Shown piece after piece: positions 1 through 64,000 of a DNA stretch of 64,000 bases. The stretch comes from an uncultured Acidobacteriaceae bacterium (GTDB taxonomy: Bacteria > Acidobacteriota > Terriglobia > Terriglobales > Acidobacteriaceae): assembly GCA_963822015.1 (NCBI GenBank), contig CAWGGA010000029.1:30880-94879 (forward strand), read 5' to 3'. A program made the translations under genes and the position numbers. Within the stretch, counting starts at the first letter, position 1, and each line of letters starts with the position of its first letter. The notes below the pieces were generated by a model that worked only from the letters and a program-made list of their open reading frames with translations, did not search any database and was not told the origin of the DNA.

Positions 1-936
1 GCCAGCAACCAGATGCCGTAGAAGTTGGGATCGATCTCGTACCACCTGAGTCCGTGGCGCGCGGAGACGGGATGGGCATGATGGTTGTTGTGCCAGCCTT
101 CGCCGCCGGTGAGCAGAGCAACCCACCAACTGTTGCGCGAGTCATCGTGGGTTTGGAAGCGGCGGCGGCCCCACATGTGAGTTGCCGAGTTGACGAGCCA
201 AGTGGCGTGCAGGCCGAGCGTAACGCGCAGCACGGCGCCCCACAGGACCATCGCGATGCCGTTGCGCCATCCGCCCCAGATCCATCCACCAGCCAAAAGC
301 AGCACACCGCTGAGCGTGATGGGGAGCCAGTGATACTTGCTGAGCCAGACGTGGAAGCGGTCGCGGCCCAAGTCGGGCGAATAGCGGGAGAGCGCCTCAG
401 TCTGCGCGTGCAACGACTCGCCAAAGAAAATCCATCCGGCGTGCGCCCACCAGCCGCCTTCGCGCGGGGTGTGGGGATCGCCTTCTTTGTCGCTGAGCTG
501 GTGATGGACGCGATGCGTGGAAACCCAGAAGATGGGCCCGCCCTCAAGCGAGAGCGTGGCGCAGACGGTCATGAGATATTCCAGCCACTTGGGAACCTGA
601 TAACCGCGATGCGTAAGCAGGCGGTGATAGCACATGCCGATGCCGACGTTGATGGCCAGCACATAGAGCACAAGCCATGACCAGCAGGCGCTGCCAACTG
701 AACATGAAGAGAGCAGCGAGCGCTCCCACGTGAAAGAGGCCGATGATCACGAGCATGGGCCAACTGAGGCCCGCGTCCACTGCCGCGGCCCGGCCCATGC
801 GAATGAGGCGGCGCGCGGGAGTGTTGTTGAGGATGCGCGCGGAGGGCTGAGCGCCGGATTCATCCGCGGCGGGAACGGGGCCGGTGAGAACTTCAGTGGT
901 GGCGTCAGGGGAAGGTGCGGTGAGGGCAGATGCCAT
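1..936 (-). CDS. Membrane fatty acid desaturase (delta-9 acyl-CoA type); 3' end runs off the window; one indel near 670
   Basis: N-terminus in ORF 544..936; after the frameshift the minus strand reads YHRLLTHR, THRVHHQLSD and GEGWHNNHH, the three His boxes of membrane desaturases. Confidence 0.9.
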
Positions 937-951
937 TGTTTGTTGATTCCT

Positions 952-2502
952 TTAAAAAGTGGCGATGTGCCCACTTATGTCTACCCTAATTGTATAGGAG
1001 AGCAGGCGCACGGTGGCGGTCTGCAATGACTCTTTTGAGGGAGGGGTTATTGGGCGACTGAGGGAGGGGTTATTGGCGACCAGGCCGGCGATGGATTGAG
1101 GGCCGCTGAGGAAGATGCGGGTTGCGTCGCCGCGCAGAACGCGATAGAGGGCGAACTGGCGCTGGGTGGCGCCGCGAAGCTCGAAGAGGAGCTCGCCGCG
1201 GTTGTCGGCCCGCGCATCGACGGCGTCGATGAGCTTCATGCGGGGCGTGTCGTCGAGGTGAGCGGCGTCAGTGACGTTCTTGAGCAACACAGCTATGCCC
1301 CCGTAGAGATCGGGTTGGGCAATGAGGGTAACGAACTTCTCCTGATCGCCGGAACCGGCCGTGTGCGCGGAAAGGACCATGGTGGCTCCCGAGCCGTAGG
1401 CCAGCTCGAAGACGCGAAACTGCTCGTCGAGAAGCGGCGCAGGAGGAGGAGGAACGGGCGTAGCGGTTTTGCGGGCCGAGGCGGATTTGGACCTGGGCCT
1501 GGCAGCGGGCGCAGGAGGCGGATTGAGACCGAGCGCGGTGCGCGCGAGATCCTCCAGGCCGGCCTGCATTTTGGCTTGATCGTCAGGGTTGGCCCAGGTG
1601 TAGTCCCACGGGTGCACAGGGCGGTTGGTCGCGTCGGAGACGGCGACGGTCTGGTGCATGTCGGGCGGCAGGCCCACGAGAGTGGGCAGCACCGGGGCGC
1701 CGTAACCGGCAGCCTTGCCGTAGAAGAGATGCGGGCGGTCGGGATCGGTGACGGTTGAGACATCCTGAACGTAGGCCTCATCGTCGTCGTGGCTCTTCTT
1801 TTTCAGCTTGGGGCCACCGGAGTCGCTGGATGAAGCGGTGCTGGAGGAGCTATCGTCACTGCTATGGAGGGTGGGACGGTCAGGATCGGGCGGGGGCGCG
1901 GAACTGGAGTTGTCGTTACCGGAATTGCGGGTGGACGCATCGCCGCCCGTGTGCAGCGTGGGCCGGTCGGGATCGGGCGGGGGCGCGCTAGAGCCGGAAC
2001 CGCTGCCGGAGTCATCGGAATGGTGCTTGCGGTGGAGGATGGGCTCGTCGTTTTGGGCGTCGTCATCCTCGTCGAGTTTCGCCAACTGCCGCGCTGGGGG
2101 TTTGGGCTTCGGCAGCGGCTTCCATTTGCCGTAGCCGAGCCATCCGCCCTGCCGGGCGGCGGAGCTTTCAACGTCGAAGACGCCGTCTGGCCTGCCGTCT
2201 TTCTGAAGCAGATACTCGACGCCGCCCTGGAGGGCAAGGGGTTCGGGCTGGGCGAGATAGACGCTTGCGTCCTGAAGATCCTGCCCGTCGAAGATGCAGA
2301 CGGGAACGAGGCGGCTGTTTTTGGGGTGCTCTTCGTCGCCGGTCCACTCGAGGACAGCGACGGCGCGGAGCTCAGGCGCGCTTTTGTTGGTGTTGGTGAT
2401 TTGGCCGGGATATTGAGCGGCGGCAGGCAGCGCGGCGAAGGCAGCTACTGCAAGCAGCGCCGAAGCCGTTATCCACAAGCGAGTTGCACCGCGCGATGAC
2501 AC
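952..2502 (-). CDS. Secreted hypothetical protein with Pro/Ser/Asp-rich linker and repeated DPDRPxL motifs
   Basis: Distal part of ORF 952..3336; GTG at 2502 is followed by a signal-peptide-like segment (RLWITASALLAVAAFAALPAAAQ); the upstream part of the ORF is antisense to bcp/mpg. Confidence 0.7.
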   Translation of the reverse strand: MSSRGATRLWITASALLAVAAFAALPAAAQYPGQITNTNKSAPELRAVAVLEWTGDEEHPKNSRLVPVCIFDGQDLQDASVYLAQPEPLALQGGVEYLLQKDGRPDGVFDVESSAARQGGWLGYGKWKPLPKPKPPARQLAKLDEDDDAQNDEPILHRKHHSDDSGSGSGSSAPPPDPDRPTLHTGGDASTRNSGNDNSSSAPPPDPDRPTLHSSDDSSSSTASSSDSGGPKLKKKSHDDDEAYVQDVSTVTDPDRPHLFYGKAAGYGAPVLPTLVGLPPDMHQTVAVSDATNRPVHPWDYTWANPDDQAKMQAGLEDLARTALGLNPPPAPAARPRSKSASARKTATPVPPPPAPLLDEQFRVFELAYGSGATMVLSAHTAGSGDQEKFVTLIAQPDLYGGIAVLLKNVTDAAHLDDTPRMKLIDAVDARADNRGELLFELRGATQRQFALYRVLRGDATRIFLSGPQSIAGLVANNPSLSRPITPPSKESLQTATVRLLSYTIRVDISGHIATF

Positions 2503-2589
2503 TCTGCACTCCCCTCGACCATAATCGAACTGGAAACGAATTGGGCGGTTGCCTCCCGGCCCGCTACCCCTATACCGAGGATATTCCCC

Positions 2590-3063
2590 ATGGAACTGAA
2601 TAAGAAAGTCGCCGACTTCACGCTGCAGACGGACGAGGACAAGACGGTAAGTCTCTCGGATTTTGCCGGCAAGCCTGTCATCCTGTTCTTCTACCCTAAG
2701 GCCGACACCCCCGGATGCACGATTGAAGCGTGCGGTTTCCGCGATACGTTCAAGAAGATCCAGGCGGCGGGCGCCGTGGTGTTGGGCATCAGCCGCGATA
2801 CGCCGCGCGACCAGGCCAAATTCCGGGCGAAGTACGACCTCCAGTACACACTCCTTGCTGATGTAGACGAGAAAGTATGCAAACAGTTTGATGTGCTGAA
2901 GGAAAAGAATATGTATGGGAAGAAAGTGATGGGAATTGAACGGACTACGTTTGTGATCGGGCCGGACCGGACGTTGCTGCACATCTATCCGAAGGTGACG
3001 CCGCAGGGCCATGCGGAGGAGGTGCTGGGGTTGATCAAAGAATGGAACAAGGCGCATAAGTAG
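2590..3063 (+). CDS. bcp: Thioredoxin-dependent thiol peroxidase (BCP/PrxQ peroxiredoxin)
   Basis: FYPKADTPGCTIEACGFRD peroxidatic motif; GIERTTFVI. Confidence 0.95.
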   Translation: MELNKKVADFTLQTDEDKTVSLSDFAGKPVILFFYPKADTPGCTIEACGFRDTFKKIQAAGAVVLGISRDTPRDQAKFRAKYDLQYTLLADVDEKVCKQFDVLKEKNMYGKKVMGIERTTFVIGPDRTLLHIYPKVTPQGHAEEVLGLIKEWNKAHK

Positions 3064-3105
3064 CGAGCCGCCGGGCCGGCGGTTGTACCGTTTTCGCCGC
3101 GCGCA

Positions 3106-3795
3106 ATGAAGACAATGGAGTATAAGGCAAAGGAATTGATCCACAACGGGCGGAAGCCGATTCCCGGGCGGCTGCTCGAGCGCGCGTTCTTTGAGGCAGC
3201 GCCGGAACGCGTGGCGCCGCGGCTGCTGGGCAAGTTGCTGGTGCACAGGACGAGCGCCGGGGTGCTGGCCGGGAGGATTGTGGAGGTTGAGGCGTATCTG
3301 GGCCCGCACCGGAAGCCGGCGGACTCCGCGGCACATTCGTATCGCGGGCCGACGGAGCGGAACCGGGTGATCTTCGGACCCGCGGGATATGCGTACGTCT
3401 ACGCGATTTATGGGCGCTACTTCTGCATGAATATTGTGTGCGAGCGCGAGGGGCGGGCTGGATGTGTGCTGGTGCGCGCGCTGGAGCCGGTGGCGGGTCT
3501 GGAGCAGATGGCGAGGAATCGAGGGTTGGAGCCTGGGGCGGAGGCGCGGGAACTGCCGAGCGGGCCGGGCCGGTTATGCCAGGCGCTGGGCCTCGACCGG
3601 GAGACGCACAACGGACTGGACCTGCTCGATCCGCGGTCGCCCTTGCAGGTGCGCGACGACGGAGTGCGCGTGAAGCAGGTGCTGGTGACCCGGCGCATCG
3701 GCATCCGGCACGCCGTGGAGCTGCCGCTGCGCTTTGTTGTGGCAGGACACGAGTGCGTTTCAGGATCCCGGAAGTTGGCAGGCGAAATCATGTAG
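3106..3795 (+). CDS. mpg: DNA-3-methyladenine glycosylase (MPG/AAG family)
   Basis: GRIVEVEAYLG, D.AAHSYRG, YVYAIYG, SGPGRLCQALG, RIGI motifs. Confidence 0.93.
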   Translation: MKTMEYKAKELIHNGRKPIPGRLLERAFFEAAPERVAPRLLGKLLVHRTSAGVLAGRIVEVEAYLGPHRKPADSAAHSYRGPTERNRVIFGPAGYAYVYAIYGRYFCMNIVCEREGRAGCVLVRALEPVAGLEQMARNRGLEPGAEARELPSGPGRLCQALGLDRETHNGLDLLDPRSPLQVRDDGVRVKQVLVTRRIGIRHAVELPLRFVVAGHECVSGSRKLAGEIM

Positions 3796-4015
3796 TGGGT
3801 CAGTTTGCAAAGCGCATCGCTCAGGGGCTATTGATTCCTGCAAAAGAAATATCCTTGCACCGTCCCTACGGGACTCCGGGGCTGACGTATGGAATTCGCT
3901 TTCCCCACGCTGAAGCGCGGGGCTAACAAACACTGCGCCTCCGGCGCGCTCGACAGGACACTGACTTATACTGAAGCCCGCACCCTTCAAGGGTGATTCA
4001 AACTGACCCACGACC
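3792..4015. mobile_element. Non-autonomous MITE-like element (TIR GTAGTGGGTCAGTTTG) containing REP-like hairpins
   Basis: GTAGTGGGTCAGTTTG at 3792-3807 and CAAACTGACCCACGAC at 3999-4014 (1 mismatch); direct repeat GAAATCAT at 3784-3791 and 4016-4023. Confidence 0.8.
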
Positions 4016-4104
4016 GAAATCATGTTTCGGCGACCGGCGCGGGTAAACTGAATCCGTAACAGACCCAGGGTCTCAAGACCAGGCCCCGAGAGGAATCAGC
4101 CCAA

Positions 4105-4692
4105 GTGAAGCTTACTTCCCTGCTCCCACCCGCCGCCGCGGTCGCCATGATGACTGCGGCCGTGCTTGCCGCCATTCCAGGGGTGCAAGCGACGCAAGAT
4201 CCGCCGCAAGCGGCTGCAGCGGCGAGCCAGGATGGCGCGCCGCCACCGGACATGGCGCCGGGCGACATGCCAATGCACGACTATCCCGCGCCGACGAATC
4301 TGCAGGTACTGCCGAAGAACCTGACAGGCCGCGAGGTGCGCGAGATCATGAAGACGTGGGCCGGCTCGCTGGGGGTTCACTGCGATTTTTGCCACGTGGC
4401 GGACCTGAACAAAATTGGGCCCAATGGAAAGCCGCAGCTGAACTTCGCCGACGACTCCACGTATGACAAGAGGATCGCGCGAATTATGTACACGATGACG
4501 CAGCAAATCAACGCGGACTACATCAGCAAGACGTCCGCGCTCGATCCGGACTCGATGGGCATGAAGGTGAGGTGCGGGACGTGCCATCGCGGGCACGAGA
4601 TGCCGGAGGAGTTCGTGATTCCGCACGAGGGTCCATACGGAGGGCACGGAGGGGCGCCACCCGCGGGAGCTGCGCCGCCGGCGTCGAACTGA
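4105..4692 (+). CDS. Exported diheme c-type cytochrome (resembles photosynthetic reaction-centre cytochrome c subunit-like family)
   Basis: Signal peptide; NLQVLPK motif; two CxxCH motifs (CDFCH, CGTCH). Confidence 0.85.
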   Translation: MKLTSLLPPAAAVAMMTAAVLAAIPGVQATQDPPQAAAAASQDGAPPPDMAPGDMPMHDYPAPTNLQVLPKNLTGREVREIMKTWAGSLGVHCDFCHVADLNKIGPNGKPQLNFADDSTYDKRIARIMYTMTQQINADYISKTSALDPDSMGMKVRCGTCHRGHEMPEEFVIPHEGPYGGHGGAPPAGAAPPASN

Positions 4693-4804
4693 TCCGACTG
4701 GAACGAGCGAAAGAAGCCGGCGCGGCTCGGCCGACGAGGGCGAACCAAGTCCGGCCGGCCGCGAAGGCCGCTTACTTCCTCAGCCGGAATTACACTGGCT
4801 CGGT

Positions 4805-5434
4805 ATGCGGTTGTTTGTGGGGATTCCGTTGGCGGATGCAGCGGAGCGCGAGCTTGCGGCGGTGGTGGGACGGCTACGGCGCGAGGCGAGCAGCGGCGGG
4901 CTACGATGGGCTGCGCTCAAGTCATGGCACATCACGCTGCAATTCCTGGGTAGCGCTACGGAGGAACAACTGGAATGCCTGATGGCGCGGCTGAGCGAAG
5001 TGCGGAGCCCGCCGGTTGAAGTGCAGCTTGGCGAGCTGGGCTGCTTCGATCGCGCGGGCGTGTTCTTTGCCGATGTGGTTGTGACGCCGGAACTGGCCGC
5101 GCTGCAACGGAGCGTGACGGCAGCTACGAGCCGCTGCGGATTTCAAGCCGAGACGCGGGCATTTCATCCACACATAACGCTGGCGCGAGGGAGGAGACAG
5201 GGACCAATGGAACAAGGGGCCAATGGACTAAACCACCCAGGCAGGGAAAAAGGGAACGAGCGCCGCGACGCCGGGGTACGCGAACCGAGGGCTGTCATGC
5301 GGAGTGAGCCCAGTTTGCCGCAATTCACAGCGCATGAGTTTGCGTTGTACGAGAGCCATCTGGGTGAGGGTGGCGCACGGTATGAGGTGCGTCTGCGCGT
5401 AGCGCTGGAAGGTCCAACCGATGCTTCCATTTGA
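4805..5434 (+). CDS. thpR: RNA 2',3'-cyclic phosphodiesterase (2H phosphoesterase)
   Basis: MRLFVGI start; two HxT motifs (WHITLQFLG, FHPHITLAR); LYESHL near the C-terminus. Confidence 0.92.
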   Translation: MRLFVGIPLADAAERELAAVVGRLRREASSGGLRWAALKSWHITLQFLGSATEEQLECLMARLSEVRSPPVEVQLGELGCFDRAGVFFADVVVTPELAALQRSVTAATSRCGFQAETRAFHPHITLARGRRQGPMEQGANGLNHPGREKGNERRDAGVREPRAVMRSEPSLPQFTAHEFALYESHLGEGGARYEVRLRVALEGPTDASI

Positions 5435-5506
5435 ATTCGATCTGTGAACCAGCAGGAGAGCTCCAAAAACGAGAAGCGCAATCGGCCCGATGAATTACGG
5501 GCAGTT

Positions 5507-5536
5507 TGCGGCACGACTGAAGCCGCGCCCTTTCAA
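5507..5536. repeat. REP-like palindrome GCGGCACGACTGAAGCCGCGCCCTTTC
   Basis: Near-identical to 5631-5660 (TGCGGCACGGCTAAAGCCATGCCCCTTCAA) and related to 3971-3990. Confidence 0.65.
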
Positions 5537-5567
5537 GCCGGCATCGAATTGAGGGGTTACGCCTTGG

Positions 5568-5685
5568 AGTATGGGTCAGTTTGAAAAAACATCCCTCGGG
5601 GGCTGAAGCCCCACCTCATTTTCGGCTATTTGCGGCACGGCTAAAGCCATGCCCCTTCAAAACAGATTCAAACTGACCCACTACC
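5568..5685. mobile_element. Second copy of the MITE-like element (short form, ~118 bp)
   Basis: GTATGGGTCAGTTTGAA at 5569-5585 and TTCAAACTGACCCACTACC at 5667-5685; 8-bp direct repeat CGCCTTGG at 5560-5567 and 5686-5693. Confidence 0.82.
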
Positions 5686-5820
5686 CGCCTTGGTTGCGTT
5701 TGGCTGGGAGCGGTGGTGACGGGTATACTGAAGATTCGGCGAGTTGATGGCGCGCGCGGGTGTGCGCGCTTCGGCCGCATGAGCGGCCCCCGAAGACACC
5801 GAAGGATCCGGAGCAGGAAG

Positions 5821-6009
5821 ATGGCACAAGTTTGCGATATCTGCGGCAAAGGGCCGCGTTTCGGCAATAACATTTCACACGCGCACAACATTACCCGGCG
5901 GCGCTGGAATGTGAATCTGCAGGCGGTGAAGGCGATGGTGAACGGCGCGCCCAAGCGGCTGCGCGTGTGCGCGAGCTGCATCAAGAGCGGCAAAGTCGCG
6001 AAGGCTTGA
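5821..6009 (+). CDS. rpmB: 50S ribosomal protein L28
   Basis: [34 protein letters not shown]; AGGAAG just before the ATG. Confidence 0.97.
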
Positions 6010-6038
6010 CGCCCCCCACCCAGATTTGAGGCAATACG

Positions 6039-6069
6039 AACCCCGTCCCGAGCGGACGGGGTTTTGTTG
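6039..6069 (+). terminator. Rho-independent terminator after rpmB
   Basis: AACCCCGTCC-cgagc-GGACGGGGTT stem followed by TTGTTGT; lies between convergent genes. Confidence 0.8.
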
Positions 6070-6119
6070 TGCGCGGAAGAATGGCTTGAGGGCTGCCGCG
6101 AGCGTGTTCCCGGACGGCC

Positions 6120-6530
6120 TTACTCACCAGGGCGGGTGAAGGTGAGCGAGGCGGAGTTGATGCAATAGCGCAGGCCGGTGGGGCGGGGGCCGTCAGGAAA
6201 GACGTGGCCGAGATGACCGCCGCAGCGGGCGCAGGTGACCTCAATTCGGCTCATGCCGAAACTGCGATCCTCATGCTCGACGACGGCTTTGGAATCGGCG
6301 GGCAACATGAAGCTGGGCCATCCGCAGCCAGAGTCGAATTTGGCGCCGCTTAGAAAGAGCAGCGCGCCGCAGCCGGCGCAGTGGTAGTTGCCGGTCTCAT
6401 GATTTTCAGTGAGCGCGCCGGTGAAAGGGCGCTCAGTGCCTTTTTCGCGCAGAACATGATACTGCTCATGCGTGAGCATGGCGCGCCATTCGGCGTCGGT
6501 GTGGACAACTTTTTCCTGGGAATCGCTCAA
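6120..6530 (-). CDS. msrB: Peptide methionine (R)-sulfoxide reductase MsrB
   Basis: [33 protein letters not shown]; TTG start inferred. Confidence 0.96.
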
Positions 6531-6607
6531 TGTGACCCTCCTGGGTACGCGCACGCAGCACGGCGCGATGGGATGCGGCGAGCCGGCCGCTGGATTCGCG
6601 TGGCCGG

Positions 6608-6994
6608 TCAGGCTTCCGCGACAAGCTCGATTTCGACGAGGGCGTTGCGGGGCAGGCGCGAGACCTCGACGGTGGTGCGGGCGGGCACTCCGTCCTCAGA
6701 CTCGAGATAGTCAGCGTAGACGGCGTTCATAGCGGAAAAATCGCCGAGGTCTTTGAGGAATACGGTCGCCTTGACAACGCGGTCGAGGCTGCTGCCGGCC
6801 TCTTCGAGAATGGCCTTGAGGTTTTCAAGCACGCGTCTGGTCTGCTCGGTGATGCCGCCGGCGACGAATTGCTGCGTGACCGGATCGAGGGGGATCTGGC
6901 CGGCGGTGAAGATGAGGTTGCCAACACGCACGCCTTGAGCGTAAGGGCCGATGGCCGCGGGCGCGCCGTCCGTGGTGACGATCAATCGTGTCAT
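6608..6994 (-). CDS. ridA: RidA/YjgF family reactive intermediate deaminase
   Basis: [34 protein letters not shown]. Confidence 0.92.
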
Positions 6995-7282
6995 GGGACG
7001 ATTTTATGACGGTAGAGGAGGGATAGAGCAATTCCTGGGTAAGGGAGCCCTGTTGAGGATTGAGAGAGGTCGCCGACTCCTTGTTGTCGCGGCGACTTGG
7101 CGGCAATCGCTTCGGGCTGCAGCAACCCAGGAATTGCTGTAGCCTGTGAAAACGATGCGCCGCAACAGTTGGCCACACTGGTTGCGGAGCGCCGCTGGCC
7201 ACGGAAAGCCAAGGGGCAACTTCTGAGGGAAATTGCCCCTTGCAGTGAGCTGACCGCCTAATACCCAAGCGGAAAAGCCAGG

Positions 7283-7726
7283 TTAGCCGTGGAAGGCAGC
7301 CAGGATACCACCACCGATGGCCATGACCAAGAGCCAATAAGCGGCATTGATGGCGAAGAGATTGACGCGGCGATTCTCGTAAATGTGCTGCGTAAACAGC
7401 GGCGGCGCCATAAAGCCAAGCCAGCAGATGATACCGAGCCTTGCGCCCCCGATGAAGGTCGCGGACCCCGCCCAAACCACGACGTGCGCGATCACATAGG
7501 AAAGCAACAGGACGGCAACAAAGGACGATACCATGCCCAGGGCGGCGTTTTTCGGCTTATCGCCCTCGGCGAAGCCAACCAGCTTTCTCCAGGACTTGCG
7601 GAAGACGACACCGTACCACAGAGCTCCCAGAATCCACTGGGCTACGGCGGAAACCAAGACCATTATCGTGAGGTGCTTGGAAATGAGCACCGAGAACAGG
7701 ATCGCGGAGTAGTTGACAACGTGCAT
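7283..7726 (-). CDS. DUF1761-like membrane protein
   Basis: Four hydrophobic segments with LGALWYG.VF.K.W and LFAINAAY pattern; GGAGGA RBS upstream. Confidence 0.75.
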   Translation of the reverse strand: MHVVNYSAILFSVLISKHLTIMVLVSAVAQWILGALWYGVVFRKSWRKLVGFAEGDKPKNAALGMVSSFVAVLLLSYVIAHVVVWAGSATFIGGARLGIICWLGFMAPPLFTQHIYENRRVNLFAINAAYWLLVMAIGGGILAAFHG

Positions 7727-7932
7727 TCTTGATTCCTCCACAACGGGATTAATGTTCGGCTCCTACGGCACAAAAGCTCCACGGAATTGAATTCACCGAC
7801 GGCCGATCTGACAGGAGTCGCCGCACCCACTCTGCTGCATGGAAGCAGGCAATGTCAAGGTAAAACAGGGGATATGACGCAGAAGTGTTAACCGGCACGG
7901 GCTAGTTAATGGGAGGCGGGTCCGGCGCGCAT

Positions 7933-8885
7933 TTAGCGGCGTTTGAGGGCTTCGAGTTCGTCGAGTGTGCGGGGCCAATCGGAGCCGAGCAGACGCGAAA
8001 GGCTGCGGTCGGCGAGGACTTTGCCGCCGGTCTGGCACACAGGGCAGTAGTTGGTTTCGTTGTCGGCGTAGCGGATGCGCTGGATGGGCGCCGAGCAGCG
8101 CGGGCAGGGCTGGCCGAAGCGGCCGTGAACGGCCATCTCCGGACGAAATGCGGTGACGCCCTCAGGGAACTTTTTCCTGGCTTCGGACGAGAGCCGTGCG
8201 ATCCAGACATCGAGCGTGGAGCGGGTGGCGTCGAAGAGGCGCTCCCAGTCTTCGGGCTTGAGCTTGTGGGTGAGCGCGATGGGCGAGAGGTGGGCGGCGT
8301 GGAGGATCTCGTCGGAGTAGGCGTTGCCGACGCCGCTGATGAGGCGCGGATCGGTGAGGGCGCGCTTGAGGGTGCGGTTTTCCCGGGTGAGCGCGGCGCG
8401 GAAGGTGCTGAGAGTCGTGCCGGGCGCGAAGATTTCGATGCCGCCGGGATCGATGTCGCGGAGGGCGTGTTCGCCGCGAAGCAAGTGAAGCGAGGCGCGG
8501 CGCTTGGAGCCGGCTTCAGTGAGCATGAGGGAGCCGGAGGGAAAGTCGAGGGCAAACAGCGCCTGGCGGCCGGAGAGTTTGGCGTGCGGCGGACGCCAGT
8601 GGAGGCGGCCGGCGATCATGAGATGGATGACGAGCCAAAGCGGTTGCGGCGGCGCCGCCGGGGCCGTCAGAGACGCCGATTTGGGGGCCGCTATCGAGCC
8701 CGATGGCGATGCGCTTGCCGATGCGGCGGAGTTCGCGGACGGTTTTTCCCTCGACCGACTGCGATCGGTGGATCGGCGGTGCGCAGGACGAAGACGCTTT
8801 GCAGGCGGACGCGCTCGAGCGTTTGGCCGAGGATGCGGGGCTCGAGCGCGGCGATGTAGGCGGTGATGTCGGGGAGTTCGGGCAT
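7933..8885 (-). CDS. Fpg/Nei family DNA glycosylase; indels near 8640-8760
   Basis: MPELPD start (ORF 8691..8885); HLMIAGRL, H2TH motif SGVGNAYSDEIL and C-terminal zinc finger CPRC...CPVCQ in ORF 7933..8922. Confidence 0.9.
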
Positions 8886-8940
8886 TGACTAACAGATTGG
8901 AGCGGGAGCGGCGGTCGCGCAACCGATTTCTTGCGCCGTG

Positions 8941-9864
8941 CTAACTCAGGATCGAGTTGTCGATGAGGCGGGTTGAGCCGACCTAGGCGGCGACGGCGAA
9001 GAGCGTGCCGGGGACTGCGGTTTCGACGGGCAGGAGCGTGGACCAGTCGACGAGGGCGAGGTAGTCGACGCGGAATTCTGGCTCGGCGGCGGCATTGCAT
9101 GCAGCAGCGAAAAGTTCGCGTACGGAGGCGAGGAGTGCTTCGGCACGGCGCTCGCCCTGGGCGACGAGCGACTCGACATGGCGGACGGCGCGGCTGAGGG
9201 TAAGGGCCTGGGCGCGCTGAGCGGGAGTCAGATAGGCGTTGCGCGAGCTGAGCGCGAGGCCGTCGGTGTCACGAACGATGGGGCAGACGACGATTTCGAC
9301 GGCGAGACGGAGATCGGCGACCATGCGGCGGAGGACGGCGACCTGGGCCGCGTCTTTCTGGCCGAAGAAGGCGAGATCGGGCTCGGCGGCGAGGAGCAGC
9401 TTGGCGACAACGGTGGCCACGCCGCGAAAGTGGCCGGGGCGGGATGCGCCGTCGAGGCGTTGGCTCAAGGCTGGGACTTCGATGAAGGTGGAATCGGGGC
9501 CGTTGGGGTAAAGCTCTTCGACAGCGGGCGCGAAAAGAACATCGGCGCCTTCGGATTCGGCGAGTGCGCAGTCGGCATCGAAGGAGCGGGGATAGCGGGC
9601 GTAGTCCTCGTTCGGGCCGAATTGCGTGGGGTTGACGAAGAGGCTGACGGCGACGTGGCTAGACGAGGCGCGCGCGGCGCGGATGAGCGAGGCGTGGCCC
9701 GCGTGCAATGCACCCATGGTGGGGACGAGGGCGATGGCGTGGTTTGTCCGATCGTCTCCCGCTCCCAGGTCCAAAAGCGAGACCTGGAGCACCCGGAGAG
9801 CGGGACCAGCGGCGGAGTTCGGCAACAGTACGGAGATTTGCATCGAGGTACGGAGAATCTGCAT
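8941..9864 (-). CDS. panC: Pantoate--beta-alanine ligase; in-frame TAG at 8983-8985 and a disturbed N-terminus
   Basis: VPTMGALHAGH, FVNPTQF, RPGHFRGV, FGQKDAAQ, GLALSSRN; VGSTRLIDN continues in frame after the TAG to the stop at 8941-8943. Confidence 0.93.
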
Positions 9865-9874
9865 CACGCACGGC

Positions 9875-10820
9875 TCAACTGGCCCAATCCTCGAAGGCGT
9901 CCTGATTGACGATGGCGTCGTCGAAATCGGGAGCGGGGACGCCGCCGAGGGACTGGCGAGAGGGAGCGGGCAGGTGATAGCTCTCGGCGTCGGACGGGAA
10001 GGCGCGATGCTCGACGTCTTCGCGGTAGCGCTCGATGGCGGAGCGGAAGAGCGCGGAGGCGTCGGCGTAGCGGCGGACGAATTTGGCGGGCGGCGCGAAG
10101 GTGAGATTGACGAGATCGTGGAAGACGAGAATCTGGCCGTCGCAATCGGGGCCGGCGCCGATGCCGATTGTGGGAATGGGCAGCGCGGCGGTGATTTCGG
10201 CGGCTGCCTCGCGGGGAACGCCTTCAAGAACGATGGCGCCTGCGCCGGCCCGGGCGAGCGCGAGGGCATCGGCTTGAAGCTGGCGCGCGGATTCGGCGGT
10301 GCGAGCCTGGACGCGATAGCCGCCCATACGGTGCACGCTTTGCGGCGTGAGGCCGAGATGGCCGACGACGGGGATCTCGGCTTCGACTAGCGCGCGAACG
10401 AGATCGACGCGCGGGCCTTCAATTTTGACGGCCTCAGCGCCGGCTTCCTTGACGAAGCGGACGGCGCTCGGCGAGGGCATCGGAGATGGCGCCGTGATAG
10501 CTGCCGAAGGGCATGTCGGCGACGATGAGCGCGCGGCGCACGGCACGGCGCACGGCGCGGGTGTGGTGGAGCATCTCATCGACGGTGACGGCGAGCGTGT
10601 TTTCGTGGCCAAGGACGACCATGGCCAGCGAGTCACCGACGAGGATGAGATCGACACCGGCCTCGTCGACGAGACGCGCGGTGGCATAGTCGTAGGCGGT
10701 GAGCGCGGAGATGGGCTTCGCCTGGCGCTTCATCTGGGTGAGCGCGGGCATGGTGACTTTGGGGAGGGAAACACCGGACGGCGAGGAATGCGCGCCCGCA
10801 GGAAACTCGGTGAGGCTCAT
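9875..10820 (-). CDS. panB: 3-methyl-2-oxobutanoate hydroxymethyltransferase; indel near 10470
   Basis: LTAYDY, ILVGDSL, DMPFGSY in ORF 10434..10820; [28 protein letters not shown] in ORF 9875..10687. Confidence 0.94.
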
Positions 10821-11088
10821 GATTGGCTCCAGTGCCGCTCCGAAGACTCAGGATGCGGCCCGAACAATGCCAGTATACGCCGGATGGATACAGGAATAAC
10901 AGGCCACGGGCGGCGACGCTCAAGGGAAGGTGCGGAGGTAAGCGGCGCGCGCTGGACCGTAGCTCGGATGGTCCGCAGGCCGGACCGCTTCGCAACCAAG
11001 ACTCTCATAAAATGCTATAAGGGACGGTGCGGGCACCGGCGACAGAGCCGGGCAGTCCCGTAAACGCCGCAGCGCGGCGGAGGAATGA

Positions 11089-12270
11089 ATGGCCTACGAT
11101 CTGGCGGTCGTGCTACCCACATTCAACGAGAGAGGGAATGTGCGTCCGCTGGTCGACCGGCTGGAGCAGGCGCTAAGGGGCATTCGCTACGAAGTGATCT
11201 TTGTGGATGACGACTCGCCGGACGGGACCGCGGACGCAGTACGGCGGCTGGCACAGGATCACGAAAATGTGCGCGTGGTGCAGCGGATCGGGCGGCGCGG
11301 GCTGGCCTCAGCGTGCATTGAGGGCATTCTGGCGGCCGCGGCGCCTTTTGTGGCGGTGATGGATGCGGACATGCAGCACGATGAAAGCGTGCTGCCGGAG
11401 ATGCTGCGGCTGATCCGCGAGGAGAATCTGGACCTGGTGGTGGGCTCGCGCAACATGGCCGGCGGAAGCATGGGCGAGTTCGCAAAGTGGAGGGTGAAGC
11501 TGAGCCAGTTGGGCAAGCGGCTGAGCCTGATGGGCGCGGAACACGAACTCAGCGATCCCATGAGCGGATTCTTCCTGGTGCGCGTGGCGGCGTTCGAGCG
11601 GTTTGCGCACCGGCTGTCGGGGATCGGATTCAAGATTCTGCTCGACATTGTGCTTTCGGCGGGGCCGGGCCTGCGCATCGGCGAAGTGCCGTATCGCTTT
11701 CGACAGCGCGAGCACGGCGAAAGCAAGCTGGACATTCTGGTTGGCCTGGAGTACTTCGAACTGCTGGTGGACAAGCACCTGGGCGACGTGGTGAATGTTC
11801 GCTTTGTGCTCTACGGCATGGTGGGCGCGGTGGGCGTGGGCGTACACCTGCTGATCCTGCGCGCGCTGCTGGTGCTGGGCGGACTGAGCTTTGCCATGGG
11901 CCAGGCAGTGACCACGTTCATCGTCATGATCCTGAACTTCGTGCTGAACAATTCCGTGACGTATCGCGACCGGCGGCTGAAGGGATGGAGGTTCTGGGGC
12001 GGGCTGCTGACGTTCTGCATGGCGTGCGGATTGGGCGTGGCGGCGAATGTGGCCATCGCGAACGAGGCTTTCCGCCGCGGAGTGCCGTGGGTGGTGGCCG
12101 CGTTGACGGGGCTGTTGTTTACCGCGGTGTGGAACTACGGCGTAACGTCGATGACGACGTGGCGGCAGGAGCGCCGGTCGAGCGAAAAGCGCGCCCGGCA
12201 GCGGATTGAAGCGGCTGCGATGCAGGCGGAGCGGCGCAGCGACGAAGAGATTCCGGCGAAGACGGCGTGA
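11089..12270 (+). CDS. GT2 polyprenol-phosphate glycosyltransferase (DPM1-like) fused to a GtrA-like membrane domain
   Basis: VVLPTFNE, VDDDSPDGT, VMDADMQHD, SDPMSGFF, GESKL; four C-terminal TM segments. Confidence 0.88.
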   Translation: MAYDLAVVLPTFNERGNVRPLVDRLEQALRGIRYEVIFVDDDSPDGTADAVRRLAQDHENVRVVQRIGRRGLASACIEGILAAAAPFVAVMDADMQHDESVLPEMLRLIREENLDLVVGSRNMAGGSMGEFAKWRVKLSQLGKRLSLMGAEHELSDPMSGFFLVRVAAFERFAHRLSGIGFKILLDIVLSAGPGLRIGEVPYRFRQREHGESKLDILVGLEYFELLVDKHLGDVVNVRFVLYGMVGAVGVGVHLLILRALLVLGGLSFAMGQAVTTFIVMILNFVLNNSVTYRDRRLKGWRFWGGLLTFCMACGLGVAANVAIANEAFRRGVPWVVAALTGLLFTAVWNYGVTSMTTWRQERRSSEKRARQRIEAAAMQAERRSDEEIPAKTA

Positions 12271-12399
12271 AAGACAGGGAACAGGGTTGAGGGAATTCAG
12301 TTGCGAGCGGCGATGCGTAGCGGTTCTTTCGATAGCGCCGCCGGCTGCGCAAACCCGGGTTGCCCGCGTTCGGTTCGCCGCCGCATACTGACAAACAGA

Positions 12400-13140
12400 A
12401 TGATCTCTCCGATTGCGACCGGGGTTTATGCCGGATTGGGCGCGGCAGCGTGCGCCGGACTGGCGGTTGGCGCGTACTCCTATGCCTCAATGTGGCCGGA
12501 CTCGCGGCTTTTCGGGAAAGCGCTGACTGCGCCGAAGCGGCCCGGTGAGCTGGCGCTGACGTTTGACGACGGCCCGAATGCGACGTGGACGCCGAGGATG
12601 CTGGACGTTCTGGCAAAGCATGACGTGCGGGCGACGTTCTTTCTGCTGGGCGGCCGCGCGGCAGCGGAGCCTGAGCTGGTGCGGCGGACGGCGGCGGCAG
12701 GACACCTGATCGGCAACCACTCGTGGTCGCATCCGAACATGGCGCGGACGGCCGCGGGGCGCGTGAGCGAGGAGCTGGCCCGGACCAACCAAACGCTCGA
12801 ACAAATTCTGGGTGCGCCGGTGAGGTATTTCCGGCCGCCGTATGGGGCGCGGCGGCCCGCGGTGTTTCGCATTGCGCGCGAGCTCGGCCTGAATGTGGTG
12901 CTGTGGAACGCGATGACCTCGGATTGGAGCGAGCCGTCATGGGAGCGAATTGCCGAGCAACTGACCGAAAGAATCGATCGGCTGCGGACGCGCGGCAGGG
13001 CGGCGAATATCGTGCTCCACGATGGCGGGCATCGCGACCCGGGCGCGAACCGGCAGCCATCCGTCACCGCGGCGGAGAGGCTGATTGAGCGATACAAAGT
13101 GACGAGCCGGTTTGTGACGCTGGATGCGTGGAGCGCCTGA
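12400..13140 (+). CDS. Polysaccharide deacetylase (CE4/NodB family)
   Basis: LTFDDGP, IGNHSWSHP, FRPPYG, IVLHDG. Confidence 0.92.
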   Translation: MISPIATGVYAGLGAAACAGLAVGAYSYASMWPDSRLFGKALTAPKRPGELALTFDDGPNATWTPRMLDVLAKHDVRATFFLLGGRAAAEPELVRRTAAAGHLIGNHSWSHPNMARTAAGRVSEELARTNQTLEQILGAPVRYFRPPYGARRPAVFRIARELGLNVVLWNAMTSDWSEPSWERIAEQLTERIDRLRTRGRAANIVLHDGGHRDPGANRQPSVTAAERLIERYKVTSRFVTLDAWSA

Positions 13141-13155
13141 TGTATGGGCCTGAGC

Positions 13156-14456
13156 TCAACGGGGGTGCAGGATTTCGAAGGCCGCGCGGGCGGCGGCGAT
13201 GGTGGCCTGAACTTCGGCGTCGCCGTGGGCGGTCGACAGGAACGCGGCCTCAAACTGCGAGGGCGGGAGCCAGATCCCCTGATCCAACATTGAGCGGTGG
13301 AAACGGGCGAATGCGGCAGTGTGAGAGCCGGCGGCCTTTTCGTAGTCGGTGACCGGACCCTGCGTGAAGAACCAGGTCCACATGGAGCCGACGCGGTTGG
13401 TAGTGAGCGGGACGTTTGCCTGGGCGGCTTCGCGGGCTACCCCTTCAGCGACGGCTTTGGATACGGCTTCGAGGCGCGGGTAAACTTCAGCGGCGTGTTC
13501 CTGCAAATAGCTGACGGTGGCAAGACCCGCGGCCATGGCGAGCGGATTGCCGCTGAGCGTTCCGGCCTGATAAACCGGCCCCAGAGGCGCAAGAAGATCC
13601 ATGAAACGGAGTTTCCCGCCGAAGACGCCGACGGGAAGGCCTCCACCGACAATTTTTCCCAGACAGATGAGATCCGGATCGAGCGAGTAGAGCTGGCATG
13701 CGCCGCCGAGTGCAACGCGAAAGCCGGTCATGACCTCATCGACGATGAGCAAGGCGCCGTGCTGCGCGGTGAGGGATCGCGAAGGCCGGCAAGATAGCCG
13801 GGAGCGGGCGGGATGCAGCCAGCGTTGCCGACGATGGGCTCGACGATAATGGCGGCGATCGAATCGGGATGCGCGGCGAAGGCGGCTTCGACGGCGTCGA
13901 GATTGTTGTAGGGCAGCGCAAGCGTCAGGTGGGCGATCTCGTCGGGAACGCCGGCGGATCCGGGGATGCCGAAGGTTGCGACGCCGGAGCCGGCTTTGAC
14001 GAGAAGCCCGTCGGCATGGCCGTGATAGCAGCCCTCGAATTTGACGATGAGGTCGCGGCCGGTGACGGCGCGGGCCAGGCGAATGGCGGACATGGCGGCT
14101 TCAGTGCCGGAGCTGACGAAGCGCATCTTCTCGATGGCCGGATAACAGGCAACAATGCGCTCGGCGAGATCGGCTTCAGCGGCCGCGGATGCGCCGAAAC
14201 TGGCGGAATTGCGCGCGGCGCGCTGGATAGCCTCAACGACGGGCGGGAAAGCGTGGCCCAGGATCATGGGGCCCCAGGAGCCGAAGTAGTCGATGTAGCG
14301 ATTGCCGTCGGCATCGATGAGATATGCGCCCTCAGCGCGATCGATGAATGGCGGATTGCCGCCCACGGCGCGAAAGGCGCGAACGGGTGAGTTGACGCCG
14401 CCGGGGAAGAATTGCTCGGCGCGGGTCTGGAGAAGCTCAGAGCGTGCATGGTGCAT
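13156..14456 (-). CDS. hemL: Glutamate-1-semialdehyde 2,1-aminomutase; indel near 13770
   Basis: [50 protein letters not shown] across two ORFs. Confidence 0.95.
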
Positions 14457-14678
14457 GGTTGCTACAGTATAGATGCAATTGGGATTGTTGCAAGCGAGGC
14501 GCTGGCCCCATTTGCCGTGGATACGCGAACACTACAACACAAAAAGAAAACAAGTTCACTACTCCCGACGCGGTTCATCTAGCTGATTCCCGCAGGTTCA
14601 TTTCTGGATGCTTTATCCACCGGGGAAGGCATATTCTGATGCTGTTTGGTTCTACCATTGAAGAATGAGGGACGCAGC

Positions 14679-15659
14679 ATGACAAACGAACAATCGAGAT
14701 CGCGAAGATTGGCGAGCATCGCCTTCGGGACTGCCCTTACTCAGCAGGCACAAGTAGCAAACGAAAGCAAAACTGTTGGGCACCTTCCCCTAAAGGACCA
14801 TACTATCGACCGGCTTATCGGCAATTTCGAGGAAGCTTCGCATGTCGATGAGGAGGGTATCGAGTTCTGGTTTGCCCGTGACCTTCAGAAACTATTGGGG
14901 TATGCAGACTGGCGGAATTTCCTAGCGGTTATCGCCAAAGCCAAAGAAGCATGCCAAAATTCCGGACAGGCTATCGAGAACCATTTCGTTGACGTCAACG
15001 AAATGGTTGACCTGGGTTCTGGCGCTGAACGAGAGATTGGGAATATTAGACTTACGCGATATGCTAGCTACCTTGTCGCGCAAAACGGCGATTCGCGTAA
15101 AAAGGAAATATCGTTCGCCCAGACTTATCTTGCCATTCAGACCCGAAGACAGGAAATTAAGGACGATAACGTTCATCAGTACGTCCCTCTGTCGGAAGAT
15201 CACAAACGGCTTCTCTTGAGAGACGAGATTAAGGAACACAAGAAGAACCTCGCAAGCGCAGCCAAAGGGGCGGGAGTTCTCGAACCATTGGATTTTGCTA
15301 TCTTTCAGACCTTCGGATACAAGGGCCTTTATGGGGGACTGGATCGGCCCGGTATTCAACGTCGTAAAGGGTTAAGGTCGAAGGACAATATCCTCGATCA
15401 CATGGGAAGCACGGAACTTGCCGCCAACCTCTTCCGGGCGACTCAAACCGAGGACAAACTTAGACGCGAGAAAACGAAGGGAAAAGACGCCGCAAATGCG
15501 GCCCATTTTGAAGTGGGTCAGAAGGTGCGTAGCGCCATCAGAGAGATTGGCGGAACGATGCCGGAGAACCTTCCTAAAGCGGAAAACATCATCAAGGTTG
15601 CGAAACGACTCAAAGTAGCTGCCGTCAACGTGATTGATTCAAACTCTACATCTTCCTAA
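14679..15659 (+). CDS. dinD: DNA damage-inducible protein D (BRO-N-like domain)
   Basis: EFWFARDLQKLLGYADWRNF, LTRYASYLVAQNGD, AQTYLAIQTRRQE, GYKGLYGG, ILDHMGSTELAANLFRATQ, IGGTMPENLP; visibly lower GC than flanks. Confidence 0.92.
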   Translation: MTNEQSRSRRLASIAFGTALTQQAQVANESKTVGHLPLKDHTIDRLIGNFEEASHVDEEGIEFWFARDLQKLLGYADWRNFLAVIAKAKEACQNSGQAIENHFVDVNEMVDLGSGAEREIGNIRLTRYASYLVAQNGDSRKKEISFAQTYLAIQTRRQEIKDDNVHQYVPLSEDHKRLLLRDEIKEHKKNLASAAKGAGVLEPLDFAIFQTFGYKGLYGGLDRPGIQRRKGLRSKDNILDHMGSTELAANLFRATQTEDKLRREKTKGKDAANAAHFEVGQKVRSAIREIGGTMPENLPKAENIIKVAKRLKVAAVNVIDSNSTSS

Positions 15660-15669
15660 AGCTGTTTCC

Positions 15670-15720
15670 TAAGAGCCAAAGGCCGCCAGTGAAGGCGGCC
15701 TAGGCGAGAGCAGCTCTTAA
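15670..15720. terminator. Stem-loop between convergent dinD and the tRNA-like gene (possible bidirectional terminator)
   Basis: AGGCCGCC-agtgaa-GGCGGCCT at 15680-15701, nested in TAAGAGC...GCTCTTA; no strong U-tract. Confidence 0.45.
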
Positions 15721-15726
15721 ACTTGA

Positions 15727-15822
15727 TGGTGGAATTGGCGGGACTCGAACCGCAACCTCTGCTTTACTGTAATCCGCCCTCAGATGCAGGGCAGCGCTCT
15801 AATCCAATTGAGCTACAACTCC
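15727..15822 (-). tRNA. tRNA-like gene with an abnormal, enlarged anticodon arm (identity unassignable; possibly pseudo-tRNA or tRNA-like ncRNA)
   Basis: Minus strand: GGAGTTG/CAATTCC acceptor stem + ACCA, TA-GCTC...GAGC D arm, GGTTCGAGTCC T loop; 26 nt where a 7-nt anticodon loop should be. Confidence 0.75.
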
Positions 15823-16040
15823 ACTGTGTCTAATCTGCCACACTTTGCTTGGGTTTGTTAAAGGCACAATGTCGAGCAGACTTTCCATTTTTTCTGAGTT
15901 AATTTGAGCGAGCAAAAGCTAGCCGAGCAGGTTGCGGCTTCGTCCTGAGATTTGTGGGAAATGCGCCGCGCAAATGCTGCTAGAATTCTGCTTTCCGGCT
16001 CATCGCGCCGAAGCAGATTTCCCAACAGAAAGCCCGGGCC

Positions 16041-17091
16041 GTGCCTCAGGAAACCAAACCCCAATCCGTGACCTACGCCGATGCAGGGGTGGACCTGCGC
16101 AGCGGCGAACACGCCAAGGAGCGCATCAAGTACCTGGCGCAGAAGACCTTTAACCGCAACGTTTTGGGCGGGATCGGCAGCTTTGGGGCGCTCTTCCGGC
16201 TGGACATGCAGCGGTGGAAGAATCCGATCCTGGTGAGCTCGGCCGACGGGGTGGGGACCAAGCTCAAGGTGGCGTTCGAGCTGGGGCTGCACCAGACGGT
16301 GGGCGGCGACCTGGTGAACCATTGCGTGAACGACATCGCCGTGCAGGGAGCGACGCCGCTTTTCTTTCTGGATTACCTGGCGACGGGCAAGCTGAACCCG
16401 GATGTGGTGGAGAGCGTGGTGAGCGGGCTGGCCGATGCCTGCAAAGCGAATGGATGCGTGCTGATCGGCGGCGAGACGGCGCAGATGCCGGGGTTCTACA
16501 CGGACGGCGAGTACGACCTGGCGGGATTTATCGTGGGCGCAGTGGACCGCGACAAGATGATGACCGGCGCGGGGATCAAGCCGGGGGACGTGCTGATCGG
16601 GCTGCCCTCGACCGGGCTGCACACCAACGGCTACTCGCTGGCGCGCAAGCTGCTGTTTGAGCGTGGCCGGCTACAAGCCGACGCAATACGTGACGGCGAT
16701 CAAGGAAAAGGCCGGCGCGGCGCTGCTGAGGACGCATCGCAGCTATCTGCACGTGATTCAGAAGCTGGTGGCGCGCGGGCTGACCGTGGGGATGGCGCAC
16801 ATTACCGGCGGCGGCATCACGGAGAACCTGCCGCGCATATCTGCCCAAGGGCGTGACGGCGCAGGTGGAGATCGGCTCATGGCCGGTGCTGCCCATCTTT
16901 GAGCATCTGCGGGAGCTGGGGAACATTCCGCAGGAGGAGATGATGCGCACGTTCAACATGGGCATCGGGCTGATCGCGGTGATTCCGGCGGCGAAGTTTA
17001 CGCGCGCCAAGAATCTGCTGGACCGGCGGAAGAGAAGTTTTATGTGATTGGCCGCGTGGTGAAGGGCGAGCGCCGGGTACAGTACACGTGA
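16041..17091 (+). CDS. purM: Phosphoribosylformylglycinamidine cyclo-ligase; indels near 16660, 16840, 17030
   Basis: TYADAGVD, DGVGTKL, HCVNDI, GGETAQMPG, GLHTNGYSL, AHITGGG, RTFNMGIG across frames. Confidence 0.94.
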
Positions 17092-17190
17092 GCAGCGGAG
17101 CGGTGGCTTAGCGGAGTATCGGCGCATTCAGCGTCGGACTGCGCAACCGCGCAATGCATTCTGAGCGCAGCGGCTCGTTAGCTTAGGCAG

Positions 17191-17836
17191 TTGAAACCTT
17201 CCACTCGCAAACTCACGCAAGCCGTCGCCTGGGCATTCTGCTTTCGGGCCGGGGATCGAATTTTCTGGCGATTGCCGAGTCGATTCGCGCGGGACGGCTG
17301 AAGGGCGCGGAGATCGCGGTGGTGATCTCGAATGTGGCCGAAGCCGCTGGGACTCGCTGCCGCGCGAGCGATGGGGCTGCCGCACGGCGGTCTTCGTTTC
17401 AAAGGGCCGCAAGCGCGAAGAGCACGACGCCGATGTGATCGCCTGCCTGAAGGCGCACGGCGTGGACCTGGTTTGCCTGGCCGGGTACATGCGGTTGCTG
17501 TCGCCGAAGTTCGTGGCGGCGTTCCCCCATCGCATTCTCAACATTCATCCGTCGCTGCTGCCGGCGTTTCCGGGTTTGGACGCGCAGGAGCAGGCGTTCA
17601 ACTACGGCGTGAAGGTGACGGGGTGCACGGTGCACTTTGTCGACGAGGAGCTGGACCACGGCGCGATCGTGGTGCAGCGGGCGATTCCGGTGCTGGAGAC
17701 GGACGATGCGCATTCGCTGGCGGAGCGGATTCTGGCGGAGGAGCACGAGGCGTATACCGAGGCGATTGCGCGCGTGGTGAGCGGGGAGTACGAGGTGCGG
17801 GGGCGGAGGTACGTGAGGACAGGGACCAGGGAGTAA
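17191..17836 (+). CDS. purN: Phosphoribosylglycinamide formyltransferase; indels in the 5' part; start approximate
   Basis: LGILLSGRGSNFLAI read from ~17228; LAGYMRLL, LNIHPSLLPAFPG, GCTVHFVDEELDHG. Confidence 0.93.
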
Positions 17837-18074
17837 GGGCAAGACGGAATAGGGACATAGCGGAATACGAAATGAGAGAACAAGGAAGTCAGGGGCAAGG
17901 CATCAGCGAGACGGGACAGGACTGACGGGCTTCGGAGTGGAAATTCTGCGCGGACAAATGCCTGTCAAGAGGCTCGCGCGAAGATATTTTGTAACTAGAT
18001 TATTTTTCAACGGCTCACGGCGAGGCGGCAATTTGCAGATTAATTCGCCCGAATCGCCTAGCCTTATAAGTATC

Positions 18075-18444
18075 CAGACAAACGACGGAGTACACAGCGC
18101 TCGGCGAATGAGTACGCCGATCCCGAGCGGTTCCAAACTACTTGCTCAACTGTTGCAGGCTAGCGCAGGCGCTTCGATTGAGCGAACGGAGACCGCGTGC
18201 AGCGGACGGCGCCGGGGCGCGGGACCGTTGTGTGTCTGAGCGTGGCGACTCACCGACCGGATGCAGGGCCGGAACCACGGATGCATCCCGGAGTCAGGAA
18301 GGCCGCTTTGGAGATCTTGCGCAAGGCCGGCGGGCGATGGCATTGACGCATCGGGCCGGCCCTGCGCAGAGAGAAGTTTTCGAGCGCAATCACAACAACC
18401 AAACGAATCACTCCCGCGCGGCAAGCTGCGGCTAAGAAGGAGTG
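18075..18444 (+). ncRNA. Candidate large structured leader or ncRNA
   Basis: Multiple long helices found by eye (see findings); TATAAG at 18065-18070 just upstream; last helix pairs with the RBS of the downstream gene. Confidence 0.45.
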
Positions 18445-18451
18445 TTGTAAA

Positions 18452-19296
18452 ATGAAAATCATCGCAAATATCTGGAAGCATCCGAAGACGACGGCGGCGG
18501 GGCTGCTGATCGCCATGGCCAGCGTTGCCGGAGTGTTGTCGCAGCAGGGCGTGACACTGGGCAAAGTGGGAACCGGCACGGCGGTGTCACTGGTAAGCGC
18601 GCTGGCGACGGCGCTGCTGGGTTTGCTGGCAAAGGACCCGGAGACAGGAACCGAGGGAACAGGGGAACAAGGGAGCCAACAGGCGAAGCTGGGCGCGTGG
18701 ATGCTGATCGCGCTGCATGATTCCGCTGCCGTGGATGCAGGGATGCACGGCCACGGGCGTGGCGCAGGACATTGTGAACTGGACGCCGGCCTTGCAGAGC
18801 GCGGTGGCCACTGTGGATTCGACGGCGTCGCTGCTGGCGCCGGCGGATGCGCCGATTTTTACCGCGGCCACGGTGGGGTTCGACGCGGCCAGCAATCTGC
18901 TGGTGGCGCAGGCAAAGGCGTACCTGGCCAATCCCTCGGCGGGCGTGCTGGCGGCGCTGCAAAGCCAAATCGTCACATTCCAGCAACAAGTGAACACGGC
19001 GCTGTTGCAGGCAGCCAAGAATTGTAGATGCGAAGAGCCAGCAACATGCGATGGCGGTGATTCAAGGCGTGGCCACGATTGTGAACGCGATCCTGCCGCT
19101 GGTGGAGTCGATTTCGACCAAGGCGCAGGTGGCGCAGATGGCTTCGCAGGCGGGCGTAAAGCTGGCGATGGTGCGGCCGTACCTCGACGACTCAAGGGCG
19201 GCGGCGATTGTGGCCGCGCACTACAGCGAGCCGGTTGAAGTGGCGCGGGTGCAGGTGGCGCAGGCGGAACAGGCGGAGATGGGCGCTGGGTTTTGA
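18452..19296 (+). CDS. Hypothetical membrane protein, ~280 aa after correcting indels near 18716 and 19020: holin-like N-terminus, internal lipobox-like Cys, helical C-terminal domain
   Basis: AAGGAG RBS; ORFs 18452..19027, 18717..19238 and 19051..19296 join into one coherent reading; two TM helices ending LLGLLAKDP, then LGAWMLIALMIPLPWMQGC. Confidence 0.7.
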
Positions 19297-19351
19297 AGAG
19301 CAGTTGTCGGTAGTCAGTTTTCAGCCTGTCGGGTTTGTGAGGGTGGTGCTA

Positions 19352-19386
19352 TCCCAGGTCCAAATTCGGGACCTGGGGCCACCCGG
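19352..19386. repeat. REP-like palindrome CCAGGTC...GACCTGG-GGCCACCCGG
   Basis: Hairpin CCCAGGTCC-aaattcg-GGACCTGGG; homologous copy at 9763-9796 inside panC. Confidence 0.7.
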
Positions 19387-19390
19387 CACC

Positions 19391-19560
19391 CGGCAGTTTA
19401 CAAATGCATTTCATGAAAAGTGGGAGAACTTGCAAACTTATTATTATCTACGGTTTGCATACTACAGCTTTTGCGGGGTTCACAAAACTTTGCGTGTGAC
19501 GCCTGCTATGGAAGGGGGCTGACTTGCCACTTTTGGAATCTGCTGAAGTCCTCAAGTTGA
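19391..19560 (+). pseudogene. Degenerate C-terminal fragment of an IS1-family-like DDE transposase
   Basis: Reads RQFTNAFHEKWENLQ...FAYYSFCGVHKTLRVTPAME, then GLTCHFW in another frame; this matches from recall the TNAFSKK.EN...YYNFCR.H.TLRVTPAM.AGLTDH.W C-terminus of these transposases; AT-rich. Confidence 0.75.
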
Positions 19561-19585
19561 CAGTTTACCGGTAATTCCGTGTAAT
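19557..19585 (+). promoter_or_regulatory. Possible sigma70-type promoter for the small ORF-DUF2335 pair
   Basis: TTGACA (19557-19562), 17-nt spacer, TGTAAT (19580-19585). Confidence 0.4.
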
Positions 19586-19725
19586 TCTGGTAGACTTCTC
19601 CTTGAGCCTACGAGGGATGGATGTGGCTCTAGGAACTCCGGATTCCGTGAGATCCAAGGTGGGGCTTATTGCCTTCAAACCTCATCTAACGGATGGAAGC
19701 TATCAGCCGATGTGCTGAGGAGACC

Positions 19726-19944
19726 ATGGAAAAGAAAGTAAAATCAGATTTTCTCTTTGCGCAACCTTCCTTTGCGTCGGGTGCTGCTCGGGCTCTCGAT
19801 CTGTGGGGAGTGTTGGACGACTACAATATCAGTTCTACAACTCTTGAGGCGGACGAGAAGGCCATTGCCGCGGATTGGATTATCGTAGGCCAAGACCTCT
19901 CTGATGCCATGGGGCAAGATGAGTCAGAATTAAAGGTCGCTTGA
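19726..19944 (+). CDS. Small acidic hypothetical protein (72 aa) of the type found upstream of DUF2335 genes
   Basis: GAGGAG RBS; PSFASGAARALDLWG...AIAADWIIVGQDL; 3 nt before the next gene. Confidence 0.75.
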   Translation: MEKKVKSDFLFAQPSFASGAARALDLWGVLDDYNISSTTLEADEKAIAADWIIVGQDLSDAMGQDESELKVA

Positions 19945-19947
19945 TTT

Positions 19948-20397
19948 GTGAGCAAGAAGCACCGTCAAAGAGAGCAAGCTGCACCTCCGCCGCCTAATTC
20001 CGCGCTCGCAACGCTCACCCATCAGTCGCTTTCGTTCTCTGGTCCGCTCCCACCTCCTGGGCTTCTTGCCAAATATAACGAAGTAATCCCGAATGGCGCA
20101 GAGCGAATCGTAGCGATGGCAGAGCGCCAGAGCACCCATCGTGAATCCTTAGAAGCCCAGGTCGTCGCTGGGAACGTAGCTAGTCAGAAAAGGGGCTCGA
20201 TTTTCGCCTTCATTATTTGTCTCGTCGCGCTTATCGGGGGCTTTGCGCTTCTTTTTACGGGCAGAAATGTAGACGGCTTGGTCGCAATTATCTCTAGTCT
20301 AACGGCACTCGCCGGCGTCTTTGTGTATGGCAGATACAAGCAGGGAAAAGAACGCGTAGGCAAGGCAGATGCCCTTGCCACACGACGGCGGAATTAG
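19948..20397 (+). CDS. DUF2335 family membrane protein
   Basis: FSGPLPPP..LAKYNEVIPNGAERIVAMAERQ..HR signature followed by two TM helices. Confidence 0.88.
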   Translation: MSKKHRQREQAAPPPPNSALATLTHQSLSFSGPLPPPGLLAKYNEVIPNGAERIVAMAERQSTHRESLEAQVVAGNVASQKRGSIFAFIICLVALIGGFALLFTGRNVDGLVAIISSLTALAGVFVYGRYKQGKERVGKADALATRRRN

Positions 20398-20519
20398 TTG
20401 CATTCGCTTTATCGAACGGTCAGCACATGAAGTAAGGTCCAAACGACTTCCCGTGACCGACTCTTCAGTGAAGTACGTGAATACAGTCAACTCTCAAACT
20501 TCGCTACCACCGACCTTTT

Positions 20520-21684
20520 TCAGCTGTTGGCGTCCTGCGCTTCGCCGAGGATCAATTTGAGGGTGATCTGTTTTCTGCCGCGCAGGATGGTGACGCTGAC
20601 GATGTCGCCGGCATGGTGCTTATCCATGATGGCGCTGATGTCCTGGGGATCGGTGACCTGGTGGCCGTCGATGGCCACGATGAGATCGCCGCCGAGCATG
20701 ATGGGCGTGTTGCCGACGTAAGCCTGTTCATTGCCGCCGCGCAGGCCGGCGCGGTCGGCCGCACCGCCGGGAATCACGCGCTGGATCAGCACGCCCTGGT
20801 CCGCGGAGAGACCCATCTGCGAGGCGAGATCGGGACCGATAGCGTAGGAGACGATGCCCAGCGAAGGCCGCTTGACGCGCCCGTAACGGATGAGGTCGCC
20901 GAGCACGGCCTTGGCGGTGTTGATGGGGATGGCGAAGCCGATGCCGGAGCTCTGGTCGGCGCCGTTGGAGGCGATCATGGTATTGATGCCGATCACTTCG
21001 CCCGAGGAGTTGAGCAGCGGCCCGCCGGAGTTGCCGGGATTGATGGCGGCATCGGTCTGGATGGCGTCCTCAATCGGCGCGCCGTCTTCGTTCCGAATGG
21101 ACCGGATGGAGCTGATGATGCCGCGCGTCATGGTGCCGCTGAGACCGAAGGGATTGCCGATGGCGTAGACCTTCTGGCCCACGTTGAGTCCGCGAGGAGT
21201 CGGCCAGCGTGACCGGCTGCAAGTTGGGCGCGTCGATCTGCAGCAGCGCAAGGTCGTGAACTTTGTCGACCCCTACGACGCGAGCAGGATAGTGGCGCTT
21301 GTTCCAGAGCATGACTTCGATGCCGCGGTTGGCGCCCTCGATGACGTGGTAGTTGGTGAGAATGTGGCCGGCTTTGTCGAGAATGAAGCCCGAGCCCTGG
21401 CCCTGTTGCGGAACGGTTCCATAGAAGAAGTCGAAGACCAGGGTGGTGGAGGTGATGTTGACCACCGAGGGCAAAACTTTTTTGTAGACGGCGATGTTGT
21501 TCTGTTCTTCGGCGTCGTAGGCGGGCGCGGCGTGAGCCTCAGTGAGCTCGAGCGGGGCGCCGGAGCCATCGGACCCGATGAGCGAGGAACGGCCCCCGGA
21601 AAAGATGGGCTGGAGATGCGTGGTAATGAACCAGAATCCGCCCAACAAGAGAACGACAATCAAAAGAATCCGGCTCAATCTCAT
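20520..21684 (-). CDS. HtrA/DegS-like trypsin serine protease with PDZ domain; indel near 21190
   Basis: [41 protein letters not shown]-terminal PDZ-like region. Confidence 0.93.
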
Positions 21685-21788
21685 GGTTCGCAGACCAGAA
21701 AAACCTTCCTTCGGGCCGGTGAAACGACCCTGATATTGTTACGGCGGCCGTTGGGCGAAGTTCCGCCCGCGAGTCGCGACCGCCCCTC

Positions 21789-22548
21789 TTATTTTAGAGA
21801 CAAGTCCTGCCGGGGTTTGTTGCTCTCGGCCTGCAGGCGCGGCCAGAGGGCATTGACCTGGGCGTGGAGCGCGGCGATATCACCCGAATTATCAAGAACA
21901 TAATCGGCCTGAGCGGCTTTCTCCGCGTCTGGAACCTGGTGTGAAAGGCGGATGCGGGCGTCGGATTCCAACGCCGGCGACGAAGACCTGTCGCTGGGGG
22001 CCCCGGCTGCAATGGCTTCGCGGCCTGGCGGCCGTTGGCGCACTGCCGGCGCTCAATAATTGGATGCGGGCAACGTAGCGGGCGATCTTGAGCGAGTCAG
22101 GGGCGGTGACGACGACGATGCGGTCGATGCGGCGACGCCAGTCCGCCAACACGCTCTCTTTTTCGCCGCGGGCGCGGGCGTCGCGAACAACTTCAAAGAT
22201 AAGCGCCGACTCGACGACGGCGATTGCGGACGGATCGCGCTCGGCGATCTCGTTCATCCATCGGCCCTCGGCTTCAATCACGGGCGGATGCACGATGGCA
22301 TTGAGCTGCTGCAGGCGGCCTTCGCGGAAGGCGAGGCCGGCGAGGCGGGCGCGGTTGAGGTGGCCGTCGGGGTTGACGACCTGTGGGCCAAAGACGCGCA
22401 CAATTTCGGCGTAGACGGGCTGGCCTGGCTCCATAAGCGCGCGGCCCAGCGCATCGGCCTCGATAACCTGAGCGCCGAGTTTTCTGAGCATGGCGGCGAC
22501 GGTGGATTTGCCGCTGCCCAGGCCGCCGGTGAGGCCGACGCGCAGCAT
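21789..22548 (-). CDS. coaE: Dephospho-CoA kinase; indel near 22040; carries a repeat-derived insertion
   Basis: MLRVGLTGGLGSGKST, LNAIVHPPV, VESALIFE; C-terminus EKAAQADYVLDNSG in ORF 21789..22043. Confidence 0.92.
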
Positions 22549-22551
22549 CGG

Positions 22552-23477
22552 CTACAGCCCCCGCCGCGGAATTTCACGTTCTGGGCGGCGCGCACAGTGT
22601 TGGACATCAGCATGGCAATGGTGAGCAGGCCGACGCCGCCCGGAACGGGAGTGTATGAGCCGGAGATCTCGAAGGCCCTGGGATCGATGTCGCCCACGAT
22701 GGTTGAGCCGCGCTTTGCGAAGGCCGCTTCGCGTTTGGCGTCGCCCTTGAAGAAGCGGTCGAACTCCTCGCGCGTGGTGAGGCGGTTGATGCCGACATCG
22801 ATGAGCGTGGCGCCGGGCTTAACCATCTCCGGCGTAATGAAGCCGGGGCGGCCGATGGCGGCGACGAGAATGTCGGCTTGCCGCGTTATGGCGGGCAGGT
22901 CACGCGTCTTCGAGTGGCAAATCGTGACAGTGGCGTTCTGGTGCAGCAGGAGCATGGCGACAGGTTTGCCCACAATGTCGCTGCGGCCGACGACGACGGC
23001 GTGCTGGCCGGCGATGGGAATCTGGCTGCGCTTAAGGATCTCGATGACGCCGGCGGGCGTGCAGGGCGCGAGCGCGGGACGGCCGGCGAGCAGACGGCCG
23101 GCGTTGACGGGATGAAAGCCGTCGACGTCTTTTGCGGGATGGACTGCATCCAGCAGGGCTTTGGAGTCGATTTGTGCCGGTAGCGGCAATTGGATGAGGA
23201 TGCCGTCGATGTCGTCGCGCGCATTGAGCCGGGCGACAAGCGAGAGCATGTCTTCTGTAGTAATTTCCGCAGGCGGCGTGATGAGGTCGCTGAAGATGCC
23301 GAGCTCGGCGCAGGCTTGCACCTTGTTGCGGACATAGATTTCCGACGCGGGCACGTGGCCAACCAGCACCGCGGCAAGGCCGGGACGAATCCCCCGAGCG
23401 GCCAGCGCGCGGACCTCTTCAGCGACTTCCTGCTTGATGGCAGCGGCAATGGCCGCGCCATCGAGAATCCTTGGCAT
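22552..23477 (-). CDS. folD: Bifunctional methylenetetrahydrofolate dehydrogenase/cyclohydrolase; probable indel in the last codons
   Basis: ILDG, DGILIQLPLP, KDVDGFHP, PCTPAG, GRSDIVGKP, TPVPGGVG; out-of-frame TAG at 22552-22554 just before coaE. Confidence 0.95.
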
Positions 23478-23661
23478 TTGTTGCTCCAAGGTTCATGGTA
23501 TCGCCTTGGTTTGAGGCCGGCGGTGACCGTCCGCCCGGGTGTTTTCGGAGTTCGGCGATGGCATTTGTAAGGGCTGAGTGCCGCGTGGGCCACGTCACAC
23601 CGGGTTGTGAGCAGGCTCACATACAGCCCTGGCTTGCGAGCCTAACTTCGTAGGCGTTGGA

Positions 23662-23677
23662 AGTGTGCTGGATCACA
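23662..23677. promoter_or_regulatory. Possible CRP/FNR-family binding site upstream of the cytochrome operon
   Basis: AGTGT-N6-TCACA, 8/10 match to TGTGA-N6-TCACA, ~70 nt before the ATG at 23747. Confidence 0.25.
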
Positions 23678-23746
23678 TAGATAGTCACAAAGGTCCAGTA
23701 ACACGCAAGACCGCTTCCGGCGGCAGCCCAACGAAGAGAGTGCTTC

Positions 23747-24244
23747 ATGAGCGGTTTGAAGGATGCAGGACATCTTTTCCGGTTTGCAGGGCTATTTGTG
23801 CTCGCATTTCTTGTCTTTCTGGTGGTGCGCGGGTACGTGGTCCCAAAGACCTTTGGAGAGTATGGGCACTATCGTGGAGCCGCGATCGGCGAAATAGCCG
23901 CGAAACCGATCCGGTTTGCCGGCCACCAGGCGTGCGAGAGCTGCCACACAGATATTGCCGACGCCAAGTCGAAAGGCGTTCATGCACAGGTGAACTGCGA
24001 GGCTTGCCACGGAGCGCTGGCGGCGCATGCCGACGATCCCATGTCGGTGACGCCGGTTAAGCCGGATACGGCGGTGCTGTGCGCGCGCTGCCACACGGCG
24101 AGCGCGGCCAAGCCGGCGGGCTTTCCGCAGGTGAATCCGGCGGAACACTCCGGCGGAGTTCCGTGCGAGACCTGCCATAACCCGCATAGCCCGGCAATTG
24201 GTTCGGATGCGAGCACAAGCGCGGCGAAGGGAGGCGCGAAATGA
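23747..24244 (+). CDS. Membrane-anchored tetraheme cytochrome c
   Basis: N-terminal TM helix; CESCH, CEACH, CARCH, CETCH. Confidence 0.9.
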
Positions 24245-24976
24245 ACATCAGCCGACGTCGTTTGCTGATTCTTTTGCCCGCGGCAGCCGTTGCGTGGAAA
24301 TACGTGAGGGCCGGGACACCGGAGTCCTCGCCGAACTACCAGATGAGCGAGCACTGGTGGGGCATGCTGATCGATATCCCGAAGTGCATTGGCTGCGGCA
24401 ACTGCGTGCGCGCGTGCCAAACGGAAAACGATGTGCCCGATGGGTTCTTCCGCACGTGGGTGGAGCGATATCACCGGTCGGATTTTCATCTTGAGAATCC
24501 CGAGGTAATTTCGCCCGACGGCGGTAAAGAGGGGTTCCCCGTGGTAGCAGGAAGGCGAAGAAGGAAAGTTTTTCTTCGTTCCCAAGATGTGCAATCACTG
24601 CGCGGATTCGCCCTGCACGCAGGTGTGCCCCGTCGGCGCAACGTTCATCAGCCCGGACGGCGTGGTATTGATCGACCAGACCTATTGCCTGGGCTGCGCT
24701 TATTGCGTGCAGGCATGCCCGTATGGCTGCCGCTACATCCATCCCACAAAGAAGGTCGCTGACAAATGCACGTTGTGCTACCACCGGATCACCAAGGGAC
24801 TGACGACCGCCTGCTGCGAAGCGTGCCCGACGGGAGCGCGGCAACTGGCCGACCTGAAGAATCCCAACGATCCGATCCACGAGTTTTTGAAGACCCACAC
24901 CGTGCAGGTGTTAAAGCCGCAGATGGCCACCGGGGCCAAGGCTTTCTATAACGGGCTGGATGGTTCGGTGAGATAA
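24241..24976 (+). CDS. NrfC/PsrB-like 4Fe-4S dicluster protein with Tat signal; indel near 24550
   Basis: SRRRLL Tat motif; [44 protein letters not shown]...[10 protein letters not shown]; ATGA overlap with the cytochrome gene. Confidence 0.92.
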
Positions 24977-25014
24977 AAGCAGGGACCAGGGACTAGAAGC
25001 CAGGAGCAGATGTT

Positions 25015-26194
25015 ATGGGCGGTGTTGAAGGCTATATGTATCCGAACGAGGTGACGCTCTATTGGAGCGTACTGATCGTACTGTATCCCTACATCACGGG
25101 GCTGGTGGCGGGCGCGTTCATTCTGGCGTCGTTGGTGCGGGTCTTCCGCGTGCAGGCGGTTGCTCCCACTTACAGGCTGGCGTTGCTTACGGCTCTGGCG
25201 TTTCTGCTGGACGCGCCGCTGCCGCTGCAGATGCACCTGGGCCATCCGGAGCGCTCGCCGGAGATGTACTTCACGCCGCACAGCAGCTCGGCGATGGCAA
25301 TGTTCGGCTACGTTTACCTGTGGTACCTGATGGCCGTGCTGGTGTTTGAGATCTGGCTGGATTACCGTCGCGAGATCGTGCTGCGTTCGCAGCAAGCAAA
25401 GGGTCCGGTGCGCTGGATCTACAAGATCATGACGCTGGGCTCGAGCAACATCAGCGAGCGCTCACTGCATATTGACGAAAAAGTCGGCTGGATTGTGACG
25501 CTGGTTGGCATTCCATCGGCGTTCCTGCTGCACGGCTACGTGGGCTTCATTTTCGGATCGATCAAGGCCAATCCCGTGGTGGTCGTCGCCGCTGATGCCG
25601 GTGGTATTTATCTTTTCGGCGATGGTATCAGGGATCGCCGCTGTGATGCTGATCTACATGGCCACGACCAAGATGCGCGGGCAGAAGATCGACATGCGCT
25701 GCGTGGACACGATTGCGATGTACATGTTCTACATCTTCATCATCGATTTCAGCCTGGAAATGCTGGATCTGGTGCACCGCATCTACGAGGCCGACGAGTC
25801 GTTTCGCAGCCTGGATTTCATGGTGCACACCAAGCTCTACTTCTCGCAGATCGTGCTGCAGATGTTCCTGGGCACGCTGTTGCCGCTGGCGCTGCTGTTC
25901 CTGACGCAGGTGGTGAACCTGAAGGAGATGGTACGCAAGCGTATCTATGTTTTCTCCGGTTGCCTGATCCTGATCAGCGTGTTCGCCATGCGCTGGAACG
26001 TGGTAATCGGCGGCCAATTATTCTCGAAGAGTTTTCTCGGTTACACGACCTACAAGATGGATCTGGTTACAAAAGAGGGGCTGCTGATGGCCATTGGCCT
26101 GACCATCCTGCCGCTGCTCTTTCTTTGGGGGCTGGTAAAACTGCTGCCCCCGTGGCCTGAAAAGAGCCTGCCCGAAGCGGCAGCGGGCGACTAA
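25015..26194 (+). CDS. NrfD/PsrC family membrane quinol-interacting subunit; indel near 25575
   Basis: WSVLIVLYPYITGLVAGAF, HLGHPER, LLHGYVGFIF, RWNVVIGGQ; multiple TM helices. Confidence 0.92.
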
Positions 26195-26229
26195 GAGCGG
26201 CCTCGCGAGCGGTGGATCGGGTGGGGAAT

Positions 26230-27961
26230 ATGAACGATCTTCCCGACGAAGTCGAGCGGTTCAACAAACGCCTGGAAGCGCTGGAGCGGCGCGTAGCTAC
26301 GCTGGAGCCGCGAATCGCCGCGCTGGAACACCCGCTTTCGGCGCGCTGGCCACAACGCTCGCCGGAGTTGGAGCAAACCCCAGCACAGCAGGCTGAAGAA
26401 GAGGCGGCGCTTGCGCCGGCCAGCAGCGTGTTTGGCGTGCTGGGCAGGGCGCTGCTGGGCATTGCAGGCGCATATGCACTGCGGGCCGTGGAGGAAGCAA
26501 GCTCTCTTCCCAGGTTGGCCGTGGCTTCAGCGGGGATCGTATACGCATTTCTGTGGCTTGTGCTGGCAGCCCGGTTGCGCGGCGGCCGGCAGTTCGCGCG
26601 CACCGTTTATTCCGCCACATCAGCGCTGATTCTTGCTCCCATGCTTTGGGAGCTGACCTTGCGGTTCAAAGTGATTCCCGGGGCGACGGCTGCGTGCGTA
26701 CTATGCCTTTACGCGGTTGCAGCGGTTGGGCTGGCCTGGAAGCAAGAATGGAAGCGCGATCTGACGCCGGTTCTGCGCGTGGGTGGAGTTGCGCCGGCCG
26801 GACTTGCCCTGGCACTTGCGCTGGCCTCGCACACGATGGTGCCGTTCATCGTCGCGCTCCTGATTCTTGCGGCGATGAGCGAGTTTGTGCCTGCGATGCA
26901 GAGTGCGCCGGAAGTGCGCGCGCTGGCCGCGCTGGCCGCCGACGCGGCGATCTGGGTTTTGATTTATGTCTACTTTGCTCCGCAATCCGCGGGTGAAGAT
27001 TATCCGGCTCTCGGCAGAGCCGAGTTGCTCAGTCCCGGCATCACGCTGTTTGTTCTGTATGCGGCGAGCATCAGCTGGAAGACGGTTCTGCGCGCAAGAC
27101 CAATTACTGCCTTTGAGGCGGTACAGACCACGATTGCGCTCCTGCTGGCCGCTGTGAGCGTGGCTGACTTTGGGCCGGCGGGCAGCACCATGATCCTGGG
27201 CATTGTTTTCATGGCGTTGTCTGCGACGATTTGTACGGCGGTCTTCACGATATTTGAGCACGCCCCGGAACGGCGTAACGCCGCCGTTTTTGCCGCATGG
27301 GGCGCGGCGCTGCTTTTGACAGGGAGCTTCCTGTGCTTACCTGCGCTGCCGCTGGCTGTGGTGCTGGGCGCGGCCGCTATTGCGGCGACGATTCTGGGAA
27401 GCCGGAGAAGCCGGCTGGCCTGGGAGTTCTACGGTATGGTGTTTCTGCTGGCGGCGGCCTCGGCATCGAGGCTGCTGAGCTTTCTCATCGGTGCGCTTGT
27501 CGGGACTCCGCTGGGCAGGCCGGCAGCGAGTATCTGGCTGGTCGCGTGTTCCGCAATTCTGTGCTACGCAGCCGCGAAGCCTAGCGAAAACGAGACCTGG
27601 AAGCCGCGGGTGCTTCATCTTGGCTTTGCCGCGCTGGCAGTTGGGGCCGTTGCGGCGCTGCTGGTACAGGGACTCGATTGGGCTGACGGCCTTGCTGGTG
27701 CAGCCCGGAGCGCATCACCTGGCGCTGATCCGGACGCTGACACTGTGCGCAACGGCGCTGACGCTGGTATATGGCGGAGCACATTGGCGGCGCATTGAGT
27801 TGACGCAGCTAGGCTACGCGGTGCTGGCGCTGGTCGCGGTGAAGCTCGTCACCGAGGACCTGCGCCACGGCCACCTCGGATACATCGCCGCATCGATCTT
27901 TCTTGTTGCGTTAACGCTGATTGCGGCGCCGCGGATGGCGCGCGCGCGGCAAAAGGCATGA
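26230..27961 (+). CDS. Polytopic membrane protein with N-terminal coiled coil (DUF2339-like); indel near 27675
   Basis: RLEALERRVATLE coiled coil, then many hydrophobic segments; C-terminus KLVTEDLRHG in ORF 27491..27961. Confidence 0.7.
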
Positions 27962-28293
27962 GCAACTTGAGATGATGCGCGGCACCCATTCCCCGGTTGC
28001 GGCCGAGGCTGAGTGCCCGGAAGACCATTTTAGCTTGTAGGCCTCCCGGACGATCTCGGCTTTTGAACTTTCTAATGACCAAAGCCGGATGCGATGCGGC
28101 ACGTGGGAAATCAAGTGCACTGCGAAATGATTTCCGGCAGCCTGCTGAAAACCCCGCTCCTTGCCGAAGAGGTAGACATGGAGGCCTGCGCAGCCGCAAT
28201 GGCGCGACGGGGCTTTCTGTCTGCGCAGGGCTTGTGCCGGCGCTTTGCGGGTTTATCGCGGAAGGACGGACTGAGGCGGTGGGGGCAGTAGGA

Positions 28294-29145
28294 ATGGACC
28301 AGCGAAGCGGACAACCGACGACCCTCCCCTGGGCCTATTTGCGCCTTCCGCCCTTTCCGCAGGTTGCCGTGAGGGTGTTGCAACTGGCAAAGAATGAGAA
28401 TGTGCAATTGCACCAACTGTGCGATCTGATTGCCTCAGACCCTGCGTTTGCCAGCGAGGTTCTGACGGTTGCCAATTCTCTTCTCTACGCTCCGCAGTAT
28501 CCTTCGACGAGCATCATGCAGGCCGTTGCCGTTCTCGGCGCCAATACGCTGCAGGGAATGTGCGTGACCGTAGGCGTGAGGGCCTATCTGGGTAAGGCGA
28601 TGAGCTACCCGGCGATGCGCAGATTGTGGCGGCATAACCTGGCATGCGCCATCATCGCGCAGCGGATTGCAGAGGCGGGGTCGATCGACAGGGACATGGC
28701 GTACACTTCGGGCATTTTGCACGACATTGGGCGCATGGCGCTGGCCGTGATTCAGCCCAAGGGGTACGCAGAGCTGATGGAGAAACATCACGGCGCGGCG
28801 GCCAGCATGCTTGAGGCCGAGCGGGAGATGTTCGGCTGGAATCACTGCGAGGTTGGCAGGCAACTGATTGGCGACTGGGAGCTGCCGAAGAACTTCGAGG
28901 CCGTGGTTGCGGATCATCATTCGGACAGGCGCGCGGACGGGGCGTGGGACCTGGCCGAACTGGTGAAGGTGAGTTGCGCCATGGCTTCGGCAGTGGGCTT
29001 TGCGGCGTTTTCAGGGTGCGAAGCTGCGTCGTACGCAAATATGCTCGATAAGCTGCCTGAGCGGGAAAGATCGGCTTTTCATCCCGATGCAGAGACGCTC
29101 AAAAACGATGTGGCCAAGAGCATCGAGGCGATCGAGTCGGTTTGA
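28294..29145 (+). CDS. HDOD domain protein
   Basis: LPPFPQVA, SDPAFASEVLTVANS, LWRHNLACA, GILHDIGR, HCEVG, W.LP, DHH. Confidence 0.92.
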   Translation: MDQRSGQPTTLPWAYLRLPPFPQVAVRVLQLAKNENVQLHQLCDLIASDPAFASEVLTVANSLLYAPQYPSTSIMQAVAVLGANTLQGMCVTVGVRAYLGKAMSYPAMRRLWRHNLACAIIAQRIAEAGSIDRDMAYTSGILHDIGRMALAVIQPKGYAELMEKHHGAAASMLEAEREMFGWNHCEVGRQLIGDWELPKNFEAVVADHHSDRRADGAWDLAELVKVSCAMASAVGFAAFSGCEAASYANMLDKLPERERSAFHPDAETLKNDVAKSIEAIESV

Positions 29146-29448
29146 ATTCGACAAATCCCATTGCAGCGCATGCGCCGGGACGCAGAAGGCCCGCAGCGCG
29201 GCGCGATTTTCGCTGGAGCCTGCACACGCACTGCGCCCGCACGAGATTGCGCTGCAACTGTTCCAGTGTTTGACTCCTGGTCCCGGGGTAGAAGCGGGCG
29301 GCGCATGCGGCGCGAGCGATGGTAATTTTAAAAAGGCGGGCGGTAACGGCGCAATGGCCGCCGAACCGCATCGAAGAGGATGACTTCGGCCCAGGATCGG
29401 CAGGGGGGCATCTTCTTTCCCCCATCTTACGGAGAGGCAAACATCCCC

Positions 29449-30726
29449 ATGAACACCTTCCTTGTCCATAGGCTCATTTCGAGATTCCATCGAGGTCTTC
29501 GCGCGGCGGCGCCAATCGCAGCGTTCGGCGTGGCGCTGGTTTGCGCCGCGCAAGGCAAGCCTGCTTCGCCAGCCGCCGGCAACTCCGCGCCCGATGTGCT
29601 GGTGCTGAGCAATGGCGACATATTGCACGGCAAATTTGTGAGCGAGATAGCGGGCAAAGTCACATTCCATAGCGATTCGCTGGGAGACATTGCTATTCCC
29701 TGGGACAAGATCAAGGAGCTGCATACGGCGAAAGAATTCGGCGTGTTGAATTCGGCGGTGAAGCTGCGCGGCAAGAAGAGCACAACAAAGATTCCCGTGG
29801 GCACGCTGGAGGTGACGAACCAGGCCGTGACGGTGCATCCGGCGAGCGCGGAGGCGATCGCGCCAATTCCGGTGAAGGATGCGCAATACATCATGGATGA
29901 AGCGACGCTGAACAAGCAGGTCAATCACGAACCGAGCTTTCTTGCCGGCTGGAACGGGCCAGCGACCGCTGGAGCGACGCTGGTGACCGCGACGCAGAAC
30001 CAGTACACTTTTTCGGGAGCGGTGGGGCTGGTGCGCGTGGTGCCCACGGTAAGCTGGCTGAATCCGCGCGACCGCACCTCGATGGATTTCAGCGGATCGT
30101 TTGGCAAGATCACACAGCCCGGATACGAAATCCCGGCATCCGGCACAACGCCCGCAAGCACTGTGGCAGCCGTGACGACGAAGACGGCCATCTACCATGC
30201 GGATGCGGAACGCGATGAGTACTTTTCACCGCGGTTCTTTGCGCTTGGCCAGACCGCATTCGACCACAATTTTTCGCAGAACCTTGCCCTGCAGCAGATC
30301 TACGGCGGCGGCATGGGGTGGACGGCGATCAAAACGCCGAAGCAGGAACTGGATGTGAAGGCGACGATCCAATATGAGAGCCAGCAATTCCTCGGCACCC
30401 CCGCCACGCCCGCGAATCCTACCCCGCCCACGGCCAGCCCAAGTACGAACCTGGTGGGATCGACCGTCTCGGCGAATTACGCGCTGCACATGAAGCTGGT
30501 CACTTACGCGCAGGGTCTCGCATTCATTCCTTCCTACAACCAGCCGCACGCGTACTCGGCCAACGAAACGAATACGTTTGCGTTTCCCGCATACAAGAAT
30601 CTGAGTTTTTCGATGGGAACTCTAGACAGCTATCTGAACAACGCTCCGATAGGGGAACCTCCCACAAAGCCGAATTCCTTTCAGTTCACGATGGGATTGA
30701 CGTACGCGATCAAGTCGAAGTACTGA
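29449..30726 (+). CDS. DUF481-like outer-membrane beta-barrel protein
   Basis: Signal peptide; DVLVLSNGDILHG N-domain; alternating beta-strand pattern ending FTMGLTY. Confidence 0.78.
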   Translation: MNTFLVHRLISRFHRGLRAAAPIAAFGVALVCAAQGKPASPAAGNSAPDVLVLSNGDILHGKFVSEIAGKVTFHSDSLGDIAIPWDKIKELHTAKEFGVLNSAVKLRGKKSTTKIPVGTLEVTNQAVTVHPASAEAIAPIPVKDAQYIMDEATLNKQVNHEPSFLAGWNGPATAGATLVTATQNQYTFSGAVGLVRVVPTVSWLNPRDRTSMDFSGSFGKITQPGYEIPASGTTPASTVAAVTTKTAIYHADAERDEYFSPRFFALGQTAFDHNFSQNLALQQIYGGGMGWTAIKTPKQELDVKATIQYESQQFLGTPATPANPTPPTASPSTNLVGSTVSANYALHMKLVTYAQGLAFIPSYNQPHAYSANETNTFAFPAYKNLSFSMGTLDSYLNNAPIGEPPTKPNSFQFTMGLTYAIKSKY

Positions 30727-30741
30727 GAGCGCGCAGGCAAA

Positions 30742-31914
30742 TCAGACCTTGACGAAGATCTTCCTGCGGTAAAGGAGCCAGACAGGAAGAAAGCAAACGG
30801 CGGTGTAGGAAACCGAAAAGATGAAGGCCCTCCAGCCGGGATCGGCGATGTGCATGAAGGCATGCAGGTATGTGAAACGGATCGCGTCCGTCTGCCGGCC
30901 GCCGGAGGTGAAGGAAACAAGCTGAATGGCCGGCACCAAAAGCTCGCTGATCATGTAGGCCACGATGGCATTCGACCCGAAGACCAGCCACGGCCACATT
31001 GCTTTTTTGCTCTGGCCCGATTTTCCCCAGCCGCGCCGCTCTACGGCCCAATAGAGAATGGCAAAGAGGAGCAGGGACCACCCTGCGGCGACGAGGACAT
31101 AGGAGCTGGTCCACATCTTCTTATTGAGGGGGAACCATACCGACCAGAGATAGCCTGAGGCGAGACAGATTGCCGCGCCCGCAGCCAGACCGCGCGCTTT
31201 GGTTCCGGCTGCACGCTCGCCGGCAAGCCACAACCCAGCCAGCAGGCCGAGGAGAGTGGTCCCAATCGCGGGAATGTCGCTGAGCAGCCCCTCAGGATCG
31301 CGCGCGTCATGAAGTGGAACGTCTTCGTAGAGATGGCCGGGCATGAGCTGCCGGTCGACCCACGCGACGATATTCTGGTTCTTGTCGAGGAAGGGAACGT
31401 CGCGGCCGGGAATGCCGGCTCCCGGCACCGGAACCCAGCGCACCAGAATCCAGTAGCCGGCGAGCACGCAGACGAGCACCGCAACCTTGGTCCAGACGCG
31501 GCGGTCCCACAGATAGAAGAGGCCGACAATCAGGTAGCAGACGGCGATGCGCTGCAGGACTCCGTAGAAGCGCATGTGCGTAAGGTGGAAGGCTGGAAAG
31601 TTGTTGACCACGATGCCAAGGAAAAACAATATGGCCGCGCGGCGCACCGTGTGCCAGGCCAGTTTTGCGCGCGAATCGCCGCGCTTGAGCCGCGCCTGAG
31701 TAGAAAAAACGATGGACGCGCCCACCACGAAGAGAAACGTGGGGAATACCAGATCGGTGGCGGTAAAGCCGTTCCAATCGGCGTGACGCATCTCGGTCCA
31801 GGCGCCGGGCCCTCCGGTGTTATTCACCATGATCATGAAAGCGATGGTGACGCCGCGGAGGACGTCAAGCGAAAGCAGGCGCTTCGGCGCGGGATTGATT
31901 ACCGGATCGGCCAT
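30742..31914 (-). CDS. Membrane acyltransferase of the heparan-alpha-glucosaminide N-acetyltransferase (NagX/DUF5009) family
   Basis: RLLSLDVLRG, H..WNG.T.TDLVFP.FLF, GVLQRIA, DPEGLLS, PLNKKMWTSSYV. Confidence 0.92.
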   Translation of the reverse strand: MADPVINPAPKRLLSLDVLRGVTIAFMIMVNNTGGPGAWTEMRHADWNGFTATDLVFPTFLFVVGASIVFSTQARLKRGDSRAKLAWHTVRRAAILFFLGIVVNNFPAFHLTHMRFYGVLQRIAVCYLIVGLFYLWDRRVWTKVAVLVCVLAGYWILVRWVPVPGAGIPGRDVPFLDKNQNIVAWVDRQLMPGHLYEDVPLHDARDPEGLLSDIPAIGTTLLGLLAGLWLAGERAAGTKARGLAAGAAICLASGYLWSVWFPLNKKMWTSSYVLVAAGWSLLLFAILYWAVERRGWGKSGQSKKAMWPWLVFGSNAIVAYMISELLVPAIQLVSFTSGGRQTDAIRFTYLHAFMHIADPGWRAFIFSVSYTAVCFLPVWLLYRRKIFVKV

Positions 31915-32155
31915 CTCAATTGGGCTCACCTTCAAGCGATAGATGCACCTACGCTACGCGACTAAGGCCTTCTTCGCCAAGGTGAGAATGATACCTCTTG
32001 CGGGGCCTGGTGCGGCGGTGCGAGACACGGTGCGCGCGAAAATGAAGGCGCCGGAGCAGGGGCGGTGCCGGAGTTCGGCCTGATGGTCCTGTGGCGTCCT
32101 GCCCCTTCCGCTGCTAAACTCGCCCTTCAGGGATTCGTAAGGAACTTCGCACTCA

Positions 32156-34351
32156 ATGACCGGGAGGTTCTTCGTGCCTGAGTTTCAGCCCTTCATTCCC
32201 GCTACGCAGAAGCCGCCGGAGCTGACGATCCGCGCTCTTCTGCTGGGCTCGTTTTTCGGCCTCGTTTTCGGCGCCGTCACGGTCTATGTGGGCTTGCGCG
32301 CCGGGCTCACGGTGGCCGCTTCGATTCCTATCGCGGTCCTTTCCATCAGCATTCTTCGCGCATTCGGCCGCGCCTCCATCCTGGAAAACAACATCGTCCA
32401 AACCACCGGCAACGCAGGCCAATCGATCGCTTCCGGGGTGATCTTTACCCTGCCGGCCCTGGTTTTTCTCGGCTTCGACCTCGAGTACACGCGGATCTTC
32501 ATGCTGGCGCTGATCGGCGGCTGGCTCGGCGTGCTGTTCATGATTCCGCTGCGCCGCCAGCTCATTGTGCAGGAGCACGGCACGCTGCCGTACCCCGAAG
32601 GCACGGCCTGCGCCGACGTGCTCATTGCCGGAGAGAAAGGCGGATCGCTGGCGAGCCGCGTCTTTCTGGGGCTGGGCCTGGGCGGCATTTATACCTTCTT
32701 CCAGAACAACAACCTCTTCGGCGCATGGCCCGGCGCTCCGGAGTACGATCCGGACTTCGGGCCTCAACATGTGATGAAGGGCGCGGCGATCAATGCCGAG
32801 GCCACATCGGAGTATCTGGGCGTGGGCTACATTATCGGGCCGCGCGTGGCGGGAGTTATCTTTGCCGGCGGCGTCATCTCCTGGCTCGTCATCATGCCGC
32901 TTATCTACTTTTTCGGGAAAGACCTCGCTCATCCCGTTTACCCAGGCCTGGTTCCCATCGCTCAAATGGAACCCAGCGACCTGTGGGCCACTTACATCAA
33001 GCCCATGGGCGCGGGCGCGGTGGCCGCGGCAGGTCTTATCACGCTCATCAAAACGCTACCCACCATCTTTGGCGCGCTGACCGCCGGATTCAAAACCATG
33101 CGGCCGGGCGCGGCGACGCAGGCAAAACCGATCCGCACTGAAAATGACCTCTCGATGCGCGTGGTGGTCGTCGGCTCGCTGCTCATCGTGGTTTTGATGT
33201 TCCTATTCCTCGAATTCAAGCCCGTTCCCGGAGCCTTTGTGGGCTGGGCCGCGAACCTTGCCGCCTCGCTTCTGGTGGTTGTTTTCGGATTTCTCTTCGT
33301 CACCGTCAGCTCGCGCATCGTGGGTCTGGTGGGATCGTCCGCGAGCCCCGTGTCGGGAATGACCATCGCTACCCTGATGGCTACGGCCGCGATCTTCCTG
33401 GTGCAAGGATGGACCGCGCCGGCGTTCAGCGCGCTGGCTATCACCATCGGAGGCGTGGTGTGCATCGCAGCTTCGAACGCCGGCGACACGTCGCAGGATC
33501 TGAAAACCGGCTACATCGTCGGTTCCACGCCGCGGATGCAACAGATCGCGCTGATGATCGGCGTGGTCGTGTCGACGATTGTGATCGGGTCAACGCTGAA
33601 CCTGATGAACACGGGGTTGCAGGAGTTCGACGCCACTGCGCAGCCGTGGGACATCAATGGGCCGCATCCCGGCGTGACGATTCAATCTGACACGCATCAT
33701 CTGCCCAACCAGATCCGCGTCACCAACGCCGACAACAGCATTACCGTTCATCAGAAGTCCGAGTACATTTTGCTGAACGCGATCGGGTCATCGGAACTGC
33801 AGGACGGGAAGTATCTCTATTCCCCCGCAACCCACCGCATTGAGGTGCATTGGATTCAGGGAATCGGCAGCGCAAGCGCACCGGCGCCGCAGGCGCGGCT
33901 GATGGCGACGGTGATCAATGGAATCCTGAGCCGCAAGCTGCCGTGGGGGCTGGTTCTGCTCGGCGTCTCGCTGGTCATCGCGGTGGAACTGCTCGGCATC
34001 CGCTCGCTGCCGTTCGCGGTTGGCGCTTATCTGCCGATCGGAACCACGCTGCCGATTTTTGCCGGCGGCGTGGTGCGCTGGCTGGTGGATTTGATGGCGA
34101 AGCGCGGCGGGGAAGCGGAGACAGAAAGCGAAATCTCGCCAGGATCTCTGTTTGCGTCGGGCTTGATTGCTGCCGGGGGCATTGTGGGCCTTTGCGGCGT
34201 GGCCCTGAAAGCGTACGAAGCGACGGTCGGCAAAGGCGACATTCTCAACTTCCCGCACACCTTCCTCTACCACGATGGAGTATCGGTAGCGGCGTTTTTG
34301 ATGCTGGCGTACTCGATGTATTACTTTGCGAGGAAGCCGCTGAAGAAGTAG
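32156..34351 (+). CDS. OPT family oligopeptide transporter
   Basis: ELTIRA, GLTVAASIP, ILENNIVQT, LPYPEGTAC, SPVSGMTI, DTSQDLKTG, APQARLM. Confidence 0.95.
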   Translation: MTGRFFVPEFQPFIPATQKPPELTIRALLLGSFFGLVFGAVTVYVGLRAGLTVAASIPIAVLSISILRAFGRASILENNIVQTTGNAGQSIASGVIFTLPALVFLGFDLEYTRIFMLALIGGWLGVLFMIPLRRQLIVQEHGTLPYPEGTACADVLIAGEKGGSLASRVFLGLGLGGIYTFFQNNNLFGAWPGAPEYDPDFGPQHVMKGAAINAEATSEYLGVGYIIGPRVAGVIFAGGVISWLVIMPLIYFFGKDLAHPVYPGLVPIAQMEPSDLWATYIKPMGAGAVAAAGLITLIKTLPTIFGALTAGFKTMRPGAATQAKPIRTENDLSMRVVVVGSLLIVVLMFLFLEFKPVPGAFVGWAANLAASLLVVVFGFLFVTVSSRIVGLVGSSASPVSGMTIATLMATAAIFLVQGWTAPAFSALAITIGGVVCIAASNAGDTSQDLKTGYIVGSTPRMQQIALMIGVVVSTIVIGSTLNLMNTGLQEFDATAQPWDINGPHPGVTIQSDTHHLPNQIRVTNADNSITVHQKSEYILLNAIGSSELQDGKYLYSPATHRIEVHWIQGIGSASAPAPQARLMATVINGILSRKLPWGLVLLGVSLVIAVELLGIRSLPFAVGAYLPIGTTLPIFAGGVVRWLVDLMAKRGGEAETESEISPGSLFASGLIAAGGIVGLCGVALKAYEATVGKGDILNFPHTFLYHDGVSVAAFLMLAYSMYYFARKPLKK

Positions 34352-34531
34352 GACAGCACAGGGAATTGCACAACTCCCGGTGCGTTTGGAAAAATGGTTT
34401 CGGGCGTGGCCGCTGAAACCCACTGACTTATGATGGAGATCGCGGGAAATCCACACAAGTCCAGTGATTGTCAAACGCTTCCACAAGGCAACTGTTGCTA
34501 ATCTTCAGAGTCCCTTCAATATGGGAAAAGG

Positions 34532-34825
34532 ATGAGCCAATCTGAGGCCGACGATTTGAGGACCTTACGCGGACCCGGCATTTGCCCGGTCTGTGGGAAG
34601 GCGATACCAGAAGGCAAATCTGTCGTCCGTGGGCTGGGTTCATTCTGCAGTTTGGAAGGCATCGCATCGAACTACGATGCGGAATTCGCCGAGAGATCTC
34701 GGCGCCTTGCAGTTGCTTTGAGAAACCAGCCCGCGCAAAACGGAGGATCAGTTGGCATCCGAAACCCTATTCCCCTATGGGCAGCCGATCGGCGAAGGCA
34801 TCTTGCCGTCTCAAGAAATTCATGA
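34532..34825 (+). CDS. Small hypothetical protein with a degenerate CxxCG...FCS zinc-finger-like motif
   Basis: AAAGG before the ATG; CPVCGKAIP...FCSLEG; the tail overlaps the next gene, so the 3' end is uncertain. Confidence 0.5.
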   Translation: MSQSEADDLRTLRGPGICPVCGKAIPEGKSVVRGLGSFCSLEGIASNYDAEFAERSRRLAVALRNQPAQNGGSVGIRNPIPLWAADRRRHLAVSRNS

Positions 34826-36038
34826 CCTCGTCCAATCCGGCAAAATCTCTTCCACTCGTGAGATCACGGAGGACCAGATTCAGCCGTCCAGCATCGACCT
34901 CCGTTTATCGCACGAAGCGTACAAGGTTCGCGCCAGCTTCCTGCCGGGAAATTCGACCACGCTGCTGGAGAGGGCTAAATGCAATCGGATGCTGATTGAA
35001 AAAGTAGACATTTCCGAAGGAGCGATATTAGAACCTCGCGTCATCTACATCATTCCATTGATGGAAACCCTGGCCCTCCCTTCGAACGTATACGGAATTG
35101 CCAATCCGAAAAGTACAACCGGGAGACTCGACATATTCACTCGTCTTATAACAGAGGGCGGTGACGAGTTCGAGCGCGTCCCGAAAGGCTACCCCGGAAG
35201 GCTCTACATCGAGGTCATTTCCCAAACCTTCCGGATTCTTGTCCGCGAGGGGATGAAACTAAATCAACTCCGCTTCGGACGAGGACGAAGGAGCGCCGTG
35301 GGTGAGGAGAAGCTGAGAGGGCTCGATCGAATGGACTTCCTCATTGAGCCAGATGAGGAGAACGGCCAAGCAAGGGTCGACCGAGGCTTACGGCTAACGG
35401 TGGACCTCCAAGGGAACGGGTCCGAAATTGTCGGTTATCGAGCGAAGACGACATCAGAGGTGATTGATCTTGGCTTGGTTAATCACTATGAGATCGCAGA
35501 CTTCTGGACTCCGATTACCAAAGGGGAAGAATGCATCCTGGAAACAGGAAAGTTCTACATTTTGGCGTCAAAACAGCGTGTTCGGGTCCCGCCGGAGCTG
35601 GCGGCCGAGATGCTCCCATACGATCTTTCGACGCAGGAGTTCCGCGTGCATTATGCTGGATTTTTCGATCCGGGTTTTGGATTTGGAGAAAATGGGGAGA
35701 TCCCCGGTACCCGCGCAGTGCTTGAAGTGCGAGCGAACGAAATGCCGATTCTGCTCGAGGATGACCAGTTCGTTGGGAGACTAACTTACTACAACATGGC
35801 GGCCAGGCCCAAGAAAGTCTACGGCGGCCCGATCGGGTCCAATTATCAACAGCAGGGATTGTCGCTCAGTAAACAGTTCAAGTGCGAATCTCCCGTGTCC
35901 GGTCACTCATCCGAATTGCGGCAAGACCCGAGGTGTGAGCAGGCATTAGACGTAGAAGATGAGCCTGATCTCCCGAAGTACGACTTCACCCTGGTCGAGC
36001 CCAATCCTCAACATCCGATCCGTGCCAGAAACCGATAG
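34752..36038 (+). CDS. dcd: 2'-deoxycytidine 5'-triphosphate deaminase (long two-domain DCD family)
   Basis: QIQPSSIDLRL, VRASFLPG, ANPKSTTGRLDIFTRLI, EFRVHYAGFFDPGFG, RAVLEVR, SNYQ.QGL.LSKQF; lower GC than flanks. Confidence 0.9.
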   Translation: MASETLFPYGQPIGEGILPSQEIHDLVQSGKISSTREITEDQIQPSSIDLRLSHEAYKVRASFLPGNSTTLLERAKCNRMLIEKVDISEGAILEPRVIYIIPLMETLALPSNVYGIANPKSTTGRLDIFTRLITEGGDEFERVPKGYPGRLYIEVISQTFRILVREGMKLNQLRFGRGRRSAVGEEKLRGLDRMDFLIEPDEENGQARVDRGLRLTVDLQGNGSEIVGYRAKTTSEVIDLGLVNHYEIADFWTPITKGEECILETGKFYILASKQRVRVPPELAAEMLPYDLSTQEFRVHYAGFFDPGFGFGENGEIPGTRAVLEVRANEMPILLEDDQFVGRLTYYNMAARPKKVYGGPIGSNYQQQGLSLSKQFKCESPVSGHSSELRQDPRCEQALDVEDEPDLPKYDFTLVEPNPQHPIRARNR

Positions 36039-36201
36039 GGCTGGTTCCCGACCTTGGGTTGCTGCGCGCAACACGGAATTCCCGCCGCGCGCAGGATACG
36101 GCGCAGTGTGAAAGGCGAGCGGCGCCCCTCCGCTACAATAGGGGGAAGCTCCTGCCAGCCGGGAACCCAAGTCCCTGGTTCGCCAGGAGCATTGACACAT
36201 T

Positions 36202-37714
<1,513 letters not shown>

Positions 37715-37725
<11 letters not shown>

Positions 37726-38273
37726 CCGGCGCGGTTCCAGGTTCTCCACCCCACGAACGAAGACCTGTCCGCGGACCGGTTCTCCACCCCACGGACGAAG
37801 ACCTGTCGCGGGGGCCCCGGTTCTGGATCAGCGCATGGTGGCCCGTGGCCGTGGGGATCGCGATCGTCATGGCGGAGTCAACGAAGTATTTCGGCACGGA
37901 CCGAACATCGCATCCGCTGCGGGTAATTTTTCAGGCGATCTTTGGGCCGGTGAGCGATGCGAGTTGGGATAACATCCACCACTACATTCGCAAGTCAGGG
38001 CATTTCCTGGGTTATGGCGCTCTTGGGCTGGCGTGGCTGCGCGCGTGGTGGTTGAGCCTGCCGCAATTCCGGTTTCTGTTCGACGCCGAGCTGGCGCTTT
38101 TGAGCACGGCGCTGGTGGCCAGCTTGGATGAGTGGCACCAGACTTTTCTTCCCAACCGGACGGGATCGCCATGGGATGTGCTGCTGGATTGCTGCGGCGC
38201 CCTCACCATGCAGTGGATCGTCTACATGTATCTCAAGCTGTTCCGGCGCAGCGGGTTGTTAGACCAAGATTGA
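37715..38273 (+). CDS. VanZ family membrane protein; 5' end interrupted by tandem REP-like copies and an indel
   Basis: [33 protein letters not shown]; FWISAWWPV resumes at ~37821. Confidence 0.88.
37740..37824. repeat. Two tandem copies of the REP-like element CCCCACGGACGAAGACCTGTC(C)GCGGGGGCCCCGG
   Basis: Copies at ~37740-37778 and ~37778-37820; homolog at 21975-22006 inside coaE. Confidence 0.8.
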
Positions 38274-38415
38274 CGAGCCTTGCGGGCGCGGAAGAAAGCG
38301 CTGCGCTGTTCGGCTCAAAGGCGTCTGACGACGCAGACACGAAAATCGGAATTTTGTGATATTGCCAAATAATTTCAATGATTTATCGGTGTATTTCATT
38401 TGTCATACGTTTTCC

Positions 38416-38445
38416 TTGCTTCCCCTTGTTTGCGCGTGCTAAGGT
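38416..38445 (+). promoter_or_regulatory. Possible promoter of the polysaccharide locus
   Basis: TTGCTT, 18-nt spacer, TAAGGT with extended -10 TG, downstream of an AT-rich tract (38350-38415). Confidence 0.35.
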
Positions 38446-38755
38446 AGTCTCGCTCACGGATCCACGCCTGGCGCAGGTAGCGCGCACCGCACTGAACTAT
38501 GGAGCACGCTTATCTCGAATCATTCGCGGTTGCCGTGTGCATTTTTGAAGCAAAGGTGAGAGGTACCGTCCAAACGGAATGGGACCGACAGGGGCGGAGC
38601 CTGTCTGGAATTCGCCTCTGGATGAGGCCCATCCCGTCCCGCCCAAAACCACACCTCTAAACTCCGGCTTCAATCCCCACGGGGTATCTTCAAAATGCCC
38701 CACTTCTGCAAGCGGCGCCTGCGCGCCGAAATCCCTTTCCCTACACGAGTTCAAT

Positions 38756-39028
38756 ATGAGAGTTTTGAGACCGCGGTCCCGTATCGTCAGCATCCGAATG
38801 TCTGAAGAAGAGTTCTCAACTCTGCGGCGGATTTGCGCCACGACAGGAGCGCGCAGCGTCTCTGACCTGGCGCGCGAAGCCATGCGCGGCATTTTGAATG
38901 GCGGAATTCAACAGGACGCCAGCGATGCGGCGAAGAGCGAGTACTTCGCCCAAATGAAAGACCTGGAACAAAAGGTCGAGAAACTGACTGCCGATGTTGC
39001 TTCGTTTAAGGCGGATCGCAACCTATAG
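38756..39028 (+). CDS. Small ribbon-helix-helix-like DNA-binding protein with C-terminal coiled coil
   Basis: IVSIRMSEEEFSTLRRIC..TGARSVSDLAREAM (strand-helix-helix pattern); MKDLEQKVEKLTADV coiled coil. Confidence 0.72.
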   Translation: MRVLRPRSRIVSIRMSEEEFSTLRRICATTGARSVSDLAREAMRGILNGGIQQDASDAAKSEYFAQMKDLEQKVEKLTADVASFKADRNL

Positions 39029-39096
39029 AGGTTGCTCCGCAGAGCGATGGACAGACGCAGCCGAACGTGCACGTGAACAGAAGGCACTCAATTCCA

Positions 39097-41709
39097 ATGA
39101 GACATAGATTCCTGATTTTTCTTCTCTTGCCGGGCGCGTTTTGTGGCGGGCAAACAACCCCCACGGCTCCCGGAACGCAAACGATTGTCTGTCCAACCGG
39201 GCCCGGCCCAGTTCCCGAAGGCGCCGAGGCTCTGTGCCCGCCGCCAACAAACACGGCCCCCGCGACGGAAACGACGACTCCTTATGAAACTGTTCCCGGC
39301 GTGGGCACTGTTCCTTACGGAACCAACTCCGTTGCTCCCGCGCCCGCGGCCACACCCAACGAGATCGTCCCGCTTCCCTACAGAGTCGTTGGCCCCATCA
39401 CCACGCAAACAGAGTTCCAGATCTTCGCCGAGGACGAGGCCGGCCATCCTCTGCAGGTATTCGGCAGAAAGCTGTTCGACGAGGTTCCAACGACATTTGC
39501 GCCGCTGGACCGCATCCCGGTCCCGGCAGATTATGTGCTCGGGCCCGGCGACGAATTGTTGATCCACGTGTGGGGAAAGATCGACCTGGATACGCGCGTG
39601 ACAGTCGATCGGAATGGGCAGATTTTTGTACCCTCAGTAGGATCATTGACAGTGGCCGGCCTGCGCTACGACCAACTGCAGAGCTTCCTGCATACAGCCA
39701 TCGCCGCGCTCTACAAGGACTTTGACCTGAACGTGACGCTGGGCCAGCTTCGTTCTATCCAGATTTTTGTTTTGGGCAGCGCCCGCCAGCCGGGCGTGTA
39801 CACGGTCAGTTCGCTGAGCACCCTTGTAAATGCGCTGTTCACCTCAGGAGGGCCGTCGGCGACCGGCTCGATGCGCCATATTCAGTTGCGGCGCGGGAAT
39901 AAGGTGATCACCGAGTTTGACGTTTACGATCTGTTGCGCAGAGGCGACAAGTCGCACGACGTTCCATTGCTGCCCGGAGATGTAATTTATATTCCGCCGG
40001 TGGGACCGCAGGTGGCCATCATGGGGAGCGTGAACGAGCCCGGAATCTATGAGATCAAAGGCGATGAGTCAGTGGCTTCGGCCCTCAACGATGCCGGCGG
40101 GCTGACCAACCTGGCGGATGAAGACCGCGTTCTGCTGGAGCGGATTGAAAATCATGAGAGCCGGGAGGTGGAATCGTTCGAGCTGGATGACTCCGGGCTG
40201 AAGCGCGAGCTTCGGGATGGAGATTTGCTGCGCGTCTACCCGCTTTCACCCCGCTTCGATAACGCGGTCACTCTGCGCGGCAACGTGGCGCAGCCAGGGC
40301 GCTATGTGTGGCATAGCGGTATGCGCGTCTCCGACCTCATTCCTTCGCGCCAGTTCCTTCTTACCCGCGATTACTGGAATCAGCAGAATTTCCTTGTGCC
40401 GCAACGAATCGCGCATCCGTTTGGACTTTCGCCGAACCAATTCAATCCGCAGAGCGGAATGTACGCCCAAGCCGGAAGTGGCGCACAAAACGAATACAAC
40501 GCACAGAATGGATTCAACCCGCAAACGCGCGCGAATCCGCAGACCGGGACCGGCGCACAGGCCGGGCAGAGCGCATCGAATGGAGCGAACGCGCAGCCAG
40601 GATTCAATGCACAAACTGGATTCAACCAGCAGACAGGGATGAATCCTCAAAGCGGAAACAATCAGCAGACAGGGGCGAATCCGCAGACGGAAATGAATAC
40701 GCAGAACGAAATGAACCCGCGGGGAGAAACCGGGTTCGAGGCCGCCCGGAACAGCGAGGAGATCAACTGGGACTACGCGGCGGTCGAGCGGCTCGACGAA
40801 CGCGATTTGAGCACCCGTCTGATCGCGTTCAACCTGGCCAATGCCATCGACAGCCCAACATCCGCAGATAACGTGGTCCTGCAGCCTGGGGATATCGTCA
40901 CGATCTTCTCTGAAAAAGACATTCCACTTCCGGTGGACAAACACGCGGCGTTCGTGCGCGTGGACGGCGAGGTGAATGCACCGGGCGTGTACCGCATCAC
41001 TCCGGGTGAGACGTTGCGGGATTTGGTGAAGCAGGCTGGAGGACTTACTCCGCACTCCTATCTGTACGCTTCGCAGCTCACCCGCATCTCGACCCGGCGC
41101 GCGGAGGAGCTCGAAATCAGGCAATCGACCGCGCAAATGCAGAGAGATCTTCTGGCACGCAATGCGGCTGCTTCCACCGTTGGGGCCGGCAACTCTCAAG
41201 ACCAGCAGGCCCAGTTGGCCGCCCAGCAGGCATTGATTGCGCAACTTGCCGCTGTTCAGCCCACGGGGCGGGTGGTTCTGGCGATGAAACCGGACGCGAG
41301 CACGATCGATGACATTCCAACATTTCCGCTGGAAGACGGAGATGCATTCTACATTCCGCCGGAGTTGAACACCGTGCAAGTTTCAGGCGCCGTCTACAAT
41401 GAGAGCGCGTTCCGCTATGAGCTCCGAAAGCGGCTCTACGCGTATCTGAACGATGCCGGAGGGCCCACACGGCAAGCGGACACCAAACGCATCTTTTTGA
41501 TTCGCGCGGATGGAACCGTGATCAGCCGCCAAACCCACGGCGATTTCTGGCGGTCGGATTTTGACAAGACGGCCTTGCTGCCCGGCGACGCGATCATCGT
41601 GCCACCGAAGTTGAAGGGCCCCAGCACATTCATGCAGCAACTGCCATTTTTCACGCAAATTATTTCGCAAACAGCTCTGACCGGCGCCGTGCTCGGTACG
41701 GCCTACTAG
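39097..41709 (+). CDS. Polysaccharide export protein with multiple SLBB domains (Wza/KpsD-like)
   Basis: DYVLGPGDEL.I.VWG, VDRNGQI, repeated G.V..PG.Y and L.PGD motifs; signal peptide. Confidence 0.92.
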   Translation: MRHRFLIFLLLPGAFCGGQTTPTAPGTQTIVCPTGPGPVPEGAEALCPPPTNTAPATETTTPYETVPGVGTVPYGTNSVAPAPAATPNEIVPLPYRVVGPITTQTEFQIFAEDEAGHPLQVFGRKLFDEVPTTFAPLDRIPVPADYVLGPGDELLIHVWGKIDLDTRVTVDRNGQIFVPSVGSLTVAGLRYDQLQSFLHTAIAALYKDFDLNVTLGQLRSIQIFVLGSARQPGVYTVSSLSTLVNALFTSGGPSATGSMRHIQLRRGNKVITEFDVYDLLRRGDKSHDVPLLPGDVIYIPPVGPQVAIMGSVNEPGIYEIKGDESVASALNDAGGLTNLADEDRVLLERIENHESREVESFELDDSGLKRELRDGDLLRVYPLSPRFDNAVTLRGNVAQPGRYVWHSGMRVSDLIPSRQFLLTRDYWNQQNFLVPQRIAHPFGLSPNQFNPQSGMYAQAGSGAQNEYNAQNGFNPQTRANPQTGTGAQAGQSASNGANAQPGFNAQTGFNQQTGMNPQSGNNQQTGANPQTEMNTQNEMNPRGETGFEAARNSEEINWDYAAVERLDERDLSTRLIAFNLANAIDSPTSADNVVLQPGDIVTIFSEKDIPLPVDKHAAFVRVDGEVNAPGVYRITPGETLRDLVKQAGGLTPHSYLYASQLTRISTRRAEELEIRQSTAQMQRDLLARNAAASTVGAGNSQDQQAQLAAQQALIAQLAAVQPTGRVVLAMKPDASTIDDIPTFPLEDGDAFYIPPELNTVQVSGAVYNESAFRYELRKRLYAYLNDAGGPTRQADTKRIFLIRADGTVISRQTHGDFWRSDFDKTALLPGDAIIVPPKLKGPSTFMQQLPFFTQIISQTALTGAVLGTAY
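40441..40728 (+). repeat. In-frame 18-bp-period repeat: 16 hexapeptides, consensus x-N-[PA]-Q-[TSN]-G
   Basis: FNPQSG MYAQAG SGAQNE YNAQNG FNPQTR ANPQTG TGAQAG QSASNG ANAQPG FNAQTG FNQQTG MNPQSG NNQQTG ANPQTE MNTQNE MNPRGE. Confidence 0.9.
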
Positions 41710-41823
41710 AGCGTGTTTCAAAAATTGGCATCCGCAGATCGCACAGGCCATGGAACCCGGCTTATTGCCGGGTTCCACCCCTGCCAGCTCGAGAGTTATC
41801 GCGATTTTTGAAACACGCTATAG
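41706..41823. mobile_element. MITE-like element with 20-bp inverted ends and an internal hairpin (IS5-family-like ends, inferred)
   Basis: CTAGAGCGTGTTTCAAAAAT (41706-41725) vs ATTTTTGAAACACGCTATAG (41804-41823), 1 mismatch; internal TGGAACCCGGC-ttatt-GCCGGGTTCCA. Confidence 0.75.
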
Positions 41824-41841
41824 TCAGACAGCGAGCCATCT

Positions 41842-43092
41842 ATGGAAGCGAGTACAGAAATCGTGCAAGAAAGAGTCTCTCCGCGCGGACAGATGCCATT
41901 GCAAGAGAACAGGCCTGCGCCCCGGATGAGCTTTTGGGGCGCTTTTACGCAACTGGCCCGAGGCAGGCGTTTGGCGGCGTGGACCACAGGAATCGCGGTG
42001 CTCGTTGGGATCGTGGTGAGCTTCATCCTGCCGGTAAAGTACACGGCAACTACAGAAATCATGACGCCGCACCAAACGCAACCGTCAGCCGCGTATCTGA
42101 TGGGGGAATTGTCGCTCAACTCATCCACTACAAACCCATTGGCGGCCGCAGCCGGCGGAACAACGTTGAGCCTGAGGAACCCCAATGAGCTTTACATGGG
42201 ACTTCTGGCTTCGCGGCCGATCGCGGACGCAATTATTGAGAGATTCGGCCTGATGAGCGTTTATCACGCGAAGGACATGACGGCGGCTCGCAAGTCGCTG
42301 GCCGATAATACAACGATCACTTCGGAGAAGAGCACGCTAATCGCAATCTCCGTAATAGATACCGACAAGGCGCGTGCGGCAGCAATTGCAAATGCCTATC
42401 CGGAGCAACTCCGCGAGTTGACCAAGAACCTGGCGGTGACAGAAGCCTCGCAGAGACGGCTCTTCTACGAGCAGCGATTGGCGGACGCCAAGGAGGACCT
42501 GGTTGCCGCGGAGCTTGCGTTCCAGCGCATTCAAAAGGAAAAGGGCCTGGTTCAACTGGACGCGCAAACCAAAGCGCTGATTACGTCTCTTGCGGACCTG
42601 CACGCCGAGATCGCGGACAAGGAAGTTCAACTGCAGGCGCTGCGTTCGTATTCGACGGAACAGAATCCCGAGGTGCAATTGCTGGAGAGCCAGCTCGGCT
42701 CACTGCAAGACCAGACGGCCAAGCTGGAAGAGCGCAGCGGTTCCCCCGAATCGAGCGGCATGGATCTAGGGGATGTTGCCGGCGCGGGCGTCGAGTATCT
42801 ACGCGCGGAGCACGAGCTCGAGTACCGCCAGGCACTCTTCGATCTGCTGCTGAAGCAGTACGACGCGGCGCGGTGGGATGAGGCCAGGAACTCCGCGGTC
42901 ATTCAGGTGGTGGAAGATGCGATTCCGCCGGATCGAAAATCCGCTCCGAAACGGGCAATCATCGTCCTGATCTTTACGGCGCTGGGCCTGCTTGGCGCGT
43001 GGGCTTACATTCTGGGTCGAAATATCTATGCCAACAACCCTCATATTGCCGAACTGCTGGCGGAATTCAAGTCAGTCCCTGTCAACCAATGA
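41842..43092 (+). CDS. Wzz/GumC-like polysaccharide co-polymerase (no tyrosine-kinase domain)
   Basis: N-terminal TM + Y.ATTEI, long coiled coil, IQVVEDAIPPDRKSAPKR + C-terminal TM; no Walker A motif. Confidence 0.88.
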   Translation: MEASTEIVQERVSPRGQMPLQENRPAPRMSFWGAFTQLARGRRLAAWTTGIAVLVGIVVSFILPVKYTATTEIMTPHQTQPSAAYLMGELSLNSSTTNPLAAAAGGTTLSLRNPNELYMGLLASRPIADAIIERFGLMSVYHAKDMTAARKSLADNTTITSEKSTLIAISVIDTDKARAAAIANAYPEQLRELTKNLAVTEASQRRLFYEQRLADAKEDLVAAELAFQRIQKEKGLVQLDAQTKALITSLADLHAEIADKEVQLQALRSYSTEQNPEVQLLESQLGSLQDQTAKLEERSGSPESSGMDLGDVAGAGVEYLRAEHELEYRQALFDLLLKQYDAARWDEARNSAVIQVVEDAIPPDRKSAPKRAIIVLIFTALGLLGAWAYILGRNIYANNPHIAELLAEFKSVPVNQ

Positions 43093-43118
43093 GCGCCTGC
43101 CCAACGCCCAAATGAATT

Positions 43119-44486
43119 ATGGAGCGGAAGACGTCACAGCATCGCAAACATCTGCTCTGGTCCTATGTCTCGACGTCGGGAACCAATCTGCTCCGCGTCG
43201 GGCTTGGCGCCGTTTCGGGCCTGATGGTCTCGCGCTTGTTGCTGCCGCTTGGACGCGGCGAACTCGCAGTTCTTTTATACTTTCCAACACTCATGGGCGC
43301 GTTTTTCAGTTTGGGAACGCCGCAAGCGATCACTGCCCTGATATCAAAAGGCGCGGAAAGTACAGAGGAGGTTCTGAGTACCGGGTTCCGCATCGCAGTC
43401 GCACAGGTTCTGGTTGCGGTTCCGCTCTTTGTGCTGTGCGCGCCGATGACACTGATCGGCGACAATCGCCATTTGGGAACTCAGGTGCAAATTTCGTGCG
43501 CGTGCGGAGCCTTCATGATCCTTGTGCCGTACTTCAATGCCATGTCGTATGGCTTGAGGCGGTTCAACTGGGTCAATGCAGTAACGCTCGCCAGCCAGGC
43601 CGGGTATGTAGCAGCCCTCTTGATCTTATGGCTCTGTGGCGCCCTCACGCCACTCACCGCCGCGCTTTCAGCTCTTAGTTGCCAGTTGTTGCAGTGCCTG
43701 CTTCACCTGATTCACATCAAGCCGGGGTGGCTAATCCGGAAGGCGCCGCGCGGCGCCTACAAGCAGTGTCTGGGGCTGGCAGCGCGTTTTGCGGCGCCGA
43801 GCCTGGCCGCCGTGGTTCTGCTCAATGCCGATCGAGCCGTCCTTATTCGCACCACCACTTTGGAGCAGATTGGTTACTATGCCGTCGCCTTCGCGGTAAC
43901 AATGCCCATCACAATGACGACCGAAGCGTTCACGCAGATTGGTTTCGTTGAAGTTTCGAGCGCCGAAAGCGGCGACGCGTCGGTTACGCTAATGCTTCGC
44001 CGCTTTCAGATGGCACAGGTGATTGCCGGAGTTAGCTTTCTTTTGGCTTGCGCTGTCATCGATCCGGTAATCCGGTATGGCTTTGGCAAGGCATATCTTC
44101 ATGCGATTCCCGCTGCGTACCCCCTCGCGCTGGCGATGTCAATCAGAGCCATGACGAGGACCTTAGAGAACAACCTTCGCGGCTTGCGGCTTATTCTTCC
44201 TGGAACGCTCGGGGCAATCATCAATCTTGCGGTTCTCGTGATGCTGAGTGTGATTTTCGTGCCGCGCTGGGGAGCATTGGGCTTTTGCTGCGCGAGCCTG
44301 GTGTCGGAGACGCTATATTTGGCGTCGCTGCTGATGTACCTCTCGTCGCGAAAAGAGATCAGGATGCGGTCACTATGGGGTATGCGCCCAAGTATCGTTC
44401 GCGCCATGACGCTGGCGCTGGTGGAGCTTTTCAGAGAGAAACTTTTCATCCCCAGTAACGAGGAGGCGGCAGAGAGCCAGTGCTGA
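43119..44486 (+). CDS. Wzx-like oligosaccharide flippase
   Basis: SRLLLPLGRGEL, ADRAVL, EQIGYYAVA, PRWGALG; ~12 TM segments. Confidence 0.85.
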   Translation: MERKTSQHRKHLLWSYVSTSGTNLLRVGLGAVSGLMVSRLLLPLGRGELAVLLYFPTLMGAFFSLGTPQAITALISKGAESTEEVLSTGFRIAVAQVLVAVPLFVLCAPMTLIGDNRHLGTQVQISCACGAFMILVPYFNAMSYGLRRFNWVNAVTLASQAGYVAALLILWLCGALTPLTAALSALSCQLLQCLLHLIHIKPGWLIRKAPRGAYKQCLGLAARFAAPSLAAVVLLNADRAVLIRTTTLEQIGYYAVAFAVTMPITMTTEAFTQIGFVEVSSAESGDASVTLMLRRFQMAQVIAGVSFLLACAVIDPVIRYGFGKAYLHAIPAAYPLALAMSIRAMTRTLENNLRGLRLILPGTLGAIINLAVLVMLSVIFVPRWGALGFCCASLVSETLYLASLLMYLSSRKEIRMRSLWGMRPSIVRAMTLALVELFREKLFIPSNEEAAESQC

Positions 44487-45988
44487 AGCAGGAGAACACA
44501 ACGCGGACGATTCCATGGCGCGGGCTGTTTGTGGCCGCCGTCGCCGCTACCGCATTGACGCTCTTCGTGCGGGGAGAGCGGGTCGAGGTTCCGTACGCCG
44601 GCGTATTGGCCGCGGTCATGCTCCTGATCTCCTTCGCGATACTGCTTCGCGCCACCGTGAAAACCGGCGGTCTTTTGAGCGGATATACGCTTGTGTTGGG
44701 CACGTTCCTGGTCACGTACCCGCTGTCGGCATTCGTAGACCTGACAGGCAAGGATTACGTGTCGCTCGGATTCTACGAGATTGCGGCGCTCGACCCTCAT
44801 ACGCAGGCGCACCACGTGTACCTGTCTCTCGCGCTCGTTTTCCTTGCACAGTTAGCTCTTTGGTGGGGGCTCGCGCCCGGCCGTTCCACGGCGCCACCGA
44901 GCAGCCCACACCTTGTCCGCGTGCGTTCCACGCTCCTTATTCTGGCTGGAATTCTATTCACGCTTGTGGGCGCTGCCGGAACTTATCTGCTTTTTTCGGG
45001 CTCAGGGGAAGCGCTGGAAAACATAGCCACCGTAAACAGCACGAGAGAGCTCGCGGCAGGAACCGCGCGTTTTGTGTTTATGTCAGAGTGGCTCTCGTGG
45101 GGCATCATCTTTTTGTTGACCGCATTTCTGGCTTCGCGAGCCAGTAAGAATCACCCGAAGGCCACCCTTGCGGCACTTGTCGGCGGATCGACGTGCATGC
45201 TTATGAATCTGTTTTGGACCGGCAGCCGCGCGGAGAACCTGCTGGCGGTGTTGCCTTTGCTCTTTGTCGTGAAGAAGATTGCCCCACAGCATTTTCGCCA
45301 TTTCGTTTCGGTGGTTGCAGTTGGAGTGGCAGGAATCATCGTGTTCGAAACAATCGCACGAACTACGGCATTGCTGAACAGCGGGTTCGACTATTTCGCC
45401 CAGGGCGCAATCAGCACCAGTCAATTTGCCGCGAATCAATTGGCCGCCGTTCTCGACTGGCAACTGGGGAGATATCCGACCATCAGCCTCGCGTTCGATA
45501 TGGTCAATCGCTATGGCCACGCATTTGGTTCAACGCTCCTTCAGGGAGTTACGATGACCATCAATGCGCCGGCGACGCTGCTGCACCTTCCACTGAAGGT
45601 GCCAGAACCACAGGCAATGACATCACTGGTGGGACAGTACATTTATGAAGATCCGTCCATTAATGGCGTTGTGCCAGGGACTGTCGCTGAACTCTACTTT
45701 AACTTTGGCGTGCTTGGCGTCATTGGCGGTTTCTTTGCCATCGGCAGGATCGCCAGGTACTGCATTGGGATCACACATTCCACGGTTGACATGGGAACGG
45801 CGTTGCTTGGCTTTTATGCTTTAACCCTGTTGTGCGTCTCGACGATTCCGATGACGGCAACCCTCGCCGTGTATCTTCTGGCTACGGGAGGCCTTCCTGT
45901 CCTGGTTTTTTGCGCTGCCGAGCAAACTGTGAGCCATTGTGTGAAGCCTTTGCCGCAAGGAACCGCACGCATGGCGCTTTCAGGATGA
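44480..45988 (+). CDS. Wzy-like polysaccharide polymerase (putative)
   Basis: Polytopic; TGSR motif and PGTVAELYFNFGVLGV; position after the flippase. Confidence 0.7.
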   Translation: MLKQENTTRTIPWRGLFVAAVAATALTLFVRGERVEVPYAGVLAAVMLLISFAILLRATVKTGGLLSGYTLVLGTFLVTYPLSAFVDLTGKDYVSLGFYEIAALDPHTQAHHVYLSLALVFLAQLALWWGLAPGRSTAPPSSPHLVRVRSTLLILAGILFTLVGAAGTYLLFSGSGEALENIATVNSTRELAAGTARFVFMSEWLSWGIIFLLTAFLASRASKNHPKATLAALVGGSTCMLMNLFWTGSRAENLLAVLPLLFVVKKIAPQHFRHFVSVVAVGVAGIIVFETIARTTALLNSGFDYFAQGAISTSQFAANQLAAVLDWQLGRYPTISLAFDMVNRYGHAFGSTLLQGVTMTINAPATLLHLPLKVPEPQAMTSLVGQYIYEDPSINGVVPGTVAELYFNFGVLGVIGGFFAIGRIARYCIGITHSTVDMGTALLGFYALTLLCVSTIPMTATLAVYLLATGGLPVLVFCAAEQTVSHCVKPLPQGTARMALSG

Positions 45989-46094
45989 GCAGCAACGTTG
46001 CGAACTTCCGTTATGATGTTGACGGTTTTTCGTGAAGCCTGAGAAAACGCGCGACGTTCGCGCATCGTGAGCAGAGCATTTCCTGGGAAGGCTT

Positions 46095-47195
46095 ATGGCG
46101 GCGCCTGGCCGGATAAAAGTCGAGTCTGTTCTGATCGTCCGTTCGGCATTTGGAGAAATCTACGAGACTGCCTGGCTGAAGGCGCTTCGCGATCTTGGGA
46201 TCAAGGCTGAGCTTTTCGACACTCATTCCTATATTCCGGCGAATCTGGTTGGCCGGATCGAAGAGCACTTCATCTTCGGCCCGCACATCGGCAAAGTCAA
46301 TCGCATGGTGGTGGAACGAGTGAAAGAGATGCGGCCGGATGTCGTGCATTTTTATCAGGGGCACCACTACACTGCCGAAACCATTGCGCAGGCTGCACGA
46401 GTAAGCTTTGCCTCCGGCTCGCACTGCGACGATCCGTTCGGAAGATCGCGATCGAAGAGAATATCGGCTTCTTATGAAGGCGCTGCCGGAATACGATGGC
46501 GTATCACGTAAACCGCCAGTGTAATGTCGCCGAGGCTGCCGCATGCGGCGTTAAACGTGTGCGGGTCCTCATGGTGTATTACATCCCGTGGCTTCATTAC
46601 CCTGGCTCCCTCAGCACTCAGGAGCATCGGGCCTGGGGATCCGACGTAGTCTTCGCCGGGCACATGGAGCCCGATCTTCGCATCGAATGCCTGACGAGAG
46701 TGGTGCGAGCCGGGCTGAAGTGCAGAATATTCGGCGGGAAAGCGGAATGGAGATCAGCTTTGCCGCGCGATGTGTACCGGACCGTGCGACCGATTCTTCT
46801 ACGCCCGAGGGGTCGGACTACCGGCGAGCACTTTGTGCAGGCAAAATCGGCGCCTGTTTCTTCAGCAGGTGGAATCGAGATCAGTATACGCACTCGATCG
46901 TGGGAGATTCCGGCCTGCGGGGTTTTTCTTCTCTCCGAGCGAACTCGCAGCGATGCAGGAGTTTTACTGTGAGGGGAAAGAGGCCGAGTTTTTTGAGGGC
47001 CCCGAAGAGTTCATCGATAAGGCGCGGTTCTATTTACACAACGACGCGGCAAGAAAGAGGATTGCCGCGGCGGGGTATGCGCGCGTTGTTGCCTCCGGCA
47101 ACGATATCTACAGCAGGATGCGGCAGTGGCTGGCGGATGTTGCGGAGTGGCGACAGGAAAAGCAGCTTGAGGGCGGGGAGCAGGCGAGTTCATAG
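46095..47195 (+). CDS. CgeB-like glycosyltransferase; several indels (46450-46950)
   Basis: RPDVVHF, DDPFG, SDVVFAGHME, RSWEIPACG, ARKRIAAAGYARV across ORFs 46095, 46496, 46770. Confidence 0.8.
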
Positions 47196-47216
47196 ACGAG
47201 CGCCATTTGACTTATC

Positions 47217-48509
47217 TTGATGGTCCAACAGATATCACCGGTGCTCGACGCAACGTCCATGACAATTAATGGCTCCGGCCCAACCTTTGCGGCGGATACG
47301 CCAGAAATCCGATCCGGGGCGCCGCTCCGCGTAGGATTTCTAACGTACGATCTGCAGCGGAACACTGAGGACGCGCTCTTTGAAGTTGCCCGAGCAGCGT
47401 CGTTCTCTGTGAAAGCATTCCCGCTCTACAGACATAGACGATCAGGAGCTTTCAAGAGTTGCTTACCGCCCGGCTACCGCGCGAGGCAGGTACCTCGGGG
47501 TCAGCGTCAAGGGCAGCACGCCGGAGGGGCTTGTCTCCAATCCCGAATGGGCAGTGGGCCTGGCATGCGCGCGCGAGTCCGACGTGGTGGTTCTGAAGGG
47601 GTTGCTGGGTCTGGGAGCGATCTGGTGCGCGCTTTGCGCCCGCTCCTGGGGCGGGTGGTGATCTCGACCAATCAAGCGCTGCCCGCCAAGTGGGAAAGGA
47701 AGCGGCGCTGGTGGATCAGGTTGTTGAAGCGGTTGCTGCTTCGCATGTGCCAGTTTCATATTTATCAAAATCCCGCCGCTATCGAGGTTCTCACGGAAGT
47801 TTACGGATGCGCATCTGAGCGATTGATCTCAGCGCCATACGAGGGCGGGGCTGCGCTCTTCAAGAGCATTCTCAGCGGAGTCAGAACCAATACGGATGTG
47901 CGGCGCAATCTTGGCCCGGATTCAGACGTCATTTTTCTGTACGCGGGGAATCTCCACTCGTTCAAGGGCGTGGCCGACATCGTGAACGCGGCGGCACAGC
48001 TCGGGAAGGATGCATCGTTTCTGTGCGTATTTGCCGGGCCGGAAGAACCGGCAAGCAAGGAAGGCGCAACGATCGAGTATTTCATGAGACTTGCCCGGGC
48101 GAGCGGAGTTGAGCATCGGGTGCGCTTTCTTGGCCCTCTGACGCCGGAGAAGCTTGCGGAGCTTTATTGCGCGGCGGATGCCGTCCTATTGCCGACACAC
48201 AAAGACTGCTTTCCGAAAGTTTTAGTCGAGGCCGGGCTCGCCGGCAAGCCACTCGTGACTACGAGCGCCTGCGGATCAGCGGGGATCATTGTGCAGGACG
48301 GCGTCAATGGATTTGTGATTGAGCCCGGCGACATTAGTCAATTGGCTCAGGCAATGACGAAGCTCTTCGATTCGGAACTGCGCGCACGAATGGGAAAACG
48401 CTCTAAGGAAATCGTCGATCGGTATTGCAGGATGGACCTGGAGGTTCAAGGCTATCTCGAAGCGATCGCACGCGGCGCTAAGTACCTTGGTTTAGTGCAG
48501 AGAGCTTGA
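47217..48509 (+). CDS. GT4 family glycosyltransferase; probable compensating indels 47435-47640
   Basis: FLYAGNL...KGV, FLGPL, ADAVLLPT, FPKVLVEAGLAGKP, DGVNGF. Confidence 0.85.
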   Translation: MMVQQISPVLDATSMTINGSGPTFAADTPEIRSGAPLRVGFLTYDLQRNTEDALFEVARAASFSVKAFPLYRHRRSGAFKSCLPPGYRARQVPRGQRQGQHAGGACLQSRMGSGPGMRARVRRGGSEGVAGSGSDLVRALRPLLGRVVISTNQALPAKWERKRRWWIRLLKRLLLRMCQFHIYQNPAAIEVLTEVYGCASERLISAPYEGGAALFKSILSGVRTNTDVRRNLGPDSDVIFLYAGNLHSFKGVADIVNAAAQLGKDASFLCVFAGPEEPASKEGATIEYFMRLARASGVEHRVRFLGPLTPEKLAELYCAADAVLLPTHKDCFPKVLVEAGLAGKPLVTTSACGSAGIIVQDGVNGFVIEPGDISQLAQAMTKLFDSELRARMGKRSKEIVDRYCRMDLEVQGYLEAIARGAKYLGLVQRA

Positions 48510-48567
48510 GTTTGTGAGCTTATGCCAATTTTGATTACACGCCGCTCCTTTTGCACCCTGGTGTAAC

Positions 48568-49729
48568 ATGTCCAGCCCGCCATATCGGCTGTCGGTCCTT
48601 ACTAATTCCATTTCGCGCATGAACAGCGGAATCTCTGATGCGATGCGCAATCTTACGCTCGCGATCGCGGCAGAGGGACGATATTTGCCCGTGGTGTTTA
48701 GTGCACAGGATACTTACACGGAATCGGACCAGCCTCTCTGGCGCGGCGCAACAACCACAATTTTCTCCGTACGCGGCCCGCGCATGCTGGGCTATGCGCC
48801 TGGGCTGACGGCTGCACTCGAATCAAGCGCCGCGGACATTCTCCACATCCATGGCATCTGGATGTATCCGTCGGTTGCGGCTTCTCGCTGGTCGCAGGGG
48901 CGAAGACCTTACGTTGTGAGCCCACACGGCTTGCTCAAGCCGCGGGCGATGCGCAACTCGCGGTGGAAGAAGCGGATTGCCGCACTGCTCTACGAGGATA
49001 AGCATTTGCGTGGCGCCGCATGCCTGCACGCTTTGAATGTCGCCGAAGCCGACGCATTGCGGCGATATGGATTGAAGAATCCAATCTGCGTGATTCCCAA
49101 CGGGACCGATTTGCGTGGCGATACGACGCCGAACGAGCCGAGGAGTGGCCACGCCATTTTGTATCTTGGAAGATTTCACCCTCTGAAGGGCCTGCGGAAC
49201 CTGATCGAGGCCTGGGGACTTGTTCGCGGCGAAGCGGCGTCGGTCGGGTGGCGGTTGACACTTGCAGGGTGGGACCAGAATCGCCACCGCGCCGAACTGG
49301 AGCAGATTGTGGATCAGCTTGAGGTTCGCTCCAGTGTCGAATTTCCTTGGCCCGCAATTCGATCAAGAAAAGGACCGCTGTCTGGCAGCGGCCTCTGCGT
49401 TTATCTTGCCCAGCCAAAGCGAAGGCTTGCCAGTAAGCATTCTCGAAGCGTGGTCGTGGAAGCTGCCGGTGTTGATGACCCACGAGTGCAATATTCCCGA
49501 GGGCGTGGAGGCAGGCGCGGCAATCGTGATGGAGCCAGAGGTAAAGAGCATTGCAGCAGCCTTGCGGCGGTTGTTCTCCATGTCGGACGCCGAGCGCAAG
49601 GCGATGGGCCACGCCGGACGATGCCTTGTTGAGAAGCGCTTCCAATGGCAGCGCATTGGTGAATCCATGACTCAGGTATACGACTGGATTCTCGGCCATG
49701 GGCCGAGACCCGACTGCGTTCTGCTTTGA
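48568..49729 (+). CDS. GT4 family glycosyltransferase; indel near 49345
   Basis: DILHIHGIWM, VSPHG, LYLGRFHPLKG, FILPSQSEGLPVSILEAWSW. Confidence 0.88.
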
Positions 49730-49739
49730 AGAGAGTGGA

Positions 49740-51038
49740 ATGACAGGTGATTTCTCGTGCCAGGAACTCAGAGTAAATTCGAGATCGCCTGCTCTCCGAA
49801 GGGGATCGGCTTCGCGCTCGCGAATCATCATCATCAGCCAGTTCTTCGGGGCGGACCAGTCGGCGGTTGGGCAGTTTCTGGCTGACTTTGCGGACAGCGC
49901 CTCGGAGGCGGGCCACGATGTCTTCGTGATTTGCGGTGCGACCGATTATGCAACGGGCGAGGAGGCGGCGCGTGGCGGCACTCAAGCCAAAGATCCCGCT
50001 TCAGTAGAGATTCCTGGATGCGCCAAGTGCCGTGGAAAAATTCGCATTACGCGAGTGACGACCGCGGCGTTCTCGCAGAGCAAAATGAGAAAACTGCTCT
50101 CCTACGCTACGTTCTATGCCGGCGCAGTGTGGAATGCGTTGAGGACTCCAAGGCCGGATGTTGTTATTACACTGACTGCGCCACCCGGCTTGGCATGGAT
50201 TGGCTGGCTCGTGAAGAAAATTTGCGGGTGCCGTCACGCTGCATGGGAGATGGACCTGTATCCGGATATTGCAATTGCGCTGGGCATGCCCGTTGCCGGC
50301 TGGACCACGCGGATGTTGGATATTCCCCGACGCCGCGCGGACTGGGTGATCGCACCTGGCGGTTGCATGAAGACGAGACTGTTGCAACACCAGATTCCAG
50401 AGGGCCACATCGTAGTCGCCGAAAATTGGGCCGATGGACGGATGATTTTCCCACTGCCGTTTCCCAGCCAAAGGCCACTACGCATCCTGTACTCAGGAAA
50501 TCTTGGGCTGGCGCATGATGTGGCGACCATTCGCGAATCAATGGGGCGCCTTGCGAACCACCCCGATTTTCTCTTTGTTTTTGCGGGCGGAGGTCTTGAG
50601 CGCCGATCGTTGATTGATTACTGCCAGGAGTACGGAATCAGGAATGCTGTGTTCGAAAGCTACGTTCGTTTGCAGGAGTTGGGCGCTAGCCTGGCAAACA
50701 GTCACATTGGCCTGGTGACGCAGAAGACGGCGACGTTGGGCGCAGTTGTGCCCAGCAAGATTTATGGGCTGATGGCGGCGGGCCGGCCGGTGCTCTTCAT
50801 TGGTCCGGCAGCAGCTACTCCCGCCCTTCTCATCCGGCAATTCGATTGCGGCTGGCAATTCGATTGCGGCGATGAAGCAGGCGTTTCGGCGCTGCTTTTG
50901 CACCTTCTTGAGCACCCGGAAGAGCTGTGCCGGAAGGGACAGAATGGCCGCAAGGCGTTCATCGAGAGCTACGATAAACCCGCAGGGGTGGCCCGAGTGA
51001 TGCGAGCAATGGACCTGGAATACGCAGAGCATTTATGA
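49740..51038 (+). CDS. GT4 family glycosyltransferase (WcaI/WbuB-like)
   Basis: SQFFGAD, MDLYPD, ENWAD, LYSGNLGLAH, VPSKIYGLMAAGRPV. Confidence 0.88.
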   Translation: MTGDFSCQELRVNSRSPALRRGSASRSRIIIISQFFGADQSAVGQFLADFADSASEAGHDVFVICGATDYATGEEAARGGTQAKDPASVEIPGCAKCRGKIRITRVTTAAFSQSKMRKLLSYATFYAGAVWNALRTPRPDVVITLTAPPGLAWIGWLVKKICGCRHAAWEMDLYPDIAIALGMPVAGWTTRMLDIPRRRADWVIAPGGCMKTRLLQHQIPEGHIVVAENWADGRMIFPLPFPSQRPLRILYSGNLGLAHDVATIRESMGRLANHPDFLFVFAGGGLERRSLIDYCQEYGIRNAVFESYVRLQELGASLANSHIGLVTQKTATLGAVVPSKIYGLMAAGRPVLFIGPAAATPALLIRQFDCGWQFDCGDEAGVSALLLHLLEHPEELCRKGQNGRKAFIESYDKPAGVARVMRAMDLEYAEHL

Positions 51039-51104
51039 AGAAGATTCACTCGCTGTCTCCGATTGATCGCCTGCAATGAACAAGATGTTCCCGAATGAAG
51101 CGGC

Positions 51105-52103
51105 ATGACAGAGCGAGTCCTGGTGACGGGCGCGGACGGGTTTGTGGGGCCTTATGTTTGCCGCAAGCTGATCGCATGCGGCTACATTCCATGTGCCGGG
51201 GTCCGGAGCCTCGAAAGATGGCCGCAATTACAGCGGGCGGTTCCGGGATTAGGCGATTATTCCGTGCTGGGAGATCTAAGTGAAAATCAGAGCCTGCGTG
51301 CTCACCTTGCGAGTGTAGCCGCTGTTGTGCACCTGGCAGCTCGCGCCCCGGCCGCAGCGGATAGCGCCGTTGAACGATCGCGAGAGTATCGCCGTATGAA
51401 TGTTGGCGGCACGAAATCCATTGCTCTCGCCGCTGCTTCAGCGGGGGTTCGGCGGTTGATTTTTGTGAGCACGGCGAAGGTGCATGGCGAGTCGACAAAT
51501 GAGCAGCCATTTTCCGAAGACTCGCCCGGCAATCCACGGGATCCTTACGCGGCCTCGAAGTGGGAAGCCGAAGAGGCGCTTCGCGATCTCGCCGCAAAGA
51601 CGGGGATTGAGGTGGTGATTGTTCGCCCGCCGCAGGTTTACGGCCCGGGAGTGCGGGGGAATTTTCTGCGGCTCATGAAGCTCGTCGATCGTGCTTTGCC
51701 GTTGCCGTTGCCCCGGAAAAGGAATTGCCGCAGCCTGCTCGGGGCCGAGAATCTCGCCGATTTCCTTGTGCATTGCATCCATCATCGCAAGGCGGCAGGC
51801 CAGAGTTTCCTGGTGAAGGACGCCGAGGACATATCGACACGCGGATTGATCATGCGATTGGCCCAGCTCCTTGACCGCCCCCTGAGGCTTGTGCCCGTTC
51901 CGGAACCTTTGATCCGGCTGGCAGCAAAACTGACTTTTAAAGTGGAGGAGGCCGGCAGGGTTTTGGATTCGCTCGTGATTGACTCCAGCCGCGCGCAACA
52001 GTGGTTAGATTGGCTTCCGCCCGTGGCGCTTGACGATGGATTGACCGCCACTGCCCATTGGTATAAGAAAGTAAAGCTGCAAGGACAAGCGAAGGCTCTC
52101 TAA
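51105..52103 (+). CDS. NAD-dependent epimerase/reductase (WbpV/WbpK-like extended SDR)
   Basis: VTGADGFVG, VHLAAR, STAKVHGE, YAASK, RPP.VYGPGV.GNF. Confidence 0.9.
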   Translation: MTERVLVTGADGFVGPYVCRKLIACGYIPCAGVRSLERWPQLQRAVPGLGDYSVLGDLSENQSLRAHLASVAAVVHLAARAPAAADSAVERSREYRRMNVGGTKSIALAAASAGVRRLIFVSTAKVHGESTNEQPFSEDSPGNPRDPYAASKWEAEEALRDLAAKTGIEVVIVRPPQVYGPGVRGNFLRLMKLVDRALPLPLPRKRNCRSLLGAENLADFLVHCIHHRKAAGQSFLVKDAEDISTRGLIMRLAQLLDRPLRLVPVPEPLIRLAAKLTFKVEEAGRVLDSLVIDSSRAQQWLDWLPPVALDDGLTATAHWYKKVKLQGQAKAL

Positions 52104-53143
52104 TGTATCTTTTCGTGGTGCTCTTCCTGGCTTCGGCTGTCGTCACCGCTGGAGCTCGTGTGTACCTTGTTCGGCGCGGCGTGATGGATCGTCCTAATCT
52201 ACGGAGCTCCCACGCAATGCCCGTCCCGCGTGGCGGCGGCCTGAGCATCGTTCTGGTATTTCTTTCGGCGGTTGCATGGCTCGTTGCGAAGCACGCGGCG
52301 CCTGCCGACCTTGGCCTGGCGCTTGTGGGCGGAGGAATTGCAATTGGCGTCGTTGGCTTTCTGGACGATCGCTTCCGGTTGGCGCCATGGCCGCGGCTTG
52401 TTGTTCACATACTTGCGGCAGGATGGGCAGTCTGGTGTCTCAACGCGGCGCATCCCGTCCAGCTACGCGATAGAGGCGACTTTTTGGCTTGGATTGGCCT
52501 GGGTGGCGTGCTGGTCGGCCTGGTCTGGCTCACAAATCTTTTTAATTTCATGGATGGAATTGACGGCCTGGCTGGAATGGAAGCTGCGTGTGTGAGCGGA
52601 CTCGGCGCCATTCTATTGCTTCGGAATGGATCTCCTGATTATGCACAGGTTGCCGGGGCGCTCGCCGCCGCAAGTTTGGGCTTCCTGGTGTGGAACTGGC
52701 CGCCCGCCAAGATCTTCATGGGCGACGTGGGAAGCGGATTTCTGGGGTTTACTTTGGGCGTGTTGGCGATCTTTTCCTCAAAGGCGCATCCGGAGCTAAT
52801 TTGGCCATGGCTGATACTGCCAGCCGCGTTTCTTGTGGACGCCACCGTGACTCTCTTGCGCCGCATGTTTTCGCGCGCGCGCTGGTACGAGGCTCACCGC
52901 AGCCATGCTTATCAACATGCCGCTCGTGCGTGGGGCAACCATGCGAGCGTTACGCTGGCTATCGCTGGAATCAATATTGGGTGGCTGTTTCCGCTGGCAT
53001 GGGCAGCGTACCGCTATCCGCAAGCCGCGCCTGCGCTGGCCGCGGTTGCGTTCGCCCCTCTCGTGTACCTCGCATTTCGATTTGACGGAGGCCGCGAGAA
53101 GCGTCCGTCGGATGTTGGCGTTCAAGACTCGATCGCCCGATAG
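52103..53143 (+). CDS. MraY/WecA-family undecaprenyl-phosphate HexNAc-1-P transferase (WbpL-like)
   Basis: DRPN.RSSH..PVPRGGG, GFLDD, NLFNFMDGIDG, WNWPPAKIFMGDVGS, AHRSHAYQ. Confidence 0.93.
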   Translation: MYLFVVLFLASAVVTAGARVYLVRRGVMDRPNLRSSHAMPVPRGGGLSIVLVFLSAVAWLVAKHAAPADLGLALVGGGIAIGVVGFLDDRFRLAPWPRLVVHILAAGWAVWCLNAAHPVQLRDRGDFLAWIGLGGVLVGLVWLTNLFNFMDGIDGLAGMEAACVSGLGAILLLRNGSPDYAQVAGALAAASLGFLVWNWPPAKIFMGDVGSGFLGFTLGVLAIFSSKAHPELIWPWLILPAAFLVDATVTLLRRMFSRARWYEAHRSHAYQHAARAWGNHASVTLAIAGINIGWLFPLAWAAYRYPQAAPALAAVAFAPLVYLAFRFDGGREKRPSDVGVQDSIAR

Positions 53144-53287
53144 GGCATCCGAGAAAGGGATCTCAGTCCGCGCCAATCGATCGAATGATGTTAGCCGATT
53201 CCGCAATCCTGCTTCGTGTCAAAGTTGAAGAATGAGATCGATTAGAATGTTTATACCCACTGCGTTGTTTTGGAAAGCGAGTCTTCA

Positions 53288-55209
53288 ATGACGCGAAATG
53301 AGCCGGGGTTTCTGATCCGGAACATCGCAGTGCGCCGGATTCTTATCTGGGTCACGCAAGCAGTAGTTTTTGCGGCCTCAACGATAGCGGCATTTCTGCT
53401 GCGGTTCGACTTCAGCGTGCCGGCGTTCTATCTCCGCTATCTTCCTTATGCTCTCGCAATTTGGCTGCCCGTCAAGATCGTCGTATTTTACGCGGCAAAG
53501 CTCGATCGCGGCTTTTGGCGTTATGTATCGGCGATCGACCTGATCAGGATATCGATCGCAAACCTCATTGCCTCGGTCATTGGCTATGTTCTGATTCGAT
53601 TGCTGGCGCCAGCGGGATTTCCGCGATCGCTCTACGCACTCGATCTGATGGTCTGCCTGTTTGGCACGTGCGGCCTGCGGCTTTTGGCTCGCGCAACATC
53701 GAGGCTTAGCTCGAACGCGCGGAACAGAAAAGAACCGCTGAAGAAGGCGCTGATTTACGGGGCAGGCGACGCAGGCGCTGCGCTTCTGCGGGAGATTCGC
53801 AACAATGCAAGGCTGGCTTATCGGGTTTGCGGCTTTATTGACGACGATCCCACGAGACTTAGCCTGCGCATCGCCGGCGTGCCGGTCTTAGGGGACGGCG
53901 AGAAAATCGGCGCGCTCGTTGCACGGCACAGAATCGCGATTGTTCTCATTGCCATTCCGTCGGCGACGGGCGCCGAGATGACGCGAATTCTGGAGTTGTG
54001 CCACGAAGCAGCAGTCGAGTTCAAGACTGTGCCGGGATTAGGCGAGGTGATCGAAGAGCGCGGACTAGGCCGGCCAGATTCGGGAAGTTGCGGTGGAGGA
54101 TCTGCTTGGGCGCAGCCCGGTGCACCTTGAAGAAGGCTCGATCAGGGACACGCTGCATGACAAGGTAGTCCTTGTCACCGGAGCGGCAGGATCGATCGGT
54201 TTCGAGCTGTGCCGACAGATAGCGCGGTTTCAGCCTCGCGGAATTGTCGGATTCGAGATTGCGGAATCCTCTTTGTTTGAAATCGACCGCGAAATGCGAC
54301 AGTTTTTTCCTCACGTTCCGTTTTACCCGGAGATCGGAAGCGTGCAAAACCGCGATCGGCTGGACGAAGTTTTTCGGCAGTACAAGCCGGCAGTCGTCTA
54401 TCACGCAGCGGCCTACAAGCACGTTCCTCTCATGGAAACGCATGCGTTTGAGGCCATTGAGAACAATGTTTTTGGAAGCTACAACGTGGCTTTGGCGGCT
54501 CAAGAGCACGGCGTGGAGGATTTCCTGCTGGTCTCTTCAGACAAGGCCGTCCGGCCGACCAATGTAATGGGCGCGACGAAGCGCATCGCCGAACTGATCC
54601 TGCTGGCCCTGCAAAATGGCCGCACAAAGTACGTGGCTGTTCGTTTCGGCAACGTGCTGGGCTCGAATGGCAGCGTGATTCCGATCTTCAAAAAGCAGAT
54701 CGCCGCCGGCGGGCCCGTCACGGTGACCCATCCTGAGATGCGCCGTTTTTTTATGACCATTCCCGAGGCCTGTCAACTCGTGCTGCAAGCGCTGGCCATC
54801 GGCAAAGGCGGACAGATTTGCGTTCTGGACATGGGGCAAGCCGATGAAGATCGTCGATCTGGCCAAGCATCTGATTCTTTTGTCGGGGCTCAGGCCCGAA
54901 GAAGACATCAAGATTGAATTCACGGGCATGCGTCCAGGCGAAAAACTCTCAGAAGAACTCAGCACGCTGCTCGAAGATACGTTGCCTTCGAAGCACGATA
55001 AGATTCGTATCTTCGTGGGCAACGGTTTGCCAGAGGAAGACATGCGCATCTGGCTCGGCACGCTCCGCGAGATTTGCGATTCTCGCGACATGAGCCGCCT
55101 GGTCATCGCACTTAAAGAACTGGTCCCGGATTACAGTCCCAGCGTTCATTTGCTTAGGCGCATCACCGCGCGAGAGGAGCCAACGCATGCCGTGTTGAAA
55201 CTGGATTGA
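53288..55209 (+). CDS. Membrane-bound nucleotide-sugar 4,6-dehydratase (CapD/WbpM/PglF family); indels near 54065 and 54840
   Basis: Four N-terminal TMs, IYGAGDAG, EDLLGR, VTGAAGSIG, HAAAYKHVP, SSDKAVRPTNVMGATK, VRFGNVLGS, RPGEKL. Confidence 0.94.
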
Positions 55210-55232
55210 TTCCGGCCATGCGCTCGGAAAGT

Positions 55233-55277
55233 AAAAGGCGGGCACGCTCCGGATGGAGCATGCCCGCCTTTTCTTTT
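55233..55277. terminator. Bidirectional rho-independent terminator between the polysaccharide locus and rplQ
   Basis: AAAAGGCGGGCA...TGCCCGCCTTTT with a T-tract on each strand. Confidence 0.85.
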
Positions 55278-55307
55278 GAGGCACGAACGCGGCAACTTTC
55301 CGGACGC

Positions 55308-55793
55308 TTACGCGGCCTGTTCGCCGCCTTCGGACCCTTCCGATTCCTTCTTCTGCTCTTCGAGCTGCTTCTCGAGTTCGGCGCGCTTTTTGGCCTTGAG
55401 GTCAGCGCGCTTCTGGCGCTTCACTTCGAGTTGCTTTTCCGCTCCCAGCAGCTCAATAAATGCCTTTTCCGCTCCGTCGCCTTGCTGGAACCCAGTGCGA
55501 ACGATGCGAAGATAACCGCCGTTGCGGTCGCCATAGCGCGGAGCTACAACATCAAAGAGCCGCTTGACGGCATCGTCGGTTCGAAGAAAGCTATGCGCCT
55601 GCCGGCGCGAGTGCAGATCGCCCTTCTTGCCCAGGGTGATCATCTTTTCGACGTGCGGACGAACCGCCTTGGCTTTGGCCAGGGTGGTCTCCACGCGGTC
55701 TTCTTCAATAACGGACGTAACCAGGTTGCGCAACAACGCGCGACGATGACTGGTGTTGCGTCCGAGCTTGAATCCTGCATTGCGATGGCGCAT
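55308..55793 (-). CDS. rplQ: 50S ribosomal protein L17
   Basis: [32 protein letters not shown]. Confidence 0.97.
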
Positions 55794-55913
55794 GACAAAA
55801 CTCTCTTTCAGGTATCCGGTGAATCGTGATTCGCGGTTCGTGAACTCGTGATCGGTTCTCACCATCCGGATGAACTTTCGCGGTTCACGAACTACGATCG
55901 CAGTCCACGGTTT

Positions 55914-57008
55914 CTAGAAATTCTCCGTTTCAGTGGGCAACTGCAGATCCACTGAATCGAGCGGCTCCTCTTCATCGTCGTAACGGCCAAAGCCAGCGGC
56001 CAGAGCCGTTTGCGGAGAAATGCTGGTAGGCCCGGGCACCGCATTGCCCTGCTCGTCGATCTTCATGCCCAGCGACAGGCCCATCTGCGCCAGGATTTCC
56101 TTGATCTCGTTGAGGCTCTTACGGCCGAAGTTCTTGGTCTTGAGCATCTCAGCTTCAGTCTTCTGCACCAGCTCGCCGATGGTCTGAATGTTGGCGTTCT
56201 TCAGGCAGTTGTAGCTGCGGACCGAGAGCTCCAACTCCTCCACGCTGCGGTTGAGATTGTCGTTGCGGAGCAGGGTGCGGCTTTCATCGCCGCGCGATTC
56301 CGCTTCGATCTCCTCCTCAAAGTTGATGAAGATGTTCATATGGTCCTTGAGCAGCTTGGCGGCCAGGCCCACAGCGTCGGCCGGCAGCACGGCGCCGTTG
56401 GTCCACACTTCGAGCGTCAGCTTGTCGAAGTCGGTGATCTGGCCCAGGCGAGCGGCGTCGACCGCGTAGTTCACGCGGCGCACCGGCGAGTGCACTGAGT
56501 CCACCGGAATGAAACCGAGCCCGAGGTCAGCGTCAAAATTCTTATCGGCGGAGATATAGCCGCGGCCGCGCTTGAGGCGCATCTCCATGTCGAGCTTTCC
56601 GCTTTCAGAGACCGTGGCGATGTAGACGTTTTTGTCGAGGATTTCGACGTCGCTGTCGGCCTCGATCATGCCGCTGGTGACCACGCCGGGCTGGTCGGCG
56701 CGCAAATACAGGGCCTTCGGGCCTTCGCCCGCAAGCTTGAAGGGAATCTGCTTGAGATTGAGGATGATGTCGGTGGCGTCTTCGACCACGCCGGTGATGG
56801 ACTGGAACTCGTGCAGCACGCCCTCGATGCGAACCGCGGTGACGGCTGCGCCTTCAATAGAGCTGAGCAGCGTGCGCCGCAGGGCGTTTCCGATGGTGGT
56901 GCCAAAGCCCCGTTCAAAGGGCTGGGCGCTGAATTTTCCGTAGGTGTCAGTCAGCGTCTCGGCATCGATCGCAAGGCGCTTCGGTTTTTGAAATCCTCTC
57001 CACAACAT
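55914..57008 (-). CDS. rpoA: DNA-directed RNA polymerase subunit alpha
   Basis: [45 protein letters not shown]. Confidence 0.98.
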
Positions 57009-57158
57009 AATTCGTCTCTCGTTTCCCGCACGGCATGTACGTCGCGATGCATTTTGCGGCGGCCGCGCAAGTGCTCCTTTTGGATTTGAGTTCTCAGTTC
57101 TTGGTTCACAGTTCACAGCGCTTCGCGGAAAATTCGCCAGCCACTGAGAACTGCGAAC

Positions 57159-57789
57159 TTACTTCGAGTACAGCTCGACGATCAACTGTTCGTTGACCGG
57201 CAGGTTAACGTCCGCGCGCTTGGGCAAATGGAGCACGCGCCCGGACAGGTTTTCAAAGTTTGCCTCCAGCCACGTGGGGACAGGATTCTGCGCGGCATAC
57301 TGCGAGGCCTGCTCCACAATCAGCAGCTTCTTGGCGCTGTCGCGGACGGCAATCTCGTCGCCCGCGTTCACCTGGTACGAAGGGATATTCACCTTGCGAC
57401 CGTTCACCGTGACGTGCCCGTGACGAACCAACTGCCGGGCCTGGCGGCGCGCAGATGGCAAAACCGAGACGGTACGTGACGTTGTCCAGGCGCCGTTCCA
57501 GTTGCTGAATCAGCAGTTCGCCGGTGACGCCCTGGGCGCGGTTGGCCTTTTCGTAGTACTCGCGGAACTGGCTCTCAAGCGTGAAGTACATACGCTTGGC
57601 CTTCTGCTTTTCGTGCAGTTGCAGGCCATAGCCCACGATTTTGGCTTTGCGGTCTTTGCCGTGCTGGCCGGGCGGGAAGTTGCGCTTTTCCAGCGGGCAG
57701 CGGTCTGAGGTGCACTTGGTGCCCTTCAAAAATAGTTTTGTGCCTTCGCGGCGGCAAAGGCGGCAAACTGCTCCGGTATAACGTGCCAT
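57159..57789 (-). CDS. rpsD: 30S ribosomal protein S4; indel near 57455
   Basis: [23 protein letters not shown] in ORF 57253..57789; [22 protein letters not shown] in ORF 57159..57461. Confidence 0.96.
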
Positions 57790-57956
57790 TTTCTCTCCTG
57801 ACTTCGGATGCCGGCCGGTTTACATGTCCGGAGGACGCTTCGTCCCGGCCCAGTTCTAGTTAACAGCAAACAGCAGACAGTAAAACAGTTCAATGCACTT
57901 CGCCTGCACAAGCAGCTCAGACAACTGTTTCCTGCCGGCTGCTCACTATACTTGAC

Positions 57957-58379
57957 TTACACGCGCCTCCGCTTCGGAGGCCGGCAGCCGTTGTGGGGCA
58001 CCGGCGTTACGTCGCGGATGGTCTTCACTTCGATCCCTGCGGCAGCCAGCGCGCGGATGGCCGACTCGCGGCCCGAACCTGGACCGGCGACCCGCACTTC
58101 TACCGCGCGAACGCCATGATCGCGGGCCATGCTGGCGGCGTTTGAAGCCGCCTGCTGCGCCGCGAAGGGCGTGCCCTTGCGCGATCCGCGGAATCCCAGC
58201 GAGCCCGAGCTCTTCCAGCTCAGCGTGTTGCCCATCGGGTCGGTGATGGTGACGATGGTGTTGTTGAACGAGGCTTGAATGTACGCAAAGCCGAACGGCA
58301 CATTCTTGCGCTCGCGCTTCTTGAACTTTTTGGTCTTGCCTTTTTTGCCGGTTTCGGCCTTCTGCTCTGGTTTCGCCAT
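57957..58379 (-). CDS. rpsK: 30S ribosomal protein S11
   Basis: [38 protein letters not shown]. Confidence 0.98.
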
Positions 58380-58765
58380 TAGGTCTTCGCCGTCGCTTTC
58401 TTCTTGCCGGCAATCGTGCCCTTGCGCGGGCCCTTGCGAGTGCGGGCATTGGTGTGGGTCCGCTGGCCGCGCACCGGCAGGGACTTGCGGTGACGCAGGC
58501 CGCGATAGCTCTGAATGTCGATGAGGCGCTTGATGTGCATAGAGACGTCTTTACGCAGATCGCCTTCAACGTCGCCTTCGTCCTCAATGACCTGACGGAT
58601 ACGGTTGACCTCTTCCTCGCCCAGATCCTGGATCTTCTTAAAGGCGTCAACATTCGCCTTGTCCAGAATCTTGCGGGCGCGCGGCTGGCCGATCCCGAAG
58701 ATGTAAGTGAGCGCGATCCGAGCCTGCTTGTTGCGGGGCAGATCGACGCCAGCAATACGTGCCAT
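58379..58765 (-). CDS. rpsM: 30S ribosomal protein S13
   Basis: [27 protein letters not shown]. Confidence 0.98.
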
Positions 58766-59011
58766 TCTCAGATTCCTTTACGTGTTGTGCGCCTCCGGCC
58801 TCAACCGGTTCGCGCGAGTTAAAAGGAGCAACTTCCGAGGTTCATCGCAAGCCTTGACTCAAGCTAACTAGCCTCTTAACCGCGGGGACGCAGGGACTAG
58901 GGACTCAGGGACTCGATTTATCTGTTGAATTCGGCAGTATCAACTGCTTCCTAGTCCCTGGTCCCTAGTCCCTTATCCGTTCGGAAGTCTTCCCAACTTG
59001 CCAGGCCTTGC

Positions 59012-59125
59012 TTATCCCTGACGCTGCTTGTGCTTCGGGTTCTCGCAGATTACGCGTACCACACCTGCGCGAGTAATCACCTTGCACTTGACGCAAATTT
59101 TCTTTACCGATGCCCGAACCTTCAT
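59012..59125 (-). CDS. rpmJ: 50S ribosomal protein L36 (below the ORF-track size cutoff)
   Basis: Manual translation [37 protein letters not shown]. Confidence 0.97.
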
Positions 59126-59237
59126 AACTGCTGCCCCTCTCCGCGCATAGAAACCATGGCGCGGAAATCATCTCAGCTATTGCCAGTAACTCTTAGCTCT
59201 TAGCTCTAGCCCGAAGTGCTCAATTCCACTCTACAGG

Positions 59238-59486
59238 CTACCGGCCTTTCAAGCCGACCGGCCTTATGCACTTGTACCTGTACACAATCCGTCCGCGATT
59301 CAGGTCGTATGGACTCAGCTCCACGGCCACGCGGTCGCCGGGCAAAATCCGGATGAAATTCTTGCGCATCCTCCCCGAGACATGGGCCAAAACCTCGTGA
59401 TTATTCTCGAGTTTGACCTTGAACATGGCGTTGGGCAACGTCTCCAAGACGGTTGCCATTACCTCAATCGCATCTTCTTTTGACAA
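59238..59486 (-). CDS. infA: Translation initiation factor IF-1
   Basis: [33 protein letters not shown]; TTG start. Confidence 0.97.
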
Positions 59487-59539
59487 TCAGCGTCCACTTC
59501 TGGCGCTCACGCGCCTTAACTTTTTAGACCAGAGTATCG

Positions 59540-60289
59540 CTACTCGGTCAGAATCCTGGGGCCGTTTGCGGTGACCGCAACCGTGTGCTCAAAATGAGCG
59601 CTCATGCTTCCATCGCTGGCCACAGCCGTCCAGCCGTCGTCCAGCACTTTCACATCCGGCTTGCCGGCATTCACCATGGGTTCGATGGCAATGACCATGC
59701 CGACCTTCAGCTTCATTCCCTGGCCCGCTTCGCCAAAGTTCGGCACCTGCGGGTCCTCGTGCATGTGAACGCCAATGCCGTGGCCCACAAAATCGCGCAC
59801 CACGGAAAATCCCTGTTTCTCAACCACGCCCTGCACAGCGGCTCCCACGTCGCCCAGCGTCGCCCCCGGCCGAACCGCCGCAATGCCTGCCTTTAGCGAC
59901 TCTTCAGTGGCCTTGAGCAGCCGCGCGGCCTTGGCATCGATGGCGCCCACCGGCACAGTGATGGCGGCGTCGCCGTAATAACCGTCGACTACCACGCCGA
60001 AGTCCACGGAGACGATGTCCCCTTCCTTGAGGACCCGGTTCGGCGAAGGGATGCCGTGCACCACCTCGCTGTTCACTGACGTGCACAGGACGCACGGATA
60101 CCCGTGATAGCCCTTAAACGCGGCCTTCACGCCCAGTTCCTTCAATCGCGCATCCGCCGCTTTCTCGAGATCGTAGGTGGTGGCGCCCGGCTTCACCTGG
60201 CTGCGCACCAGCTCCAGCACCTCGCGGGTCACCTGCCCGGCGCGGCGCATCTTCTCGATCTCCTGCGACGACTTGAGTACGACAGCCAC
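59540..60289 (-). CDS. map: Type I methionine aminopeptidase
   Basis: SVNSEVVHGIP, GDIVSVD, GHGIG..MHEDP, AIEPM, SAHFEHTV. Confidence 0.97.
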   Translation of the reverse strand: MAVVLKSSQEIEKMRRAGQVTREVLELVRSQVKPGATTYDLEKAADARLKELGVKAAFKGYHGYPCVLCTSVNSEVVHGIPSPNRVLKEGDIVSVDFGVVVDGYYGDAAITVPVGAIDAKAARLLKATEESLKAGIAAVRPGATLGDVGAAVQGVVEKQGFSVVRDFVGHGIGVHMHEDPQVPNFGEAGQGMKLKVGMVIAIEPMVNAGKPDVKVLDDGWTAVASDGSMSAHFEHTVAVTANGPRILTE

Positions 60290-60444
60290 TTAGAAACAGC
60301 TTTCAGCGATCAGTGAACAGTGATCAGCTTCATCGCGAAAATTCAGGCGGAATCAACAGTACTTTCATCACCGATCACTGGCACTGTTCACCGGCCACCG
60401 ATCACTGACAACTGTCTTTCCCACGCACAAACCCACCCTTGCAG

Positions 60445-61175
60445 TTACGCTGCGTGGCGCAACTGTTCAACGGTGGCAACAATTCCGGCTGCGATCACAC
60501 CGATCGGCCGGTCTCCATCCACTTCCGCAAATCGTCCCAGTGCCCGGTAGTGCTCGACGACAGGCGCGGTGAGGGCCTCATAAGCGCGCATGCGCTCCTT
60601 GAAAACCTCTTCCGTGTCGTCGGCTCGCTGGACCAGCGCAGCACCCTCAACGTCACAAAATCCATCCTGCTTAGGCGGATGCATATAGACGTTGTAGATG
60701 GTCTGGCAAACAGGACAATTCCGGCGCCCCGTAATGCGGCGCAATAACTGATTATAGTTCACATGGATGTTAACCGCAACTACCGGCAAAGACTCGATTT
60801 GCGCCGCGAGGCGCCCGTCGAGCCAAGTGGCTTGCCCCAGCGTGCGCGGAAAGCCGTCCAGAATATATCCCCGAGCCGTGTCGGGCTCCATAAGCCGGAC
60901 CGCAACCATCTCGTTGACAAGGGAATCGGGAACCATCTCCCCCCGTGCCATGATCTGTTTGGCCACAGCGCCGAGTTTGGTCCCCTGGGCAACGTTGGCG
61001 CGGAGCAGGTCCCCGGTGGAGATCTGCGGGATATCCCAATGCTTGACCAGCTCTTTGGCCTGGGTTCCCTTGCCCCCGCCCGGCGCACCCAATAAAAGAA
61101 TCGGGCCGGGTACGGTTTCGATTTCCGTTTCCCGGCCAGCTTCCACTGTACTCTCCGATGATATAGATGAAGACA

Positions 61176-61176
<1 letters not shown>
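60445..61176 (-). CDS. adk: Adenylate kinase
   Basis: LLGAPGGGKGTQA, ISTGDLLR, ILDGFPRT, LID CPVC...CDVE, QRADD. Confidence 0.96.
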
Positions 61177-62561
<1,385 letters not shown>

Positions 62562-62788
62562 ATGGGTTATCCGCCTCAGGCGCCCCTGGCGCCGGTCCAG
62601 TCCTGCAATGATCCCATCTTACGGCGACTCCCGGTAGCTTTAGCCTACCTAAACCCCGGTAAAAGCGCACGTGCGTTGCATCACACCTAGGAAAAGCTCT
62701 CAGCGGCCAGCTTTTAGCTTCTTCTCCGGAGCGTACGCGCTCAGAACCAGCGCCACCAGACTGAAAAATAAGGGCTTAAAGCTGCCCT

Positions 62789-63259
62789 TTACGCCGCCGC
62801 TGGAGCCGTCGCGCCGCCTTCGACCACCGCCTTGCCGCCGGCCTTTTCGATCTTCTCAGCCGCCGACTTAGAAAACTTGTGCGCGTGAATGGTGACGGCC
62901 TTCTTGAGCTCGCCGGAACCGAGAACCTTGATTAGCGCCTTGCGGCTCGCCGACAGGCCCAGCTTCCGGTAGTCGCCGAGGCCGATCTCGGCCACGCCAA
63001 GCTCGGCAATCCGGTCCAGATTCACAATGGTGTATTCGGTGCGGAAGATGTTGGTAAAGCCGCGCTTGGGCAGCCGCCGGTGCAACGGCATCTGGCCACC
63101 TTCAAAGCCGCGCATCAGGCTGGAACCGGAACGCGAACCCTGGCCTTTGTGGCCGCGGGTTGAGGTCTTGCCCATGCCGGATCCCATGCCCCGGCCCACG
63201 CGCTTGCGCCCGGTGTTGGCCTTCTTCGGCGCGCGCAAATTCGATAAATTTCTCGCCAT
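62789..63259 (-). CDS. rplO: 50S ribosomal protein L15
   Basis: RVGRGMGSGMGKT, GFEGGQMPL.RRLPKRGF. Confidence 0.97.
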   Translation of the reverse strand: MARNLSNLRAPKKANTGRKRVGRGMGSGMGKTSTRGHKGQGSRSGSSLMRGFEGGQMPLHRRLPKRGFTNIFRTEYTIVNLDRIAELGVAEIGLGDYRKLGLSASRKALIKVLGSGELKKAVTIHAHKFSKSAAEKIEKAGGKAVVEGGATAPAAA

Positions 63260-63420
63260 ATTCTCCTCGCTATAGCGCCGGGGACTTGCCGTCCAGGCAT
63301 CCCCGACTCGCGTTGTGTATCGTGGAGAAGCTTCGAGCTTAGTGAAGTTAGTGAAAAAATGCCGGGTGCCCTGATTCGCGTTTTCACTCATTCACGACTC
63401 CAACTCGTTCACGATCTTCC

Positions 63421-63609
63421 TTACTTCTCAAGAATCCTCACCAGATGCGGAACCGCCTTCACCATCCCCCGCACTGAATCCGTATCCTCGCGCTCTACGA
63501 TCTGATTGAGGCGCGTGAAACCCAGCCCCTTGACCACCAGTTTGTGCTTGGTAGGCGTGGCGATGGCGGAGCGATAGTACTGAATGCGAATCTTCTTCGT
63601 CTTCGCCAT
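63421..63609 (-). CDS. rpmD: 50S ribosomal protein L30
   Basis: IRIQYYRSAI, GLGFTRLNQ.VERED..SVRGMV; position between rpsE and rplO. Confidence 0.95.
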   Translation of the reverse strand: MAKTKKIRIQYYRSAIATPTKHKLVVKGLGFTRLNQIVEREDTDSVRGMVKAVPHLVRILEK

Positions 63610-64000
63610 TACAGCTCCTCCACCGTCTTGCCGCGCATCGTTGCCACGTCGCCGCGGTCGCGCAACTGCCCCAGCGCGTCAAAAGTGGCCTTGATCACGT
63701 TGTGCGGGTTGGGCGAGCCGAGGCTCTTGGTGAGCACGTTCTGCACGCCAACCGAGGTCATGACCGCGCGCACCGCGCCGCCGGCAATCACGCCCGTGCC
63801 TTCCGGCGCAGGCTTCAGCAGCACCTGGCCGGATCCGTAGCGGCCCAGAACCTGGTGCGGAATCGTAGTCTCGGTGAGGTGAACCCTCACCAAATTCTTC
63901 TTGGCCGACTCGATTCCCTTGCGAATCGCCTGAGGAACCTCCTTGGCCTTGCCCGATCCGTAACCCACCACGCCCGAAGCGGCGTCGCCCACCACCACCA
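63609..64000 (-). CDS. rpsE: 30S ribosomal protein S5 (5' part outside the window)
   Basis: [37 protein letters not shown]. Confidence 0.97.

Follow-up and report, generated by a model that had tools for sequence, protein, structure and literature searches.

A family of tRNA-shaped RNAs with a trailer-complementary anticodon-loop module, found mostly with IS1595-family ends in probable acidobacterial hosts

A tRNA-shaped RNA gene with an anticodon loop of 26 nt lies just inside the remnant of an IS1595-family element in the window, a stretch of 64,000 nucleotides from the genome of an uncultured Acidobacteriaceae bacterium (here G000). Comparison with six homologous genes makes it very probable that the gene belongs to a small, real and previously unrecognised RNA family, in which a module within the anticodon loop is complementary to the trailer of the same transcript. 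The seven members (the window copy, G175, G202, G394, L170, G126 and G115) appear to be hosted by acidobacteria, including a Terracidiphilus sp. and a Terriglobia bacterium. The window copy is probably a weakened member, in which the promoter, the U-tract and the helix are all weaker and from which the transposase and any PIN partner have been lost. The coordinates of its parts are given in Table 1. The first-pass annotation of this DNA mentions neither the IS1595 end nor the internal promoter, and neither the terminator nor the complementarity between loop and trailer.

Table 1. Parts of the RNA gene and of its surroundings in the window
Feature	Position	Strand	Remarks
tRNA-shaped RNA	15727..15822	-	7/5 acceptor/T branch, A73, encoded CCA, G4.U69
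Anticodon loop, 26 nt	15764..15789	-	unpaired in the family consensus
Inserted module, 19 nt (family 19-22 nt)	15767..15785	-	5' boundary is the common AT(C/T) start; 3' boundary set to leave 7 nt (putative)
Module core, trailer-complementary	15774..15782	-	9-bp run with 15705-15713, G.U pairs included
3' trailer	15701..15726	-	TTTAAG motif at 15716-15721, then the module-complementary strand
Terminator-type hairpin	15681..15700	-	common to the family; U-tract weaker in the window copy
Sigma-70-type promoter, decayed	15832..15861	-	-35 TTAACA (within the inverted repeat), -10 CAGATT
Right terminal inverted repeat, remnant of an IS1595-family element	15851..15874	-	transposase and left end not in the window
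Host target site, remnant of an HTH-gene promoter	15875..15886	-	29 purM-upstream loci of relatives; flanks of IS ends
DinD-like gene	14646..15659	+	convergent with the RNA; BRO-N domain; PADLOC candidate PDC-S13

The first-pass annotation had described a tRNA-like RNA with an insert-bearing anticodon region, and its sequence and parse were found as described, with a 7-bp acceptor stem, the wobble pair and A73, the encoded CCA and the 26-nt region. ARAGORN, whose use it had proposed, and Rfam both call a tRNA. The ARAGORN label is tRNA-Cys(GCA) at 15728-15823, and the score with RF00005 is 41.9 bits, where 29 is the cut-off; no Rfam family other than tRNA, whether antitoxin or intron, matches at this region. 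The D arm and anticodon stem are tRNA-Asp-like, and the BLAST neighbours of the gene are tRNA-Asp genes. When folded alone, the 96-mer is no better than its shuffles (z = -1.3). Frameshifts abound in the G000 assembly (purM, hemL and others), so the possibility that the insert is an artefact needed to be ruled out. Contigs of three other runs from two studies (X3 and X4 of study P2, X5 of study P3) carry the insert ungapped, covering most or all of the RNA at a depth of 2-3, with record 5 of X4 reaching over 15691-15878; an assembly error is thereby set aside. In X3 and X4 one additional base at 15749 gives a T stem of 5 bp, which fits the earlier guess that the T stem is short because of a homopolymer error. 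X3, X4 and X5 all differ from the window at 15763, where a C-G pair replaces the C31.A39 mismatch and the anticodon stem has five pairs. As the stem defects of the window are mended in the other runs, the cloverleaf is taken to be intact in nature, with an anticodon loop of 26 nt.

Six homologues were found by three routes. In three IS copies (G175, G202 and G394) a tRNA-shaped gene occupies the position that it has in the window. A pattern scan across GTDB returned 47 loci, among which L170, from a Terriglobia bacterium genome where this transposase is absent, was new, and L161 has an RNA identical to one already counted and was not recounted; the 45 others were rejected as allo-tRNA(UAU)-type genes, mis-parsed ordinary tRNAs and one archaeal intron tRNA. 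A covariance model (R1) trained on these five members and searched over 110 genus genomes and G000 found two new members, G126 at 110 bits and G115 at 61 bits. The next 17 matches fetched, of which the best scored 47 bits, are by eye ordinary tRNAs. R1 rewards the module-trailer helix described below, so that G126 and G115 are only a partly independent test of that helix. The module core of G115 has a wholly different sequence and is still paired with its trailer at 8 of 8 positions.

Other searches returned matches of other kinds or none. BLAST of the window RNA against 41 relatives returned tRNA-Asp genes and fragments only. In three of these relatives (L014, L016 and L017) the fragments are 5' halves of tRNA-Asp broken at the anticodon loop, as is typical when an element integrates at tRNA-Asp and replaces the 5' half. 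In metagenomes, a search for Asp-like bodies that bear an insert yielded 16 loci, which are by sequence all archaeal-type intron-bearing tRNA-Thr. The scans of viral sequences gave six ordinary phage tRNAs, 23 non-member loci and one ordinary tRNA, and no match to the insert, inverted-repeat, terminator and trailer patterns. In 400 genomes of the family and 400 of the class the terminator and trailer patterns matched in G000 only; these patterns are strict, and the trailer pattern missed both members found by R1. Among 110 relatives of the genome that holds L170, two of which are flagged as unpublished and carry no part of the argument, only short T-arm matches were seen, and BLAST against plasmids gave no match.

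The seven members share an encoded CCA, an anticodon loop of 26-29 nt, a 7/5 branch and a module of 19-22 nt, which is of related sequence, starts with AT(C/T) and has no common internal fold. By eye, their tRNA bodies differ and resemble different tRNA types. RNAalifold, run with no structure supplied, returns a full cloverleaf, an unpaired long loop and the terminator hairpin. In the acceptor and T stems 100% of the alignment cells pair, and double-sided changes occur at 5 of 7 and 2 of 5 pairs, respectively. The variable loop has 4-5 nt, and additional bases sit inside the anticodon stem. A73 is found in six members, G2-C71 in all seven and G3.U70 in three, the window copy having A3-U70 and G4.U69 instead. 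The D and T loops are degenerate in one member, as is expected if function on the ribosome is not needed. A sigma-70-type promoter on the RNA strand and a terminator were called in five of the six homologues, L170 being the exception; at the window copy the same scan called neither. The two mutually exclusive folds that had been drawn for the insert, an extended arm and a hairpin with a 7-nt loop, are possible on paper and are kept in no homologue, the loop being unpaired in the consensus. The comparison of homologues proposed at that time did reveal covariation in the cloverleaf and in the module-trailer pairing, but the fold of the long arm is not conserved.

The module core is complementary to the trailer between the CCA and the terminator. 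In an unedited MAFFT alignment, in which one member is one column off register, the 11-pair module-trailer helix is paired in 76.6% of cells and 8 of its 11 pairs are changed on both sides. For the structure as a whole, none of 500 column shuffles reached the observed scores, and slid registers were 37-54% paired, figures to be read with the caution that kinship inflates such tests. When each trailer was shuffled 2000 times, shuffles as good as the native trailer numbered 1, 4, 4, 1, 47 and 5 in the six homologues and 409 in the window copy, so that six of the seven members are better than shuffled trailers and the window copy is not; its duplex is also missing from the predicted fold. None of 27 ordinary G000 tRNAs reached the 1% level in the same duplex test, and for five of the seven loops their own trailer is the best partner. 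By eye, a similar short motif (ATYAAG or TTTAAG) stands ahead of both strands of the helix. In 401 genus genomes the trailer motif matched six times, in four family members and at two sites without a tRNA, and never behind an ordinary tRNA. The helix and the acceptor stem cross. When whole transcripts are folded with nested pairs only, the helix takes the place of the acceptor stem in four members and does not form in three; the crossing helix may thus be a pseudoknot or an alternative state.

The window RNA gene begins 28 bases inside the IS1595-family right inverted repeat, and the repeat itself provides an inward-pointing -35 box. The features that define this IS family, as taken from the accessible part of PMC8101967, are terminal inverted repeats, an 8-bp target duplication and a zinc-finger DDE transposase. 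The 24-bp terminal-repeat motif was found in 26 of 401 genus genomes. The sister elements measure 2.0-3.7 kb, with identical 8-bp flanking duplications in all ten two-ended copies tested, and the three sister-copy transposases tested match NF033547 above its cut-off. In G000 there is a single such end, which splits the remnant of an HTH-gene promoter; three distant IS1595-like genes lie on other contigs, and the DDE transposase is absent from the window copy. The window shares its inverted repeat with IS1595 elements that carry passenger genes, whose complete sister copies have the 8-bp duplication and the zinc-finger DDE transposase, and differs from them in having one end only and no transposase. 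What it keeps are the right end, the RNA gene and the convergent DinD-like gene. Among the family members, a right end of this kind is clear in four of seven, a variant end is present in one, an end is recognisable by eye in one and none was found in one. Complete elements of 3-4 kb with the RNA, an OB-fold protein and a PIN protein are found in G175, G202 and G394. Upstream of purM, 29 relatives have an HTH gene, hemL or other DNA, and no such RNA. A tRNA-like passenger driven from the inverted repeat was not found in the IS1595 literature searched. As regards insertion sites, the subfamily appears to insert beside promoter -35 boxes, and most of 29 ends have TGTCAA-like or GGAAAG-like flanks; these flanks (L077-L106, and 15875-15886 of the window) stand at a constant distance from the 8-bp duplication. 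Many IS copies share one target, the HTH-gene promoter between purM and hemL, and differ in cargo.

Four of the seven members lie head-to-head with a gene pair encoding an OB-fold protein and a predicted PIN-domain nuclease, and the others face an HNH-type, a SIR2-STAND or a DinD-like gene. The OB-fold partner has 260-290 aa and belongs to no Pfam family. In the predicted model of one such protein (pLDDT 94) the C-terminal OB fold is about as close to SSB and MCM domains as to anticodon-binding domains (Z 8-9.7), and because of this tie tRNA binding is not demonstrated by the fold. Neither the OB-fold nor the PIN proteins have a PADLOC match. Among IS copies with the OB-fold and PIN genes, 5 of 8 carry a tRNA-shaped gene (three long-loop and two normal-loop with odd bodies), and among transposase-bearing copies without the pair 0 of 6 do, counts that are not independent because the members are kin. 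No PIN gene was found near three members (the window copy, L170 within 36 kb and G115 within 14 kb). With three of seven members PIN-less and three of eight elements with the pair RNA-less, neither part requires the other. In the window, the DinD-like gene occupies the position of the OB-fold and PIN, HNH or SIR2-STAND genes of the homologues and may have been part of the same element as the RNA. It lies in a patch of low GC, where many relatives have HTH and membrane genes instead, and it contains a 30-bp palindrome at about 14979-15008. The partner of the PIN protein (L108:1499-2368 and relatives) represents a large unnamed family, with 1268 representatives at E <= 0.001, an OB fold at the C-terminus and a match in neither Pfam nor PADLOC; the pair is a candidate for an uncharacterised toxin-antitoxin or defence pair. 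Two sister IS copies with the pair carry the normal-loop tRNAs (L111:965-1037 and L110:3187-3259), one of which has a GUU anticodon without G73 and the other a CGU anticodon, an Arg-like D loop and no CCA. These may be module-free relatives of the family or mis-decoding tRNAs.

A loop of 26-29 nt cannot serve as an anticodon loop, and hence the RNA would either act unspliced or have its module excised. EndA (PF01974) was found in none of five host genomes and RtcB (PF01139) in partial form in one of them, all five being drafts and G000 72% complete; this would favour an unspliced RNA. The explanation that we prefer, tentatively and at somewhat less than an even chance, is that of an unspliced, trailer-locked tRNA mimic that would serve as a nuclease decoy, with the window holding a partly decayed copy. 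A promoter in the IS end would drive a transcript of about 150 nt, which would form a cloverleaf with an open long loop, and the trailer would pair with this loop as a crossing helix of 8-11 bp that masks it. A tRNA-recognising nuclease would be bound by the tRNA body and be unable to cut the masked, oversized loop, and the RNA would titrate the nuclease for as long as transcription continues. Exchange of bodies between tRNA types would fit the RNA to different nuclease specificities. VapC PIN proteins cut tRNA, and the neighbouring PIN proteins are assumed by analogy to do so too. A decoy would explain why the neighbours are nucleases, why the gene has a strong promoter of its own, why the bodies change and why promoter, U-tract and helix have decayed in the PIN-less window copy. 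The three PIN-less members and the three elements with OB-fold and PIN genes and no RNA are poorly explained by it. The window duplex, no better than chance, counts against it, and the competition of the helix with the acceptor stem in four members points to possible alternative states and not one knot. If the RNA is a decoy, it would add an RNA layer to the contest over tRNA that sets PIN or other anticodon nucleases against hosts or phages.

Splicing fits the neat 7-nt residual loops and the seven anticodons at least as well as the decoy does. On this account, which we consider unlikely overall, the module is a new type of bacterial mini-intron with the trailer as its built-in guide, and the ligated product would be a conditional toxin in the form of a mis-decoding tRNA; the module-trailer pairing would offer a roughly two-fold symmetric substrate to a dimeric nuclease, e.g., a PIN protein, and sealing might be done only by a phage RNA-repair ligase. 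Excision of the module, counted from AT(C/T), leaves all seven members with a loop of 7 nt that has U33 and A37-A38, and the resulting anticodons are all different (GCU, GAU, CUU, UGU, UAU, UUC and GCA). For the window copy the product reads GCU and not GCA, so that the earlier Cys(GCA) reading is not supported by the family boundary. G3.U70 and A73 form the alanine identity set, and they occur together in three of the seven under non-Ala anticodons. The similar motif that heads both strands of the helix also speaks for splicing, and active mis-decoding allo-tRNAs near acidobacterial toxin-antitoxin genes are described in the accessible text of PMC5389517. Against this stand the choice of the module length so as to leave 7 nt, when 2-8 of 8 split points yield U33 and a purine at 37 anyway, and the shifting position of the module in the loop, which is after position 4 in five members, after 1 in one and after 0 in one. 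The 3' boundary lies by eye 4 or 5 nt beyond the helix, at no constant distance. In a strict 3-4-3 test a canonical BHB has no placement in six of the seven and one placement in L224, and the scarcity of EndA and RtcB in the draft genomes is a further difficulty. The 2014 review PMC4090602, in its accessible part, denies protein-spliced tRNA introns to eubacteria, and a spliced member would be an intron of that very kind. The account in its most specific form is still less probable than its core: a third way to interrupt a bacterial tRNA, by a mini-intron of 20 bases with trailer-marked cuts, which a transposon nuclease would excise and a ligase (possibly one of phage repair) would seal, the product being a mis-decoding booby-trap against phages.

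The remaining explanations dispense with either the decoy or the intron. The module and trailer could be the two inverted ends of a very small DNA cassette, one that has hopped into cargo tRNA genes, the complementarity being a feature of the DNA and the genes themselves dead or dying. They do flank the 3' half of the tRNA as inverted repeats, the module is found at three different places in the loop, normal-loop tRNAs occur in sister elements and the window copy is decayed. The 5' and 3' halves of the tRNA are nevertheless fully complementary in the seven members, with double-sided changes; the non-Watson-Crick pairs of the helix are frequently G.U, a change that is neutral in RNA alone; five of six homologues have kept promoter and terminator intact; and the trailer motif stands behind no ordinary tRNA in the 401 genus genomes. 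We regard the cassette as quite improbable. Of similarly low probability is a role in which the RNA, freed of its trailer, would be charged, mostly with alanine, in the manner of tmRNA and its tRNA-like domain, and would then pass the amino acid on off the ribosome or occupy EF-Tu or a synthetase, with the trailer controlling maturation. The CCA in 7/7, A73 in 6/7, G2-C71 in 7/7 and G3.U70 in 3/7 speak for it, as does a trailer pairing able to open the acceptor stem in four members; but G3.U70 is missing from four of the seven, the window copy included, no aminoacyl-transfer enzyme was seen beside any member, and the variety of bodies is left unexplained. That the gene is the scar of a single integration event, a chimeric pseudogene or an error of assembly is scarcely credible. 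The assembly is indeed rich in frameshifts, and tRNA-Asp is an integration site in the genus, with the 5'-half fragments at three loci. The insert is nevertheless present in independent contigs, six covarying homologues retain the cloverleaf, 5 of 7 acceptor pairs having changed on both sides, and intact tRNA-Asp and tRNA-Cys genes stand elsewhere in G000. Among the options of the first-pass annotation, a non-decoding mimic and a mini-intron thus still lead, and the integration scar is dropped.

The family matched no Rfam family but tRNA, and gene finders call such genes ordinary tRNAs or miss them. The cloverleaf and CCA are shared with canonical decoding tRNAs (RF00005), and the 7-nt anticodon loop of the latter is absent in all seven members. 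A tRNA paired between loop and trailer was found described nowhere in the literature searched, where most subscription papers lay outside reach. The nearest published kind, of other structure, are the irregular acidobacterial tRNAs of Mukai 2017 (PMC5389517), whose accessible text reports allo-tRNAs and irregular polycistronic tRNA0/1/2 near acidobacterial toxin-antitoxin genes, some of them inactive in translation. According to that text, hosts from soil and peat, toxin-antitoxin or transposon neighbours and a mismatch of body and anticodon are common to both groups, and some of those tRNAs too are proposed to act outside translation. They have an 8/4 or 9/3 branch, a long variable arm or extra loop and, among the rows listed, anticodon loops of ordinary size, whereas in the present family the branch is 7/5, the variable loop is short, the anticodon loop has 26-29 nt and the trailer is complementary to the module. 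Five short family motifs had no match in the accessible supplement text of PMC5389517, and the accessible part of a review on allo-tRNAs (PMC7609411) holds nothing closer to the family. The present RNAs offer a handle on a question left by Mukai 2017, why odd tRNAs are found at acidobacterial toxin-antitoxin loci. Archaeal intron-containing tRNAs, for which the accessible part of PMC4090602 gives the BHB rule of splice sites, likewise are intact but for a short insert (here 19-22 nt) within their anticodon loop. The family departs from them in the lack of a canonical BHB in six of seven members and of EndA in all five hosts, and in an insert that pairs with the trailer and not with the anticodon. 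The long self-splicing core of a group I intron is absent, the insert having just 19-22 nt and no Rfam intron match. Type III toxin-antitoxin RNAs (ToxI, with the toxin ToxN) are tandem repeats co-transcribed with the toxin, and VapBC toxins are PIN nucleases. A promoter and terminator of its own, a predicted ribonuclease neighbour and a crossing helix liken the family to these systems, but it is a single tRNA-shaped unit, convergent with its neighbour, with PIN instead of the ToxN fold and no Rfam antitoxin match. The tRNA-like domain of tmRNA and YrlA-type Y RNA are non-decoding tRNA mimics; G3.U70 is shared with tmRNA in three of the seven members, and the family differs from both in its complete D arm and anticodon stem and in having no tag reading frame.

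A number of minor observations were made in the course of these searches. Many phage and bacterial loci (L127-L149 and L151-L197, e.g., L128:2001-2089 and L131:2001-2088) are allo-tRNA(UAU)-type genes with two hairpins between the D and T arms. One hairpin has a UAU loop, and the loop of the second resembles the anticodon loop of tRNA-Ile(GAU); possibly one arm is for IleRS and one for AUA. Such genes are classed as five-stem junctions in PMC5389517, in whose accessible text a reading of the second hairpin as an anticodon was not found. In the window itself, two small convergent ORFs, one of them DUF2335, lie at 19693-20397 in DNA of AT-richer look, between a holin-like ORF and a serine-protease gene. 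At 3903-3948 the window also holds a match to the Acido-Lenti-1 RNA (RF01687), over the gathering score.
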